Source: Escherichia coli | Lineage (GTDB): Bacteria; Pseudomonadota; Gammaproteobacteria; Enterobacterales; Enterobacteriaceae | DNA length: 64,000 nucleotides | Assembly: GCF_024502345.1 (NCBI RefSeq) | Contig: NZ_JALDNN010000001.1 | Direction: 5' to 3' (one strand) | Part shown: positions 1 to 64,000 of the stretch, in pieces | How positions within the stretch are numbered: position 1 is the first letter of the stretch | Layout of the letters: each line of letters opens with the position of its first letter | The notes under the pieces: generated by a model | Seen by the model: the letters and a program-made list of their open reading frames with translations, nothing else | Database searches by the model: none | Told to the model about the DNA's origin: nothing | Made by a program: the position numbers and the translations under genes

Positions 1-2277
1 ATGTCCGTTAAAGCCTCCGGGCGTTTTGTCCCTCCGTCAGCATTTGCCGCAGGCACCGGTAAGGCGTTTACCGGTGCTTATGCATGGAACGCGCCACGCG
101 AGGCTGTAGGGCGCGAAAGACCTCTTACACGTGACGAGATGCGTCAGGTGCAAGGTGTTTTATCCACGATTAATCGCCTGCCTTACTTTTTGCGTTCGCT
201 GTTTACTTCACGCTATGACTACATCCGGCGCAATAAAAGCCCGGTGCACGGGTTTTATTTCCTCACATCCACTTTTCAGCGTCGTTTATGGCCGCGCATT
301 GAGCGTGTGAATCAGCGCCATGAAATGAACACCGACGCGTCGTTGCTGTTTCTGGCAGAGCGTGACCACTATGCGCGCCTGCCGGGAATGAATGACAAGG
401 AGCTGAAAAAGTTTGCCGCCCGTATCTCATCGCAGCTTTTCATGATGTATGAGGAACTCAGCGATGCCTGGGTGGATGCGCATGGCGAAAAAGAATCACT
501 GTTTACGGATGAGGCGCAGGCTCACCTGTATGGTCATGTTGCTGGCGCTGCACGTGCTTTCAATATTTCCCCTCTCTACTGGAAAAAATACCGTAAAGGG
601 CAGATGACCACGAGGCAGGCATATTCTGCCATTGCCCGTCTGTTTAACGATGAGTGGTGGACTCATCAGCTTAAAGGCCAGCGTATGCGCTGGCATGAAG
701 CGTTACTGATAGCTGTCGGGGAGGTCAATAAAGACCGTTCTCCTTATGCCAGTAAACACGCCATTCGTGATGTGCGTGCGCGCCGCCAGGCAAATCTGGA
801 ATTTCTTAAATCGTGTGACCTTGAAAACAGGGAAACCGGCGAGCGCATCGACCTTATCAGTAAGGTGATGGGCAGTATTTCTAATCCTGAAATTCGCCGG
901 ATGGAGCTGATGAACACCATTGCCGGTATTGAGCGTTACGCCGCTGCAGAGGGTGATGTGGGGATGTTTATCACGCTGACCGCGCCGTCAAAGTATCACC
1001 CGACTCGTCAGGTCAGAAAAGGCGAAAGTAAAACCGTTCAGCTTAATCACGGCTGGAACGATGAGGCATTTAATCCAAAGGATGCGCAGCGTTATCTCTG
1101 CCGCATCTGGAGCCTGATGCGCACGGCATTCAAGGATAATGATTTACAGGTCTACGGTTTGCGTGTCGTCGAGCCACACCACGACGGAACGCCGCACTGG
1201 CATATGATGCTTTTTTGTAATCCACGCCAGCGTAACCAGATTATCGAAATCATGCGTCGCTATGCGCTCAAAGAGGATGGTGACGAAAGAGGAGCCGCGC
1301 GAAACCGTTTTCAGGCAAAGCACCTTAACCGGGGCGGTGCTGCGGGATATATCGCGAAATACATTTCAAAAAATATCGACGGCTATGCACTGGATGGTCA
1401 GCTCGATAACGATACCGGTAAGCCGCTTAAAGATACTGCCGCGGCTGTTACCGCATGGGCGTCAACGTGGCGCATCCCGCAATTTAAAACGGTTGGACTG
1501 CCGACAATGGGGGCTTACCGTGAACTACGCAAATTGCCTCGCGGCGTCAGCATTGCTGATGAGTTTGACGAGCGCGTCGAGGCTGCACGCGCCGCCGCAG
1601 ACAGTGGTGATTTTGCGTTGTATATCAGCGCGCAGGGTGGGGCAAATGTCCCGCGCGATTGTCAGACTGTCAGGGTCGCCCGTAGCCCGTCGGATGACGT
1701 TAACGAGTACGAGGAAGAAGTCGAGAGAGTGGTCGGCATTTACGCGCCGCATCTCGGCGCGCGTCATATTCATATCACCAGAACCACGGACTGGCGCATT
1801 GTGCCGAAAGTGCCGGTCGTTGAGCCTTTGACTTTAAAAAGCGGCATCGCCGCGCCTCGGAGTCCTGTCAATAACTGTAGAAAGCTCTCCGGTGGTGATA
1901 CTTCGTTACCGGCTCCCACACCTTCTGAGCACGCCGCAGCAGTGCTTAATCTGGTTGATGACGGTGTTATCGAATGGAATGACCCGGAGGTCGTGAGGGC
2001 GCTCAGGGGGGCATTAAAACACGACCGGAGAACGCCAAACCGTCAGCAAAGAAACGGAAGCCCGTTAAAACAGCATGAAATGGCACCATCGGCCAGACTG
2101 ACCCGGTCGGAACGAATGCAAATTACCCGTATCCGCGTTGACCTTGCTCAGAACGGTATCAGGCCGCAGCGATGGGAGCTCGACGCGCTGGCGCGTGGCG
2201 CGACCGTAAATTATTACGGGAAATCTTTCAATTATCAGGTCGCTGATGAGTGGCCTGGATTTTTGTTACCCATTTGA
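1..2277 (+). CDS. A: P2 gpA rolling-circle replication initiator endonuclease (758 aa)
   Basis: Begins MSVKASGRFVPP like P2 gpA; HUH-type motif TPHWHMMLF and catalytic tyrosine motif GYIAKYISKN seen in translation. Confidence 0.9.
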   Translation: MSVKASGRFVPPSAFAAGTGKAFTGAYAWNAPREAVGRERPLTRDEMRQVQGVLSTINRLPYFLRSLFTSRYDYIRRNKSPVHGFYFLTSTFQRRLWPRIERVNQRHEMNTDASLLFLAERDHYARLPGMNDKELKKFAARISSQLFMMYEELSDAWVDAHGEKESLFTDEAQAHLYGHVAGAARAFNISPLYWKKYRKGQMTTRQAYSAIARLFNDEWWTHQLKGQRMRWHEALLIAVGEVNKDRSPYASKHAIRDVRARRQANLEFLKSCDLENRETGERIDLISKVMGSISNPEIRRMELMNTIAGIERYAAAEGDVGMFITLTAPSKYHPTRQVRKGESKTVQLNHGWNDEAFNPKDAQRYLCRIWSLMRTAFKDNDLQVYGLRVVEPHHDGTPHWHMMLFCNPRQRNQIIEIMRRYALKEDGDERGAARNRFQAKHLNRGGAAGYIAKYISKNIDGYALDGQLDNDTGKPLKDTAAAVTAWASTWRIPQFKTVGLPTMGAYRELRKLPRGVSIADEFDERVEAARAAADSGDFALYISAQGGANVPRDCQTVRVARSPSDDVNEYEEEVERVVGIYAPHLGARHIHITRTTDWRIVPKVPVVEPLTLKSGIAAPRSPVNNCRKLSGGDTSLPAPTPSEHAAAVLNLVDDGVIEWNDPEVVRALRGALKHDRRTPNRQQRNGSPLKQHEMAPSARLTRSERMQITRIRVDLAQNGIRPQRWELDALARGATVNYYGKSFNYQVADEWPGFLLPI

Positions 2278-2537
2278 GTAAAAATGCAGCGTGATTTTAT
2301 ATGCCTTTGAATGGATTATGCGAAGCGCCTCTAAGGCAGATGAGGAGCAATAGCATGCTGAAGTAGAAGGCTAAATTGTATTGAATCGCTAGCATGTAAT
2401 TTAAGGCAGCTATTTGATTCGAGTCATAAAAGAGCATCTATTTCGGCTAATAAAACCATTGCGAGTGACCTTTTGTCGAAGCATAATTCATCTCGAGCGA
2501 AGTCTTGCTAGTCTTTCATCGGAATGATGACAGGCGC

Positions 2538-2568
2538 AAAAAAACCACCCTGGCAGGTGGTTTTTTTG
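2538..2568. terminator. Bidirectional rho-independent terminator
   Basis: A-run, inverted repeat aaccacc/ggtggtt with loop ctggcag, then T-run (aaaaaaaccaccctggcaggtggttttttt). Confidence 0.6.
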
Positions 2569-2579
2569 TTTGAAGCATA

Positions 2580-2693
2580 CTAAAGAATAATACTTACATG
2601 GATATTACTGACGTTTACTGACAAACCACTTGGACTACCATATGGATAGCCAAAGAGGGCCAGAACGAGAATGCAGTAATAGCACTTCTTCAT
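2580..2693 (-). CDS. Hypothetical small hydrophobic peptide, 37 aa (MKKCYYCILVLALFGYPYGSPSGLSVNVSNIHVSIIL)
   Basis: ATG preceded by SD-like GGAGGAGAT; ORF ends just before the bidirectional terminator at 2538-2568; start overlaps stop of upstream minus-strand ORF 2690-2935 (ATGA); below the 60-aa cutoff of the ORF track. Confidence 0.25.
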   Translation of the reverse strand: MKKCYYCILVLALFGYPYGSPSGLSVNVSNIHVSIIL

Positions 2694-3263
2694 ATCTCCT
2701 CCTGTAAGCAGAGGGCAATTTCCGCCGATATATGCGCTTCTAAGGCGGAGTTACTATTTAGCGAAGTCTTGCCCTGAAATAATGCTCTGTTTAAACGCAA
2801 AGTGATCTGGCATATCACCGAACAGAGAGCCTGAACAACACAACATATAGTATGTCGTTGTTTCTGGTTGCATTTTATGTTGTGTAATACTGGTTTTGCA
2901 TCAAGGATGTTTGAGCTTTTTTTGATATAGCTCAAAGTAAAAAGCAGGGACTACGGATGATAAGGTATTGAAAGCAATGTAAATTTTTTAAAGTTATTGG
3001 TGGCTAAAAAATGCACGGTTTCAATATGGCGGACTTAAATAAGCAATTAAAAAAGTCATAAATATCACTAAAATCATGGTGTTACGTTTTTTGTGGGAGC
3101 TGCGGTGACGCTTAAGTTGATTTGTCATTAAATAAGCCGTGCATGCAACAAGTGAATGTTTTTGCATGCGTCGGGGATGCCCGTTCCAGCTGCTTGCGGT
3201 CAGAGCTGGTGCGGATCCATAGTATCTATGCAACTGCATTAAAACCGACTCATGAAGCGGGCG

Positions 3264-3282
3264 GGCGAGGCGGGGAAAGCAC
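3264..3282. other. cos: P2 cos cohesive-end sequence (19 nt GGCGAGGCGGGGAAAGCAC)
   Basis: Exact string present between gene A and Q, where cos lies in P2; the 19-nt sequence is recalled from P2/186 literature. Confidence 0.6.
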
Positions 3283-3421
3283 TGCGCGCTGGCGGTGGTG
3301 CTGATTTTATTTTTTCAGCGTCTGAGCGCGTCGTGAAGGCGTTTACTTGGCCTGCTGGGCGTTGGTGTGTCTGCGGGGTGTTTTGTGCGGTGGTGAGCGT
3401 GTGAGGGCGTGATGGCGGGGT

Positions 3422-3449
3422 GTAAAAAAGCCGCCCGCAGGCGGCGATG
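3422..3449 (-). terminator. Rho-independent terminator downstream of Q (minus strand)
   Basis: Minus strand reads gccgcctgcgggcggc hairpin followed by a T-run immediately after the Q stop. Confidence 0.55.
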
Positions 3450-3450
3450 T

Positions 3451-4485
3451 TCAGCCGTTGTCAGTGTCCAGTGAGTAGTTTTTAAAGCGGATGACCTCCT
3501 GACCGAGCCAGCCGTTTATCTCGCGGATCCTGTCCTGTAACGGGATAAGCTCATTGCGGACAAAGACCTTTGCCACTTTCTCTATATCACCCAGCGACCC
3601 GACGTTCTCCGGCTTGCCACCCATCAACTGAAAGGGGATGCGGTGCGCGTCCAGCAGGTCTGCGGCGCTGGCTTTTTTGATATTAAAAAAATCATCCTTC
3701 GTTGCCACTTCACTGAGCGGGATAATTTTAATGCCGTCGGCTTTCCCTTGTGGGGCATAGAGAAACAGGTTTTTAAAGTTGTTGCGGCCTTTCGACTTCA
3801 CCATGTTTTCGCGGAGCATTTCGATATCGTTGCGATCCTGCACGGCATCGGTGACGTACATGATGTATCCGGCATGTGCGCCGTTTTCGTAATACTTGCG
3901 GCGGAACAGCGTGGCCGACTCATTCAGCCAGGCAGAGTTAAGGGCGCTGAGATATTCCGGCAGGCCGTACAGCTCCTGATTAATATCCGGCTCCAGCAGG
4001 TGAAACACGGAGCCGGGCGCGAAAGGTGTCGGCTCATGGAAGGACGGCACCCACCAGTAAACATCCTCTTCCACGCCACGGCGGGTATATTTTGCCGGTG
4101 AGGTTTCCAGTCTGATGACCTTACCGGTGGTGCTGTAACGCTTTTCCAGAAACGCATTACCGAACACCAGAAAATCCAGCACAAAGCGGCTGAAATCCTG
4201 CTGGGAAAGCCACGGATGCGGGATAAATGTCGAGGCCAGAATATTGCGTTTGACGTAAATCGGCGAGCTGTGATGCACGGCAGCACGCAGGCTTTTCGCC
4301 AGACCGGTAAAGCTGACCGGCGGCTCATACCATCTGCCGTTACTGATGCACTCGACGTAATCCAGAATGTCACGGCGGTCGAGTACCGGCACCGGCTCAC
4401 CAAAGGTGAATGCCTCCATTTTCGGGGCGCTGGCGGTCATTTTTTTTGCCGCAGGTTGCGGTGTTTTCCCTTTTTTCTTACTCAT
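3451..4485 (-). CDS. Q: P2 gpQ portal protein (344 aa)
   Basis: 344 aa, same length as P2 Q; position next to cos and terminase P; stop overlaps P region. Confidence 0.9.
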   Translation of the reverse strand: MSKKKGKTPQPAAKKMTASAPKMEAFTFGEPVPVLDRRDILDYVECISNGRWYEPPVSFTGLAKSLRAAVHHSSPIYVKRNILASTFIPHPWLSQQDFSRFVLDFLVFGNAFLEKRYSTTGKVIRLETSPAKYTRRGVEEDVYWWVPSFHEPTPFAPGSVFHLLEPDINQELYGLPEYLSALNSAWLNESATLFRRKYYENGAHAGYIMYVTDAVQDRNDIEMLRENMVKSKGRNNFKNLFLYAPQGKADGIKIIPLSEVATKDDFFNIKKASAADLLDAHRIPFQLMGGKPENVGSLGDIEKVAKVFVRNELIPLQDRIREINGWLGQEVIRFKNYSLDTDNG

Positions 4486-6257
4486 CAGTAAAACTCCAGA
4501 ATGGTGGATGTCAGCGGGGTGCTGATACCGGCGGTGAGTGGCTCATTTAACAGGGCGTGCATGGTCGCCCAGGCGAGGTCGGCGTGGCTGGCTTCCTCGC
4601 TGCGGCTGGCCTCATAGGTGGCGCTGCGTCCGCTGCTGGTCATGGTCTTGCGGATAGCCATAAACGAGCTGGTGATGTCGGTGGCGCTGACGTCATATTC
4701 CAGACAGCCACGGCGGATAACGTCTTTTGCCTTGAGCACCATTGCGGTTTTCATTTCCGGCGTGTAGCGGATATCGCGCGCGGCGGGATAGAACGAGCGC
4801 ACGAGCTGGAACACGCCGACACCGAGGCCGGTGGCATCAATCCCGATGTATTCAACGTTATATTTTTCGGTGAGTTTGCGGATGGATTCCGCCTGGGTGG
4901 CAAAGTCCATGCCTTTCCACTGGTGACGCTCAAGTATTCTGAATTTGCCACCGGCCACCACCGGCGGTGCCAGTACCACGCATCCGGCGCTGTCGCCACG
5001 GTGTGACGGGTCGTAACCAATCCATACCGGGCGGGAGCCGAACGGATTGGCGGCAAAGGGTGCATAGTCTTCCCATTCTTCCAGCGTGTCGACCATGCAG
5101 CGTTGCAGCTCCTCGAACGGGAACACCGACGCCTTGTCGTCAACAAATTCACACATGAACAGGTTTTTAAAATCGTCGGCGCTGTTTTCGCGTTTGAGCT
5201 GCTCAATGTCGAACAGCGTGCAGCCACCTTTCAGGGCGTCCTCAATGGTGACAATCTGTCGCCACTGGCCGTCCGCACAGAGAAGCCCACCGGCAAGGGC
5301 GTTATGACTGACGTCGATTTCCACGCGTTCGGCGGCGCTGGCGCGTCCCCGGTTAAACAGTGCACCCGACCAGAACGGGTAGGCGTCGTGCGCCAGCGTG
5401 GACGGGGTGGAGAAATAGGTCGAACGCAGGTGACTCTGTGAGGCCATACCTGATGCCACCTTACGCAGTACCTGAAAATTCGGGATCCAGAAAATCTCGT
5501 CGACGTACAGGTCGCCGTTATGGCTCTGTGCGGTGTTGGAGTTGGTGCCGAGAAAAATCAGTTTTGCGCCGTTATTGCCCAGGACAATCGGGTCACCGGT
5601 CAGGTCAACGTCAACCAGCCGGGCAAAGGCGATGATGTATTCACGGAACACATACGCCTGCGTTTTACTGGCCGACAGAAAAATCTGGTTATGGCCGGTT
5701 TTCAGGGCGCGCAGCAGCGCCTCGCGGGAAAAATAAAACGTTGCGCCAATCTGACGGGATTTCAGGATATCGCGGATGCGGTGCTCAAGCCCGGCGCGAT
5801 ACCAGTGCAGCTGATAGTCGAAAGACTGCTCAAAGAAAATCTGCTCCAGCTTTTCGATGGCCTCGTCACTGAAAAAATTCTTTTTCGGTTTGCGACGCCC
5901 GCCTTTGTTGCGGTTAGCGATGTTCGGATTAAGGTCTGCCTCGTTGCCGGTCTGGCTGTAACGGTTGACCCGTGCCAGTCGTTCAATCTGGCGTCCCAGC
6001 AGGTCAATTTCCTTGAAGTCCCCGCCGGTTTTCTGCGGTTTGATGATGAGCTGGGTCAGCCGCGCTTCCAGACTCATTTCGACACGGCTGATGGGGGCAA
6101 CGCTGTCCCAGCCGTCGCGCTGTTTCCAGCTCTGCACCGTCGGGCGTTTCATCTGCAACATGGCGGCAATCTGCGGCACGGAAAACCCCTGCCAGTACAG
6201 CAGCGCCGCCTGACGACGCGGGTCGTGTAAAAGAGTGGTGTCTGTGGTGATGGTCAT
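4485..6257 (-). CDS. P: P2 gpP terminase large (ATPase) subunit (590 aa from internal ATG)
   Basis: ORF-track frame 4485-6287; start placed at MTITTDTTLL (ATG 6257) to match P2 gpP length; terminase-like translation. Confidence 0.9.
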   Translation of the reverse strand: MTITTDTTLLHDPRRQAALLYWQGFSVPQIAAMLQMKRPTVQSWKQRDGWDSVAPISRVEMSLEARLTQLIIKPQKTGGDFKEIDLLGRQIERLARVNRYSQTGNEADLNPNIANRNKGGRRKPKKNFFSDEAIEKLEQIFFEQSFDYQLHWYRAGLEHRIRDILKSRQIGATFYFSREALLRALKTGHNQIFLSASKTQAYVFREYIIAFARLVDVDLTGDPIVLGNNGAKLIFLGTNSNTAQSHNGDLYVDEIFWIPNFQVLRKVASGMASQSHLRSTYFSTPSTLAHDAYPFWSGALFNRGRASAAERVEIDVSHNALAGGLLCADGQWRQIVTIEDALKGGCTLFDIEQLKRENSADDFKNLFMCEFVDDKASVFPFEELQRCMVDTLEEWEDYAPFAANPFGSRPVWIGYDPSHRGDSAGCVVLAPPVVAGGKFRILERHQWKGMDFATQAESIRKLTEKYNVEYIGIDATGLGVGVFQLVRSFYPAARDIRYTPEMKTAMVLKAKDVIRRGCLEYDVSATDITSSFMAIRKTMTSSGRSATYEASRSEEASHADLAWATMHALLNEPLTAGISTPLTSTILEFY

Positions 6258-6430
6258 GAATACCTCGCCGTGATGAATACACGGCAAGGCTACTGAGTCG
6301 CGCCCCGCGATTCGCTAAGGTGCTGTTGTGTCAGTGATAAGCCATCCGGGACTGATGGCGGAGGATGTGCATCGTCGGGAAACTGATGCCGACATGTGAC
6401 TCCTCTAATCACTATTCAGGACTCCTGACA

Positions 6431-7285
6431 ATGGCAAAAAAAGCATCAAAATTCTTTCGTATCGGCGTTGAGGGTGACACCTGTGACGGGCGTGTCATCA
6501 GTGCGCAGGATATTCAGGAAATGGCCGAAACCTTTGACCCGCGAGTCTATGGTTGCCGCATTAACCTGGAACATCTGCGCGGCATCCTGCCTGACGGTAT
6601 TTTTAAGCGTTATGGCGATGTGGCCGAACTGAAGGCCGAAAAGATTGCCGATGATTCGGCGCTGAAAGGCAAATGGGCGCTGTTTGCGAAAATCACCCCG
6701 ACCGATGACCTTATCGCGATGAACAAGGCCGCGCAGAAGGTCTATACCTCAATGGAAATTCAGCCGAACTTTGCCAATACCGGCAAATGTTATCTGGTGG
6801 GTCTGGCCGTCACCGATGACCCGGCAAGCCTCGGCACGGAATACCTGGAATTCTGCCGCACGGCAAAACACAACCCCCTGAACCGCTTCAAATTAAGCCC
6901 TGAAAACCTGATTTCAGTGGCAACGCCTGTTGAGCTGGAATTTGAAGACCTGCCTGAAACCGTGTTCACCGCCCTGACCGAAAAGGTGAAATCCATTTTT
7001 GGCCGCAAACAGGCCAGCGATGACGCCCGTCTGAATGACGTGCATGAAGCGGTGACCGCTGTTGCTGAACATGTGCAGGAAAAACTGAGTGCCACTGAGC
7101 AGCGCCTCGCTGAGATGGAAACCGCCTTTTCCGCACTTAAGCAGGATGTGACTGACAGGGCGGATGAAACCAGCCAGGCATTCACCCGCCTGAAAAACAG
7201 CCTCGACCACACCGAAAGTCTGACCCAGCAGCGCCGCAGCAAGGCCACCGGCGGTGGCGGTGACGCCCTGATGACGAACTGCTGA
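6431..7285 (+). CDS. O: P2 gpO capsid scaffolding protein (284 aa)
   Basis: Start placed at MAKKASKFFRIGVEGDTC within ORF 6365-7285; divergent from P as in P2. Confidence 0.9.
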   Translation: MAKKASKFFRIGVEGDTCDGRVISAQDIQEMAETFDPRVYGCRINLEHLRGILPDGIFKRYGDVAELKAEKIADDSALKGKWALFAKITPTDDLIAMNKAAQKVYTSMEIQPNFANTGKCYLVGLAVTDDPASLGTEYLEFCRTAKHNPLNRFKLSPENLISVATPVELEFEDLPETVFTALTEKVKSIFGRKQASDDARLNDVHEAVTAVAEHVQEKLSATEQRLAEMETAFSALKQDVTDRADETSQAFTRLKNSLDHTESLTQQRRSKATGGGGDALMTNC

Positions 7286-7343
7286 CCGGCGTCAGTCAGT
7301 CCGGGAAAACCTTCACGATTAACCCTTAATTTCAGGAAAAACT

Positions 7344-8417
7344 ATGCGCCAGGAAACCCGCTTTAAATTTAATGCCTATCTGTCCCGTGTTGCCGAACTG
7401 AACGGCATCGACGCCGGTGATGTGTCGAAAAAATTCACCGTTGAACCGTCGGTCACCCAGACCCTGATGAACACCATGCAGGAGTCCTCTGATTTTCTGA
7501 CCCGCATCAACATTGTGCCGGTCAGCGAAATGAAAGGGGAAAAAATTGGCATCGGTGTCACCGGCTCCATCGCCAGCACCACCGACACCGCCGGTGGCAC
7601 CGAGCGTCAGCCGAAGGACTTCTCGAAGCTGGCGTCAAACAAGTACGAATGCGACCAGATTAACTTCGATTTTTATATCCGCTACAAAACGCTGGACCTG
7701 TGGGCGCGTTATCAGGATTTCCAGCTCCGTGTCCGTAATGCCATTATCAAACGCCAGTCCCTTGATTTAATCATGGCCGGTTTTAACGGCGTGAGGCGTG
7801 CCGAAACCTCTGACCGCAGCAGTAACCCGATGCTGCAGGATGTGGCGGTCGGCTGGCTGCAGAAATACCGCAATGAAGCCCCGGCGCGCGTGATGAGCAA
7901 GGTTACTGACGAGGAAGGTCACACGACCTCTGAGGTCATCCGCGTGGGTAAGGGCGGTGATTATGCCAGCCTCGATGCACTGGTGATGGATGCGACCAAC
8001 AACCTGATTGAGCCGTGGTATCAGGAAGACCCTGACCTTGTGGTGATTGTGGGGCGTCAGCTACTGGCGGACAAGTATTTCCCCATCGTTAACAAGGAGC
8101 AGGACAACAGCGAAATGCTGGCCGCTGACGTCATCATCAGCCAGAAACGCATCGGTAACCTGCCGGCGGTACGCGTCCCGTACTTCCCGGCGGATGCGAT
8201 GCTCATCACGAAGCTGGAAAACCTGTCCATCTACTACATGGATGACAGCCATCGCCGCGTGATTGTGGAAAACCCGAAACTCGACCGCGTGGAGAACTAC
8301 GAGTCAATGAACATTGATTACGTGGTGGAAGACTACGCCGCCGGTTGTCTGGTGGAAAAAATTAAGGTCGGTGATTTCTCCACACCGGCTAAGGCGACCG
8401 CAGAGCCGGGAGCGTAA
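7344..8417 (+). CDS. N: P2 gpN major capsid protein (357 aa)
   Basis: 357 aa, P2 N size and position after O. Confidence 0.9.
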   Translation: MRQETRFKFNAYLSRVAELNGIDAGDVSKKFTVEPSVTQTLMNTMQESSDFLTRINIVPVSEMKGEKIGIGVTGSIASTTDTAGGTERQPKDFSKLASNKYECDQINFDFYIRYKTLDLWARYQDFQLRVRNAIIKRQSLDLIMAGFNGVRRAETSDRSSNPMLQDVAVGWLQKYRNEAPARVMSKVTDEEGHTTSEVIRVGKGGDYASLDALVMDATNNLIEPWYQEDPDLVVIVGRQLLADKYFPIVNKEQDNSEMLAADVIISQKRIGNLPAVRVPYFPADAMLITKLENLSIYYMDDSHRRVIVENPKLDRVENYESMNIDYVVEDYAAGCLVEKIKVGDFSTPAKATAEPGA

Positions 8418-8420
8418 CCG

Positions 8421-9164
8421 ATGACGAGTCCCGCACAGCGCCACATGATGCGGGTCTCGGCAGCGATGACCGCGCAGCGGGAAGCCGCCCCGCTGCGACA
8501 TGCAACTGTCTATGAGCAGATGCTGGTTAAGCTCGCCGCAGACCAGCGCACACTGAAAGCGATTTATTCAAAAGAGCTGAAGGCCGCAAAAAAACGCGAA
8601 CTGCTGCCGTTCTGGTTGCCGTGGGTGAACGGCGTGCTGGAGCAGGGCAAAGGTGCACAGGATGACATTCTGATGACGGTCATGCTGTGGCGTCTGGATA
8701 CCGGCGATATTGCCGGTGCGCTGGAGATTGCCCGTTATGCCCTGAAATACGGCCTGGCCATGCCGGGGAAACACCGCCGTACCCCGCCGTACATGTTCAC
8801 CGAGGAGGTGGCGCTTGCTGCCATGCGCGCTCACGCTGCCGGTGAGTCTGTGGATACCCGCCTGCTGACGGACACCCTTGAACTGACCGCCACGGCTGAC
8901 ATGCCTGATGAAGTGCGCGCAAAGCTGCACAAAATCACCGGTCTGTTTCTGCGTGACGCTGGTGATGCCGCAGGTGCGCTGGCGCATCTGCAACGTGCGA
9001 CACAGCTCGACTGTCAGGCAGGCGTCAAAAAAGAGATTGAACGACTGGAGCGGGAGCTGAAACCGAAGCCGGAGCCGCAGCCCAAAGCGGTCACCCGCGC
9101 CCCGCGTAAGACACGGAGCGTGACACCGGCAAAACGTGGACGCCCGAAAAAGAAAGCCAGTTAA
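8421..9164 (+). CDS. M: P2 gpM terminase small/endonuclease subunit (247 aa)
   Basis: 247 aa, position after N; basic C-terminal tail. Confidence 0.9.
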   Translation: MTSPAQRHMMRVSAAMTAQREAAPLRHATVYEQMLVKLAADQRTLKAIYSKELKAAKKRELLPFWLPWVNGVLEQGKGAQDDILMTVMLWRLDTGDIAGALEIARYALKYGLAMPGKHRRTPPYMFTEEVALAAMRAHAAGESVDTRLLTDTLELTATADMPDEVRAKLHKITGLFLRDAGDAAGALAHLQRATQLDCQAGVKKEIERLERELKPKPEPQPKAVTRAPRKTRSVTPAKRGRPKKKAS

Positions 9165-9263
9165 CAACCGAATGCGCCCCGCGCCAGGGCGGCACGCCGG
9201 TCAGTGAGGGTGAATCACCTGACACTGCACCGGCGTCCACCGCCCGACTTTTCAGAGGTAGTC

Positions 9264-9773
9264 ATGATGACGCTGATTATTCCGCGAAAGGAGGCTCCCG
9301 TGTCCGGTGAGGGTACGGTGGTCATCCCGCAACCGGCAGGCGACGAGCCGGTGATTAAAAACACGTTCTTTTTTCCCGATATCGACCCGAAGCGCGTCCG
9401 GGAACGTATGCGCCTTGAGCAGACCGTCGCCCCCGCCCGTCTGCGTGAGGCCATCAAGTCAGGCATGGCTGAAACGAATGCGGAGCTGTACGAGTACCGC
9501 GAACAGAAAATTGCCGCCGGTTTTACGCGTCTGGCGGACGTCCCGGCGGACGACATCGACGGTGAAAGCATCAAAGTTTTTTACTACGAGCGCGCCGTGT
9601 GTGCGATGGCGACCGCGTCGCTTTATGAGCGTTATCGCGGCGTGGATGCCAGTGCGAAAGGCGACAAGAAGGCTGACAGCATTGACAGCACCATTGATGA
9701 GCTGTGGCGGGATATGCGCTGGGCGGTGGCGCGCATCCAGGGCAAGCCGCGCTGCATCGTGAGTCAAATCTGA
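9264..9773 (+). CDS. L: P2 gpL capsid completion protein (169 aa)
   Basis: Start placed at MMTLIIPRKEAP within ORF 9204-9773. Confidence 0.85.
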   Translation: MMTLIIPRKEAPVSGEGTVVIPQPAGDEPVIKNTFFFPDIDPKRVRERMRLEQTVAPARLREAIKSGMAETNAELYEYREQKIAAGFTRLADVPADDIDGESIKVFYYERAVCAMATASLYERYRGVDASAKGDKKADSIDSTIDELWRDMRWAVARIQGKPRCIVSQI

Positions 9774-9976
9774 TGAAGACCTTTGCGCTACAGGGCGACA
9801 CGCTCGACGCCATTTGTGTCCGGTATTACGGGCGCACTGAGGGCGTGGTTGAGACCGTGCTCGCCGCAAATTCGGGACTGGCTGAACTGGGGGCGGTGCT
9901 GCCACATGGCACCGCCGTCGAACTGCCCGACGTTCAGACCGCGCCCGTGGCTGAAACTGTCAATCTGTGGGAGTAA
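9773..9976 (+). CDS. X: P2 gpX tail protein X (67 aa)
   Basis: MKTFALQGDTLDAI...; ATGA overlap with L stop; P2 X is 67 aa. Confidence 0.85.
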   Translation: MKTFALQGDTLDAICVRYYGRTEGVVETVLAANSGLAELGAVLPHGTAVELPDVQTAPVAETVNLWE

Positions 9977-9979
9977 CGC

Positions 9980-10261
9980 ATGACAGCAGAAGAAAAAAGC
10001 GTCCTGTCGCTTTTCATGATTGGGGTGCTGATTGTTGTCGGCAAGGTGCTTGCCGGTGGTGAACCCATCACCCCGCGTCTGTTTATCGGGCGCATGTTGC
10101 TCGGTGGTTTTGTCTCGATGGTTGCCGGTGTTGTTCTGGTGCAGTTTCCTGACCTGTCACTGCCTGCGGTGTGCGGCATCGGCTCCATGCTGGGTATCGC
10201 CGGTTATCAGGTGATTGAGATTGCCATTCAGCGCCGCTTTAAGGGCAGGGGGAAACAGTAA
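9980..10261 (+). CDS. Y: P2 gpY holin (93 aa)
   Basis: 93 aa with hydrophobic transmembrane segments and charged C-terminus; first gene of lysis cassette. Confidence 0.9.
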   Translation: MTAEEKSVLSLFMIGVLIVVGKVLAGGEPITPRLFIGRMLLGGFVSMVAGVVLVQFPDLSLPAVCGIGSMLGIAGYQVIEIAIQRRFKGRGKQ

Positions 10262-10758
10262 TGCCGGAAATTAACACGCATCAGAATATCGCCGCCTTTC
10301 TCGACATGCTGGCGGTGTCCGAAGGGACGGCAAATCATCCGCTGACGAAAAACCGGGGCTATGACGTGATAGTCACCGGACTGGACGGGAAGCCGGAAAT
10401 TTTCACCGACTACAGTGACCACCCGTTCGCGCATGGCCGACCGGCGAAGGTGTTTAACCGTCGCGGTGAAAAGTCCACGGCCTCCGGTCGCTATCAGCAG
10501 CTTTACCTGTTCTGGCCGCACTACCGCAAACAGCTTGCCCTGCCGGATTTCAGTCCGTTGTCACAGGACAGACTCGCCATTCAGTTGATCCGCGAACGCG
10601 GTGCACTGGATGACATCCGGGCGGGACGCATTGAGCGCGCCATTTCACGCTGTCGCAATATCTGGGCGTCCCTGCCGGGTGCCGGTTACGGTCAGCGTGA
10701 GCATTCACTGGAAAAACTGGTCACCGTCTGGCGTACCGCTGGCGGCGCACCGGCTTAA
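10261..10758 (+). CDS. K: P2 gpK endolysin (165 aa)
   Basis: 165 aa, follows holin with overlapping stop/start. Confidence 0.9.
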   Translation: MPEINTHQNIAAFLDMLAVSEGTANHPLTKNRGYDVIVTGLDGKPEIFTDYSDHPFAHGRPAKVFNRRGEKSTASGRYQQLYLFWPHYRKQLALPDFSPLSQDRLAIQLIRERGALDDIRAGRIERAISRCRNIWASLPGAGYGQREHSLEKLVTVWRTAGGAPA

Positions 10759-10772
10759 ACGGAGTAAACACC

Positions 10773-11198
10773 ATGAAAAAATTATCCCTTTCACTGATGC
10801 TGCACGTGTCGCTGGCGCTGATGCTGGCACTGTCCCTGATTTACCCGCAGAGCGTGGCCGTCAGTTTTGTCGCTGCCTGGGCGATTCTGGCGACGGTTAT
10901 CTGTGTGGTTGCCGGTGGTGTCGGCGTGTATGCCACGGAGTATGTACTGGAACGCTACGGACGGGAGCTGCCGCCGGAATCGCTGGCCGTGAAGATTGTC
11001 ACGTCGCTGTTTTTGCAGCCGGTGCCGTGGCGCAGACGGGCAGTAGCTCTGGTGGTGATGGTGGCGACATTTATCTCGCTGGTCGCTGCCGGGTGGATTT
11101 TTACCGCGCTGATTTATCTCGTGGCATCGGTGTTCTTCCGGCTGATACGTACGGCCTGCCGTCAGCGTTTTGAGGGGCGGGAAACATGTCAAGGCTGA
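10773..11198 (+). CDS. lysA: P2 LysA lysis timing protein, membrane (141 aa)
   Basis: 141 aa, multiple hydrophobic helices, follows K. Confidence 0.85.
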   Translation: MKKLSLSLMLHVSLALMLALSLIYPQSVAVSFVAAWAILATVICVVAGGVGVYATEYVLERYGRELPPESLAVKIVTSLFLQPVPWRRRAVALVVMVATFISLVAAGWIFTALIYLVASVFFRLIRTACRQRFEGRETCQG

Positions 11199-11611
11199 TG
11201 ATTGTGCTGGTCGTGTTGTTATCGCTGGCGGTGGCGGGTCTGTTTCTGGCGAAGCATAAAAACGCCAGCCTGCGCGCCTCACTGGACAGGGCGAACAGCG
11301 TCGCCAGCGGGCAGCAGACGACCATCACCATGCTGAAAAATCAGCTTCATGTTGCGCTCACCAGGGCAGACAAAAACGAGCTGGCGCAGGTGGCACTGCG
11401 TCAGGAACTGGAGAACGCCGCGAAGCGTGAAGCACAGCGCGAGAAAACCATCACGAGGTTACTTAATGAAAACGAGGATTTTCGCCGCTGGTACGGTGCT
11501 GACCTGCCTGATGCTGTGCGCCGGTTGCACCAGCGTCCGGCCTGCACCGACGCCAGTGATTGTCCACAACGCCTGCCCGAAAGTGAGCCTTTGCCCGATG
11601 CCGGGCAGTGA
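11186..11611 (+). CDS. lysB: P2 LysB, Rz-like spanin component (141 aa)
   Basis: 141 aa, N-terminal transmembrane anchor then coiled-coil-like region. Confidence 0.85.
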   Translation: MSRLMIVLVVLLSLAVAGLFLAKHKNASLRASLDRANSVASGQQTTITMLKNQLHVALTRADKNELAQVALRQELENAAKREAQREKTITRLLNENEDFRRWYGADLPDAVRRLHQRPACTDASDCPQRLPESEPLPDAGQ

Positions 11612-11756
11612 TCCGGAGACGAACGGCGATTTAAGTGCTGATATCCGGCAGCTTGAGAACGCGCTGGCACGCTGTGCCAGCCAGGTAAAAATGATTAAAC
11701 ACTGTCAGGACGAAAACGATGCTCAAACCCGACAGCCTGCGCAGGGCGCTGACTGA
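11466..11756 (+). CDS. lysC: P2 LysC, Rz1-like lipoprotein encoded in alternate frame overlapping lysB and R (96 aa)
   Basis: MKTRIFAAGTVLTCLMLCAGC has a signal peptide with lipobox; embedded in the lysB 3' end in another frame. Confidence 0.75.
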   Translation: MKTRIFAAGTVLTCLMLCAGCTSVRPAPTPVIVHNACPKVSLCPMPGSDPETNGDLSADIRQLENALARCASQVKMIKHCQDENDAQTRQPAQGAD

Positions 11757-12186
11757 TGCCGTCACGGTGCTGAAAACTAACCCCGATATGCTGCGGATAT
11801 TCGTGGATAACGGGAGTATTGCCTCCACACTGGCGGCGTCGTTGTCATTCGAAAAGCGTTACACGCTCAATGTGATTGTGACCGACTTTACCGGTGATTT
11901 TGACCTGCTCATCGTGCCGGTGCTGGCGTGGCTGCGGGAAAATCAGCCCGACATCATGACCACCGACGCAGGCCAGAAAAAGGGCTTCACGTTTTATGCA
12001 GACATCAACAATGACAGCAGCTTTGATATCAGCATCAGCCTGATGCTGACCGAGCGCACGCTGGTCAGTGAGGTGGACGGCGCGCTGCATGTGAAGAATA
12101 TCCCGGAACCTCTGCCGCCGGAGCCGGTCACCCGCCCGATGGAGCTGTATATCAATGGCGAACTGGTGAGCAAGTGGGATGAATGA
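11719..12186 (+). CDS. R: P2 gpR tail completion protein (155 aa)
   Basis: 155 aa, position after lysis genes. Confidence 0.85.
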   Translation: MLKPDSLRRALTDAVTVLKTNPDMLRIFVDNGSIASTLAASLSFEKRYTLNVIVTDFTGDFDLLIVPVLAWLRENQPDIMTTDAGQKKGFTFYADINNDSSFDISISLMLTERTLVSEVDGALHVKNIPEPLPPEPVTRPMELYINGELVSKWDE

Positions 12187-12637
12187 GTTTAAGCGTTTTG
12201 AAGACCGGCTGACCGGACTTATTGAATCGCTGTCACCGTCAGGGCGTCGGCGACTGGCGGTAGATATTGCGAAGAAACTGCGCCAGCGCCAGCAGCAGCG
12301 AATTAAATTACAAAAAGCCCCGGATGGTACGCCGTATGTACCGAGAAAAAACCAGCCAGTGCGAAATAAGAAAGGCCGGATAAAGCGGGAAATGTTTGCG
12401 AAATTACGCACAAACCGATTTATGAAAGCAACAGGTAGCGAGAGTGCGGCTGTGGTGGAGTTTGCCAGCGGAGTACAACGAATTGCGAGAGTACATCAAT
12501 TAGGGCTTAGGGATAAGCCGGGGCGTAATAGTGCTGTGGTGGAATATCCTGTTCGTGAGTTATTAGGTTTTGACAAGGAATCTATACAATTGATAGAAAA
12601 GGAGTTATTAGTGATTCTATCGAAAGATGTTATATGA
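12179..12637 (+). CDS. S: P2 gpS tail completion protein (152 aa), 3' part AT-rich/mosaic
   Basis: MNEFKRFEDRLTGLIESLSPSGRRRL N-terminus; composition turns AT-rich in 3' third. Confidence 0.85.
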   Translation: MNEFKRFEDRLTGLIESLSPSGRRRLAVDIAKKLRQRQQQRIKLQKAPDGTPYVPRKNQPVRNKKGRIKREMFAKLRTNRFMKATGSESAAVVEFASGVQRIARVHQLGLRDKPGRNSAVVEYPVRELLGFDKESIQLIEKELLVILSKDVI

Positions 12638-13389
12638 GATGGGTGTTTGTGGATAAAAAATTTTCCATTTTGAGAAAAAGAGTAAAGCATTCTCAAAAGA
12701 AAGTTATGGATTGTATTATTGCTGACCATAATGCTGATGTATGTGTGTTATGCGGGAGTTCTGACGATATTACTCGTGAGCACATTATTCCTCAGTGGGC
12801 CTTTGAGTCAAATGCTGAAAAACTTTTAATTAATAAAAAGAATAATCAGTCAACTCATTACATCAAAGCCACTGTACCAGCATGCAGAGTGTGCAATTCT
12901 GATTTGCTGGGAGCGTTTGAGTATAACCTGAAGAAATTTCTTACGGAAAAGAGGGGCGATGAGTTAACAGATTATGAATATGATTGCATCATATGGTGGT
13001 TGCAATACATGGGCTTTAAGTTGCAATTAATGGATTTACGGACCCGCTTTCTCAGGTATAAAGGGGGGGATTATATCCCTTTCCTTGCAAACTTCCCGGT
13101 TGCAATGTTTTGGGGGAATGTCGATACGACACCGGAGGATGTCTTCAGGATTATAAGAAAATCGCGACGCAATCTGATGTCGAAATGGAAGGATAAAAAA
13201 CATAATTCTTTGATGGTTTTTGAAACATCAAACAAGAGTTTTCATTTCTTTCATAAGGTTGATGAATTTATTTTTATTGAAATGCCTCAGGTTAAGAAGG
13301 CGTTTTTCTTCTTTTTTAATAAAGAATTTGACAGCCATGATTTAGCTCATGAGGAGTGTATGAAGATTATAGAGAAGTGCTACAACTAA
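12634..13389 (+). CDS. Accessory protein with HNH-type nuclease motif (251 aa), inserted between S and V
   Basis: CVLCGSSDDITREHIIPQWAF ... ATVPACRVCNSDL resembles a CxxC...H...N...CxxC HNH core; strongly AT-rich; ATG overlaps S stop (ATGA). Confidence 0.6.
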   Translation: MRWVFVDKKFSILRKRVKHSQKKVMDCIIADHNADVCVLCGSSDDITREHIIPQWAFESNAEKLLINKKNNQSTHYIKATVPACRVCNSDLLGAFEYNLKKFLTEKRGDELTDYEYDCIIWWLQYMGFKLQLMDLRTRFLRYKGGDYIPFLANFPVAMFWGNVDTTPEDVFRIIRKSRRNLMSKWKDKKHNSLMVFETSNKSFHFFHKVDEFIFIEMPQVKKAFFFFFNKEFDSHDLAHEECMKIIEKCYN

Positions 13390-13466
13390 TATTTATTATG
13401 TTGTGTCACGGCTGACAGAGTCCTCCATGATTGCTGCTGGTATCGTCCGGCGGCATCCTTCCCGTC

Positions 13467-14102
13467 ATGAACACTCTCGCAAATATTCAGGAACTCGCGC
13501 GCGCACTGCGCAACATGATCCGCACCGGCATTATCGTCGAAACCGACCTTAACGCCGGTCGCTGCCGTGTGCAGACCGGCGGCATGTGCACCGACTGGCT
13601 TCAGTGGCTGACCCATCGCGCCGGACGTTCGCGCACATGGTGGGCACCTTCCGTGGGGGAACAGGTGCTGATTCTGGCCGTGGGCGGTGAACTCGACACG
13701 GCGTTCGTTCTGCCGGGGATTTATTCCGGCGATAACCCCGCGCCGTCTGCGTCGGCGGATGCCCTGTATATCCGTTTCCCTGACGGGGCGGTGATTGAAT
13801 ATGAACCCGAAACCAGTGCACTCACGGCAAGCGGAATTAAAACGGCCAGCGTGACGGCTTCTGATTCTGTTACTGCCACGGTGCCGGTGGTCATGGTGAA
13901 AGCATCAACCCGCATCACCCTGGACACACCGGAGGTGGTCTGCACCAACAGGCTGATTACCGGCACGCTGGAAGTGCAGAAGGGCGGGACGATGCGCGGC
14001 AACATTGAACACACCGGCGGTGAACTCTCATCAAACGGTAAGGTACTGCATACCCATAAACACCCCGGCGACAGCGGCGGCACAACAGGGGGACCTCTAT
14101 GA
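13467..14102 (+). CDS. V: P2 gpV baseplate spike (211 aa)
   Basis: Start placed at MNTLANIQELARALRNMIRTGII within ORF 13431-14102. Confidence 0.9.
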   Translation: MNTLANIQELARALRNMIRTGIIVETDLNAGRCRVQTGGMCTDWLQWLTHRAGRSRTWWAPSVGEQVLILAVGGELDTAFVLPGIYSGDNPAPSASADALYIRFPDGAVIEYEPETSALTASGIKTASVTASDSVTATVPVVMVKASTRITLDTPEVVCTNRLITGTLEVQKGGTMRGNIEHTGGELSSNGKVLHTHKHPGDSGGTTGGPL

Positions 14103-14446
14103 CTGCGCGTTATCTCGGAATGAATCGCAGTGATGGCCTGACTGTCACTGACCTTGAGCATATCAGCCAGAGTATCGGCGATATCCTGCGCACACCGGTC
14201 GGCTCACGGGTGATGCGTCGTGATTACGGCTCGTTGCTGGCGTCAATGATTGACCAGCCGCAGACCCCGGCGCTTGAGTTGCAGATTAAAGTCGCCTGTT
14301 ACATGGCAGTGCTGAAATGGGAACCCCGCGTCACCCTGTCATCCGTCACCACGGCGCGCAGTTTTGACGGGCGAATGACGGTCACGTTAACCGGTCAGCA
14401 CAACGACACCGGCCAGCCACTTTCGTTAACCATCACTGTGAGTTGA
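14099..14446 (+). CDS. W: P2 gpW baseplate protein (115 aa)
   Basis: 115 aa, overlapping start with V stop. Confidence 0.9.
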   Translation: MTARYLGMNRSDGLTVTDLEHISQSIGDILRTPVGSRVMRRDYGSLLASMIDQPQTPALELQIKVACYMAVLKWEPRVTLSSVTTARSFDGRMTVTLTGQHNDTGQPLSLTITVS

Positions 14447-14450
14447 AACC

Positions 14451-15359
14451 ATGCCGATTATCGACCTGAACCAGCTACCCGCACCGGATGTGGTCGAGGA
14501 GCTGGACTTTGAAACCATTCTTGCCGAACGCAAGGCGACACTGATTTCCCTTTACCCGGAAGACCAGCAGGAGGCGGTCGCCCGTACCCTGACGCTGGAA
14601 TCCGAGCCTCTCGTCAAACTGCTGGAGGAAAATGCGTATCGCGAGCTTATCTGGCGTCAGCGTGTGAATGAGGCTGCACGGGCGGTGATGCTGGCCTGTG
14701 CAGCCGGTAATGACCTTGATGTGATTGGTGCCAATTACAACACCACGCGCCTGACTATCACCCCGGCAGATGATTCGACCCTCCCGCCGACACCGGCAGT
14801 GATGGAATCTGACACGGATTATCGTCTGCGTATTCAGCAGGCGTTTGAAGGTTTAAGCGTTGCCGGGTCGGTGGGTGCCTATCAGTATCATGGTCGCAGT
14901 GCCGACGGGCGCGTCGCAGATATCTCTGTCACCAGTCCGTCTCCGGCCTGCGTCACCATCTCTGTGCTGTCACGTGAAAATAACGGTGTCGCATCCGAAG
15001 ACCTGCTGGCTGTGGTACGTAACGCCCTTAATGGCGAGGACGTCAGGCCGGTGGCCGACCGCGTGACCGTGCAGTCTGCCGCCATTGTTGAATATCAGAT
15101 AAACGCCACGCTTTACCTTTACCCTGGTCCCGAAAGCGAACCCATTCGCGCTGCCGCCGTGAAAAAACTGGAAGCGTATATCACGGCACAGCACCGGCTG
15201 GGGCGCGACATCCGTCTGTCTGCCATTTATGCCGCTTTGCATGTGGAAGGCGTGCAGCGTGTCGAACTGGCTGCACCACTGGCTGACATCGTGCTCAACA
15301 GTACGCAGGCGTCTTTCTGTACCGAATACCGCGTCGTGACCGGAGGCTCGGATGAGTGA
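14451..15359 (+). CDS. J: P2 gpJ baseplate protein (302 aa)
   Basis: 302 aa, position and size. Confidence 0.9.
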   Translation: MPIIDLNQLPAPDVVEELDFETILAERKATLISLYPEDQQEAVARTLTLESEPLVKLLEENAYRELIWRQRVNEAARAVMLACAAGNDLDVIGANYNTTRLTITPADDSTLPPTPAVMESDTDYRLRIQQAFEGLSVAGSVGAYQYHGRSADGRVADISVTSPSPACVTISVLSRENNGVASEDLLAVVRNALNGEDVRPVADRVTVQSAAIVEYQINATLYLYPGPESEPIRAAAVKKLEAYITAQHRLGRDIRLSAIYAALHVEGVQRVELAAPLADIVLNSTQASFCTEYRVVTGGSDE

Positions 15360-15882
15360 TTCGCGACTGCTGCCGACCGGCTCATCACCGCTTGAAGTTG
15401 CTGCCGCAAAAGCCTGTGCGGAAATTGAAAAAACGCCGGTCAGTATTCGTGAGCTGTGGAACCCGGACACCTGCCCGGCAAATCTGCTGCCGTGGCTGGC
15501 GTGGGCGTTTTCGGTCGACAGGTGGGATGAAAAGTGGCCGGAAGCGACAAAACGCGCCGTTATCCGCGATGCGTATTTCATTCATTGTCATAAAGGCACT
15601 ATAGGTGCAATCCGGCGTGTGGTGGAGCCGCTCGGCTATCTCATCAACGTGACGGAGTGGTGGGAAACCAGTGACCCGCCAGGCACCTTCCGGCTTGATA
15701 TTGGTGTACTGGAAAGCGGCATCACAGAGGCAATGTATCAGGAAATGGAACGGCTTATTGCTGATGCCAAACCTGCAAGCCGTCATCTTATTGGCCTGAA
15801 CATTACCCGGGACATTCCCGGCTACCTGTTCGCCGGTGGTGTGGCTTACGACGGCGATGTAATTACGGTTTACCCCGGATAA
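15352..15882 (+). CDS. I: P2 gpI baseplate protein (176 aa)
   Basis: 176 aa, overlaps J stop. Confidence 0.9.
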   Translation: MSDSRLLPTGSSPLEVAAAKACAEIEKTPVSIRELWNPDTCPANLLPWLAWAFSVDRWDEKWPEATKRAVIRDAYFIHCHKGTIGAIRRVVEPLGYLINVTEWWETSDPPGTFRLDIGVLESGITEAMYQEMERLIADAKPASRHLIGLNITRDIPGYLFAGGVAYDGDVITVYPG

Positions 15883-15892
15883 GTGAGGAATA

Positions 15893-18211
15893 ATGAGCAC
15901 AAAATTCAGAACCGTTATCACCACTGCCGGTGCAGCAAAGCTGGCAGCGGCAACCGCACCGGGAGGGCGGAAGGTCAACATTACCACGATGGCCGTCGGG
16001 GATGGCGGTGGTAAATTGCCTGTCCCGGATGCCGGACAGACCGGGCTTATCCACGAAGTCTGGCGACATGCGCTGAACAAAATCAGCCAGGACAAACGAA
16101 ACAGTAATTATATTATCGCAGAGCTGGTTATTCCGCCGGAGGTGGGCGGTTTCTGGATGCGTGAGCTTGGCCTGTACGATGATGCGGGAACGTTAATTGC
16201 CGTGGCGAACATGGCCGAAAGTTATAAGCCAGCTCTTGCCGAAGGCTCAGGGCGTTCGCAGACCTGCCGCATGGTCATCATCGTCAGCAGTGTGGCCTCA
16301 GTGGAGCTGACCATTGACACTACAACGGTGATGGCAACGCAGGATTACGTTGATGACAAAATTGCAGAGCACGAACAGTCACGACGTCACCCGGACGCCT
16401 CGCTGACCGCAAAAGGTTTTACTCAGTTAAGCAGTGCGACCAACAGCACGTCTGAAACACTGGCCGCAACGCCGAAAGCGGTAAAGGCCGCCTATGACCT
16501 TGCTAACGGGAAATATACTGCGCAGGATGCCACCACGGCGCGAAAAGGCCTTGTTCAGCTCAGTAGTGTGACCAACAGCACGTCTGAAACGCTCGCCGCA
16601 ACGCCGAAAGCGGTAAAGGCAGCATATGACCTTGCTAACGGGAAATACACTGCACAGGACGCCACCACCGCGCGAAAAGGCCTTGTTCAGCTCAGTAGCG
16701 CCACCAACAGCGATTCTGAAACGCTTGCGGCAACACCAAAGGCGGTTAAGACAGCGTATGACCTTGCTAACGGGAAATACACTGCACAGGATGCCACCAC
16801 TGCGCGAAAAGGTCTTGTCCAGCTCAGTAGCGCCACCAACAGTGATTCTGAAACCCTCGCGGCAACGCCAAAAGCAGTGAAGTCTGCCTATGACAATGCT
16901 GAAAAACGTCTTCAGAAAGATCAGAACGGTGCGGATATTCCGGGAAAGGATACCTTTACGAAAAATATCGGTGCCTGTCGTGCTTATAGCGGCGCTTTGA
17001 GCACTGAAGCCGGAAACTGGACAACCGCTCAGTTTATTGAATGGCTGGATTCCCGTGGTGCATTTAATCATCCGTACTGGATGTGCAAAGGCTCCTGGTC
17101 ATATGCAAATAACAAAATCATTACGGATACCGGATGTGGTGATATCCACCTGGCTGGTTGTGTAGTCGAGGTCATGGGAACTAAATCTGCAATCACTATC
17201 CGAGTGACCACGCCGACAACATCAAGCGGTGGCGGTACAACCAGCGCACAATTCACTTACATTAATCATGGGGACGGCTACTCCCCCGGCTGGCGTCGTG
17301 ACTGGAATCGTCAGGGCGACTCAATGACCGGAACGATTAATCAGGATGGCGGAAGCCAGAATGCCTATATGTCTACGGCCTTATGTTCAGGCACCAGAGG
17401 CGGCAAAAAATATCTCAGAAAGTTTCGTGGTGGAGAAGGAGACACTATCTGGCATGAAACAGTGCAGGGCGGGGTAATTCGCTGGGCGACAGGAAACTAT
17501 GACGCTCAGGAAGAATTATCACTCAGCTCCGCTTATGGTCTCCGTTCTAGAGGTGAAATTACATCACTCAGTGCTAATGGTCTGCGCATTGCTTATGGCA
17601 ATTATGGATTCTTTATCAGGAATGATGGTGGCAGCACATATTTAATGCTGACGGCCTCTGGTGATAAATTTGGGACATGGAACGGTTTAAGGCCGCTGAC
17701 TATCAATAACGCTAATGGCGGAGTGTCAATGGGGCATGGCCTGAGTGTTACTGGTGATATTGCCTCAAGTACCAAAGTACGTGCCGGTAGCGGGAAAAAG
17801 TTCACGGTCAGCAGCAGCAATACATCCACGAAGGAAGCCGCATTCAATTTGTGGGGAAACTCAAGTCGTCCTGTGGTGGCTGAATTAGGTGATGATGCAG
17901 GCTGGCATTTTTACAGTCAGAGAAATACAGATAACAGCATCACTTTTGCTGTTAACGGGCAGGTATCACCATCTAACTATAGTAATTTTGATTCACGCTA
18001 TGTCCGGGATATCCGACTTGGTGGTGCTGCCACATACAAACCTGCTAACAATGGCATGACATGGACACATCAGGCACCGTCCGGGTGTGTATATTCCGGC
18101 ATTATTGTTCAGGATACCGGCTCAAACTCTGCCGATAACATTGGTGGCGTATATTACAGACCGGTGCAGAAATACATTAATGGGACTTGGTATAACGTGG
18201 CGCAGGTATAA
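15893..18211 (+). CDS. H: P2 gpH tail fiber protein (772 aa) with internal tandem repeats
   Basis: Conserved N-terminus MSTKFRTVITTAGAAKLAAATAPGG; four 44-aa repeats; variable C-terminal half. Confidence 0.9.
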   Translation: MSTKFRTVITTAGAAKLAAATAPGGRKVNITTMAVGDGGGKLPVPDAGQTGLIHEVWRHALNKISQDKRNSNYIIAELVIPPEVGGFWMRELGLYDDAGTLIAVANMAESYKPALAEGSGRSQTCRMVIIVSSVASVELTIDTTTVMATQDYVDDKIAEHEQSRRHPDASLTAKGFTQLSSATNSTSETLAATPKAVKAAYDLANGKYTAQDATTARKGLVQLSSVTNSTSETLAATPKAVKAAYDLANGKYTAQDATTARKGLVQLSSATNSDSETLAATPKAVKTAYDLANGKYTAQDATTARKGLVQLSSATNSDSETLAATPKAVKSAYDNAEKRLQKDQNGADIPGKDTFTKNIGACRAYSGALSTEAGNWTTAQFIEWLDSRGAFNHPYWMCKGSWSYANNKIITDTGCGDIHLAGCVVEVMGTKSAITIRVTTPTTSSGGGTTSAQFTYINHGDGYSPGWRRDWNRQGDSMTGTINQDGGSQNAYMSTALCSGTRGGKKYLRKFRGGEGDTIWHETVQGGVIRWATGNYDAQEELSLSSAYGLRSRGEITSLSANGLRIAYGNYGFFIRNDGGSTYLMLTASGDKFGTWNGLRPLTINNANGGVSMGHGLSVTGDIASSTKVRAGSGKKFTVSSSNTSTKEAAFNLWGNSSRPVVAELGDDAGWHFYSQRNTDNSITFAVNGQVSPSNYSNFDSRYVRDIRLGGAATYKPANNGMTWTHQAPSGCVYSGIIVQDTGSNSADNIGGVYYRPVQKYINGTWYNVAQV
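16412..16939 (+). repeat. Four tandem 132-bp repeats inside tail fiber gene H
   Basis: Repeated unit KG(L/F)xQLSSxTNSxSETLAATPKAVKxAYDLANGKYTAQDATTAR visible in protein and DNA; fourth copy diverges. Confidence 0.8.
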
Positions 18212-18214
18212 TTT

Positions 18215-18742
18215 ATGCAGCATTTGATAAATATAATGGCAGGTAATCCAAAAACGGTTGAACAATATCAATTGACAAAGGACTTTGATGTTGTCTGGTT
18301 TTTTTCAGAAGATGGTAAGAACTGGTACGAAGAACAAAAGTATTTTGCTGATGACACGATAAAAATAGCGTACGACAAAGATAATATTATCCGCTATGTG
18401 GAAAAGGATGTGACAGCTATCAGACCGGATGGATTAAGTGTTGTTGAAGTGCCGGATATTACTGCTAACCGACGGGCGGACATTTCAGGGAACTGGATGT
18501 TTAAGGACGGTACAGTGATTAAACGAATTTATACGGCAGAGGAATTGCAGCAGCAGGCAGAAAATCGGAAAGCCAGACTTCTTGCAGATGCTGAATCCGT
18601 GATTTTGCCGCTGGAGCGCGCTGTCAGGCTGAATATGGCAACAGATGAGGAGCGCAGTCGACTGGAGGCATGGGAACGCTACAGTGTTCTGGTCAGTCGT
18701 GTGGATCCTGCAAATCCTGAATGGCCGGAAATGCCGCAATAA
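18215..18742 (+). CDS. G: P2 gpG tail fiber assembly chaperone (175 aa)
   Basis: 175 aa, immediately after H. Confidence 0.85.
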
Positions 18743-18864
18743 GTTGTATGAGCTCTGGTGTGAGCTTACATATCTATGGCACAGAGTAAAGCCTAATCTG
18801 AGAGTCCGCTCTGTGCCAGGAGGGGACGTTGCTCACCTATAAATATCCCAGCAAAACGGAACAC

Positions 18865-19673
18865 TCATCTTTGCAATCTTTTTATGTTTATATAAAGTTC
18901 CTCAATCAGCTCTTCCGAATTTTGACTGTAATGCAATGCCCGATGGCAATTCGGGCATAATGCAACACAATTGCTTATGGTGTCAGCACCAGATAAAGAA
19001 AGAGGTATCACATGATACACTTCGAGATATGGGATATCGCCATTTATTAAGAACGGTGTATTTTCACTACATCTTTCACAAACGCCCTTACTCCCTTGCA
19101 ATACACAAGATTTAACAGCAAGATCCCGAATATAAACCTTCTGAACTCTTTCTAATGTTCCAGTTTTTTATGTCCCTCGGACTCGTTCAAAGGAATTTAT
19201 ATTAGCTTACTGACCATTTTACTTAGAACACTCTCATCATTAGTGGCTCGAAAAGCACTGATGTATCTCCGTAGATGATAGGTTTCCAAAATTCAGCACT
19301 ATTAACACTAGGAACATTTATCATTACTCGCTCAGTTCTGTTCCCTGATGGTGCATCTTTTTTAGCAGTACTGTTCAAATGAGTCTGATACATACACATT
19401 TTTTGGGAAATATCGGAAGGGTAGTTTCCCACTAAAGAAAATTACATCATCAGGATGTATTTTTCTTTCCGCTATAGATGGTATATGTCTTCCGGTTGAT
19501 GATGAGGCCAAATACACAACGCCTTTGTTTACCCCGGAATCAATAAGTCGTCCAATGATATAATCGATGGCAATATTATAATCTTTGTTTCTATGCGCCA
19601 GTCATCAGGGCTCAAATATCAGGCCATATACCCCATCTTCTTCACCTACTAGGCACTCAACGTTCAGTTCCAT
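18865..19673 (-). pseudogene. mcrA-like HNH endonuclease gene (type IV 5-methylcytosine restriction family), disrupted by several frame changes
   Basis: Pieces in three frames: MELNVECLVGEEDGVYGLIFEP; AHRNKDYNIAIDYIIGRLIDSGVNKGVVYLASSSTGRHIPSIAERKIHPDDV; ...SGNRTERVMINVP...; intact C-terminal HNH core CERC...PYLEVYHVIPLSLSGADTISNCVALCPNCHRALH. These resemble McrA as recalled from memory. Confidence 0.6.
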
Positions 19674-19877
19674 ACCATTGTTATCAAGAGATTGCTTTGT
19701 ATTGCGCGGGAAACGTCTAGTTTGAATTAAGGAATTGTGAGGCGGAAGATGGGATTTAGGAATTTGGTTAGAGTTAGCAATGTTAATAAATGGGCCTAAT
19801 TTCACTTTAAATCAAATTCCTAAATATTAAAGAAAGCAAGCTGGCCTACATAAACAGCCAGCCTTGGATAATTCAAT

Positions 19878-21692
19878 TCACTTCTTACATAGAATGCTGG
19901 GTTTTACTCCGTACTCAACACATGCACTCAAAAATGTATTTATAAGCCAGATTAGCTGAACAGTATAAGGTTTGGCTGACTGATTTCTCTTGATGATTTC
20001 CACCTCATCGATTAACATTTTTTTTCTTAAAAATGGAGCAGCTAATATTAACTCCCTACTAGTTTTCGGACTCTCATTAATTTTGTCAAGAGCTAACTCA
20101 ATGTCATTCCTGGAAGTGTCAATTGGTCTAATTCTACTAATCTGCGTTTGTAAATATTTTGAAGACCATTCATTATCATATTTATCAAGGTAAAGTTCTT
20201 TTGGTGAATGTAATCTGCCAATATTTTTTAAAGCTTGACTTATAACTTCATGAAATTTACTGGCGCCATAGCTCTCTTTTTTAATATATTTAGAATGAAT
20301 AAACTTTATGGATGGATTTCCTGTCGTGATATCCAGCACAATATGATCGGCCCACTCATCATTCATATCATCACAAATTACAATAGCATCTTTATTTGAA
20401 TAGATATTCTCCACTCGTCTAAATAGCGATCTCACTGGAAATCTTTTAATATTTTCTGGATAAGATTGTTTGTCATCTTTCTCTTTTTCCGATCTGATTG
20501 TTGAAAAATCAAAGCTATCATCAAAAACGGACAGGAAAATATTCAAATTATTTAACATCGTTTTATCTTCAAAACACGAACGACCATGATAGCAATATTG
20601 GGGGGAATCGAAGGTTATAGTGAATGGCTTAAACTTGTTAATATATTTACTAAGCGACATTAACTGAGAACCATTTTCACTAATCATTATACCATCGAGA
20701 TATTTGGATACTATAGTCACAACCTTAGTATTGAATCTCAGACGACATTTGAATTTGAATCTTAAATTGGTTAGCGTTTCACCATCTAAGAAATATGATG
20801 ATTTAAATCCATTGAAAAATTTGTCAAGTTCAACAGAACTTAACGTCACCGTTCCATGAGGCACATTTTTTGTTAGTGTAAAAGTATGGGACGTGCCACG
20901 CACCATATCATCCAACTCGCTAAGATCTATAAAAATAGCTTTTGGCTTGACTTTTTTTGCTAATAATTCACTCAAAGTAATAGGGGAAGAGAAACCTGCC
21001 ATTAGCTTACTTGACAAAGAGGCTGTGTTAGATAATTCATTTACTGTAGCTATTGCCCATGAGCAGAAATTAAAAAAATCCACTTTTTTATCTTTGTAGC
21101 CTATTCGTGAAGTATTTGGTGTTAAAGTAAATATGTCATTTCCTGTCTTGACTCTAAATGTCCCTGGAATTGAACGTCCAGTCGTGTTAGGAGAAAGAAT
21201 GCCACTTAGATTTTTTGCTTCCACTGTTCTATTTCTTATCACTGAATCTGACAGTGACATATTCCTCATGCTAATTTTTTCATACTCAGGATTCAGCCTT
21301 CCATTAAAATTTGAAAATTTATCAAACTCAAAGTATTCTATGAACCTTTCCAACTCGCTTTCAATTGCATCAACATTTTTCTTCGAAATTATTAAAAAAT
21401 CCTGAACCTCCAAGATCATTAGATACGCATACTTGCTTTCTGAAATGCTAGTGCCTTGTAGAAATGAAGGCTCTTCTAGAACTTTAAAAGACACCAAAGA
21501 GTAAGTTAAATTCCCATTATCTACAACAACTTCAGATTTAATTTTATTTATAAGAAAGACACCATCTTTTATCGAGGATATGCTTCTAAATAGATTTTTT
21601 ATTTTATTTCTAGATAAAGGTTTTTTTATCTTAAAAAATTGTGCATTTTTTGATAAAATTAAATCATTGATACTGAAAATATATTTAGTCAC
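19878..21692 (-). CDS. Orphan AT-rich protein of unknown function (604 aa), prophage hotspot cargo
   Basis: Long uninterrupted ORF in very AT-rich DNA; GTG start 8 nt after AAGGA; no Walker A, no YxDD box, no HNH seen by eye; C-terminal segment AIVICDDMNDEWADHIVLD...IKFIHSKY could be a nuclease-like acidic/basic cluster. Confidence 0.6.
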   Translation of the reverse strand: MTKYIFSINDLILSKNAQFFKIKKPLSRNKIKNLFRSISSIKDGVFLINKIKSEVVVDNGNLTYSLVSFKVLEEPSFLQGTSISESKYAYLMILEVQDFLIISKKNVDAIESELERFIEYFEFDKFSNFNGRLNPEYEKISMRNMSLSDSVIRNRTVEAKNLSGILSPNTTGRSIPGTFRVKTGNDIFTLTPNTSRIGYKDKKVDFFNFCSWAIATVNELSNTASLSSKLMAGFSSPITLSELLAKKVKPKAIFIDLSELDDMVRGTSHTFTLTKNVPHGTVTLSSVELDKFFNGFKSSYFLDGETLTNLRFKFKCRLRFNTKVVTIVSKYLDGIMISENGSQLMSLSKYINKFKPFTITFDSPQYCYHGRSCFEDKTMLNNLNIFLSVFDDSFDFSTIRSEKEKDDKQSYPENIKRFPVRSLFRRVENIYSNKDAIVICDDMNDEWADHIVLDITTGNPSIKFIHSKYIKKESYGASKFHEVISQALKNIGRLHSPKELYLDKYDNEWSSKYLQTQISRIRPIDTSRNDIELALDKINESPKTSRELILAAPFLRKKMLIDEVEIIKRNQSAKPYTVQLIWLINTFLSACVEYGVKPSILCKK

Positions 21693-22214
21693 TTTGATGT
21701 CCTTATAATTAACATTTGATTATTCAAGAACAACTAGACAGCACTTCAGAGAAAATCAAATGGGAAATGGAATAGTTTAGATTCAGAAGATTACATTAAC
21801 ACGTAATATATTAAAAGTAATTATCTAAAACAATATTAATTATTGACTCGCGCAGTATTTAACTGCAAAAATTTGATTTAGGTCGTTTTTTTCTTACAAA
21901 GGCCAAGCCGCCAGGCCCGAAATGCCGCCTCTGCCGGTTAGCGCAATTGGGCTGACGCCCCGGGGCACTGGGGAGCCGAAACTTTAAGAAATCCGGAGAA
22001 TTGACCGTTATTTGAAATAAAAATGCCATTGTAACTTTCGTGTTTAGGCATAGAAAAATTTCCTTTTAACAAAACATAGTAATACTAGTAATGCGCCTTG
22101 TGCGGTGATCAAAATTGCGAACTTCCGCTCCTCGCTCAAAGCAGACTGTCAGATTTGATAGCGTTTTGGCTATGTAAATTGTCAGTCGGAAAATGAGTGA
22201 GTACAAACTAGGAC

Positions 22215-22240
22215 AGGCGGGCGAATTGCCCGCCTTTTCT
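22215..22240 (+). terminator. Rho-independent terminator upstream of FI
   Basis: ggcgggcg-aatt-gcccgcc hairpin followed by ttttct. Confidence 0.55.
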
Positions 22241-22338
22241 GTATCTGTTGTTTCATCCACTGACCAGACAGGTCAAATAGCGTCTCATGCTCTGCCCAAC
22301 GGAAAATAGTTGCACCCATTAACCACGGAGTTAAACGG

Positions 22339-23529
22339 ATGAGTGACTATCATCACGGCGTGCAGGTGCTGGAGATTAACGACGGCACCCGCGTCATTTC
22401 CACCGTATCCACTGCCATTGTCGGCATGGTCTGTACGGCCAGCGATGCAGATGCGGAAACCTTCCCCCTCAATAAACCGGTGTTGATTACCAATGTGCAG
22501 AGCGCAATTGCAAAGGCCGGTAAAAAAGGCACGCTGGCGGCATCGTTGCAGGCCATCGCTGACCAGTCAAAACCGGTCACCGTTGTCGTGCGCGTGGAAG
22601 ACGGCACCGGTGATGACGAGGAAACGAAACTCGCGCAGACCGTTTCCAATATCATCGGCACCACCGACGAAAACGGTCAGTACACCGGACTGAAAGCCCT
22701 GCTGGCGGCGGAGTCGGTAACCGGTGTTAAACCGCGTATTCTCGGCGTGCCGGGACTGGACACCAAAGAGGTGGCTGTTGCACTGGCATCAGTCTGTCAG
22801 AAGCTGCGCGCTTTCGGGTATATCAGCGCATGGGGCTGTAAAACTATTTCCGAGGTGAAAGCCTACCGCCAGAATTTCAGCCAGCGTGAGTTGATGGTCA
22901 TCTGGCCGGATTACCTCGCATGGGATACGGTCACCAGTACCACCGCCACCGCGTATGCCACCGCCCGTGCGCTGGGTCTGCGCGCTAAAATCGACCAGGA
23001 GCAGGGCTGGCATAAAACACTGTCCAACGTTGGGGTGAACGGTGTTACCGGCATCAGCGCATCTGTATTCTGGGATTTGCAGGAGTCCGGCACCGATGCT
23101 GACCTGCTGAATGAGTCAGGCGTCACAACGCTGATTCGCCGTGACGGTTTCCGCTTCTGGGGTAACCGTACCTGCTCTGATGACCCGCTGTTCCTCTTTG
23201 AAAACTACACCCGCACCGCGCAGGTACTGGCCGACACGATGGCTGAGGCGCACATGTGGGCGGTGGACAAGCCCATCACCGCAACGCTGATTCGCGACAT
23301 CGTTGACGGCATCAATGCCAAATTCCGTGAGCTGAAAACAAACGGTTATATCGTGGATGCGACCTGCTGGTTCAGCGAAGAATCCAACGATGCGGAAACC
23401 CTCAAGGCCGGAAAACTGTATATCGACTATGACTATACACCGGTGCCTCCTCTCGAAAACCTGACCCTGCGCCAGCGTATTACCGATAAATACCTGGCGA
23501 ATCTGGTCACCCCGGTTAACAGCAATTAA
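22339..23529 (+). CDS. FI: P2 gpFI tail sheath protein (396 aa)
   Basis: 396 aa, size and position. Confidence 0.9.
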   Translation: MSDYHHGVQVLEINDGTRVISTVSTAIVGMVCTASDADAETFPLNKPVLITNVQSAIAKAGKKGTLAASLQAIADQSKPVTVVVRVEDGTGDDEETKLAQTVSNIIGTTDENGQYTGLKALLAAESVTGVKPRILGVPGLDTKEVAVALASVCQKLRAFGYISAWGCKTISEVKAYRQNFSQRELMVIWPDYLAWDTVTSTTATAYATARALGLRAKIDQEQGWHKTLSNVGVNGVTGISASVFWDLQESGTDADLLNESGVTTLIRRDGFRFWGNRTCSDDPLFLFENYTRTAQVLADTMAEAHMWAVDKPITATLIRDIVDGINAKFRELKTNGYIVDATCWFSEESNDAETLKAGKLYIDYDYTPVPPLENLTLRQRITDKYLANLVTPVNSN

Positions 23530-23541
23530 GGAGCCTGACCG

Positions 23542-24060
23542 ATGGCAATGCCGCGCAAACTCAAGTTAATGAACGTCTTTCTGAACGGCTACAGCTATCA
23601 GGGCGTTGCAAAGTCCGTCACGCTGCCAAAACTGACCCGTAAACTCGAAAACTATCGCGGTGCGGGGATGAACGGCAGCGCACCGATAGACCTCGGCCTT
23701 GATGACGATGCGCTGTCAATGGAGTGGTCGCTCGGTGGTTTCCCGGATTCGGTTATCTGGGAGCTTTACGCCGCAACCGGTGTGGATGCCGTACCGATTC
23801 GTTTTGCAGGCTCTTACCAGCGCGACGATACCGGCGAAACGGTGGCCGTCGAGGTGGTCATGCGTGGACGTCAGAAAGAAATCGACACCGGCGAGGGTAA
23901 ACAGGGAGAAGACACCGAGTCGAAAATCTCCGTGGTCTGCACCTATTTCCGGCTGACGATGGACGGTAAGGAGCTGGTCGAAATCGACACCATCAACATG
24001 ATTGAGAAGGTGAACGGCGTCGACCGGCTGGAGCAACACCGCCGCAATATCGGCCTGTGA
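23542..24060 (+). CDS. FII: P2 gpFII tail tube protein (172 aa)
   Basis: 172 aa, follows sheath. Confidence 0.9.
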   Translation: MAMPRKLKLMNVFLNGYSYQGVAKSVTLPKLTRKLENYRGAGMNGSAPIDLGLDDDALSMEWSLGGFPDSVIWELYAATGVDAVPIRFAGSYQRDDTGETVAVEVVMRGRQKEIDTGEGKQGEDTESKISVVCTYFRLTMDGKELVEIDTINMIEKVNGVDRLEQHRRNIGL

Positions 24061-24116
24061 TTTTCATCCGGTCAGCCAGGCTGACCGGTTAACCCTGATT
24101 AAGAAGTGAGAAAACC

Positions 24117-24392
24117 ATGAACAAAGAAAATGTGATTACCCTGGACAATCCGGTCAAACGTGGTGAGCAGGTCATCGAACAGGTCACGCTGATGAAACCC
24201 AGTGCGGGGACGCTGCGCGGTGTCAGTCTGGCTGCGGTCGCAAACTCCGAAGTCGATGCACTGATTAAAGTGCTGCCGCGCATGACGGCACCGATGCTGA
24301 CCGAGCAGGAGGTCGCCGCACTGGAACTGCCTGACCTTGTGGCGCTGGCCGGTAAGGTGGTCGGTTTTTTGTCGCCGAACTCGGTGCAGTGA
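24117..24392 (+). CDS. E: P2 gpE tail assembly chaperone (91 aa)
   Basis: 91 aa between tube and tape measure. Confidence 0.85.
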   Translation: MNKENVITLDNPVKRGEQVIEQVTLMKPSAGTLRGVSLAAVANSEVDALIKVLPRMTAPMLTEQEVAALELPDLVALAGKVVGFLSPNSVQ

Positions 24393-24544
24393 CGTTCCCG
24401 AAAAATCTCTCGGTCGATGACCTGATGGCGGATGTGGCAGTGATATTTCACTGGCCGCCATCAGAACTGTATCCCATGAGCCTGACCGAACTCATCACAT
24501 GGCGCGAAAAGGCGCTCCGGCGAAGCGGAAACACGAATGAGTAA
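24117..24544 (+). CDS. E': P2 gpE+E' produced by programmed -1 ribosomal frameshift (about 142 aa)
   Basis: Slippery GGTTTTTTG run at 24363-24371 near the end of E; the -1 frame stays open to TAA at 24542-24544, overlapping the T start. Confidence 0.65.
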
Positions 24545-26984
24545 CAATGTAAAATTACAGGTATTGCTCAGGGCTGTTGACCAGGCATCCCGCCCGTTTA
24601 AATCCATCCGCACAGCGAGTAAGTCGCTGTCGGGGGATATCCGGGAAACACAAAAATCACTACGCGAGCTGAACGGTCACGCATCCCGTATTGAGGGATT
24701 CCGCAAGACCAGCGCACAGCTCGCCGTGACTGGTCATGCACTTGAAAAGGCACGGCAGGAGGCCGAAGCCCTTGCCACACAGTTTAAAAACACCGAACGT
24801 CCGACCCGTGCTCAGGCGAAAGTGCTGGAATCCGCAAAGCGAGCGGCGGAGGACTTACAGGCGAAATATAACCGCCTGACGGATTCCGTTAAACGCCAGC
24901 AGCGGGAACTGGCCGCTGTGGGAATTAATACCCGCAATCTTGCACATGATGAGCAGGGACTGAAAAACCGTATCAGTGAAACCACCGCACAGCTTAACCG
25001 GCAGCGTGACGCGCTGGCGCGTGTCAGTGCGCAACAGGCAAAACTTAACGCAGTAAAACAGCGTTATCAGGCAGGCAAGGAACTGGCCGGAAATATGGCC
25101 TCAGTGGGCGCTGCCGGTGTGGGGATTGCGGCGGCGGGAACGATGGCCGGAGTTAAGTTGCTGATGCCCGGTTATGAGTTTGCGCAGAAAAACTCAGAAT
25201 TGCAGGCCGTGCTCGGAGTGGCAAAAGACTCCGCCGAAATGACCGCACTACGCAAACAGGCGCGCCAGCTCGGCGACAATACCGCCGCCTCGGCGGATGA
25301 TGCGGCCGGTGCACAGATAATCATCGCGAAAGCGGGTGGGGATGTTGATGCCATTCAGGCGGCAACGCCGGTCACGCTGAATATGGCGCTGGCGAACCGT
25401 CGCACGATGGAAGAAAACGCCGCCCTGCTGATGGGGATGAAATCCGCCTTTCAGCTTTCAAACGATAAGGTCGCTCATATTGGGGATGTTCTCTCCATGA
25501 CGATGAACAAAACCGCCGCCGATTTTGACGGTATGAGCGATGCGCTGACCTATGCCGCACCTGTGGCAAAAAATGCCGGTGTCAGCATTGAAGAAACCGC
25601 CGCAATGGTCGGGGTGCTGCATGATGCAAAAATCACAGGCTCAATGGCGGGGACGGGAAGCCGTGCCGTGTTAAGCCGCCTGCAGGCACCGACGGGAAAA
25701 GCATGGGATGCACTCAAAGAGCTTGGAGTGAAAACCTCAGACAGCAAGGGAAACACCCGGTCAATATTTACCATTCTGAAAGAAATGCAGGCCAGTTTTG
25801 AGAAAAACCGGCTCGGTACTGCCCAGCAGGCTGAATACATGAAAACCATTTTCGGGGAGGAGGCCAGCTCAGCCGCCGCCGTGCTGATGACTGCCGCCTC
25901 AACCGGAAAGCTGGACAAACTGACCGCTGCGTTTAAAGCCTCAGACGGGAAGACCGCGGAGCTGGTAAATATCATGCAAGACAACCTCGGCGGTGACTTT
26001 AAGGAGTTTCAGTCCGCTTATGAGGCGGTAGGGACTGACCTGTTTGACCAGCAGGAAGGTGCGCTGCGTAAGCTCACGCAGACGGCCACAAAGTATGTGT
26101 TAAAACTCGACGGCTGGATACAGAAAAACAAATCACTGGCGTCAACCATCGGCCTCATTGCCGGTGGCGCACTGGTGCTGACTGGCATCATCGGTGCCAT
26201 TGGTCTTGTAGCCTGGCCGGTTATCACCGGCATCAATGCCATCATCGCGGCAGCAGGCGCAATGGGGGCAGTCTTCACGACGGTTGGCAGTGCTGTTATG
26301 ACCGCCATCGGGGCGATTAGCTGGCCGGTTGTGGCCGTGGTGGCCGCAATTGTCGCCGGGGCGTTGCTTATCCGTAAATACTGGGAGCCTGTCAGCGCAT
26401 TCTTTGGCGGTGTGGTTGAAGGGCTGAAAGTGGCATTTGCGCCGGTGGGGGAACTGTTCACGCCACTTAAGCCGGTGTTTGACTGGCTGGGTGAAAAGTT
26501 ACAGGCCGCGTGGCAGTGGTTTAAAAACCTGATTGCCCCGGTCAAAGCCACTCAGGACACCCTGAACAGTTGCCGTGACACGGGGGTCATGTTCGGGCAG
26601 GCACTGGCTGACGCGCTGATGCTGCCGCTTAATGCGTTCAACAAACTGCGCAGCGGTATTGACTGGGTACTGGAAAAACTCGGTGTTATCAACAAAGAGT
26701 CAGACACACTTGACCAGACCGCCGCCAGAACTCAAGCCGCCACGTATGGCAGCGGTGGTTATATTCCGGCGACCAGCTCTTATGCAGGCTATCAGGCTTA
26801 TCAGCCAGTCACGGCACCGGCTGGCCGCTCTTATGTGGACCAGAGTAAAAACGAATATCACATCAACCTGACGGGCGGTACTGCGCCGGGAACACAGCTT
26901 GACCGCCAGTTACAGGATGCGCTCGAAAAATACGAGCGGGATAAACGTGCGCGCGCCCGTGCCAGCATGATGCATGACGGTTAA
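24537..26984 (+). CDS. T: P2 gpT tail tape measure protein (815 aa)
   Basis: 815 aa; coiled-coil N-terminal half and Gly/Ala-rich hydrophobic segments. Confidence 0.9.
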   Translation: MSNNVKLQVLLRAVDQASRPFKSIRTASKSLSGDIRETQKSLRELNGHASRIEGFRKTSAQLAVTGHALEKARQEAEALATQFKNTERPTRAQAKVLESAKRAAEDLQAKYNRLTDSVKRQQRELAAVGINTRNLAHDEQGLKNRISETTAQLNRQRDALARVSAQQAKLNAVKQRYQAGKELAGNMASVGAAGVGIAAAGTMAGVKLLMPGYEFAQKNSELQAVLGVAKDSAEMTALRKQARQLGDNTAASADDAAGAQIIIAKAGGDVDAIQAATPVTLNMALANRRTMEENAALLMGMKSAFQLSNDKVAHIGDVLSMTMNKTAADFDGMSDALTYAAPVAKNAGVSIEETAAMVGVLHDAKITGSMAGTGSRAVLSRLQAPTGKAWDALKELGVKTSDSKGNTRSIFTILKEMQASFEKNRLGTAQQAEYMKTIFGEEASSAAAVLMTAASTGKLDKLTAAFKASDGKTAELVNIMQDNLGGDFKEFQSAYEAVGTDLFDQQEGALRKLTQTATKYVLKLDGWIQKNKSLASTIGLIAGGALVLTGIIGAIGLVAWPVITGINAIIAAAGAMGAVFTTVGSAVMTAIGAISWPVVAVVAAIVAGALLIRKYWEPVSAFFGGVVEGLKVAFAPVGELFTPLKPVFDWLGEKLQAAWQWFKNLIAPVKATQDTLNSCRDTGVMFGQALADALMLPLNAFNKLRSGIDWVLEKLGVINKESDTLDQTAARTQAATYGSGGYIPATSSYAGYQAYQPVTAPAGRSYVDQSKNEYHINLTGGTAPGTQLDRQLQDALEKYERDKRARARASMMHDG

Positions 26985-26998
26985 GGAGGTGACGAAAA

Positions 26999-27478
26999 AT
27001 GATGCTCGCGTTAGGTATGTTTGTTTTTATGCGCCAGACGCTGCCACACCAGGCCATGCAGCGTGAATCAGATTATCGCTGGCCGTCAAATTCCCGTATC
27101 GGTAAACGGGATGCCTTTCAGTTTCTCGGTGTGGGTGAGGAAAACATTACGCTTGCCGGTGTGCTTTATCCCGAACTGACAGGCGGAAAGCTGACGATGA
27201 CCACGCTCAGGATGATGGCAGAGGAAGGTCGGGCGTGGCCGTTGCTGGATGGCACCGGCATGATTTACGGCATGTATGTCATCAGCAGGGTGAGTGAAAC
27301 AGGGAGTATTTTCTTTGCAGACGGCACACCCCGGAAAATTGATTTTACGCTGTCGCTCACCCGCGTTGATGAATCACTGGCCGCGCTTTATGGCGATATC
27401 GGTAAACAGGCGGAATCGCTCATCGGTAAGGCTGGCAGTATGGCGACCAGATTCACGGGTATGACGGGGGCGGGATAA
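26999..27478 (+). CDS. U: P2 gpU tail protein (159 aa)
   Basis: 159 aa, size and position. Confidence 0.9.
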   Translation: MMLALGMFVFMRQTLPHQAMQRESDYRWPSNSRIGKRDAFQFLGVGEENITLAGVLYPELTGGKLTMTTLRMMAEEGRAWPLLDGTGMIYGMYVISRVSETGSIFFADGTPRKIDFTLSLTRVDESLAALYGDIGKQAESLIGKAGSMATRFTGMTGAG

Positions 27479-28641
27479 TGCTGGATGCGCTGACATTTGA
27501 TGCAGGCAGTACGCTGACGCCGGATTACATGCTGATGCTCGACAGCAGGGATATTACCGGCAATATCAGCGACCGTCTGATGAGCATGACCCTGACGGAT
27601 AACCGGGGCTTTGAGGCTGACCAGCTTGATATTGAACTGAACGATGCCGACGGGCAGGTCGGGCTGCCGGTTCGTGGCGCTGTCCTGACGGTGTATATCG
27701 GCTGGAAAGGTTTTGCCCTGGTATGCAAAGGGAAATTTACCGTTGATGAGGTTGAACACCGGGGCGCACCGGATGTGGTCACCATCCGTGCCCGGAGTGC
27801 AGATTTTCGTGGGACGCTCAATTCCCGCCGGGAAGGCTCCTGGCATGACACCACGCTCGGTGCGATTGTTGAGGCGATAGCCTCCCGTAACAGGCTGGAA
27901 GCCAGTGTCGCTCCGTCACTGGCCGGAATTAAAATCCCGCACATCGACCAGTCGCAGGAGTCTGATGTGAAATTCCTGACCCGTCTTGCTGAACGCAACG
28001 GCGGCGAGGTGTCGGTAAAAATGGGAAAACTGCTGTTTCTCAAAGCAGGGCAGGGGGTGACGGCCAGCGGTAAAAAAATCCCGCAGATTACCATCACCCG
28101 CAGCGACGGCGACCGTCATCATTTTGCGATTGCTGACCGTGGAGCTTACACCGGCGTAACGGCAAAGTGGTTACACACCAAAGACCCGAAGCCGCAAAAG
28201 CAGAAGGTAAAACTGAAACGCAAAAAGAAAGAAAAACACCTGCGCGCACTGGAGCACCCGAAAGCGAAACCGGTCACGCAGAAGAAAGCGCCAAAAGTAC
28301 CGGAAGCGCGCGAAGGTGAATACATGGCCGGTGAAGCTGACAACGTTTTTGCCCTGACTACGGTATATGCCACAAAAGCGCAGGCCATGCGCGCCGCTCA
28401 GGCAAAGTGGGACAAACTGCAACGGGGCGTCGCGGAGTTCTCCATCAGCCTGGCTACCGGTCGGGCAGATATTTACACGGAAACACCGGTTAAAGTGTCA
28501 GGCTTTAAGCGCGTCATAGACGAGCAGGACTGGACAATCACTAAGGTGACACATTTTCTGAATAATAGCGGCTTCACGACGTCCTTAGAGCTTGAGGTCA
28601 GGCTTTCTGATGTGGAGTACGAAACAGAAGATGATGAGTGA
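27478..28641 (+). CDS. D: P2 gpD tail protein (387 aa)
   Basis: 387 aa, size and position. Confidence 0.9.
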   Translation: MLDALTFDAGSTLTPDYMLMLDSRDITGNISDRLMSMTLTDNRGFEADQLDIELNDADGQVGLPVRGAVLTVYIGWKGFALVCKGKFTVDEVEHRGAPDVVTIRARSADFRGTLNSRREGSWHDTTLGAIVEAIASRNRLEASVAPSLAGIKIPHIDQSQESDVKFLTRLAERNGGEVSVKMGKLLFLKAGQGVTASGKKIPQITITRSDGDRHHFAIADRGAYTGVTAKWLHTKDPKPQKQKVKLKRKKKEKHLRALEHPKAKPVTQKKAPKVPEAREGEYMAGEADNVFALTTVYATKAQAMRAAQAKWDKLQRGVAEFSISLATGRADIYTETPVKVSGFKRVIDEQDWTITKVTHFLNNSGFTTSLELEVRLSDVEYETEDDE

Positions 28642-28722
28642 TGTTTATTATTTATCTGTTTGTTTTATAAGGATAAATTAACTAAAATGGCACCATCAAC
28701 AAAACCGGAAGAGGTGCTCGCG

Positions 28723-28941
28723 ATGTTTCATTGTCCTTTATGCCAGCATGCCGCACATGCGCGTACAAGTCGCTATATCACTGACACGACAAAAGAGCGT
28801 TATCACCAGTGCCAGAACGTGAATTGCAGCGCCACGTTCATCACTTATGAGTCGGTACAGCGATACATCGTTAAGCCGGGAGAAGTCCACGCCGTAAGGC
28901 CGCACCCGTTGCCGTCAGGGCAGCAAATTATGTGGATGTAA
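28723..28941 (+). CDS. ogr: P2 Ogr late-gene transcriptional activator, zinc-finger (72 aa)
   Basis: MFHCPLCQHAAHARTSRYITDTTKERYHQCQNVNCSATF has the Cys4 arrangement; last gene before att. Confidence 0.9.
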   Translation: MFHCPLCQHAAHARTSRYITDTTKERYHQCQNVNCSATFITYESVQRYIVKPGEVHAVRPHPLPSGQQIMWM

Positions 28942-28952
28942 TTACAAACAGA

Positions 28953-28979
28953 AAGCCCCTCAGTCGAGGGGCTTTTTTG
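28953..28979 (+). terminator. Rho-independent terminator after ogr
   Basis: agcccctc-agtc-gaggggct hairpin followed by a T-run. Confidence 0.65.
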
Positions 28980-29042
28980 TCGATGTGGTCAATGTGTGGA
29001 CGTGACCAGAAATAAATCCTTTTATTTCATCGTATTACGCGT

Positions 29043-29069
29043 AAAAAATAAGCCCGTGTAAGGGAGATT
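29043..29069. other. attR: Probable P2 attachment core (prophage/host junction) overlapping the cyaR 3' end
   Basis: AAAAAATAAGCCCGTGTAAGGGAGATT matches the 27-nt P2 att core as recalled; lies exactly where phage sequence gives way to host backbone. Confidence 0.5.
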
Positions 29070-29129
29070 ACACAGGCTAAGGAGGTGGTTCCTGGTACAG
29101 CTAGCATTTTATGGGTTATGTTTTTCAGC
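29043..29129 (-). ncRNA. cyaR: CyaR (RyeE) Hfq-dependent sRNA
   Basis: Minus strand reads GCTGAAAAACATAACCCATAAAATGCTAGCTGTACCAGGAACCACCTCCTTAGCC...terminator hairpin and U-run; sits between yegQ and the ogr end as in K-12. Confidence 0.8.
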
Positions 29130-29213
29130 GAAACGGATGATAACCTTAATAAATGCAGCTGTATGTGATCGGTTTCTAAGAATTTTCCATCCGGGAAAAA
29201 TAATCGAAATTAA

Positions 29214-30575
29214 TCACTTACCGTGTGGGTTACGCGTGGTTTCCCCGGAGAAATTACGCATCAGCAGCGCGTAATTTAGCTCAAGATCCTGCGGCACCGG
29301 GAGCCACACAGTATAACCATCGCCTGGTGCTACCGGCATAGCTTCGCCTTTGGCGTTTTCCATGTGCTCAAGGGTAAAGTTAATGTTGCCTTGCGGCGTC
29401 ATCAGCTCAAGGCTGTCGCCAACGGAGAATTTATTTTTCACTGCTACCGCCGCGAGGTCCCCCTTGCGCTCACCGGTAAACTCACCAACAAACTGCTGGC
29501 GGTCAGAAACCGAATAACCGTATTCGTAGTTCTGATAATCGTCGTGAGTATGACGACGCAGGAAACCTTCGGTATAGCCACGATGCGCCAGACCTTCCAG
29601 AGTTTCCAGCAGGCTGGTATCGAACGGTTTGCCCGCAGCGGCATCATCGATAGCTTTACGATAAACCTGTGCGGTGCGTGCGCAATAGTAGAAAGATTTA
29701 GTACGGCCTTCGATCTTCAGCGAATGCACGCCCATTTTGGTCAGGCGCTCAACGTGGGCGATGGCACGCAGATCTTTCGAGTTCATAATGTAAGTGCCGT
29801 GTTCGTCTTCAAACGCGGTCATATACTCGCCCGGACGCTGGGCCTCTTCGATCATAAACACTTTGTCGGTTGGCGCGCCAATACCAAGCGTCGGCTCAAC
29901 GTTTTGCACCGGAATCGGCTCGTACTTGTGTACGATGTTGCCGACGTCATCTTCTTTACCTTCCTGTACGTTGTACTCCCAGCGGCAGGCATTGGTGCAG
30001 GTTCCCTGGTTCGGGTCGCGTTTGTTAATGTAGCCCGAGAGCAGGCAGCGGCCGGAGTAGGCCATGCACAGTGCGCCGTGAACGAAGATCTCGATCTCCA
30101 TATCCGGCACCTGATTGCGGATCTCTTCAATCTCTTCCAGCGACAGCTCGCGAGAGAGGATCACGCGGGTCAGGCCCATTTGCTGCCAGAATTTCACCGT
30201 CGCCCAGTTTACGGCGTTAGCCTGCACCGAGAGGTGGATCGGCATTTCAGGGAAGTGCTCACGCACCAGCATAATCAGCCCTGGATCGGACATAATCAGC
30301 GCATCCGGCCCCATTTCCACCACCGGTTTCAGGTCACGGATAAAGGTTTTCAGCTTGGCGTTGTGCGGGGCAATGTTGACCACGACATAAAACTTTTTCC
30401 CCAGCGCGTGGGCTTCATTGATGCCGAGCTGAAGATTTTCGTGGTTGAATTCGTTGTTGCGCACACGCAGGGAGTAACGCGGCTGGCCCGCATAAACAGC
30501 ATCTGCGCCATAAGCGAAAGCGTAACGCATATTTTTCAGCGTTCCCGCCGGGGAAAGGAGTTCCGGTTTAAACAT
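29214..30575 (-). CDS. yegQ: U32-family peptidase-like protein YegQ (453 aa)
   Basis: 453 aa; MFKPELLSPAGTLKNMRYAFAYGADAVYAG N-terminus typical of U32 family. Confidence 0.9.
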   Translation of the reverse strand: MFKPELLSPAGTLKNMRYAFAYGADAVYAGQPRYSLRVRNNEFNHENLQLGINEAHALGKKFYVVVNIAPHNAKLKTFIRDLKPVVEMGPDALIMSDPGLIMLVREHFPEMPIHLSVQANAVNWATVKFWQQMGLTRVILSRELSLEEIEEIRNQVPDMEIEIFVHGALCMAYSGRCLLSGYINKRDPNQGTCTNACRWEYNVQEGKEDDVGNIVHKYEPIPVQNVEPTLGIGAPTDKVFMIEEAQRPGEYMTAFEDEHGTYIMNSKDLRAIAHVERLTKMGVHSLKIEGRTKSFYYCARTAQVYRKAIDDAAAGKPFDTSLLETLEGLAHRGYTEGFLRRHTHDDYQNYEYGYSVSDRQQFVGEFTGERKGDLAAVAVKNKFSVGDSLELMTPQGNINFTLEHMENAKGEAMPVAPGDGYTVWLPVPQDLELNYALLMRNFSGETTRNPHGK

Positions 30576-30677
30576 AATTCTCTCGTTCTGATGACAGGTC
30601 AGATCCGCTTCACCTGATGAAGCGGTTAGGGGAGTGCCCCCACTTTAAGGGCGGGCATTGTAGCGCAATCGGCGGGT

Positions 30678-30974
30678 TTAGCTCCAGTGTAAATGTCTGG
30701 TGGCGTCCTGGTTTTGGTTAAGGATACGAATGACGATAATTTCCCCTGGTGATTGCAGGAAATAAATTACGTGGCGTTCAAAAGGAAGAACAAAAATACC
30801 TTCGCCTAATTCAGGTCTGGGCGTACCTATATTATTGTTACTCAGAATCTGGAGAACGTCTGAAAGATGTTCCACATATCTGTCGGCTTGTGGTTCGCCG
30901 AAATGGTGATAACTGTAATACCAGATGCCTTCTAAATCCTCATTGGCTTTTGGCATGAGTTTAATAATACGCAC
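30678..30974 (-). CDS. ParE/RelE-family type II toxin (98 aa)
   Basis: About 100 aa, directly downstream of and 1 nt separated from a small RHH antitoxin-like gene; ParE-like sequence character. Confidence 0.6.
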   Translation of the reverse strand: MRIIKLMPKANEDLEGIWYYSYHHFGEPQADRYVEHLSDVLQILSNNNIGTPRPELGEGIFVLPFERHVIYFLQSPGEIIVIRILNQNQDATRHLHWS

Positions 30975-30975
30975 A

Positions 30976-31227
30976 TTATTTCCTTATCCCTGCTTTCACC
31001 TTCCGTAAAAACGCGTCCTTTTCCCACGGCTGAGCTTCACCACTACTCAACCCTTCTGCAAGCATGCCACGTAACGCTTGCAGGCGAGACTCTGCTTGCT
31101 TTTCTCGAAGTAAGCGCAGTGACTCACGGATCACTTCGCTTTGGGTGCGATAGTCGCCGGATTCAATTAAGGACTCGATAAATTCACGCAACTCATCGCC
31201 GAGATCAACCGTCATCGTTCTGGCCAT
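30976..31227 (-). CDS. ParD-like ribbon-helix-helix antitoxin (83 aa)
   Basis: 83 aa, N-terminal RHH-like segment, acidic C-terminal half; precedes the toxin. Confidence 0.6.
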   Translation of the reverse strand: MARTMTVDLGDELREFIESLIESGDYRTQSEVIRESLRLLREKQAESRLQALRGMLAEGLSSGEAQPWEKDAFLRKVKAGIRK

Positions 31228-31470
31228 GTTTATGCTCTCCTGTAAGTAAAAATCTTACATCAGTGTATGTCATAAACCGGATAGCGTCACGAAAAGTATT
31301 AGAAGATATTTTGGCAGATGAACATGTTCAGGAGGATAAGCATGGAGATGTTAAACAAAGAAAGCACAATGAGTATTCATCAGTGTCCACTATTTTAATG
31401 GCGCAGGTAAATAATTAAGCGTTATTTGGAAATAAAGCCGGACGCCAACAACCCACGCCCGGCATCGTAA

Positions 31471-31803
31471 TTACGTATTGTCTTTTACCGTCTGACTTGT
31501 GCCATTGGCTTTAACGGAGGCAATTCCGGTTTCACGAGATTGCGCGGTGGCGTACATCTGGCTGGAGCCGATAATTTGATGATTGGCGGCTTTCAGATTG
31601 AAATAGAATTTGCCGTTACTTGCCGTTTTTTTCTCATAGCGTTCTTCTTGCGGGCTGTTGCTACGCACCGACGCGATGCCCTTTTCCGCAGAGGCTTTTG
31701 AGGTATACAGCTCGCTGGTGAGGATAGTCTCACCATTGCCCGCTTTTAGCACAAACCGGAACTGATTATCACTGCTCTTACTGAGTTCAAACCAACCAGC
31801 CAT
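31471..31803 (-). CDS. yegP: UPF0339/DUF1508 protein YegP (110 aa)
   Basis: Start at MAGWFELSKSSDNQFRFVLKAGNGE; two tandem DUF1508-like halves. Confidence 0.85.
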   Translation of the reverse strand: MAGWFELSKSSDNQFRFVLKAGNGETILTSELYTSKASAEKGIASVRSNSPQEERYEKKTASNGKFYFNLKAANHQIIGSSQMYATAQSRETGIASVKANGTSQTVKDNT

Positions 31804-31993
31804 AATGACTCCTTGATTGAAATTGCTTATCGAAAACAGCATCTAAAGGTGCTGTTTACCGATTAAAGTATGAGCGATTTTCTGATGCCTGCCAGGGCGG
31901 AGAGATAATGTCAGTTTGCTGACCATGCGTGGGATAATGTTGCCGGATCTGGTCTGAACGCCATCTCCGGCTAACAAAGTAATGTCGCTAAAA

Positions 31994-32716
31994 CTAAACG
32001 ATGCGGCAGGCGTCGGCTTCCCAGCGGTAACCAACGCCGTAAACGGCGCGGATAAATGACTGTTCGGCGTCGAGAGATTCCAGCTTGCGGCGCAGGTTTT
32101 TAATGTGGCTGTCGATGGTGCGGTCGGTTACTACGCGGTAGTCGTCATAAAGATGATTGAGCAATTGCTCGCGGGAGAACACTTTTCCTGGTTCATGAGA
32201 GAGCGTTTTCAGCAGACGAAATTCCGCAGGCGTCAGGTCAAGCATTTTACCGCGCCATGAAGCCTGAAAACGACCTTCGTCGATAATCAACGGGCTTTCA
32301 GCATCCTGTTGCTGCAACTCGCGCTGCGGTTTGCAACGGCGCAAAATGGTTTTGACGCGCGCTACCACTTCCCGTGGGCTGTACGGCTTACAGATATAAT
32401 CATCTGCGCCAATCTCCAGTCCGAGCAGGCGGTCGATCTCTTCGATTTTTGCCGTGACCATCACGATAGGAATGTCAGAAAAACGACGAATTTCCCGGCA
32501 CAGCGTCAAGCCATCGGTACCAGGGAGCATCAGATCCAACAGGATCAGATCCGGTGGTGTCTGGCGCACATACGGCAGTACCTGATCGCCGTGGCTGATA
32601 AGCGTCGGCGCATAGCTCGCAGCACGCAGATAATCAATGAGCAACTGCCCCAGCTTCGGTTCATCTTCCACGATCAAAATACGCGGTGTGTTTTCGTCGA
32701 TTGGTAACTCGGTCAT
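31994..32716 (-). CDS. baeR: Envelope stress response regulator BaeR (240 aa)
   Basis: OmpR-family receiver plus winged helix; 240 aa; downstream of baeS. Confidence 0.95.
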
Positions 32717-34116
32717 ACTTCTCTCTGTAAATCCCGTTCCAGCGGTAACTCAACTGTAATGCTTACCCCGCCAAAAGGCGAATGGGCAGCAATAATGCGG
32801 CCATTATGTGCTTCAACAATGTTCAGGCAAATCGCCAGCCCCAGCCCGGAACCGCCGCTGGCACGGTTGCGGGAACCTTCGGTGCGATAAAAACGTTCAA
32901 ACAATTTTTGTAGCTGATCGTCACTGACACCTGGCGCACTGTCGGCAAAGGTCAGGCGCACCGTTTTGTCGTGTTGCTCGGCAGAGATTTTCAGGCTGCC
33001 GCCGCTGTCAGTGTAGCGCAGGCTGTTTTCAAGTAAGTTATTGAATAACTGCATTAAACGGTCGCGATCGCCAAATACGGTAATACTGTCTGGCAGGGAA
33101 AATTGCAGTTTCAGGCCACGGCTGGCGAATCGTTCGCGAAATGCGCCTCCCGCCACTTCCAGCAGTGGGATCAAATCTACCGGTGCTTTTTGATAGGCGA
33201 GAGCGCCTTCATCAGACATCGACAACTGATGGAGATCGTCAACCAGTTTGGTCAGTGTACCGACCTCCGCCTGTAAAGACGCCACCGTCTCCGGCGTGAA
33301 TTTACGCACGCCATCCTGAATGGCTTCCAGTTCACCGCGCAGCACCGCTAATGGCGTACGCAGTTCGTGAGAAATATCGGCCATAAAATCGCGCCGCATT
33401 TGCTGGTTTTTCTCCAGCGTGCTGGCAAGCTGGTTGAAGTCTTGCGCCAGTTTGCCCAGTTCATCTTCACTGGTGGGCGTTACGCGGGTAGTGAAATCGC
33501 CCGCCGCCAGTTTGTGCGTGCCGTCCACCAGCCGTTTGACCGGGGCCAAAAGGCCACGCGCCAGCAGAAAGGTGGCGAGCGCCGCGAGTAACGTTGCCAG
33601 GGCGACAATCAGCCAGCTGGTTTGCCGCTGTTGTTTATCGAAATTGATATCAGTATTGCGGGTCAGCCGCTCAACGGGGGAGGCAATCACCGCGCCCACT
33701 TCCGCACCGTTGACCAGAATGGGTCGCCGTGTACCGTCAGGTGGAATCGGCGCTCGCGGACCAACCAGCACCTTGTTGTTTTGATCAACCACCCAGAACT
33801 GAGTACGCCAGCCGTGTGGTGGCATACCCGGGCCGGGTTTATCTTCCGAATTATCGTGTTCAAATGAACGCAGGATCTGAAAGACAAAACGATCATTGTT
33901 GCGCAGGAAGCGCCAGTTGCCATGCTGCGCATACTGCTCGCCAAGCGCATCACTTAACAGTTGTAATCGCTGTTCATTACCATGCTTGATGTAATCAATA
34001 AAGCCACGCTCAAAACTGATACGCACCGCCCAGTGCATACTGATCAGCAAGACAATGCAGGTGGCGAAAATCGCCAGAAACAGTTTGCCGGTAATACCGG
34101 GTCGCCAGAACTTCAT
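32713..34116 (-). CDS. baeS: Sensor histidine kinase BaeS (467 aa)
   Basis: Two TM segments, HAMP, H-box SHELRTPL, ATPase domain; 467 aa. Confidence 0.95.
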
Positions 34117-35528
34117 TGCGCGCTCCTTTTTCGCCGCGAAATAGCTACATTTTGATGCGTATCGTTCGGCACTCTGGCAAAGATGAACGCCGGAAGGGCG
34201 ATGATAAACGCCATGCTAAGCCAGGTGTACATAAAGACGGTTTGTGTGGTGCCGCTGTCGACGCTGACATGCTGCGAACCAAAAAGTCCCAGCAACAGCC
34301 CGGCGATGGTGACGCCGATACTCATCGACAATTGCATAATCATCGACAGCAGACTGTTGCCGCTGCTCGCCAGATTGTCCGGGAGATCTTTCAGCGTCAG
34401 GGTGTTCATGGAGGAGAAACGGGTCGAGTTGACCATCCCTTGTAAAAACAGGACGAACGGCAAAACGTAGTACCAGCCCAACAGAGCGGTAGTCATAAAC
34501 AACAGGGTGACCAGCGACAGACCCTGCGTGGTCGCTACCAGTACCCGACGATAACCAAAGCGATTCACCACCTGTACCACAATTCGCTTCATTCCCATGC
34601 TGCCAAGCACCATCGGGATCATCATCAGTCCGGCATGAAACGGTGAGAAGCCAAGGCCAATTTGCAGGAAAACTGGTGTCATAAAGGGCAACATGCCGCT
34701 ACCGATACGTCCGGCAAAGCTCCCCGCCAGGCCCAGCGAAAAGGTACGAGTACGGAACAGTTTCAGACTGAACAGGGCGCGGTTGTTATTTCTGGCGTGC
34801 AGCAGATAAAGCACCAGTGCCACCACACCAACTGCGACCAGGCCAGCAATCGCCAGCGGCGATAAACCTGTACCTTTACTGCCGTCCAGCGCCAGGGTTA
34901 ATACCGCCATGCCAACCGCCAGCAATAAAAAGCCGGAAAGATCAAAGCGCCGCGTCTGCATGGTGTAGTTCGGCATTAACATCAATGTGGCGATCGCACC
35001 GATAATCCCCACCGGAATGTTGATCAAAAAGATCCAGTGCCACGACGCGTACTCCACCAGCAGACCGCCGAGCGCCGGACCGAGCAGCGGACCGACCTGA
35101 CCGGGTAACGTGACAAAGGTCATCGCCGCCATATACTGCTCGCGCGGTACGATTTTCATCACCGTCAATCTGCCGACCGGCACCATCATCGCGCCGCCAA
35201 CGCCCTGTAACGCGCGTGCCAGCAACAATTCGTTCAGCGTGCCGGAAAGCGCGCAAAACAGTGAACCGAGAGTAAACAGCACGATAGCGGTAAAGAAAAT
35301 ATTGCGCACGCCGACTTTGTCCGCCAGCCAGCCGCTGGCGGGCAGCATCACCGCCACGGTCAGCACATAAGAGACAATGACCATGTGCATATGCAACGGA
35401 CTTTCCCCGAGGCTTTGCGCCATTGAGGGAAGGGCGGTGTTTACGATGGTGGTATCCAGCGACTGCATAAAGAAGCCGAAAGCCACAATCCACAATTGCC
35501 AACGGGTGCTGTCGGGAAGATCAGTCAT
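34113..35528 (-). CDS. mdtD: MFS transporter MdtD (471 aa)
   Basis: Multi-TM MFS protein, 471 aa, in mdtABCD-baeSR operon order. Confidence 0.95.
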
Positions 35529-38500
35529 TTACTCGGTTACCGTTTGTTTAGGTTTACGCGAAAAACGCAGCCGTAGACGGTCGAAAAAGAGATACACCAC
35601 CGGCGTGGTGTACAGCGTCAGGAGCTGACTCATTACCAGACCGCCGACAATGGTGATCCCCAAGGGTTGCCGCAGCTCCGAGCCGTCACCGCCCGACAAC
35701 ACCAGCGGCAGCGCGCCAAACAGCGCCGCCAGGGTAGTCATCATAATCGGGCGAAAACGCAGCAGACAGGCCTGGAAAATAGCTTCCTTCGGCGTCAGGT
35801 TACCGTGCCGTTGGGCTTCAAGCGCAAAATCGACCATCATAATGGCGTTTTTCTTCACAATGCCGATTAATAGCATGATCCCTATCAGGGCGATTAGGCT
35901 GAACGGGGCATTGAACAGCTCCAGCGCCAGCAGCGCTCCAACGCCCGCCGAGGGCAGGGTGGAGAGAATCGTCAGCGGATGTACGTAACTCTCGTAAAGG
36001 ATACCCAGCACGATATACACCGTGGCGATGGCGGCGATAATCAGGAGCACCTGTGAGTTCATCGTCTCCTGGAACACCTGCGCCGTGCCGGCAAAACTGC
36101 CGCGCACCGTCGAAGGCACACCAAGCTGGGTCATTGCGCGATCGATCGCCGCACTGGCGTCCGAGAGCGATTTTCCGGTCGGCAGGTTGAACGAGATGGT
36201 CGAGGCTGCCGATAATCCCTGATGATTCACCGATAGTGGGGCATTCGCCGGTTGCCATTTAGCGAAATACGACAGCGGGATCGCTTTTCCTTCGTTATTG
36301 ATAACGAACATTTTTTCTAGCGCGCTGATGTCCTGGGTATAGCGCGGATCTACTTCCATCACCACTTTATACTGGTTCATCGGCTGGTAAATGGTCGAGA
36401 TTTGCCGCTGACCGAAGGCGTTATTTAACAGGCTGTTGGCGGCCTGTACGTCGATTCCCAGCCGTGCCATGGTGTCGCGGTCGTAAACCAGATTCATCTC
36501 CGCGCCGTTATCCTGCTGATCGGAGTTCACGTCCGCTAGTTCCGGCAATGTCGCCAGTTTTTTGCGGATTTTCGGCTCCCATTCGCGCAGTGCCGCCAGG
36601 TCGTCGGATAACAACGTGTACTGATAACTGGCGTTAGACTGACGTCCGCCAACGCGAATATCCTGTACCGCCATCAGGAACAGATTCGCCCCCGGTTCTT
36701 TCGCCAGCTTCACCCGCAGACGGTCGATAATTTGCTGCGCCGTTTCGCTGCGTTCGTCGCGTGGCTTGAGGGTGATAAACATCATCCCACTGTTAACTGG
36801 TGAACCGCCGGTAAAGCCGGTGACATTATCCACTGCCGGATCGTCACGGATAATTTTCATAAAATCCTGCAATTTGCCGCGCATCGCCTGAAACGAAATA
36901 CTCTGATCCGCCTGTATCCCGCCCATCAACACGCCAGTGTCCTGCTCCGGGAAGAAGGTTTTCGGGATCGAGATATACAGCCAGATATTCAAAGCAATGG
37001 TGCCAAGCAGCACCACGCCCACCAGACGGGTATGATTGAGCACCCATTTCAGCGACTTACCATAGCCTTGTTGCAGGGCTACCAACATTCGACCAAAACC
37101 ACGCAGTCGCTTTTGCTCGCGCGGCTTGCTGGCTTTCAGCATCCAGCCACACATCATCGGCGTTAATGTCAGAGAAACCAGCAACGAAATACCAATGGCG
37201 ACAGAAAGCGTCACGGCAAACTCGCGTAACAGTCGGCCCGGCAATCCGCCCATCAACAGCAGCGGCAGGAACACCGCCACCAGTGACAGACTCATCGACA
37301 GCACCGTAAAACCGACTTCGCGAGTACCTTGCAGTGCGGCTTGCAACGGTTTCATTCCCGCTTCCAGATGACGTGCAATGTTTTCCAGCACCACGATGGC
37401 GTCATCCACCACGAAACCAGTAGCGATGGTGAGCGCCATTAACGAAAGGTTATTGAGGCTGAATCCGCACAGGTACATCGCCGCAAACGTACCAATCAGC
37501 GAAACCGGCACCGCAACGGCGGGAATAATAGTGGCGCGACCCGAGCGTAGGAATAAAAACACCACCAGAATCACCAGCGCCACCGAGATAATCAGCGTTT
37601 GCTCGACTTCTTCCAGCGAGGCGCGAATGGTGGGGGAGCGATCCTGGGCAATTTGCAGATCAATCGCCGCCGGAATGGTTTCCTGCAACTCCGGTAATTT
37701 TGCCCGGATGCTGTCAACCGTCTGGATAATATTGGCTTCCGGCAGCTTGCGGATCATCAGCAAAATAGCCGGTTTGGCGTTGGTCATCCCGGCGTTGCGC
37801 ACATCCTGCACTGAGTCGGTCACCGTCGCCACATCACCCAGACGAACCGCGCCGCCGTTGTTGTAATGAATAATCAACGGCTGATATTCAGCGGCGGTTT
37901 TTAGCTCATCATTGGTCTGGATCTGCCAGCGGTGAGTGCCATCTTCCAGCGCCCCCTGCGGTTTACGCACGTTGGCATTGCTGATGGCAGTGCGTACGTC
38001 GTCCAGCGACACGCCCTGATTAAACAGCGCCTGCGGGTTCAGCCCGACGCGCACGGCGGGCAGCGAGCTGCCGCCGACATCGACATCACCGACACCGTCG
38101 ATTTGCGAAATCGTCGGAGCCAGCTGCGTCGAGGCGAAATCGTACAGTTCACCCTGCGAATAAGTATCGGATGTCAGCGTGAGGATCATAATTGGCGCAT
38201 CCGACGGGTTCGCTTTGCGATAGGTCGGACGGCTGGGCATCCCGCTGGGCAGCAAACTTTGTGCAGCGTTGATCGCCGCCTGCACATCGCGCGCCGCGCC
38301 GTTGATATCCCGGTCAAAATCAAACTGCAAAATAATACGCGTGCTGCCGAGCGAACTGCTGGAGGTCATTTCACTGACTCCGGCAATGCGCCCAAGTGAG
38401 CGCTCCAGCGGCGTGGCAACGGAAGACGCCATTGTTTCTGGTGACGCACCGGGCAGCGAGGCGCTGACCATAATCACTGGAAAATCGACCTGCGGCAGCG

Positions 38501-38606
38501 GGGCGACCGGCAGCATACGGAAGCCCAGTATGCCGCACAGGGTAATGGCAACCGACAGTAAAATCGTCGCCACCGGGCGGTAAATGAAGAGGGCAAAAAA
38601 CTTCAC
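35529..38606 (-). CDS. mdtC: RND multidrug efflux pump subunit MdtC (1025 aa)
   Basis: 1025-aa RND permease. Confidence 0.95.
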
Positions 38607-41600
38607 TTACGCCTCCTCTTCATGACGGGCAAAGCGGCTTTTGGTCCACAATGCCAGGCGGTCGAACAGCAAATAAATCACCGGCGTGGTAAACAGCGTC
38701 AGCACCTGGCTGATAATCAGACCGCCGACCATGCCGATACCTAACGGACGACGCAGTTCCGCGCCGACCCCGGTACTCAACATCAGCGGCAGCGCGCCAA
38801 GCAGAGCCGCCAGAGTGGTCATCAGGATCGGACGAAAACGCAACAGACAAGCCTGGTAGATTGCCTCGCGCGGCGACATGCCTTGCTCGCGCTCGGCAGC
38901 CAGCGCGAAGTCGATCATCATGATGGCGTTCTTCTTCACGATACCGATCAGCAAAATAATGCCGATAATCGCAATCACATCCAGTTCGCTACCAGCAATC
39001 AGCAACGCCAGCAGTGCGCCAACCCCTGCGGTGGGTAGCGTCGAGAGAATGGTGATCGGGTGAATAAAGCTCTCGTACAGAATGCCGAGCACGATATACA
39101 TCGCCACCACCGCCGCGACAATCAGCCAGACAGTGCTGCCCAGCGCCGACTGGAAGGCGAGGGTGCTGCCCTGGAACTGCGTGGTGATATCCACCGGCAG
39201 ATTCAGCGTCTTTTCGGTGTCCATAATCGCCTGCACCGCATCGCCCAGCGAATAGTTATCCGGCACGTTAAAGGAGATGGTCGTTACCGGGAACTGATCC
39301 AGATGGTTGATGGAGAGCGGCGCAAAACGCTGCTCAATTTTGGCAATTGAGCTTAACGGCACCACGCCACCATCGCTGCTGGTCAGGCGAATGGTATCCA
39401 GCGCCGCGAGGCCTGGGGTATTTTCGGTGTTGTGTTCCAGCACCACGCGATACTGGTTAGCCTGAGTATAAATAGTGGAAATCAGCCGCTGACCAAACGC
39501 GTTGTACAGGGCGTTATCGACATCCGCCATACTGATCCCCAGACGGCTGGCGCTGTCGCGATCAACATTGACATACGCCACCAGCCCTTTGTCCTGCCAG
39601 TCGCTGGAGACATCAGAAAGCTGTGGTAGTTGCTGGAGTTTTTCCATCAACTGTGGCACCCAGGTACTGAGCGCATCCAGTGACGTGGCCTGCAAGGTAA
39701 ACTGGTACTGGGTGCGGCTGACCTGAGTATCGATGGTCAGGTCCTGCGTTGGTTGCAGGAAGAGATCGACGCCCGGCAATTTATCCACCGCCGTTTGCAG
39801 ACGGGCGATGACTTTTTGCACCCGATCATCACGTTCATCCAGCGGTTTGAGGTTGATCTGCAAACGCGCACTGTTCAGCGACGGGTTAGTGCCATCAACG
39901 CCAACAAATGAGGTCAGACTTTGCACTGCCGGATCCTGCAAAATCACGTCCGCGACCTGGCGTTGCCGCTGGGCCATATTGGCAAAGGAGCTGGATTGCG
40001 GTGCCTGCAAAGTGCCCTGAATAATGCCGTTATCCTGTACCGGGAAGAAACCTTTCGGAATGAACACCCACAATAGAACGCTAAGCAGCAGCGTGCTGAG
40101 CGCCACGCTTAAGGTCAGCCACGGATGATTCAGCACTTTCGCCAGTCCACGACCATAGGCGGCGATTATCTTGTCGAACATTTTTTCCGAGGCACGGGAG
40201 AAGCGGTTCTGTTTACGCAACGACTCCTGGCTGAGCATCCGTGCGCACATCATCGGTGTCAGGGTTAGCGACACCACGGCTGAGATTAAAATCGCTACCG
40301 CCAGGGTAATAGCAAATTCGCGGAACAGTCGCCCGACGATATCGCCCATAAACAGCAGTGGGATCAACACCGCAATCAGCGAGAAGGTCAGCGAGATAAT
40401 GGTAAAGCCGATTTCACCTGCGCCTTTGAGCGCCGCCGCCAATGGTTTTTCGCCTTTTTCGATATAGCGGGAAATATTTTCGATCACCACGATGGCGTCA
40501 TCGACCACGAACCCGGTGGCGATAGTTAACGCCATCAGCGTCAGGTTATTGATTGAAAAATCGAGAAACACCATGACCGCGAAGGTGCCGATTAACGACA
40601 GCGGCACTGCGACGCCGGGAATGATGGTCGCCGGAATATTGCGCAAAAACAGGTAGATAATCATGACTACCAGCGCGATAGCCATCATCAATTCAAACTG
40701 AGTATCATCGACGGATGCGCGGATATTGGTGGTACGGTCAGAAAGTACCGTCACCTTCACCGATTTCGGCAGACTCTCGGTGAGCTGTGGCAGCATCTGC
40801 CGGATGCTGTCGGCGGTGGAGATAATGTTAGCACCGGGCTGGCGCTGAACATTCATCACAATGGCCTGTTCTTTGTTCGCCCATGCGCCGAGCCAGCTGT
40901 TTTCTGCACCTTGCTCTACGGTTGCGACATCGCCCAGACGAATCGGCGCGCCGTTCTGGTAGGCGATAATCAACTGGCGATATTCTTCCGCAGATTGCAT
41001 TTGGTCATTCGCGGAAAGCGTAACCGCGCGGGAAGGGCCGTCGAGGCTACCTTTTGCCGAGTTAACGTTAGCGCCGGTAATGGCGGTGCGCACGGTTTCG
41101 CTGGTCAGGCCGAGGGCGGCAATCGCCTGAGCGTTAAGTTTGACGCGAACAGCCGGACGCTGGCCGCCGGAAAGCGTCACCAGGCCGACGCCGGAAATCT
41201 GCGAGATTTTCTGCGCGACGCGGGTTTCCACCATATCTTCCACTTGCGTCATCGGCATGGCTGTTGAGGTGACGGCGAGCGTCATGATCGGCGGATCTGC
41301 CGGGTTCACTTTGCTGTAAACCGGCGGGTTAGGCAGATCGCTCGGCAACAAGTTGGTCGCAGCGTTAATCGCGGCCTGCACTTCCTGCTCGGCGACATCG
41401 AGCGGTAATGTTAGCTGGAACTGTAAAGTGATAACTGACGCACCGCCGGAACTTTGCGACGACATCTGTTTCAGGCCAGACATCTGCCCGAACTGGCGTT
41501 CGAGCGGCGCGGTAACGGCAGAGGTCATGACATCCGGGCTCGCACCTGGGTAGAGCGTGACCACCTGAATGGTCGGATAGTCCACTTCCGGCAGCGCCGA

Positions 41601-41729
41601 AACGGGCAGGGCGCGATAACCGATAATCCCGGCGAGTAAGATCGCCACCATCAGCAGCGTGGTGGCCACAGGACGCATAATAAACAGGCGCGACGGGCCG
41701 CCTGTGCTGCCCGGGGGTAACACCTGCAT
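38607..41729 (-). CDS. mdtB: RND multidrug efflux pump subunit MdtB (1040 aa)
   Basis: 1040-aa RND permease, paralogous to MdtC. Confidence 0.95.
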
Positions 41730-42976
41730 CAGGAGCGAGCTCCTTTTTTCGCGTATTCGCGGCTGGTGGCTTTCTCTTCCGGAGTGGTGGCGCTCTGGGC
41801 TTCCACCACTTCCACTTTCGCCCCTTCGGTCAGGCGATCAATGCCGTCTGTCACCACGCGATCGCCCGCAGAAATACCTGCGCGGATCACCACTTTCTGA
41901 CTGTCCTGAATGCCCGGCGTCACCAGATGTTTGCTGACCTTGTTTTCGCTATTCAGCACCCAGACAAAATGGCCTTCATTGCCCATTTGCAGGGCGGCGG
42001 TGGGGATCACTACGGCGTTTTGTTCGGTGTCGACTAACATGCGCGCGTTAACAAACTGATTGGGAAACAGCGCATCATCCTGATTATTAAAGCGTGCTTT
42101 CACTTTAATCGTACCGGTAGTGGCATCGATTTGGTTATCGAGACTTAACAGCGTGCCTTCACTTAATTTCTTCGAGTTGGTGCGATCCCAGGCTTCTACC
42201 ACCAGCGGTTTTCCGGCTTTTTGCGCCTGCACGACGGTAGCGATATCGCTTTCCGGCAGGGTAAAGAGCAAATCGATAGGATGCGTCTGGGTGATCACCA
42301 CGATCCCGGTGGTATCACCACTGGAGATTTGGTTACCAACATCAACCTGCTTGAGACCAACGCGACCATCGACTGGTGCGGTAATACGGCTCCAGTCGAG
42401 TTGCAGCTGCGCGCTGGCGACGCTTGCTTCATCAGCCTTAATGGTGCCTTCGGTTTCACTGACCAGCGCCTGTTGGGCATCCAGCTCCTGGCGGGAGACG
42501 AGATTGGTTTTTGCCAGTTGCTGATAACGCGCCAGATCACGGCGGGCGTTGGTAAGCGTGGCTTTATCTTTTGCCAGTTGGCCCTGGGCTTGTGCTAATG
42601 CAACTTTGAACTGGCTGGGGTCAATTTCTGCCAGTAAATCGCCTGCTTTGACCTGCTGGCCTTCCTGGAAATGTAACGCCATCAGTTGACCGTCCACGCG
42701 GCTGCGCACCGTAACAGTATTAGCAGCGGTAATGGTGCCAAGCCCGGTGAGGTAACGCGGAACTGCCTGTTCTACGGCGGTCGCCGCCTGAACCGGGGCT
42801 AATGGGCCGGAACGCATACCACGGCGACCACCCGCTGGCGATTGCTGCGCTTGTTTCGTCGCCCCTGGGGCTGCACTCTGGGAGTCATTGCGGCCTTGCC
42901 AGAACCAGAATGCGGCGATGGCGGCGATAACCACCACGATTACGATTACCCAACGGGATTTATAACTGCCTTTCAT
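41729..42976 (-). CDS. mdtA: Periplasmic adaptor (membrane fusion) protein MdtA (415 aa)
   Basis: Start placed at [19 protein letters not shown] within ORF 41729-43123. Confidence 0.9.
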
Positions 42977-43199
42977 CGTTAAGAGTTTCTCTTCCTGAAA
43001 CGTTTCGCGGAATGATACTAGTGTAGCCAGCCAATAAGGGAGAAAAATGGAGGAATTATGAAACACTATCGGGAATCGTCTGAATGGCGGGCACATTTGC
43101 GAGCACGCATCCAGTAATAACACAGGAAACTATTTTATCTACGCGTTAGCGATAGACTGCTTGCATGGCGAAAGGAGGTAAGCCGACGATTTCAGCGGG

Positions 43200-43340
43200 A
43201 CGCTGAAACGGGAAAGCCCCTCCCGAGGAAGGGGCCATAAATAAGGAAAGGGTCATGATGAAGATACTCATCATCGTGGTGCTCTTAGTGATTAGCTACC
43301 CAGCATACTAAGACTACCAGGGCGGGGGAAACCCCGCTCT
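43200..43340 (-). ncRNA. Sib antisense sRNA, unit 1 (approximate boundaries)
   Basis: Sib RNAs are about 140 nt and fully antisense to ibs; the hairpin upstream of ibs on the plus strand would serve as the minus-strand terminator. Confidence 0.45.
43255..43311 (+). CDS. Ibs-family type I toxin peptide (MMKILIIVVLLVISYPAY)
   Basis: Tiny hydrophobic ORF with SD-like aaggaaaggg upstream, in repeat unit 1. Confidence 0.7.
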   Translation: MMKILIIVVLLVISYPAY

Positions 43341-43527
43341 ACCCTCACTCCTGAAAGTATGCCTTCACGTTCAGAATGTCAATCCGCAGGCTTTGCAGTC
43401 TGCGATCCTGCCAGCAAATATTCTTTGCGAGACGTTACGCAATAATCACAGAGGAAACTATTTTGTTCACGCGTTAGCGATAGACTGAATTCAGGGCGAA
43501 AGGAGGTAAGCCGACGATTTCAGCGGG

Positions 43528-43668
43528 ACGCTGAAACGGGAAAGCCCCTCCCGAGGAAGGGGCCTTAAATAAGGAAAGGGTCATGATGAAGTGGATCATC
43601 ATCGTGGTGCTCTTAGTCATAAGCTTCCCGGCTTACTAAGACTACCAGGGCGGGGGAAACCCCGCTCT
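43528..43668 (-). ncRNA. Sib antisense sRNA, unit 2 (approximate boundaries)
   Basis: As unit 1. Confidence 0.45.
43583..43639 (+). CDS. Ibs-family type I toxin peptide (MMKWIIIVVLLVISFPAY)
   Basis: Same architecture in repeat unit 2. Confidence 0.7.
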   Translation: MMKWIIIVVLLVISFPAY

Positions 43669-43855
43669 ACCCTCACTCCTGAAAGTATGCCTTCACGATA
43701 AGATTGTCAATCTGCAGGCTTTGCAGTCTGCGATCCTGCCAGCAAATATTCTTTGCGAGACGTTACGCAATAATCACACTGGAAACTATTTTATCCGCAA
43801 GTCAGCGATAGACTGCATGCATGGCGAAAGGAGGTAAGCCGACGATTTCAGCGGG

Positions 43856-43996
43856 ATGCTGAAACGGGAAAGCCCCTCCCGAGGAAGGGGCCTTAAATAA
43901 GAAAAGGGTTATGATGAAGCACGTCATCATACTGGTGATACTCTTAGTGATTAGCTTCCAGGCTTACTAAGAACACCAGGGGGAGGGGAAACCTCT
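43856..43996 (-). ncRNA. sibA: Sib antisense sRNA, unit 3 (approximate boundaries)
   Basis: As unit 1. Confidence 0.45.
43911..43970 (+). CDS. ibsA: Ibs-family type I toxin peptide (MMKHVIILVILLVISFQAY)
   Basis: Same architecture in repeat unit 3; closest to the K-12 IbsA sequence as recalled. Confidence 0.7.
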   Translation: MMKHVIILVILLVISFQAY

Positions 43997-44189
43997 CCCT
44001 AACCCTCACTCCTGAAATTATGTCACTCCGCCCTTAGTGTCAATCGACGGCTCTCCGTTCTTGCGAGGCGAATAGCAAAATTTTCTGCGCCGCCGGGACT
44101 AATTCTGAAAGTTTCTTCGTTTGCTCTTATTTCATTATTGCAGTCGGTATGATACCGGACCTCAATAATTCTCTAAGAAAGGATTTCTT

Positions 44190-44849
44190 ATGAGCGAACA
44201 AATCACGTTTGCCACCAGCGATTTTGCCAGTAACCCGGAACCACGTTGCCCCTGCATTCTGCTGCTGGATGTTTCTGGCTCGATGAGCGGCAGACCTATT
44301 AATGAACTTAACGCCGGATTGGTTACCTTTCGTGATGAACTGCTTGCTGATCCGCTGGCTTTAAAAAGAGTGGAACTCGGCATTGTGACGTTCGGCCCGG
44401 TGCATGTGGAACAACCCTTTACCAGCGCCGCTAACTTTTTCCCGCCCATCCTGTTTGCCCTGGGGGATACGCCTATGGGGGCCGCCATTACCAAAGCCCT
44501 GGATATGGTAGAGGAGCGGAAACGTGAGTACCGCGCAAATGGTATTTCGTATTATCGCCCGTGGATTTTCCTGATCACCGATGGCGCTCCAACCGATGAG
44601 TGGCAGGCTGCCGCCAACAAAGTGTTTCAGGGGGAAGAAGATAAGAAGTTTGCCTTCTTTTCCATCGGTGTTCAGGGGGCGGATATGAAGACGCTGGCAC
44701 AAATCAGCGTTCGTCAGCCTTTGCCACTGCAGGGATTACAATTCCGTGAACTGTTTAGCTGGTTATCCAGTTCGCTGCGTTCGGTTTCCCGCTCCACGCC
44801 GGGAACGGAAGTTGTGCTGGAAGCGCCAAAAGGCTGGACGTCAGTGTGA
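44190..44849 (+). CDS. yegL: von Willebrand factor A domain protein YegL (219 aa)
   Basis: 219 aa; vWA MIDAS-like DxSxS motif [11 protein letters not shown]. Confidence 0.9.
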
Positions 44850-45606
44850 GCTGGCGTCTGGTTTATGCATCCGCTGTTGGAACGTCGCACATTAGCGCTG
44901 ATTTACCTTGTCAGGATGCCTGCCAGATGCAGGTTGCCTGGCTAAATGACCAGCAGCCATTACTGGTGATGTTCCTTGCTGATGGCGCAGTAGCGTTTCG
45001 CAGGGAGGAGAAGGCGCGAAGCTCGCCGTCAATGAAGCGATGACGTTTATGGTGCAAAAAGTACAGGACGGTGAATTGGGGCTTAATGATGTCCTCGCCA
45101 CAAATATGGTACTGACCATTCGTCAACGACTTTTTGCCGAGGCAGAAGCCAAAGCATTAGCAGTTCGCGATTTTGCCTGCACGTTTCTGGGATTGATTTC
45201 ATCGGCTAACGGCACATTGATTATGCAAATTGGCGACGGCGGTGTAGTGGTGGATTTTGGTCACGGTCTGCAATTACCGCTTACGCCGATGGTGGGTGAA
45301 TATGCCAATATGACGCATTTCATTACCGATGAAGATGCCGTTTCCAGACTGGAAACTTTCACCAGCACTGAGCGTGTGCATAAAGTTGCAGCATTTACGG
45401 ATGGTATCCAGCGACTGGCGTTAAATATGTTGGATAATTCTCCGCATGTGCCTTTCTTTACCCCTTTTTTCAATGGACTGGCGGCAGCAACGCAGGAACA
45501 GCTCGATTTATTACCTGAATTGTTAAAGCAGTTTTTGTCCAGCCCGGCGGTAAACGAGCGTACCGATGATGATAAAACGTTGGCACTGGCGCTGTGGTTA
45601 CCATGA
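44846..45606 (+). pseudogene. yegK: PP2C-like phosphatase gene yegK/pphC, split by a frameshift into 65-aa and 188-aa ORFs
   Basis: ORFs 44846-45043 and 45040-45606 lie in different frames; together they span 761 nt, not a multiple of 3. Confidence 0.6.
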
Positions 45607-47543
45607 AACCCACTTTATATACTGCTACTGGTGAGTGCGTTACGCCAGGCCGTGAACTGGGCAAAGGTGGCGAAGGCGCGGTTTATGATATCAATGAGTT
45701 TGTCGATAGCGTCGCCAAGATTTATCACACGCCGCCACCCGCCTTAAAACAGGACAAACTTGCCTTTATGGCTGCGACAGCTGACGCGCAGTTGTTGAAT
45801 TATGTCGCCTGGCCGCAGGCAACGCTTCACGGTGGACGAGACGGAAAAGTTATCGGTTTTATGATGCCAAAAGTTTCTGGTAAAGAACCGATTCATATGA
45901 TCTATAGCCCGGCACATCGTCGCCAGAGTTACCCTCATTGTGCGTGGGATTTTCTACTCTATGTTGCGCGCAATATTGCTTCATCTTTTGCTACGGTTCA
46001 CGAGCACGGGCACGTCGTGGGGGACGTAAACCAGAACAGCTTTATGGTAGGTCGCGACAGCAAAGTGGTGTTGATCGATAGTGACTCCTTTCAGATTAAC
46101 GCCAATGGCACACTGCATTTATGCGAAGTCGGCGTGTCGCATTTTACGCCGCCAGAGCTACAAACCTTGCCATCATTTGTCGGTTTTGAACGTACCGCGA
46201 ATCACGATAATTTTGGCCTTGCGTTGCTGATTTTTCACGTCTTGTTTGGTGGGCGGCATCCTTATTCTGGTGTGCCGCTTATCTCTGATGCGGGTAATGC
46301 GCTGGAGACGGATATTGCCCATTTCCGTTATGCCTACGCGTCAGATAATCAGCGACGTGGTTTAAAACCGCCGCCACGATCTATTCCGCTGTCGATGTTA
46401 CCGGGCGATGTTGAAGCCATGTTTCAGCAGGCATTCACGGAAAGTGGCGTGGCAACGGGGCGTCCGACGGCTAAAGCGTGGGTAGCGGCACTGGACTCTC
46501 TACGCCAACAGTTAAAGAAATGTACCGTTTCAGCAATGCATGTTTACCCCGCTCATTTGACTGACTGCCCGTGGTGTGCGCTGGATAATCAAGGTGTTAT
46601 CTATTTTATTGATCTTGGTGAAGAGGTCATTACCACCGGCGGGGATTTTGTGCTGGCGAAAGTCTGGGCGATGGTGATGGCGTCAGTAGCACCGCCAGCA
46701 TTGCAATTGCCATTACCCGATCATTTCCAACCGACTGGCAGGCTGCTTCCTTTAGGCCTGTTACGGCGCGAATACATCATTCTGATTGAGATCGCACTGT
46801 CAGCGTTATCGCTGTTGCTTTGCGGCCTTCAGGCAGAACCGCGTTATATTATTTTGGTTCCTGTGCTGGCGGCTATCTGGATTATTGGCAGTCTGACAAG
46901 CAAAGCTTATAAAGCAGAAATCCAGCAACGCCGTGAGGCATTTAATCGCGCGAAAATGGACTATGACCATTTAGTCAGCCAGATCCAACAGTTGGGCGGG
47001 CTGGAAGGTTTTATCGCCAAACGGACGATGCTCGAAAAAATGAAGGACGAAATTCTCGGGTTACCGGAAGAAGAAAAACGTGCTCTGGCAGCACTTCACG
47101 ACACTGCAAGGGAACGGCAGAAGCAGAAGTTTCTGGAGGGATTTTTTATTGATGCTGCCTCTATTCCCGGCGTTGGCCCTGCGCGTAAAGCGGCGTTACG
47201 GTCTTTTGGTATTGAAACAGCCGCGGATGTTACCCGTCGTGGGGTTAAGCAAGTTAAAGGGTTTGGCGACCATCTGACCCAGGCGGTTATCGACTGGAAA
47301 GCGAGTTGCGAACGCCGTTTTGTGTTCAGGCCGAACGAAGCGGTAACGCCAGCAGACAGACAGGCGGTAATGGCGAAAATGGCCGCCAAACGACATCGGC
47401 TGGAAGCCGCATTGACAGAGGGCGCGACAGAGTTGCAGCGATTCCGCCTTCATGCTCCAGCACGGACCATGCCGTTGATGGAACAGTTACGTCAGGCAGC
47501 AGAAAAACTGGCTCAGGCGCAGGCAGATTTAAGCCGCTGCTGA
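45594..47543 (+). CDS. yegI: Eukaryotic-like Ser/Thr protein kinase family protein YegI (649 aa)
   Basis: 649 aa; kinase-like N-terminal region, central TM segment, C-terminal helix-hairpin-helix-like region. Confidence 0.9.
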   Translation: MVTMKPTLYTATGECVTPGRELGKGGEGAVYDINEFVDSVAKIYHTPPPALKQDKLAFMAATADAQLLNYVAWPQATLHGGRDGKVIGFMMPKVSGKEPIHMIYSPAHRRQSYPHCAWDFLLYVARNIASSFATVHEHGHVVGDVNQNSFMVGRDSKVVLIDSDSFQINANGTLHLCEVGVSHFTPPELQTLPSFVGFERTANHDNFGLALLIFHVLFGGRHPYSGVPLISDAGNALETDIAHFRYAYASDNQRRGLKPPPRSIPLSMLPGDVEAMFQQAFTESGVATGRPTAKAWVAALDSLRQQLKKCTVSAMHVYPAHLTDCPWCALDNQGVIYFIDLGEEVITTGGDFVLAKVWAMVMASVAPPALQLPLPDHFQPTGRLLPLGLLRREYIILIEIALSALSLLLCGLQAEPRYIILVPVLAAIWIIGSLTSKAYKAEIQQRREAFNRAKMDYDHLVSQIQQLGGLEGFIAKRTMLEKMKDEILGLPEEEKRALAALHDTARERQKQKFLEGFFIDAASIPGVGPARKAALRSFGIETAADVTRRGVKQVKGFGDHLTQAVIDWKASCERRFVFRPNEAVTPADRQAVMAKMAAKRHRLEAALTEGATELQRFRLHAPARTMPLMEQLRQAAEKLAQAQADLSRC

Positions 47544-47555
47544 GCCATTTTTCAA

Positions 47556-48908
47556 TTAACGAAACACCACTTCCGCCCAGCGTGCCAGCCCGGCGGTGAC
47601 GGAGCCAAAGTCATCGCCGCCTGCAATCGGAATGCCCGGCAACTGTTCTGCCAGCGCTTTTTTAATCAGCGGAGAACGGGCGCTACCGCCGGTCAGGTAG
47701 ATAACGTCCGGTTTTTCCTGGGCGTTATCCAGGGCCAGTTGCACCTGTTCCAGAATCCGCGCCAGTGGCTGGCTGAGGGCGCTTTCCAGCCCTCGCTGGC
47801 TAATCAGCGTAGCCAGTTCATTGCTGATAAACGGCAGTGAGGCGCGGGTTTCCGCTACGCTTGAAAGAGCAATTTTGCACTCTTCTGCGCTACGCACCAG
47901 GCGATAGCTTAAACGCTGACGCCAGACTTTCTGTAACAGGGCCACTTTTTCCGGTTCGCGGGCATCGCGTACCAGATCGTTAAGCAGACGACCGTTGGCA
48001 CTACTGTAGAAATCACTCTGCGCAGGTACGTCGTTGATGGCAACCGCATTCCACCACGGCAGGATCGGCAGGGCGATGCCTTTTTCGGTTTCGCCACCCA
48101 TACCCAGCAGTGGCATCAGGTTTTTAAACGCCAGGGCGATATCCAGATCGTTACCGCCAATACGACAACCACTGTGACCCAGCAGACTGGCTTCACGATC
48201 GAGACGCGAACGCCACTGCGGCCCCATCAGCAGCAATGAACAGTCAGTCGTACCACCGCCGATATCCACCACCAGCACCCGTTTTTCTTCCTGCAAGGTG
48301 GCTTCGTAATCCAGCCCAGCCGCGACCGGCTCGTACTGGAATACCACGTCCCTGAATCCGGCACGCTTCGCCGCGCGTTCCAGAATCCCTTGCGCCTGGG
48401 CGTTTGCTTCATCGCCGCCCAGCCCCTGGAAGTTGATCGGGCGACCAATCACCGCCTGAGTAATCGCTTCTGGCAGCTGCGCCTGCGCCTGCTGGCGAAT
48501 GTGCAACATCATTGCGCAGACCAGATCCTCAAACAGCGCTACCTGCTGCGGTTTTAAGCCGCTGGCACCGAGGAACGATTTTGGTGATTTCACAAACCAC
48601 ACTTCTTCTGGATCATCAATGTACTGTGCCAGTGAGGAAAGACCGAACTGCACGCTTTTCGCCGTAACATCGATATCTTCTTCGCGGTTATAACGAATCG
48701 CCCGACGTAACAGCGCCTGCGTTTCATCGTCGTCTGCCGGAACATCATGATGGCGGTACAGCCATTCACTTACTGCTTCACGCGTTGGCGCGCAAAGCAT
48801 TGAAGGCAGCAGCGTGCTGTCGTTTTCCATTTTCAGTAATTGCGGTTTACCGTCACGCATGACCGCCACTGAACAGTTTGCTGTACCGTAATCAAAACCA
48901 ATAAACAC
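47556..48908 (-). CDS. yegD: Hsp70/actin-like ATPase family protein YegD (450 aa)
   Basis: MFIGFDYGTANCSVAV N-terminus is an Hsp70-type phosphate-1 motif; 450 aa. Confidence 0.9.
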   Translation of the reverse strand: MFIGFDYGTANCSVAVMRDGKPQLLKMENDSTLLPSMLCAPTREAVSEWLYRHHDVPADDDETQALLRRAIRYNREEDIDVTAKSVQFGLSSLAQYIDDPEEVWFVKSPKSFLGASGLKPQQVALFEDLVCAMMLHIRQQAQAQLPEAITQAVIGRPINFQGLGGDEANAQAQGILERAAKRAGFRDVVFQYEPVAAGLDYEATLQEEKRVLVVDIGGGTTDCSLLLMGPQWRSRLDREASLLGHSGCRIGGNDLDIALAFKNLMPLLGMGGETEKGIALPILPWWNAVAINDVPAQSDFYSSANGRLLNDLVRDAREPEKVALLQKVWRQRLSYRLVRSAEECKIALSSVAETRASLPFISNELATLISQRGLESALSQPLARILEQVQLALDNAQEKPDVIYLTGGSARSPLIKKALAEQLPGIPIAGGDDFGSVTAGLARWAEVVFR

Positions 48909-49041
48909 GAATTAATCCCCATGCCGGTGAAGAAGGGGCGTGACTTTAGCGAAATGTTGCCGTCGCGACAACCGGAATATGAAAGCAAAGCGTAGCGTCT
49001 GAATAACGTTTATGCTGAAAGCGGATGAATAAGGAGATGCG

Positions 49042-49890
49042 ATGTATACCCTGAACTGGCAGCCGCCGTATGACTGGTCGTGGATGTTGGGATTTCTCGC
49101 CGCCCGTGCAGTGAGTGGTGTGGAAACGGTAGCTGAGGATTATTATGCCCGTAGTCTGGCGGTGGGCGAATATCGCGGCGTGGTGACTGCTATTCCGGAT
49201 ATAGCCCGCCATACTCTGCACATAAATTTAAGTGCAGGTTTAGAACCCGTTGCCGCTGAGTGTCTGGCGAAAATGAGCCGCCTGTTTGATCTGCAATGTA
49301 ACCCGCAGATTGTTAACGGTGCGTTGGGCAAGTTAGGCGCGGCGCGGCCCGGATTGCGTTTACCCGGCTGTATTGATGCTTTTGAGCAGGGTGTGCGGGC
49401 GATTTTAGGCCAACTGGTGAGCGTGGCGATGGCGGCAAAATTGACTGCCAAAGTTGTACAGCTTTATGGCGAACGGCTGGATGATTTTCCGGAGTATATC
49501 TGCTTCCCCACGCCTCAGCGGCTGGCAGCAGCCGACCCGCAGGCATTAAAAGCGTTAGGCATGCCGTTGAAACGGGCAGAGGCACTGATTCATCTGGCAA
49601 ATGCGGCGCTGGAGGGCAGCTTACCAATGACAATTCCGGGCGATGTGGAGCAGGCGATGAAAACGCTGCAAACTTTTCCGGGTATCGGGCGCTGGACGGC
49701 GAATTATTTCGCTTTGCGTGGCTGGCAGGCGAAAGATGTTTTCCTGCCGGATGATTATCTGATTAAACAGCGGTTTCCGGGAATGACACCAGCACAAATC
49801 CGCCGTTATGCCGAACGCTGGAAGCCCTGGCGTTCTTATGCGCTGTTGCATATCTGGTATACGGAAGGCTGGCAACCAGACGAAGCATGA
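49042..49890 (+). CDS. alkA: 3-methyladenine DNA glycosylase II AlkA (282 aa)
   Basis: 282 aa; helix-hairpin-helix glycosylase signature near FPGIGRWTANYFALRG. Confidence 0.95.
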   Translation: MYTLNWQPPYDWSWMLGFLAARAVSGVETVAEDYYARSLAVGEYRGVVTAIPDIARHTLHINLSAGLEPVAAECLAKMSRLFDLQCNPQIVNGALGKLGAARPGLRLPGCIDAFEQGVRAILGQLVSVAMAAKLTAKVVQLYGERLDDFPEYICFPTPQRLAAADPQALKALGMPLKRAEALIHLANAALEGSLPMTIPGDVEQAMKTLQTFPGIGRWTANYFALRGWQAKDVFLPDDYLIKQRFPGMTPAQIRRYAERWKPWRSYALLHIWYTEGWQPDEA

Positions 49891-49892
49891 CG

Positions 49893-49985
49893 TTGGTCGC
49901 CGGATGCGGTGCGAGCGCCTTATCCGGCCTGGGGAATGAGCGATTTGTAGGCATGATAAGACGCGTTAGCGTCGCATCAGGCGAT
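49893..49985. repeat. REP/BIME palindromic elements
   Basis: gccggatgcggtgcgagcgccttatccggcc ... gataagacgcgttagcgtcgcatcaggc. Confidence 0.75.
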
Positions 49986-49998
49986 GGGGAAGCACGCC

Positions 49999-52900
49999 TC
50001 AGTTAATCGCGAAATAACTGCTATTCACCAGCAAATCCAGCGGTTGGGAATCGGCAATCACATCACCATAAATCAGATCGACGCCGATGCCAGAAAGCGT
50101 ATCCATCACTAAGGGTAAAACGACTGGCCCGGCGATGGTTTTCATCCCGAGTCGCTGAGCGTGCCCCTGAATAATCGTAATCAGCATCTCATCCATCAAA
50201 TTACCCTGCACGTTGGCGCATAACTCACCATCAAGTAGCAGGTAATCTGCCATATTCGCTTTCAGCGAGTTGAAGATTTGCAGATCGCGGCCCACCTGGC
50301 TGAGCACTATCCGACATCCCGCCAGCCGCAGTTTTTGCACGCTTACTGCGTGATCTAAAATCGCTTCAGCCGGAATAATCAGATGTAATAACCGTGGTGG
50401 TAGAGGGCTATTTTCCAGCTGCTCAAGCAGTTCATTCACCAGCGTGGCGCTACTCAAACCGGCAACGGAAAGAGGGAGGGCGATGCTTATGCCTTTACTG
50501 GCAACCGCTTTTGCGGCCTGCTGGAAAAATTCGTGGAATACCCGTCGGTCAAGAGCATGGCTAAGTGCCGGATCGCTGAAGCTACGACGAAATTTTTGTT
50601 CATCAATAATCTCGCCTTCGCAACTCCAGAGCTTAAGTGAAATCAGCCACAAATTACGCGCTTCCGGGATCCGCGGCGAAGCGACACCGTGGGCGATCAT
50701 CATCAACTGATTCTCTTTAATCATCCGCCACTGTTCATCAAGCGACATCGCCGCCCGTTCGCTATGTGCGGCAGCTTGCTGTGGTTCGTAAATCGTCACC
50801 CGGCCCCGGCCACCATTTTTGGAGGCATAACAGGCGATATCAGCCTGCGACATCACTTCAGCCGCCTGATGATTGTTGTCATCAATCAAGGTAATCCCGG
50901 CACTGGCACCTACCCGATGTACACGTCCTTCCCAGATAAAGTGATAGTCATTCACGGCACTGATAATGCGTGTAGCGATAAAACGCGCGCTTTCAACATT
51001 ACAGTCTGGTAGCAGCAGACCAAATTCATCCCCACCGAGTCGCGCCAGCACGTCGCTGGAACGCAGCATACTCAGCATTAACGACGCCAGTTCGCGCAGC
51101 AAAGCGTCACCCGCCGCATGCCCGGCGCTGTCATTCACCGCTTTAAAGCGATCAAGATCGATAAACACCAGGGCATGTCGCTGATGTGTACTGTTTACCG
51201 TTTGCAGCAGGATACGCAGTTGTTTCTCAAAACTGGCGCGATTGGCGAGATGCGTCAGTGCATCATGGGAGGCGCTGTAGCTCAGCTGGCGCAGCATTTT
51301 GCGTGATTCGGTAACGTCCTGAATCACCAGAACCGAACCAATATTGCTGCCGTCCAGAGTACTTAACGGCGTAATACTGTAATGCACGTCGTAGCTGCCG
51401 CCGCTCCGGCAGTGCAACACCACATCTTGTTCAATCGCGGAACGTGAGGTGTCGGCACTGTAAATGTTCTCCATCAGGGGACCATTGTCGCCAAAGGTAA
51501 TATGCAACACCGTCAGGAGCGGAACACCTAATGCTTCTTCCTGCGTCCAGCCGCTCATCTTCTCCGCCACTGGATTCATAAAGGTAATTTTCATTGCCAT
51601 ATCAATACAGACCACGGCTTCGCCGATGGAGTCCAGCGTAATGTGCAGGCGCTCTTTTTCCTAAAACAATGCCTCGTTAAGCTGTTTCACTTCGGTCATA
51701 TCCATATTGATGCCGAGGAGACGTTCGACTTCGCCTTCTTTATTCAGTACCCGGTTGGCGAGGGCGCGGATATGGCGAATACCGTCTTTTACGGTAATGC
51801 GAAATTCCAGTTTAAAGGGCGAGCGTGATTGCAACGAATCACGAATCACTTTTTCGGCATGCTGGCGATCTTCCGGCAGCACGCACTCGTACCACACCTG
51901 CCAGTTCGGTTTGATATGTGGAGGAATTTCATACAGCTCGAACATCCGCTTATCCCAGCTAAAAACATTCGGTTTCAACTCCCACTCCCAGATGCCAATC
52001 CCGCCCGCTTCGTTAGACAGCGTGATGCGCTCCATCAGTTGCTGATTGACCTGTTCGGTGCGTTTTAGCTCGTTAATGTCTTCAATCTGAGCGATAAAAT
52101 AGAGCGGCGTGCCATCCGTGTGGCGCACCAGTGAGACGGCAAGCAACGCCCAGACAACATCGCCATTGCGGTTGTAGTAGCGTTTTTCCATTGAATAGGT
52201 GTTTATTTCACCGCTTATCAGCTTTTCAACCTGTTGGAGATCTTTATTGAGATCCTCCGGCCAGGTCAGTTGCTGAAAGGTGAGTCCGCGCAGCTCTTCC
52301 TGACTGTACCCGAGAAACTGGCAGAGCGCTTTGTTGGTTTGCAGCCATTGTCCCTCGGTGCCCACTAACGCCATACCGATAGCGGAATATTCCATCGCGT
52401 TCCGAAAGCGGGTTTCGCTTTCGGAAATGTGTTTGCGTTCCGCACGAAAGGCATACATCACCATGGTCATGATGTTGGCGGGCAGCAGGATCAGCAAAAA
52501 CGGTAGCCACGGCATATGGCTCATCAGGTACGTACGCGGCGTAGCAAGCAGGGAGGGATCCGCGGCCATCATCAGCGACACCATCATCACCGTGGTAAGG
52601 AAGATCAAAAAGGCTTCCATTCGTGGCAGGCGCACGGCGCTCCACATCAACAGCACAATAATGAAAGTAAAAGGCCACGGCAGATACAGCATCGAAAGCC
52701 AGCTTAACGTCAGTGTGATGGCTAACGTGAGCAGCGACTCAAAAAGCAACCGTGGGTTGCGATGGCGCAGCAGATAGTGTGGTTTAAATAACAATCCCAG
52801 CGGCACCAGTGCCAGAGCGCCGATGGATTCTGACAGTACCCATATCAAAAATGCCCTGAGAGGATCGTCTCCGGGCGTCAGCAGGACAACCAGACCCCCC

Positions 52901-53316
52901 CCCAACAGAGGCGGAACAATGGCGCTGCCGAGTGCCAGACGCAGCCAGTCAGCCAGATTTTGCAAGGGGTTATACCACGGCAGCAATTTACGTAGCAGCA
53001 CTGCCCCGACCACGGCTTCAACCATATTGATGGTCGTCCAGGTCATGTTCAGCGAGCTGGTGGAAAAAAGCAGGATGGATGCGGCGATATTTCCCAGCGA
53101 ACAGCTCAGCGCAATTCCCGGCCACATGCGCCCGGCATGGCGATAAAACGCCACCATCATGATGGACGTCGGGAACCACAGTGGGGCGAGTTGGGTGCCA
53201 AACTGCGAAAGCTCAAGCGAGAAAAGGGTAAAGATAAACGAGACTAAACCTAAACTGACCAGGTGAAGCAGCGGGTGGGGCAGGGCAATTAATACATGCT
53301 GTGATTGTTTGCTCAT
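49999..53316 (-). pseudogene. dgcE: Diguanylate cyclase DgcE (YegE) reading frame, interrupted by one in-frame amber (TAG) codon
   Basis: Minus-strand ORFs 51661-53316 (551 aa: membrane N-terminus and PAS) and 49999-51615 (538 aa: PAS, GGDEF with RLGGDEFGLLL, EAL) are in the same frame; only stop between them is TAG at 51661-51663; 551+1+15+538 = 1105 codons. Confidence 0.7.
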
Positions 53317-53633
53317 TACCGCTTTATCCGCAAGACCAGGTCGCCAGTATTCGTTTCTGTGTTTATGCTAGTACAAAAGTTTTACATTTTATATGCGAAT
53401 TGCTCATAAAGTGACGTAAAGGCGGATAATTTGCGCAACTGCGTATAACATTTTTTACCTTACATAAAACTGATCAACGTAATTTGCCACCGGGAATTCT
53501 TTGTCAACAATTAACTCTGAGCGCGCGGCAACGCTATTCGACTGGTATCAGACGGATGAAATCCCTATAATTGCCGCGTTTGGCGCTTCGTCGCCCCCTT
53601 CCTAACATCCAGGTTAATCAGGTCGCTAAATAT

Positions 53634-54275
53634 ATGACTGATCAGTCTCATCAGTGCGTCATTATCGGTATCGCTGGCGCATCGGCTTCCGGCAAGAGTC
53701 TTATTGCCAGTACCCTTTATCGTGAATTACGTGAGCAAGTCGGTGATGAACACATCGGCGTAATTCCCGAAGACTGCTATTACAAAGATCAAAGCCATCT
53801 GTCGATGGAAGAACGCGTTAAGACCAACTACGACCATCCCAGCGCGATGGATCACAGCCTGTTGCTTGAGCATTTACAAGCGTTGAAACGCGGCTCGGCA
53901 ATTGACCTGCCGGTTTACAGCTATGTTGAACATACGCGTATGAAAGAAACGGTGACGGTTGAGCCGAAGAAGGTCATCATTCTCGAAGGCATTTTATTGC
54001 TGACGGATGCGCGTTTGCGTGACGAACTTAACTTCTCCATTTTCGTTGATACCCCGCTGGATATCTGCCTGATGCGCCGCATCAAGCGTGACGTTAACGA
54101 GCGTGGGCGTTCAATGGATTCCGTGATGGCGCAATATCAAAAAACCGTGCGCCCGATGTTCCTGCAATTCATTGAGCCTTCTAAACAATATGCGGACATT
54201 ATCGTGCCGCGCGGCGGGAAAAACCGCATCGCGATCGATATATTGAAAGCGAAAATAAGTCAGTTCTTTGAATAA
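53634..54275 (+). CDS. udk: Uridine/cytidine kinase Udk (213 aa)
   Basis: Start at [22 protein letters not shown] with P-loop; 213 aa. Confidence 0.95.
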
Positions 54276-54366
54276 GCTTGATAAATTGTGTACCGTTCAG
54301 TGATAACCTGGTATGCCCTTGACGTAATTGGCGTTAAGGGAGTGATGCGCGAAAGGAGAAAATGCC

Positions 54367-54948
54367 ATGCGTCTGTGTGACCGAGATATTGAAGCCTGGC
54401 TTGATGAAGGCCGTTTGTCGATCAACCCACGTCCGCCAGTGGAGCGTATTAACGGCGCGACGGTGGATGTACGCCTGGGCAATAAATTTCGTACCTTCCG
54501 TGGTCACACGGCAGCGTTTATCGATCTGAGCGGTCCCAAAGATGAAGTGAGCGCCGCGCTTGACCGCGTGATGAGCGATGAGATCGTTCTCGACGAGGGC
54601 GAGGCGTTCTATCTTCACCCAGGAGAGCTGGCGCTGGCGGTGACGCTGGAGTCGGTGACGCTGCCAGCCGATCTGGTGGGCTGGCTGGACGGGCGTTCCT
54701 CTTTGGCGCGTCTGGGGCTGATGGTGCACGTCACCGCGCACCGTATCGATCCGGGCTGGTCTGGTTGCATTGTGCTGGAGTTCTACAACTCCGGTAAGCT
54801 GCCGCTGGCGCTGCGTCCGGGCATGTTAATTGGTGCGCTGAGCTTTGAGCCGCTTTCCGGCCCGGCGGCGCGACCTTACAACCGCCGTGAAGATGCGAAA
54901 TATCGCAACCAGCAGGGCGCGGTAGCCAGCCGAATCGATAAAGACTAA
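54367..54948 (+). CDS. dcd: dCTP deaminase Dcd (193 aa)
   Basis: [24 protein letters not shown]-terminus; 193 aa. Confidence 0.95.
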
Positions 54949-54969
54949 TTCAGGCCCATTGAGGATACC

Positions 54970-56823
54970 ATGAGACGATTTCTGACGACGCTGATGATAC
55001 TCCTGGTCGTGCTGGTGGCCGGGTTATCTGCGTTAGTGTTGCTGGTGAATCCGAATGATTTCCGCGACTATATGGTCAAGCAAGTTGCTGCACGTAGCGG
55101 TTATCAATTGCAGCTCGACGGGCCACTGCGTTGGCACGTCTGGCCGCAGCTTAGTATCCTCTCCGGGCGAATGTCTCTCACCGCCCAGGGCGCAAGCCAG
55201 CCACTGGTTCGCGCCGACAACATGCGTCTGGACGTGGCGCTTTTACCACTACTGAGTCATCAACTGAGCGTTAAGCAGGTGATGCTAAAAGGGGCAGTGA
55301 TCCAACTGACGCCGCAGACGGAAGCGGTGCGCAGTGAAGACGCTCCGGTTGCACCGCGCGACAATACCTTGCCGGATCTGTCAGACGATCGCGGATGGTC
55401 GTTTGATATATCCAGTCTTAAGGTGGCGGACAGCGTGCTGGTGTTCCAGCATGAAGATGACGAGCAGGTGACAATCCGCAATATTCGCCTGCAAATGGAA
55501 CAAGATCCCCAACATCGTGGTTCATTTGAGTTCTCCGGGAGGGTTAATCGCGATCAGCGCGATCTCACGATATCCCTTAACGGTACGGTAGATGCTTCTG
55601 ATTATCCGCATGATTTAACGGCGGCTATTGAACAAATTAACTGGCAGTTGCAGGGTGCAGATTTACCAAAACAAGGTATTCATGGGCAGGGGAGTTTCCA
55701 GGCCCAGTGGCAGGAGTCACATAAACGCCTTTCATTTAACCAAATCAGCTTGACCGCCAATGACAGCACGCTGAGCGGGCAAGCACAGGTCACGCTGACA
55801 GAGAAACCTGAATGGCAGCTGAGACTGCAATTCCCGCAACTGAATCTTGACAACCTCATCCCGCTTAATGAAACCGCTAATGGTGAAAACGGTGCCGCGC
55901 AGCAGGGGCAGAGCCAATCAACGTTGCCGCGCCCGGTTATTTCTTCGCGTATTGATGAACCGGCCTATCAGGGACTGCAAGGCTTTACGGCTGATATTTT
56001 GTTGCAGGCCAGTAACGTGCGCTGGCGCGGAATGAATTTTACAGATGTTGCCACGCAAATGACCAACAAGTCGGGTTTGCTGGAAATTACTCAACTGCAG
56101 GGCAAGCTTAACGGTGGACAGGTTTCACTGCCGGGCACGCTGGACGCGACATCAATAAATCCGCGGATAAACTTCCAGCCACGGCTGGAGAACGTTGAGA
56201 TTGGTACCATTCTGAAGGCGTTTAACTATCCGATTTCGTTGACCGGAAAGATGTCACTGGCTGGTGATTTCTCCGGTGCTGACATAGATGCCGACGCATT
56301 CCGCCACAACTGGCAAGGACAGGCACATGTCGAAATGACCGACACGCGCATGGAAGGGATGAACTTCCAGCAGATGATTCAGCAAGCGGTAGAACGTAAT
56401 GGTGGTGATGTGAAGGCCGCTGAAAACTTCGATAACGTAACGCGTCTTGACCGCTTTACCACCGATTTGACGTTGAAGGATGGCGTCGTGACGTTAAACG
56501 ACATGCAAGGTCAATCGCCTGTGCTGGCGCTGACAGGGGAAGGCATGTTGAATCTGGCAGATCAAACCTGCGACACCCAGTTTGATATTCGGGTCGTGGG
56601 TGGCTGGAGCGGGGAAAGCAAACTGATTGATTTCCTCAAAGAAACGCCAGTACCGCTGCGGGTTTATGGCAACTGGCAGCAACTCAATTACAGCCTGCAG
56701 GTGGATCAGTTACTGCGCAAACATCTACAGGACGAAGCGAAACGTCGCCTGAATGACTGGGCCGAGCGGAATAAAGATTCCCGCAATGGCAAAGATGTGA
56801 AGAAGTTGCTGGAGAAGATGTAG
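54970..56823 (+). CDS. asmA: Outer-membrane assembly protein AsmA (617 aa)
   Basis: 617 aa, N-terminal TM anchor, follows dcd. Confidence 0.95.
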   Translation: MRRFLTTLMILLVVLVAGLSALVLLVNPNDFRDYMVKQVAARSGYQLQLDGPLRWHVWPQLSILSGRMSLTAQGASQPLVRADNMRLDVALLPLLSHQLSVKQVMLKGAVIQLTPQTEAVRSEDAPVAPRDNTLPDLSDDRGWSFDISSLKVADSVLVFQHEDDEQVTIRNIRLQMEQDPQHRGSFEFSGRVNRDQRDLTISLNGTVDASDYPHDLTAAIEQINWQLQGADLPKQGIHGQGSFQAQWQESHKRLSFNQISLTANDSTLSGQAQVTLTEKPEWQLRLQFPQLNLDNLIPLNETANGENGAAQQGQSQSTLPRPVISSRIDEPAYQGLQGFTADILLQASNVRWRGMNFTDVATQMTNKSGLLEITQLQGKLNGGQVSLPGTLDATSINPRINFQPRLENVEIGTILKAFNYPISLTGKMSLAGDFSGADIDADAFRHNWQGQAHVEMTDTRMEGMNFQQMIQQAVERNGGDVKAAENFDNVTRLDRFTTDLTLKDGVVTLNDMQGQSPVLALTGEGMLNLADQTCDTQFDIRVVGGWSGESKLIDFLKETPVPLRVYGNWQQLNYSLQVDQLLRKHLQDEAKRRLNDWAERNKDSRNGKDVKKLLEKM

Positions 56824-56829
56824 GTTACC

Positions 56830-56895
56830 AGGTGACCAGTCCTGTAGGCCTGATAAGACGCGTAAAGCGTCGCATCAGGCGTTCGTGGCGGCATC
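56830..56895. repeat. REP palindromic element
   Basis: gtaggcctgataagacgcgtaaagcgtcgcatcaggc. Confidence 0.75.
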
Positions 56896-57115
56896 ATTAT
56901 ATTCTGAATATGTAAGATCGAAGGCTGTTCCGTTCACTTGATGTTCCTCGCTACTATGGAACGCTCAAGCCGGTGAACGTGCCATGGTGGCTCAATCTCC
57001 ACCACCCTGGCAACCCGGGCCCACACCCCCGCTGTGATGTCCGTTTACCACAGACAACGCTTCATTGCTGAAGTTATAAGGCGTTACGCAGCATCGGGTA
57101 AAATGACCGATACCA

Positions 57116-58699
57116 TCACACCTCGTACTCCATCTCGCCATCCTTACGCAGCGGTATAATCTGCACCTTCTGCACGCGATGGCTTTCTACCTGCAACGTT
57201 TTAAGCAAATAATCCCCCACCTGAACTTCTTCGCCAGGTTTTGGAATACGCTGCAAATACTCCATCAACAGCCCGGCAATGGTGTGATATTCACGTTTTT
57301 CATCCAGCGGCAGCGGCACATATTGCACCAGATCCTCCAGCGGCATATGACCATTCGCCGTCCAGGAACCGTCCGCATTTTTCTGAATATCATGGCGGGC
57401 GTCGATCTCTTCCACTTCGTTCGGTAAGTTACCGGCAATGGTTTCAGTGACGTCACTTAATGTCACAATCCCTTCCACCGAGCCAAACTCATCCACTACA
57501 AAAGCAAAGTGCGTGCGGGCATTACGGAACTGCTCCAGGGCAGGTAACAACGGCAAGGTTTCCGGGAACACCAGCGGCTGGCGAATCAACACCCGCAGGT
57601 TGAGCGGTTCGCCGCGCAGTGACTGTTGTAGCAGGTCGATAACGTGAACAACACCGAGCAAATCTTCTGCGTCATCACCGTCGGTAACCACCAGCCGCGT
57701 ATGCTGATTTCGCTCCAGTAACTGGCGGATCTCGTCTTCCGGCGCGTTGAGATCGATATGCTCAATATCGTGGCGCGACGTCATAATGCTGCTGACGGTA
57801 CGCTGGTTAAGATTTAGTACCCGCTCAATCATCCGCCGTTCCTGCGGATTAAAGATCTGCTGGTTACCATGATCCACCAGCATGGACGCGGTTTCGGCGT
57901 CCAGTTCCGCATCTTCTTTTTGCCCGCTAAGCAGGCGCATTACCGCTTCGGTAGTCCGCTGGCGTAGCGTCTGGTTAGCGGAAAGAAAACGTCGCCGGTT
58001 AAAGATAGCCAACTGATTGAGCGCCTCGATCATCACCGAGAAACCAATGGCAGCGTACAGGTAGCCTTTCGGAATGACGAAGCCGAAACCTTCTGCCACC
58101 AGGCTAAAGCCAATCATCAACAGGAAGCTTAAGCAGAGAATAACGATGGTCGGGTGACTGTTAACAAATTGCGTTAACGGCTTGCTGGCCATCAACATCA
58201 GGCTGATAGCGATAACCACGGCGGCCATCATGACCAGTAAATGGTCGACCATCCCGACGGCGGTAATCACTGAGTCGAGTGAGAAAATGGCGTCCAGTAC
58301 CACAATTTGCGTCACCACGCCCCAGAACTTCGCACCTTTGCGTTGTGTGGGATTATTGCTGTCTTTCCCTTCCAGCCGTTCGTTCAGCTCCATCGTGGCT
58401 TTGAACAACAGGAATAAACCACCAAACAGCATGATTAAGTCGCGGGCGCTAAAGGTAAACGAGCGGAAGCTGAACAGCGGTTGAGTCAGGGTGACCAGCC
58501 AGGAGATTGACGCCAGCAGTAACAGGCGCATTAACATTGCCAGCAGCAGCCCGGTAACCCGTGCGCGGTCACGCTGCTTCGGCGGTAGTTTTTCGGCGAG
58601 GATGGCAATAAAGACCAGGTTATCAATGCCGAGGACCAGTTCGATCACAATCAGCGTGATTAACCCGGCCCAGATAGACGGATCGGCAATCCATTCCAT
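57116..58699 (-). CDS. yegH: TerC/CBS/CorC-domain inner membrane protein YegH (527 aa)
   Basis: Start placed at [16 protein letters not shown] within ORF 57116-58765; multi-TM N-terminal half and CBS/CorC-like C-terminal half. Confidence 0.9.
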
Positions 58700-59167
58700 A
58701 GTAAGTACAAAACCTATTCGTTGTATGACAAATGTCACAATTCGATCATGGATAAATCGGGGCAAAAATGCAATGTTGCAGCACTATTTATCTCATATTA
58801 TTTGAGGGTAATAACCTCACATTATCCCTGAATTAAAAGTGGTAATAATAAAACATTATTTAAGAAATATCGCATGTGGAGACACTATATTAAATATTGT
58901 CAACCTAAAGAAACTCCTAAAAACCATATTGAATGACACTTAATATAATTCTTAAAAATAGCCAATTACCGAATTGTTATCTTGCCTGCTATTCCGTTAG
59001 CTGTAACACTTCCTCCTGCATTATTGGAAAGCCAATATTCAATTACCATAATGTCACCTTATATTCGGAAGTTAATTTCCGTAATAACCCTTTCTCATCA
59101 ACGACTGCATGCTGAGAGGGTGTGAAAAATTAAACTAAATCAGTGTATTGGTAGCTAAAAAGCCAGG

Positions 59168-59179
59168 GGCGGTAGCGTG
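59168..59179 (+). promoter_or_regulatory. ops element (GGCGGTAGCGTG) within a JUMPstart-like leader upstream of wza
   Basis: Exact 12-mer GGCGGTAGCGTG about 180 nt upstream of the wza start codon. Confidence 0.6.
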
Positions 59180-59357
59180 TCTGGATGCCTGAAAGACCAG
59201 TCTGAATTATTCTGTCAATAGCCTGCGGATGAAATCAATTTTTTTAGGACTGATGCCAGTTAAATTTTTATTCAATTAACTGCAAGGTAAATGTGCATGG
59301 CGACATTGCTATTAATAGTGCACAGGATAATTACTCTGCCAAAGTGATAAATAAACA

Positions 59358-60497
59358 ATGATGAAATCCAAAATGAAATTGATGCCATTATTGGTGTCAG
59401 TAACCTTGATAAGCGGTTGCACAGTACTTCCGGGCAGCAATATGTCGACGATGGGCAAAGACGTCATCAAACAGCAGGACGCTGATTTCGATCTCGACAA
59501 AATGGTGAATGTTTATCCGCTGACCCCGCGCCTGATTGACCAATTACGCCCACGCCCGAATGTAGCGCGCCCCAATATGACGCTGGAAAGTGAGATCGCG
59601 AATTACCAGTATCGCGTCGGGCCGGGGGACGTTCTTAATGTCACCGTCTGGGATCACCCGGAACTCACCACGCCAGCCGGTCAGTACCGCAGCTCCAGCG
59701 ACACCGGCAACTGGGTACAGCCTGACGGCACTATGTTTTACCCGTATATCGGCAAGGTCCACGTAGTCGGGAAAACGCTCGCTGAAATCCGCAGTGATAT
59801 TACCGGGCGCTTAGCGACGTACATCGCTGACCCGCAGGTGGACGTTAATATCGCCGCCTTCCGCTCACAAAAGGCCTATATCTCCGGTCAGGTGAATAAA
59901 TCCGGTCAACAGGCGATCACCAACGTGCCACTGACTATTCTCGACGCCATCAACGCCGCAGGTGGCCTGACCGACACCGCTGACTGGCGCAACGTGGTGT
60001 TAACACACAATGGTCGTGAAGAACGCATTTCTTTGCAGGCGCTGATGCAAAACGGCGACCTCAATCAGAACCGACTGCTTTATCCCGGCGATATTCTCTA
60101 CGTGCCGCGTAATGATGATCTGAAAGTGTTTGTGATGGGTGAAGTGAAGAAACAGAGCACCCTGAAAATGGACTTTAGCGGCATGACCCTGACTGAAGCC
60201 CTGGGCAATGCTGAAGGCATCGACATGACCACCTCCAACGCCAGCGGCATCTTTGTCATTCGTCCGCTGAAAGGCGAGGGCGGGCGTAACGGCAAGATTG
60301 CCAATATCTACCAGCTGGATATGTCCGATGCGACGTCGCTGGTGATGGCGACAGAATTCCGCCTGCAACCTTATGACGTGGTGTATGTCACCACCGCCCC
60401 GGTTTCCCGCTGGAACCGTCTGATCAATCAGTTGCTGCCAACTATTAGCGGTGTCCGTTACATGACGGATACAGCCAGCGACATTCATAACTGGTAA
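59358..60497 (+). CDS. wza: Colanic acid export outer membrane lipoprotein Wza (379 aa)
   Basis: Signal peptide with lipobox LISGC; 379 aa. Confidence 0.95.
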
Positions 60498-60502
60498 TCG
60501 TC

Positions 60503-60946
60503 ATGTTTAACAACATCTTAGTTGTCTGTGTCGGCAATATTTGCCGTTCCCCGACGGCGGAACGCTTACTGCAACGTTATCACCCGGAGCTGAAAGTGGA
60601 GTCCGCTGGACTCGGCGCGCTGGTCGGTAAGGGCGCTGATCCTACCGCTATCAGCGTCGCCGCAGAACATCAACTGTCTCTGGAAGGTCACTGTGCACGG
60701 CAAATCAGCCGCCGCCTGTGTCGCAACTATGACCTGATTTTGACCATGGAAAAGCGCCATATCGAACGCTTATGCGAGATGGCACCTGAGATGCGCGGCA
60801 AAGTGATGCTGTTTGGTCACTGGGATAACGAATGTGAAATCCCCGATCCGTATCGCAAAAGCCGGGAAACGTTTGCAGCGGTGTACACATTACTTGAACG
60901 GTCTGCCCGCCAGTGGGCGCAGGCATTGAACGCAGAGCAGGTATAA
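60503..60946 (+). CDS. wzb: Low molecular weight protein-tyrosine phosphatase Wzb (147 aa)
   Basis: CVGNICRSP P-loop motif; 147 aa. Confidence 0.95.
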   Translation: MFNNILVVCVGNICRSPTAERLLQRYHPELKVESAGLGALVGKGADPTAISVAAEHQLSLEGHCARQISRRLCRNYDLILTMEKRHIERLCEMAPEMRGKVMLFGHWDNECEIPDPYRKSRETFAAVYTLLERSARQWAQALNAEQV

Positions 60947-60948
60947 GA

Positions 60949-63111
60949 ATGACAGAAAAAGTAAAACAACATGCCGCTCCGGTAACGGGCAGTGATGAAA
61001 TCGATATTGGTCGCCTGGTCGGCACCGTCATTGAAGCGCGCTGGTGGGTGATTGGCATCACCGCTGTATTTGCCCTCTGTGCTGTGGTTTACACTTTCTT
61101 CGCCACGCCGATTTATAGTGCCGACGCACTGGTACAAATCGAACAAAACAGCGGCAATTCGTTAGTGCAGGACATTGGCTCGGCATTAGCCAACAAACCG
61201 CCTGCATCGGACGCCGAGATCCAGTTGATTCGTTCGCGTCTGGTGCTTGGTAAAACGGTGGACGATCTAGACCTCGATATTGCGGTGAGCAAAAACACGT
61301 TCCCGATTTTCGGTGCGGGTTGGGATCGCCTGATGGGACGTCAGAACGAGACGGTGAAAGTGACCACCTTTAACCGCCCGAAAGAGATGGCGGACCAGGT
61401 GTTTACGCTTAATGTGCTGGATGACAAAAACTACACTCTGAGCAGTGATGGCGGCTTTAGCGCCCGTGGGCAAGCGGGCCAGATGCTGAAAAAAGAAGGC
61501 GTCACGCTGATGGTTGAAGCCATTCACGCCCGCCCGGGCAGTGAGTTTACCGTCACCAAATACTCCACGTTGGGGATGATCAACCAACTGCAAAACAGCC
61601 TGACGGTAACGGAGAACGGCAAAGACGCAGGCGTACTGAGCCTGACTTATACCGGTGAAGATCGCGAACAGATCCGCGACATTCTTAACAGCATCGCCCG
61701 TAACTATCAGGAACAAAATATTGAGCGCAAATCGGCGGAAGCGTCGAAAAGCCTCGCTTTCCTCGCGCAACAGTTACCGGAAGTACGTAGCCGCCTCGAT
61801 GTTGCCGAAAACAAACTGAATGCCTTCCGTCAGGATAAAGATTCTGTTGATCTGCCGCTGGAAGCGAAAGCGGTGCTCGATTCGATGGTGAACATCGACG
61901 CGCAGTTGAACGAACTGACCTTTAAAGAGGCGGAAATCTCCAAGCTGTACACCAAAGTTCACCCCGCGTACCGCACGCTGCTGGAGAAACGTCAGGCGCT
62001 GGAAGACGAAAAAGCCAAACTTAATGGTCGCGTAACGGCGATGCCGAAAACCCAGCAGGAAATTGTCCGTCTGACCCGCGATGTCGAGTCTGGTCAGCAG
62101 GTCTATATGCAACTGCTGAATAAAGAGCAGGAGCTGAAAATCACCGAAGCCAGCACCGTCGGCGATGTGCGCATTGTTGACCCGGCAATCACCCAGCCAG
62201 GTGTACTGAAACCGAAGAAAGGGCTGATTATCCTTGGGGCGATTATTCTTGGCCTGATGCTCTCTATCGTGGGTGTGCTGCTGCGCTCGTTGTTTAATCG
62301 CGGCATCGAAAGCCCGCAGGTGCTGGAAGAACACGGTATCAGCGTCTATGCCAGCATCCCGTTGTCGGAATGGCAGAAAGCGCGCGATAGCGTCAAAACC
62401 ATCAAAGGGATTAAACGCTATAAACAGAGCCAGCTACTGGCGGTGGGGAATCCAACCGATCTGGCGATTGAAGCCATCCGTAGTCTGCGTACCAGTTTGC
62501 ACTTCGCGATGATGCAGGCGCAGAACAATGTGTTGATGATGACCGGGGTTAGCCCGTCAATCGGTAAAACCTTTGTCTGCGCCAACCTGGCGGCGGTGAT
62601 CAGCCAGACCAATAAACGCGTGTTGTTGATCGACTGCGATATGCGCAAAGGCTACACCCACGAGCTGTTGGGCACTAATAACGTTAATGGCCTGTCGGAA
62701 ATTCTGATTGGTCAGGGCGATATTACTACCGCTGCTAAACCGACCTCTATTGCCAAATTTGACCTGATCCCGCGCGGTCAGGTGCCGCCAAATCCTTCTG
62801 AACTGTTGATGAGCGAACGCTTTGCCGAACTGGTGAACTGGGCGAGTAAAAACTATGACCTGGTGTTGATTGATACGCCGCCGATTCTGGCAGTGACCGA
62901 TGCGGCAATTGTTGGTCGTCATGTTGGAACCACGTTAATGGTGGCGCGTTATGCGGTCAACACATTGAAAGAAGTGGAAACCAGTCTGAGCCGCTTTGAG
63001 CAAAACGGTATTCCGGTGAAAGGGGTGATTCTGAACTCCATCTTCCGCCGCGCCAGCGCGTATCAGGATTATGGCTATTACGAATACGAATATAAGTCGG
63101 ATGCGAAATAA
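60949..63111 (+). CDS. wzc: Tyrosine autokinase / polysaccharide co-polymerase Wzc (720 aa)
   Basis: Start at MTEKVKQHAAP within ORF 60913-63111; Walker A GVSPSIGKT; Tyr-rich C-terminal tail YQDYGYYEYEYKSD. Confidence 0.95.
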   Translation: MTEKVKQHAAPVTGSDEIDIGRLVGTVIEARWWVIGITAVFALCAVVYTFFATPIYSADALVQIEQNSGNSLVQDIGSALANKPPASDAEIQLIRSRLVLGKTVDDLDLDIAVSKNTFPIFGAGWDRLMGRQNETVKVTTFNRPKEMADQVFTLNVLDDKNYTLSSDGGFSARGQAGQMLKKEGVTLMVEAIHARPGSEFTVTKYSTLGMINQLQNSLTVTENGKDAGVLSLTYTGEDREQIRDILNSIARNYQEQNIERKSAEASKSLAFLAQQLPEVRSRLDVAENKLNAFRQDKDSVDLPLEAKAVLDSMVNIDAQLNELTFKEAEISKLYTKVHPAYRTLLEKRQALEDEKAKLNGRVTAMPKTQQEIVRLTRDVESGQQVYMQLLNKEQELKITEASTVGDVRIVDPAITQPGVLKPKKGLIILGAIILGLMLSIVGVLLRSLFNRGIESPQVLEEHGISVYASIPLSEWQKARDSVKTIKGIKRYKQSQLLAVGNPTDLAIEAIRSLRTSLHFAMMQAQNNVLMMTGVSPSIGKTFVCANLAAVISQTNKRVLLIDCDMRKGYTHELLGTNNVNGLSEILIGQGDITTAAKPTSIAKFDLIPRGQVPPNPSELLMSERFAELVNWASKNYDLVLIDTPPILAVTDAAIVGRHVGTTLMVARYAVNTLKEVETSLSRFEQNGIPVKGVILNSIFRRASAYQDYGYYEYEYKSDAK

Positions 63112-63115
63112 CGAC

Positions 63116-63176
63116 GCCTGCATTCGCACCGCCCCGTAGGCCGGATAAGGCGCTCACGCCGCATCCGGCAAGCAAA
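63116..63176. repeat. REP palindromic element between wzc and wcaA
   Basis: gcctgcattcgcaccgccccgtaggccggataaggcgctcacgccgcatccggcaagc. Confidence 0.7.
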
Positions 63177-63203
63177 CCAGCTCATAAGCCGGGAGAACAA
63201 CCT

Positions 63204-64000
63204 ATGAAAGATAATCCGCTGATCTCAATCTATATGCCAACCTGGAACCGCCAACAACTGGCGATTCGGGCGATAAAATCGGTCCTGCGCCAGGACTACA
63301 GCAACTGGGAGATGATCATCGTGGATGATTGCTCCACCTCCTGGGAACAACTGCAACAGTACGTCACCGCCCTCAACGATCCGCGTATCACTTACATCCA
63401 CAACGATATTAACAGCGGGGCGTGCGCGGTACGTAACCAGGCTATTATGCTGGCGCAAGGGGAATACATTACCGGGATCGATGACGATGACGAATGGACA
63501 CCCAACCGCCTGAGCGTCTTCCTCGCCCATAAACAGCAACTGGTCACTCACGCCTTTTTGTACGCTAACGACTACGTATGCCAGGGAGAAGTTTATTCCC
63601 AACCAGCAAGCTTACCACTGTATCCCAAATCGCCGTACTCACGCCGCCTGTTCTATAAACGCAATATCATTGGCAATCAGGTTTTTACCTGGGCGTGGCG
63701 TTTCAAAGAGTGCTTGTTCGATACCGAACTGAAAGCAGCACAGGATTACGACATCTTCCTGCGGATGGTGGTGGAGTATGGCGAACCGTGGAAAGTGGAA
63801 GAGGCGACGCAGATCCTGCATATCAATCACGGTGAAATGCAGATCACCTCGTCACCGAAAAAATTCTCCGGGTACTTCCACTTTTACCGCAAGCACAAAG
63901 ATAAATTTGACCGTGCAAGCAAAAAATATCAGCTGTTTACCCTCTACCAGATCCGCAATAAACGTATGACCTGGCGCACTTTGCTGACGCTGCTGTCGGT
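63204..64000 (+). CDS. wcaA: Colanic acid glycosyltransferase WcaA, 5' part (runs off window end)
   Basis: MKDNPLISIYMPTWNRQ... family-2 glycosyltransferase N-terminus; open frame to the end of the window, so absent from the ORF track. Confidence 0.85.
   Translation, partial: MKDNPLISIYMPTWNRQQLAIRAIKSVLRQDYSNWEMIIVDDCSTSWEQLQQYVTALNDPRITYIHNDINSGACAVRNQAIMLAQGEYITGIDDDDEWTPNRLSVFLAHKQQLVTHAFLYANDYVCQGEVYSQPASLPLYPKSPYSRRLFYKRNIIGNQVFTWAWRFKECLFDTELKAAQDYDIFLRMVVEYGEPWKVEEATQILHINHGEMQITSSPKKFSGYFHFYRKHKDKFDRASKKYQLFTLYQIRNKRMTWRTLLTLLS

Follow-up and report, generated by a model that had tools for sequence, protein, structure and literature searches.

An ops/JUMPstart element in the wza leader of the Escherichia coli colanic acid operon as a probable RfaH loading site

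Does the untranslated DNA in front of wza carry a signal that loads the antitermination factor RfaH onto RNA polymerase, and would such a signal serve the colanic acid operon that follows? The original prediction had placed the RfaH-recruiting ops 12-mer at 59168-59179 of the window (the whole stretch of E. coli DNA that was analysed, 64,000 nt long), in the leader of the colanic acid operon, and had taken it to be consistent with antitermination control. Window positions 58650-59450 showed 100% identity to E. coli K-12 MG1655 and matched 4838 of 5426 complete E. coli genomes, and the 91 nt around the element were present at an identity of at least 95% in 4817 of the 5426. On the identical MG1655 DNA, the RefSeq gene order is yegH, wza, wzb and wzc, with no feature listed by RefSeq in the yegH-wza intergenic region; asmA is the next gene beyond yegH. 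The genes concerned are as follows.

57116-58699, minus strand: yegH, the divergent neighbour, a 527-aa membrane protein of the TerC/CNNM type (profile match, RefSeq)
59358-60497, plus strand: wza, outer-membrane polysaccharide export lipoprotein and first gene of the operon (NF011658, 729 bits; RefSeq)
60503-60946, plus strand: wzb (equivalog NF007520, 329 bits against a cut-off of 243)
60949-63111, plus strand: wzc, tyrosine autokinase/co-polymerase (equivalog NF008568, 1518 bits against a cut-off of 1068)
63204-64000, plus strand: wcaA, colanic acid glycosyltransferase, cut by the end of the window (NF007453, 624 bits; TIGR04017, 614 bits)

Note that NF011658, whose cut-off was passed by Wza, is a general polysaccharide-export subfamily model, whereas the models for Wzb, Wzc and WcaA are colanic-acid equivalogs.

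The predicted 12-mer, GGCGGTAGCGTG, was recovered as an exact match on the plus strand at 59168-59179, and it is the sole copy in the 64 kb window; a search of both strands with up to one mismatch revealed no second site in the window. With respect to wza it is on the coding, non-template strand and 190 nt upstream of the ATG, in intergenic DNA that is followed by Wza, Wzb, Wzc and WcaA, which confirms the predicted location in the colanic acid leader. No exact copy occurred in 100 dinucleotide-preserving shuffles of the window; at one mismatch, a match was found in 27 of the 100 shuffles. The 12-mer by itself is therefore only moderately unlikely, being suggestive rather than decisive. The decisive evidence that the motif is real is its sequence context. 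GGCGGTAGCGTG is the 3'-terminal part of a complete JUMPstart element of 39 nt, recognized by Rfam model RF01707 over positions 1-38 of 38 with 57.3 bits, compared to a gathering threshold of 35 (E = 2.3e-12 in a scan of 58600-59500; E = 1.6e-10 for the whole window at curated thresholds). This full-length match bears out the identification as ops/JUMPstart. The element shares its strand with wza-wzb-wzc-wcaA and sits in the 658 nt that separate yegH from wza. This spacer is AT-rich, at 25-36% G+C, and its G+C content peaks locally at JUMPstart. Its parts are:

59141-59179, plus strand: JUMPstart, 39 nt, CAGTGTATTGGTAGCTAAAAAGCCAGGGGCGGTAGCGTG (Rfam RF01707; nearly invariant across 75 orthologous leaders)
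59168-59179, plus strand: ops, GGCGGTAGCGTG (exact match; conserved in orthologs; RfaH ChIP at the CFT073 ortholog, PMC9765446)
59170-59175, plus strand: RfaH contact core of ops, C3-G8 (functional map of PMC5995543)
59178/59179, plus strand: ops pause dinucleotide T11/G12 (functional map of PMC5995543)

The ops core GGCGGTAG is exact at 59168-59175, with bases C3-G8 intact. Judged from sequence only, ops also matches the consensus pause G-10 Y-1 G+1, with G2 at 59169, T at 59178 and G at 59179. The 8-nt core GGCGGTAG is overrepresented in the window, with 8 copies compared to 1.34 expected from dinucleotide shuffles (none of 100 shuffles reached 8). The copy in the wza leader is the only one of the eight outside long open reading frames and the only one with T11G12. 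The other cores are at 12256, 26024 and 58581 on the plus strand and at 22870, 29451, 40302 and 47690 on the minus strand. We considered these seven as additional ops sites and rejected them, as all lie within long open reading frames and none has T11G12. Codon usage, and not a set of functional ops sites, probably accounts for the excess of cores.

How does the element compare with established RfaH targets? We scanned the MG1655 rfb and waaQ leaders with RF01707 beside the wza leader and obtained 60.0 bits for rfb, 57.3 bits for wza and 55.2 bits for waaQ; all three elements end in the identical GGCGGTAGCGTG. By this score, the wza element is indistinguishable from the classical K-12 RfaH targets, and the comparison with known ops leaders that had been proposed as a check came out in favor of the prediction. 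Like the rfb and waaQ elements, it has the 39-nt architecture, belongs to the 5' leader of a long operon for envelope polysaccharide, where it occupies the non-template strand, and precedes a first gene without a ribosome-binding site. In contrast to rfb and waaQ, the wza operon is silent without Rcs activation or removal of H-NS. The spacing differs as well, the wza site being 190 nt from the gene, compared to 71 nt for the CFT073 wzx/rfb equivalent and 61 nt for rfaQ (PMC9765446). The waaQ JUMPstart moreover lies wholly inside the annotated 73-nt sRNA rirA (positions 3167-3239 of the MG1655 locus L085), whereas no equivalent is annotated for wza or rfb.

Occupancy of the orthologous site by RfaH has been described in uropathogenic strain CFT073. 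Data set S2 of PMC9765446 (Hustmyer et al. 2022, which cites Navasa 2014, FEBS Lett) lists the CFT073 wza ops as GGCGGTAGCGTG, on the non-template strand of the UTR, 190 nt before wza. This is the ortholog of the element described here, with the same 12-mer, strand and 190-nt spacing; we detected no sequence difference. In a CFT073 hns stpA double mutant, the RfaH ChIP signal extended from wza to wcaL and was gone when rfaH was deleted. Wild-type CFT073 grown in rich medium showed a silent operon and no RfaH signal there (PMC9765446). RfaH occupancy at wza is thus conditional, since expression of the operon needs either an active Rcs phosphorelay or the removal of H-NS. Note that the ChIP strain is deficient in hns and stpA, in contrast to the K-12-type strain of the window. 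JUMPstart/RfaH control of the colanic operon is described in PMC9976346, with citation of Stout 1996, Hobbs & Reeves 1994 and other work, and also in PMC3673037; PMC9976346 and PMC8117528 treat the JUMPstart of the leader and its link to RfaH as established. The JUMPstart of the wza leader has been cited since 1994-96. One review-type source describes RfaH as only 'presumably' required for cps.

To follow the element across species, we searched with the Wza protein, taking one genome per species. This yielded 80 loci from ~20 enterobacterial genera, including Escherichia, Salmonella, Citrobacter, Enterobacter, Lelliottia, Kosakonia, Phytobacter, Franconibacter, Atlantibacter, Trabulsiella, Cedecea and Buttiauxella; 79 of the loci had upstream DNA. 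An intact GGCGGTAG within a recognizable JUMPstart was present at 74 of these 79. The distance from ops to wza was essentially fixed at 186-199 nt in 73 of the 74 loci with an intact core (distances of 216-223 nt represent the same position, as the protein match there starts at residue 10). In the locus of Citrobacter amalonaticus S646 (L046), ops is located 335 nt upstream of wza, due to a 119-nt insertion in the leader between the two. One further locus (L006) has a JUMPstart in which the core carries a single mismatch. In the column conservation profile of 75 leaders, JUMPstart stands out as a nearly invariant island, and the ~120 nt directly upstream of it (59018-59140) are poorly conserved.

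The Pseudescherichia vulneris group (three genomes; L036, L037 and L040) lacks ~63 nt comprising the whole JUMPstart, cleanly removed at the window equivalent of ~59132-59194. The promoter-like blocks upstream and the leader downstream are kept. The element is therefore not indispensable for having a colanic acid operon. The colanic acid leader of this group is a naturally occurring allele without ops.

Within ops, the 55 distinct orthologous copies were invariant at C3-C9 and T11. Variation was confined to G2, which changed once, to G10, which varied freely (G/A/C), and to G12, which was replaced by A in 3 copies and kept in 52 of 55. In published mutagenesis, substitutions at ops positions 3-8 reduced or abolished RfaH recruitment, T11G12 was assigned to the pause and position 10 was unconstrained (PMC5995543). 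The pattern of constraint across orthologs thus matches the published map of RfaH recruitment. Together with the published RfaH ChIP at the CFT073 ortholog (PMC9765446), it supports the RfaH-recruiting role that had been predicted for the element, and the antitermination reading is supported as well.

For RfaH to load, ops must lie inside the transcript. This is suggested by a conserved promoter-like block upstream of it and by the RfaH ChIP in another strain (CFT073). Since RfaH loads only on polymerase transcribing through ops, the ChIP signal at ops indicates that ops is transcribed in CFT073. This would also speak against the refuting condition named with the prediction, a mapped start that leaves the element outside the transcript. 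The upstream elements that we propose are:

58982-59010, plus strand: candidate wza promoter, suggested by conservation, with a -35 element TTGCCT at 58982-58987, a 17-bp spacer and a TG-extended -10 element TGTAACACT at 59002-59010
58907-58920, plus strand: candidate RcsAB/RcsB box TAAAGAAACTCCTA, inside the conserved block 58898-58925
58943-58956, minus strand: second putative Rcs-box-like sequence TAAGAATTATATTA, inside the conserved block 58940-58957

The candidate promoter at 58982-59010 is the best-conserved promoter-like block, both in the profile of 75 leaders and in a 4-way alignment. It would imply a start of transcription near 59017-59020, a leader of ~340 nt, and a position of ops ~150 nt into the transcript. 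Between ops and wza (59180-59358), no promoter-like site was found on the plus strand. A further candidate from a sigma-70 consensus scan, at 59024-59052, was rejected as a promoter because conservation between yegH and wza is lowest there. The candidate box at 58907-58920 matches 10 of the 14 positions of TaAGaatatTCctA, which we take to be the RcsAB consensus. A search of the yegH-wza intergenic region for this consensus with up to 3 mismatches gave no match; the candidate Rcs boxes listed here (4 mismatches) are put forward as putative sites solely for their conservation.

We next consider the leader downstream of ops, in which two further blocks stand out.

59205-59265, plus strand: conserved leader block 3' of ops (profile of 75 leaders; kept in lineages without JUMPstart)
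59320-59357, plus strand: nearly invariant 38 nt abutting the wza ATG, without a Shine-Dalgarno sequence (profile of 75 leaders, 4-way alignment)

Both blocks are 90-100% conserved among the 75 leaders from ~20 genera, each contains an AGGA, and both are retained in the P. vulneris lineage without JUMPstart. The best anti-Shine-Dalgarno duplex of wza has an energy of -1.6 kcal/mol, compared to -6.4 for wzc and -7.4 for wcaA, consistent with the absence of a Shine-Dalgarno sequence from wza. The RfaH-dependent waaQ and rfb leaders have likewise been described as lacking one (PMC6358824; PMC5995543). Note that a missing Shine-Dalgarno sequence after ops is a common correlate of RfaH sites and not a strict definition of them. 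The fold of the 353-nt putative wza leader was not unusually structured (z = -0.91).

Taken together, the feature is very probably the ops/JUMPstart element of the E. coli colanic acid (wza-wcaM, 'cps') operon, which loads RfaH for antitermination. In the established mechanism, polymerase pauses at U11 of ops, and a hairpin in the non-template strand flips out a conserved T that is read by RfaH. Bound RfaH suppresses pausing, Rho-dependent termination and H-NS blocks to elongation, and recruits the 30S subunit to leaders without a Shine-Dalgarno sequence (PMC5995543, PMC6358824, PMC9765446). Applied to the present locus, transcription would start at an Rcs-activated, H-NS-silenced promoter, located by our estimate ~150 nt upstream of ops. 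RNA polymerase would pause at T11 (59178), because ops matches the consensus pause, and the exposed non-template GGCGGTAG would form a small hairpin in which G5/T6 are offered to the RfaH N-terminal domain. The factor would then load, keep NusG out and remain on the polymerase, so that pausing as well as Rho-dependent and H-NS-mediated termination would be reduced over the length of the operon. Once refolded, the C-terminal domain of RfaH could bring the 30S subunit to wza, which lacks a Shine-Dalgarno sequence. To this account our analysis contributes the sequence of the element, where it lies and on which strand, the family to which it belongs, how it is conserved, and the missing Shine-Dalgarno sequence; the literature supplies the occupancy of the ortholog by RfaH and the way in which ops works at the molecular level, and the exact start site and the barriers overcome are what we infer.

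Which barriers might RfaH-modified polymerase meet? The 92-nt spacer between wzc and wcaA contains a palindrome:

63140-63169, plus strand: REP-type palindrome GCCGGATAAGGCGCTCACGCCGCATCCGGC in the wzc-wcaA spacer (found in the sequence; hairpin by both MFE and centroid folding)

The palindrome lacks a T-tract, and it was not among the intrinsic terminators predicted. A terminator scan from wza to wcaA gave 7 candidates compared to 5.4 in shuffles; on the plus strand there was no excess over chance, and the wzc-wcaA spacer had no candidate on that strand. The palindrome may be a barrier that is read through by RfaH-modified polymerase. Transcription beyond wzc is reported to need RfaH (PMC3673037). 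In group 1 capsule loci (K30 and Klebsiella cps), JUMPstart likewise precedes homologous Wza-Wzb-Wzc export genes, and RfaH-mediated read-through of a hairpin after wzc has been proposed (PMC6128206; PMC3673037). The REP-type hairpin of the window sits where the group 1 loci are said to have an attenuating stem-loop, after wzc. The two systems differ in that the group 1 JUMPstart is located between galF and wzi and expression there is described as constitutive (PMC6128206), whereas the JUMPstart of the window is located between yegH and wza and expression is Rcs-dependent.

Other readings of the element have to be weighed against RfaH loading through non-template DNA. JUMPstart might act mainly as an RNA element, either through the hairpin UUGGU...GCCAG or as a RirA-like RNA that titrates RfaH. 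Rfam indeed lists JUMPstart among the cis-regulatory RNAs and gives it a 5-bp stem, this stem is paired in 99.3% of cells among the wza copies, and the sRNA rirA, inside which the waaQ JUMPstart lies, is reported to bind RfaH in an ops-dependent manner (PMC6358824). However, the 5 pairs of the stem showed no compensatory double change among the 55 distinct copies and nothing above shuffles, the stem being nearly invariant. The absence of compensatory changes suggests that constraint acts at the level of sequence, as expected for a DNA signal read by a protein; for the RNA hairpin itself, the comparison of copies speaks neither for nor against. Moreover, the invariant positions of ops coincide exactly with the RfaH contacts in the DNA complex, the z-score of the leader fold gives no sign of unusual structure, and RefSeq annotates no sRNA in the wza leader of MG1655. 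We consider a mainly RNA-based function improbable.

The element could also be positioned upstream of the functional wza start, or the main promoter could lie downstream of it, so that it would act, if at all, as a site in duplex DNA. The persistence of the strongly conserved blocks at 59205-59265 and 59320-59357 in lineages without JUMPstart is compatible with such an arrangement, but the RfaH ChIP signal in CFT073 begins at the wza ops, spans wza-wcaL and depends on ops being transcribed. Upstream, at 58982-59010, is the promoter-like block with the best conservation, and no such block was found on the plus strand of 59180-59358. Such an arrangement is thus very improbable, and still less credence can be given to a chance GC-rich 12-mer without function. 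The frequency of one-mismatch matches in shuffles (27 of 100) and the 8 copies of the 8-mer core in the window, mostly in genes, would permit chance occurrence. Against this stand the absence of the exact 12-mer from all 100 shuffles, the E value of the 39-nt model (1.6e-10) and the conservation of position across genera; the latter refutes the chance explanation.

RfaH loading at a JUMPstart on the non-template strand is thus the preferred reading, and the finding is correct, ordinary and already published. It confirms the textbook layout, in which long, horizontally acquired envelope-polysaccharide operons carry an ops/JUMPstart element recruiting RfaH, which lets transcription and translation get to the distal genes. 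Between yegH and wza, where RefSeq has no feature, the element merits annotation as regulatory. What is added here is minor and comparative: the fixed spacing in ~20 genera, constraint that mirrors the RfaH contact map, and one lineage in which the element has been lost.

Whether the wza leader acts beyond the loading of RfaH, as a RirA-like short RNA or through a post-transcriptional control site at the downstream blocks, is a separate matter, and we regard such additional functions as doubtful. Were they real, a JUMPstart-containing 5' RNA made under Rcs induction could titrate RfaH off the LPS operons (waaQ, rfb), and this would link capsule induction to LPS remodelling. The blocks at 59205-59265 and 59320-59357 could together form a previously undescribed post-transcriptional control site before wza with its missing Shine-Dalgarno sequence; a control site of this kind would explain how P. 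vulneris could lose JUMPstart and yet keep the remaining leader.

Several additional features were noted in the window. At the gathering threshold, Rfam models identified three tandem Sib antitoxin RNAs on the minus strand (43240-43382, 43568-43710 and 43896-44043; 140-146 bits) and the sRNA CyaR/RyeE, also on the minus strand (29046-29131; 100.7 bits). In E. coli L9 (L002), and also in MY203L1 and EC-07, the yegH-wza region is interrupted by an IS1 element of ~768 bp, at the window equivalent of 58782-58791. In E. coli L9, the IS1 is flanked by a target duplication of 9-10 bp, CACTATTTAT, and is located ~200 nt upstream of the candidate -35 element and ~380 nt upstream of ops. A similar Pcps::IS1 allele emerged during laboratory selection for colanic-acid phenotypes (PMC8117528).
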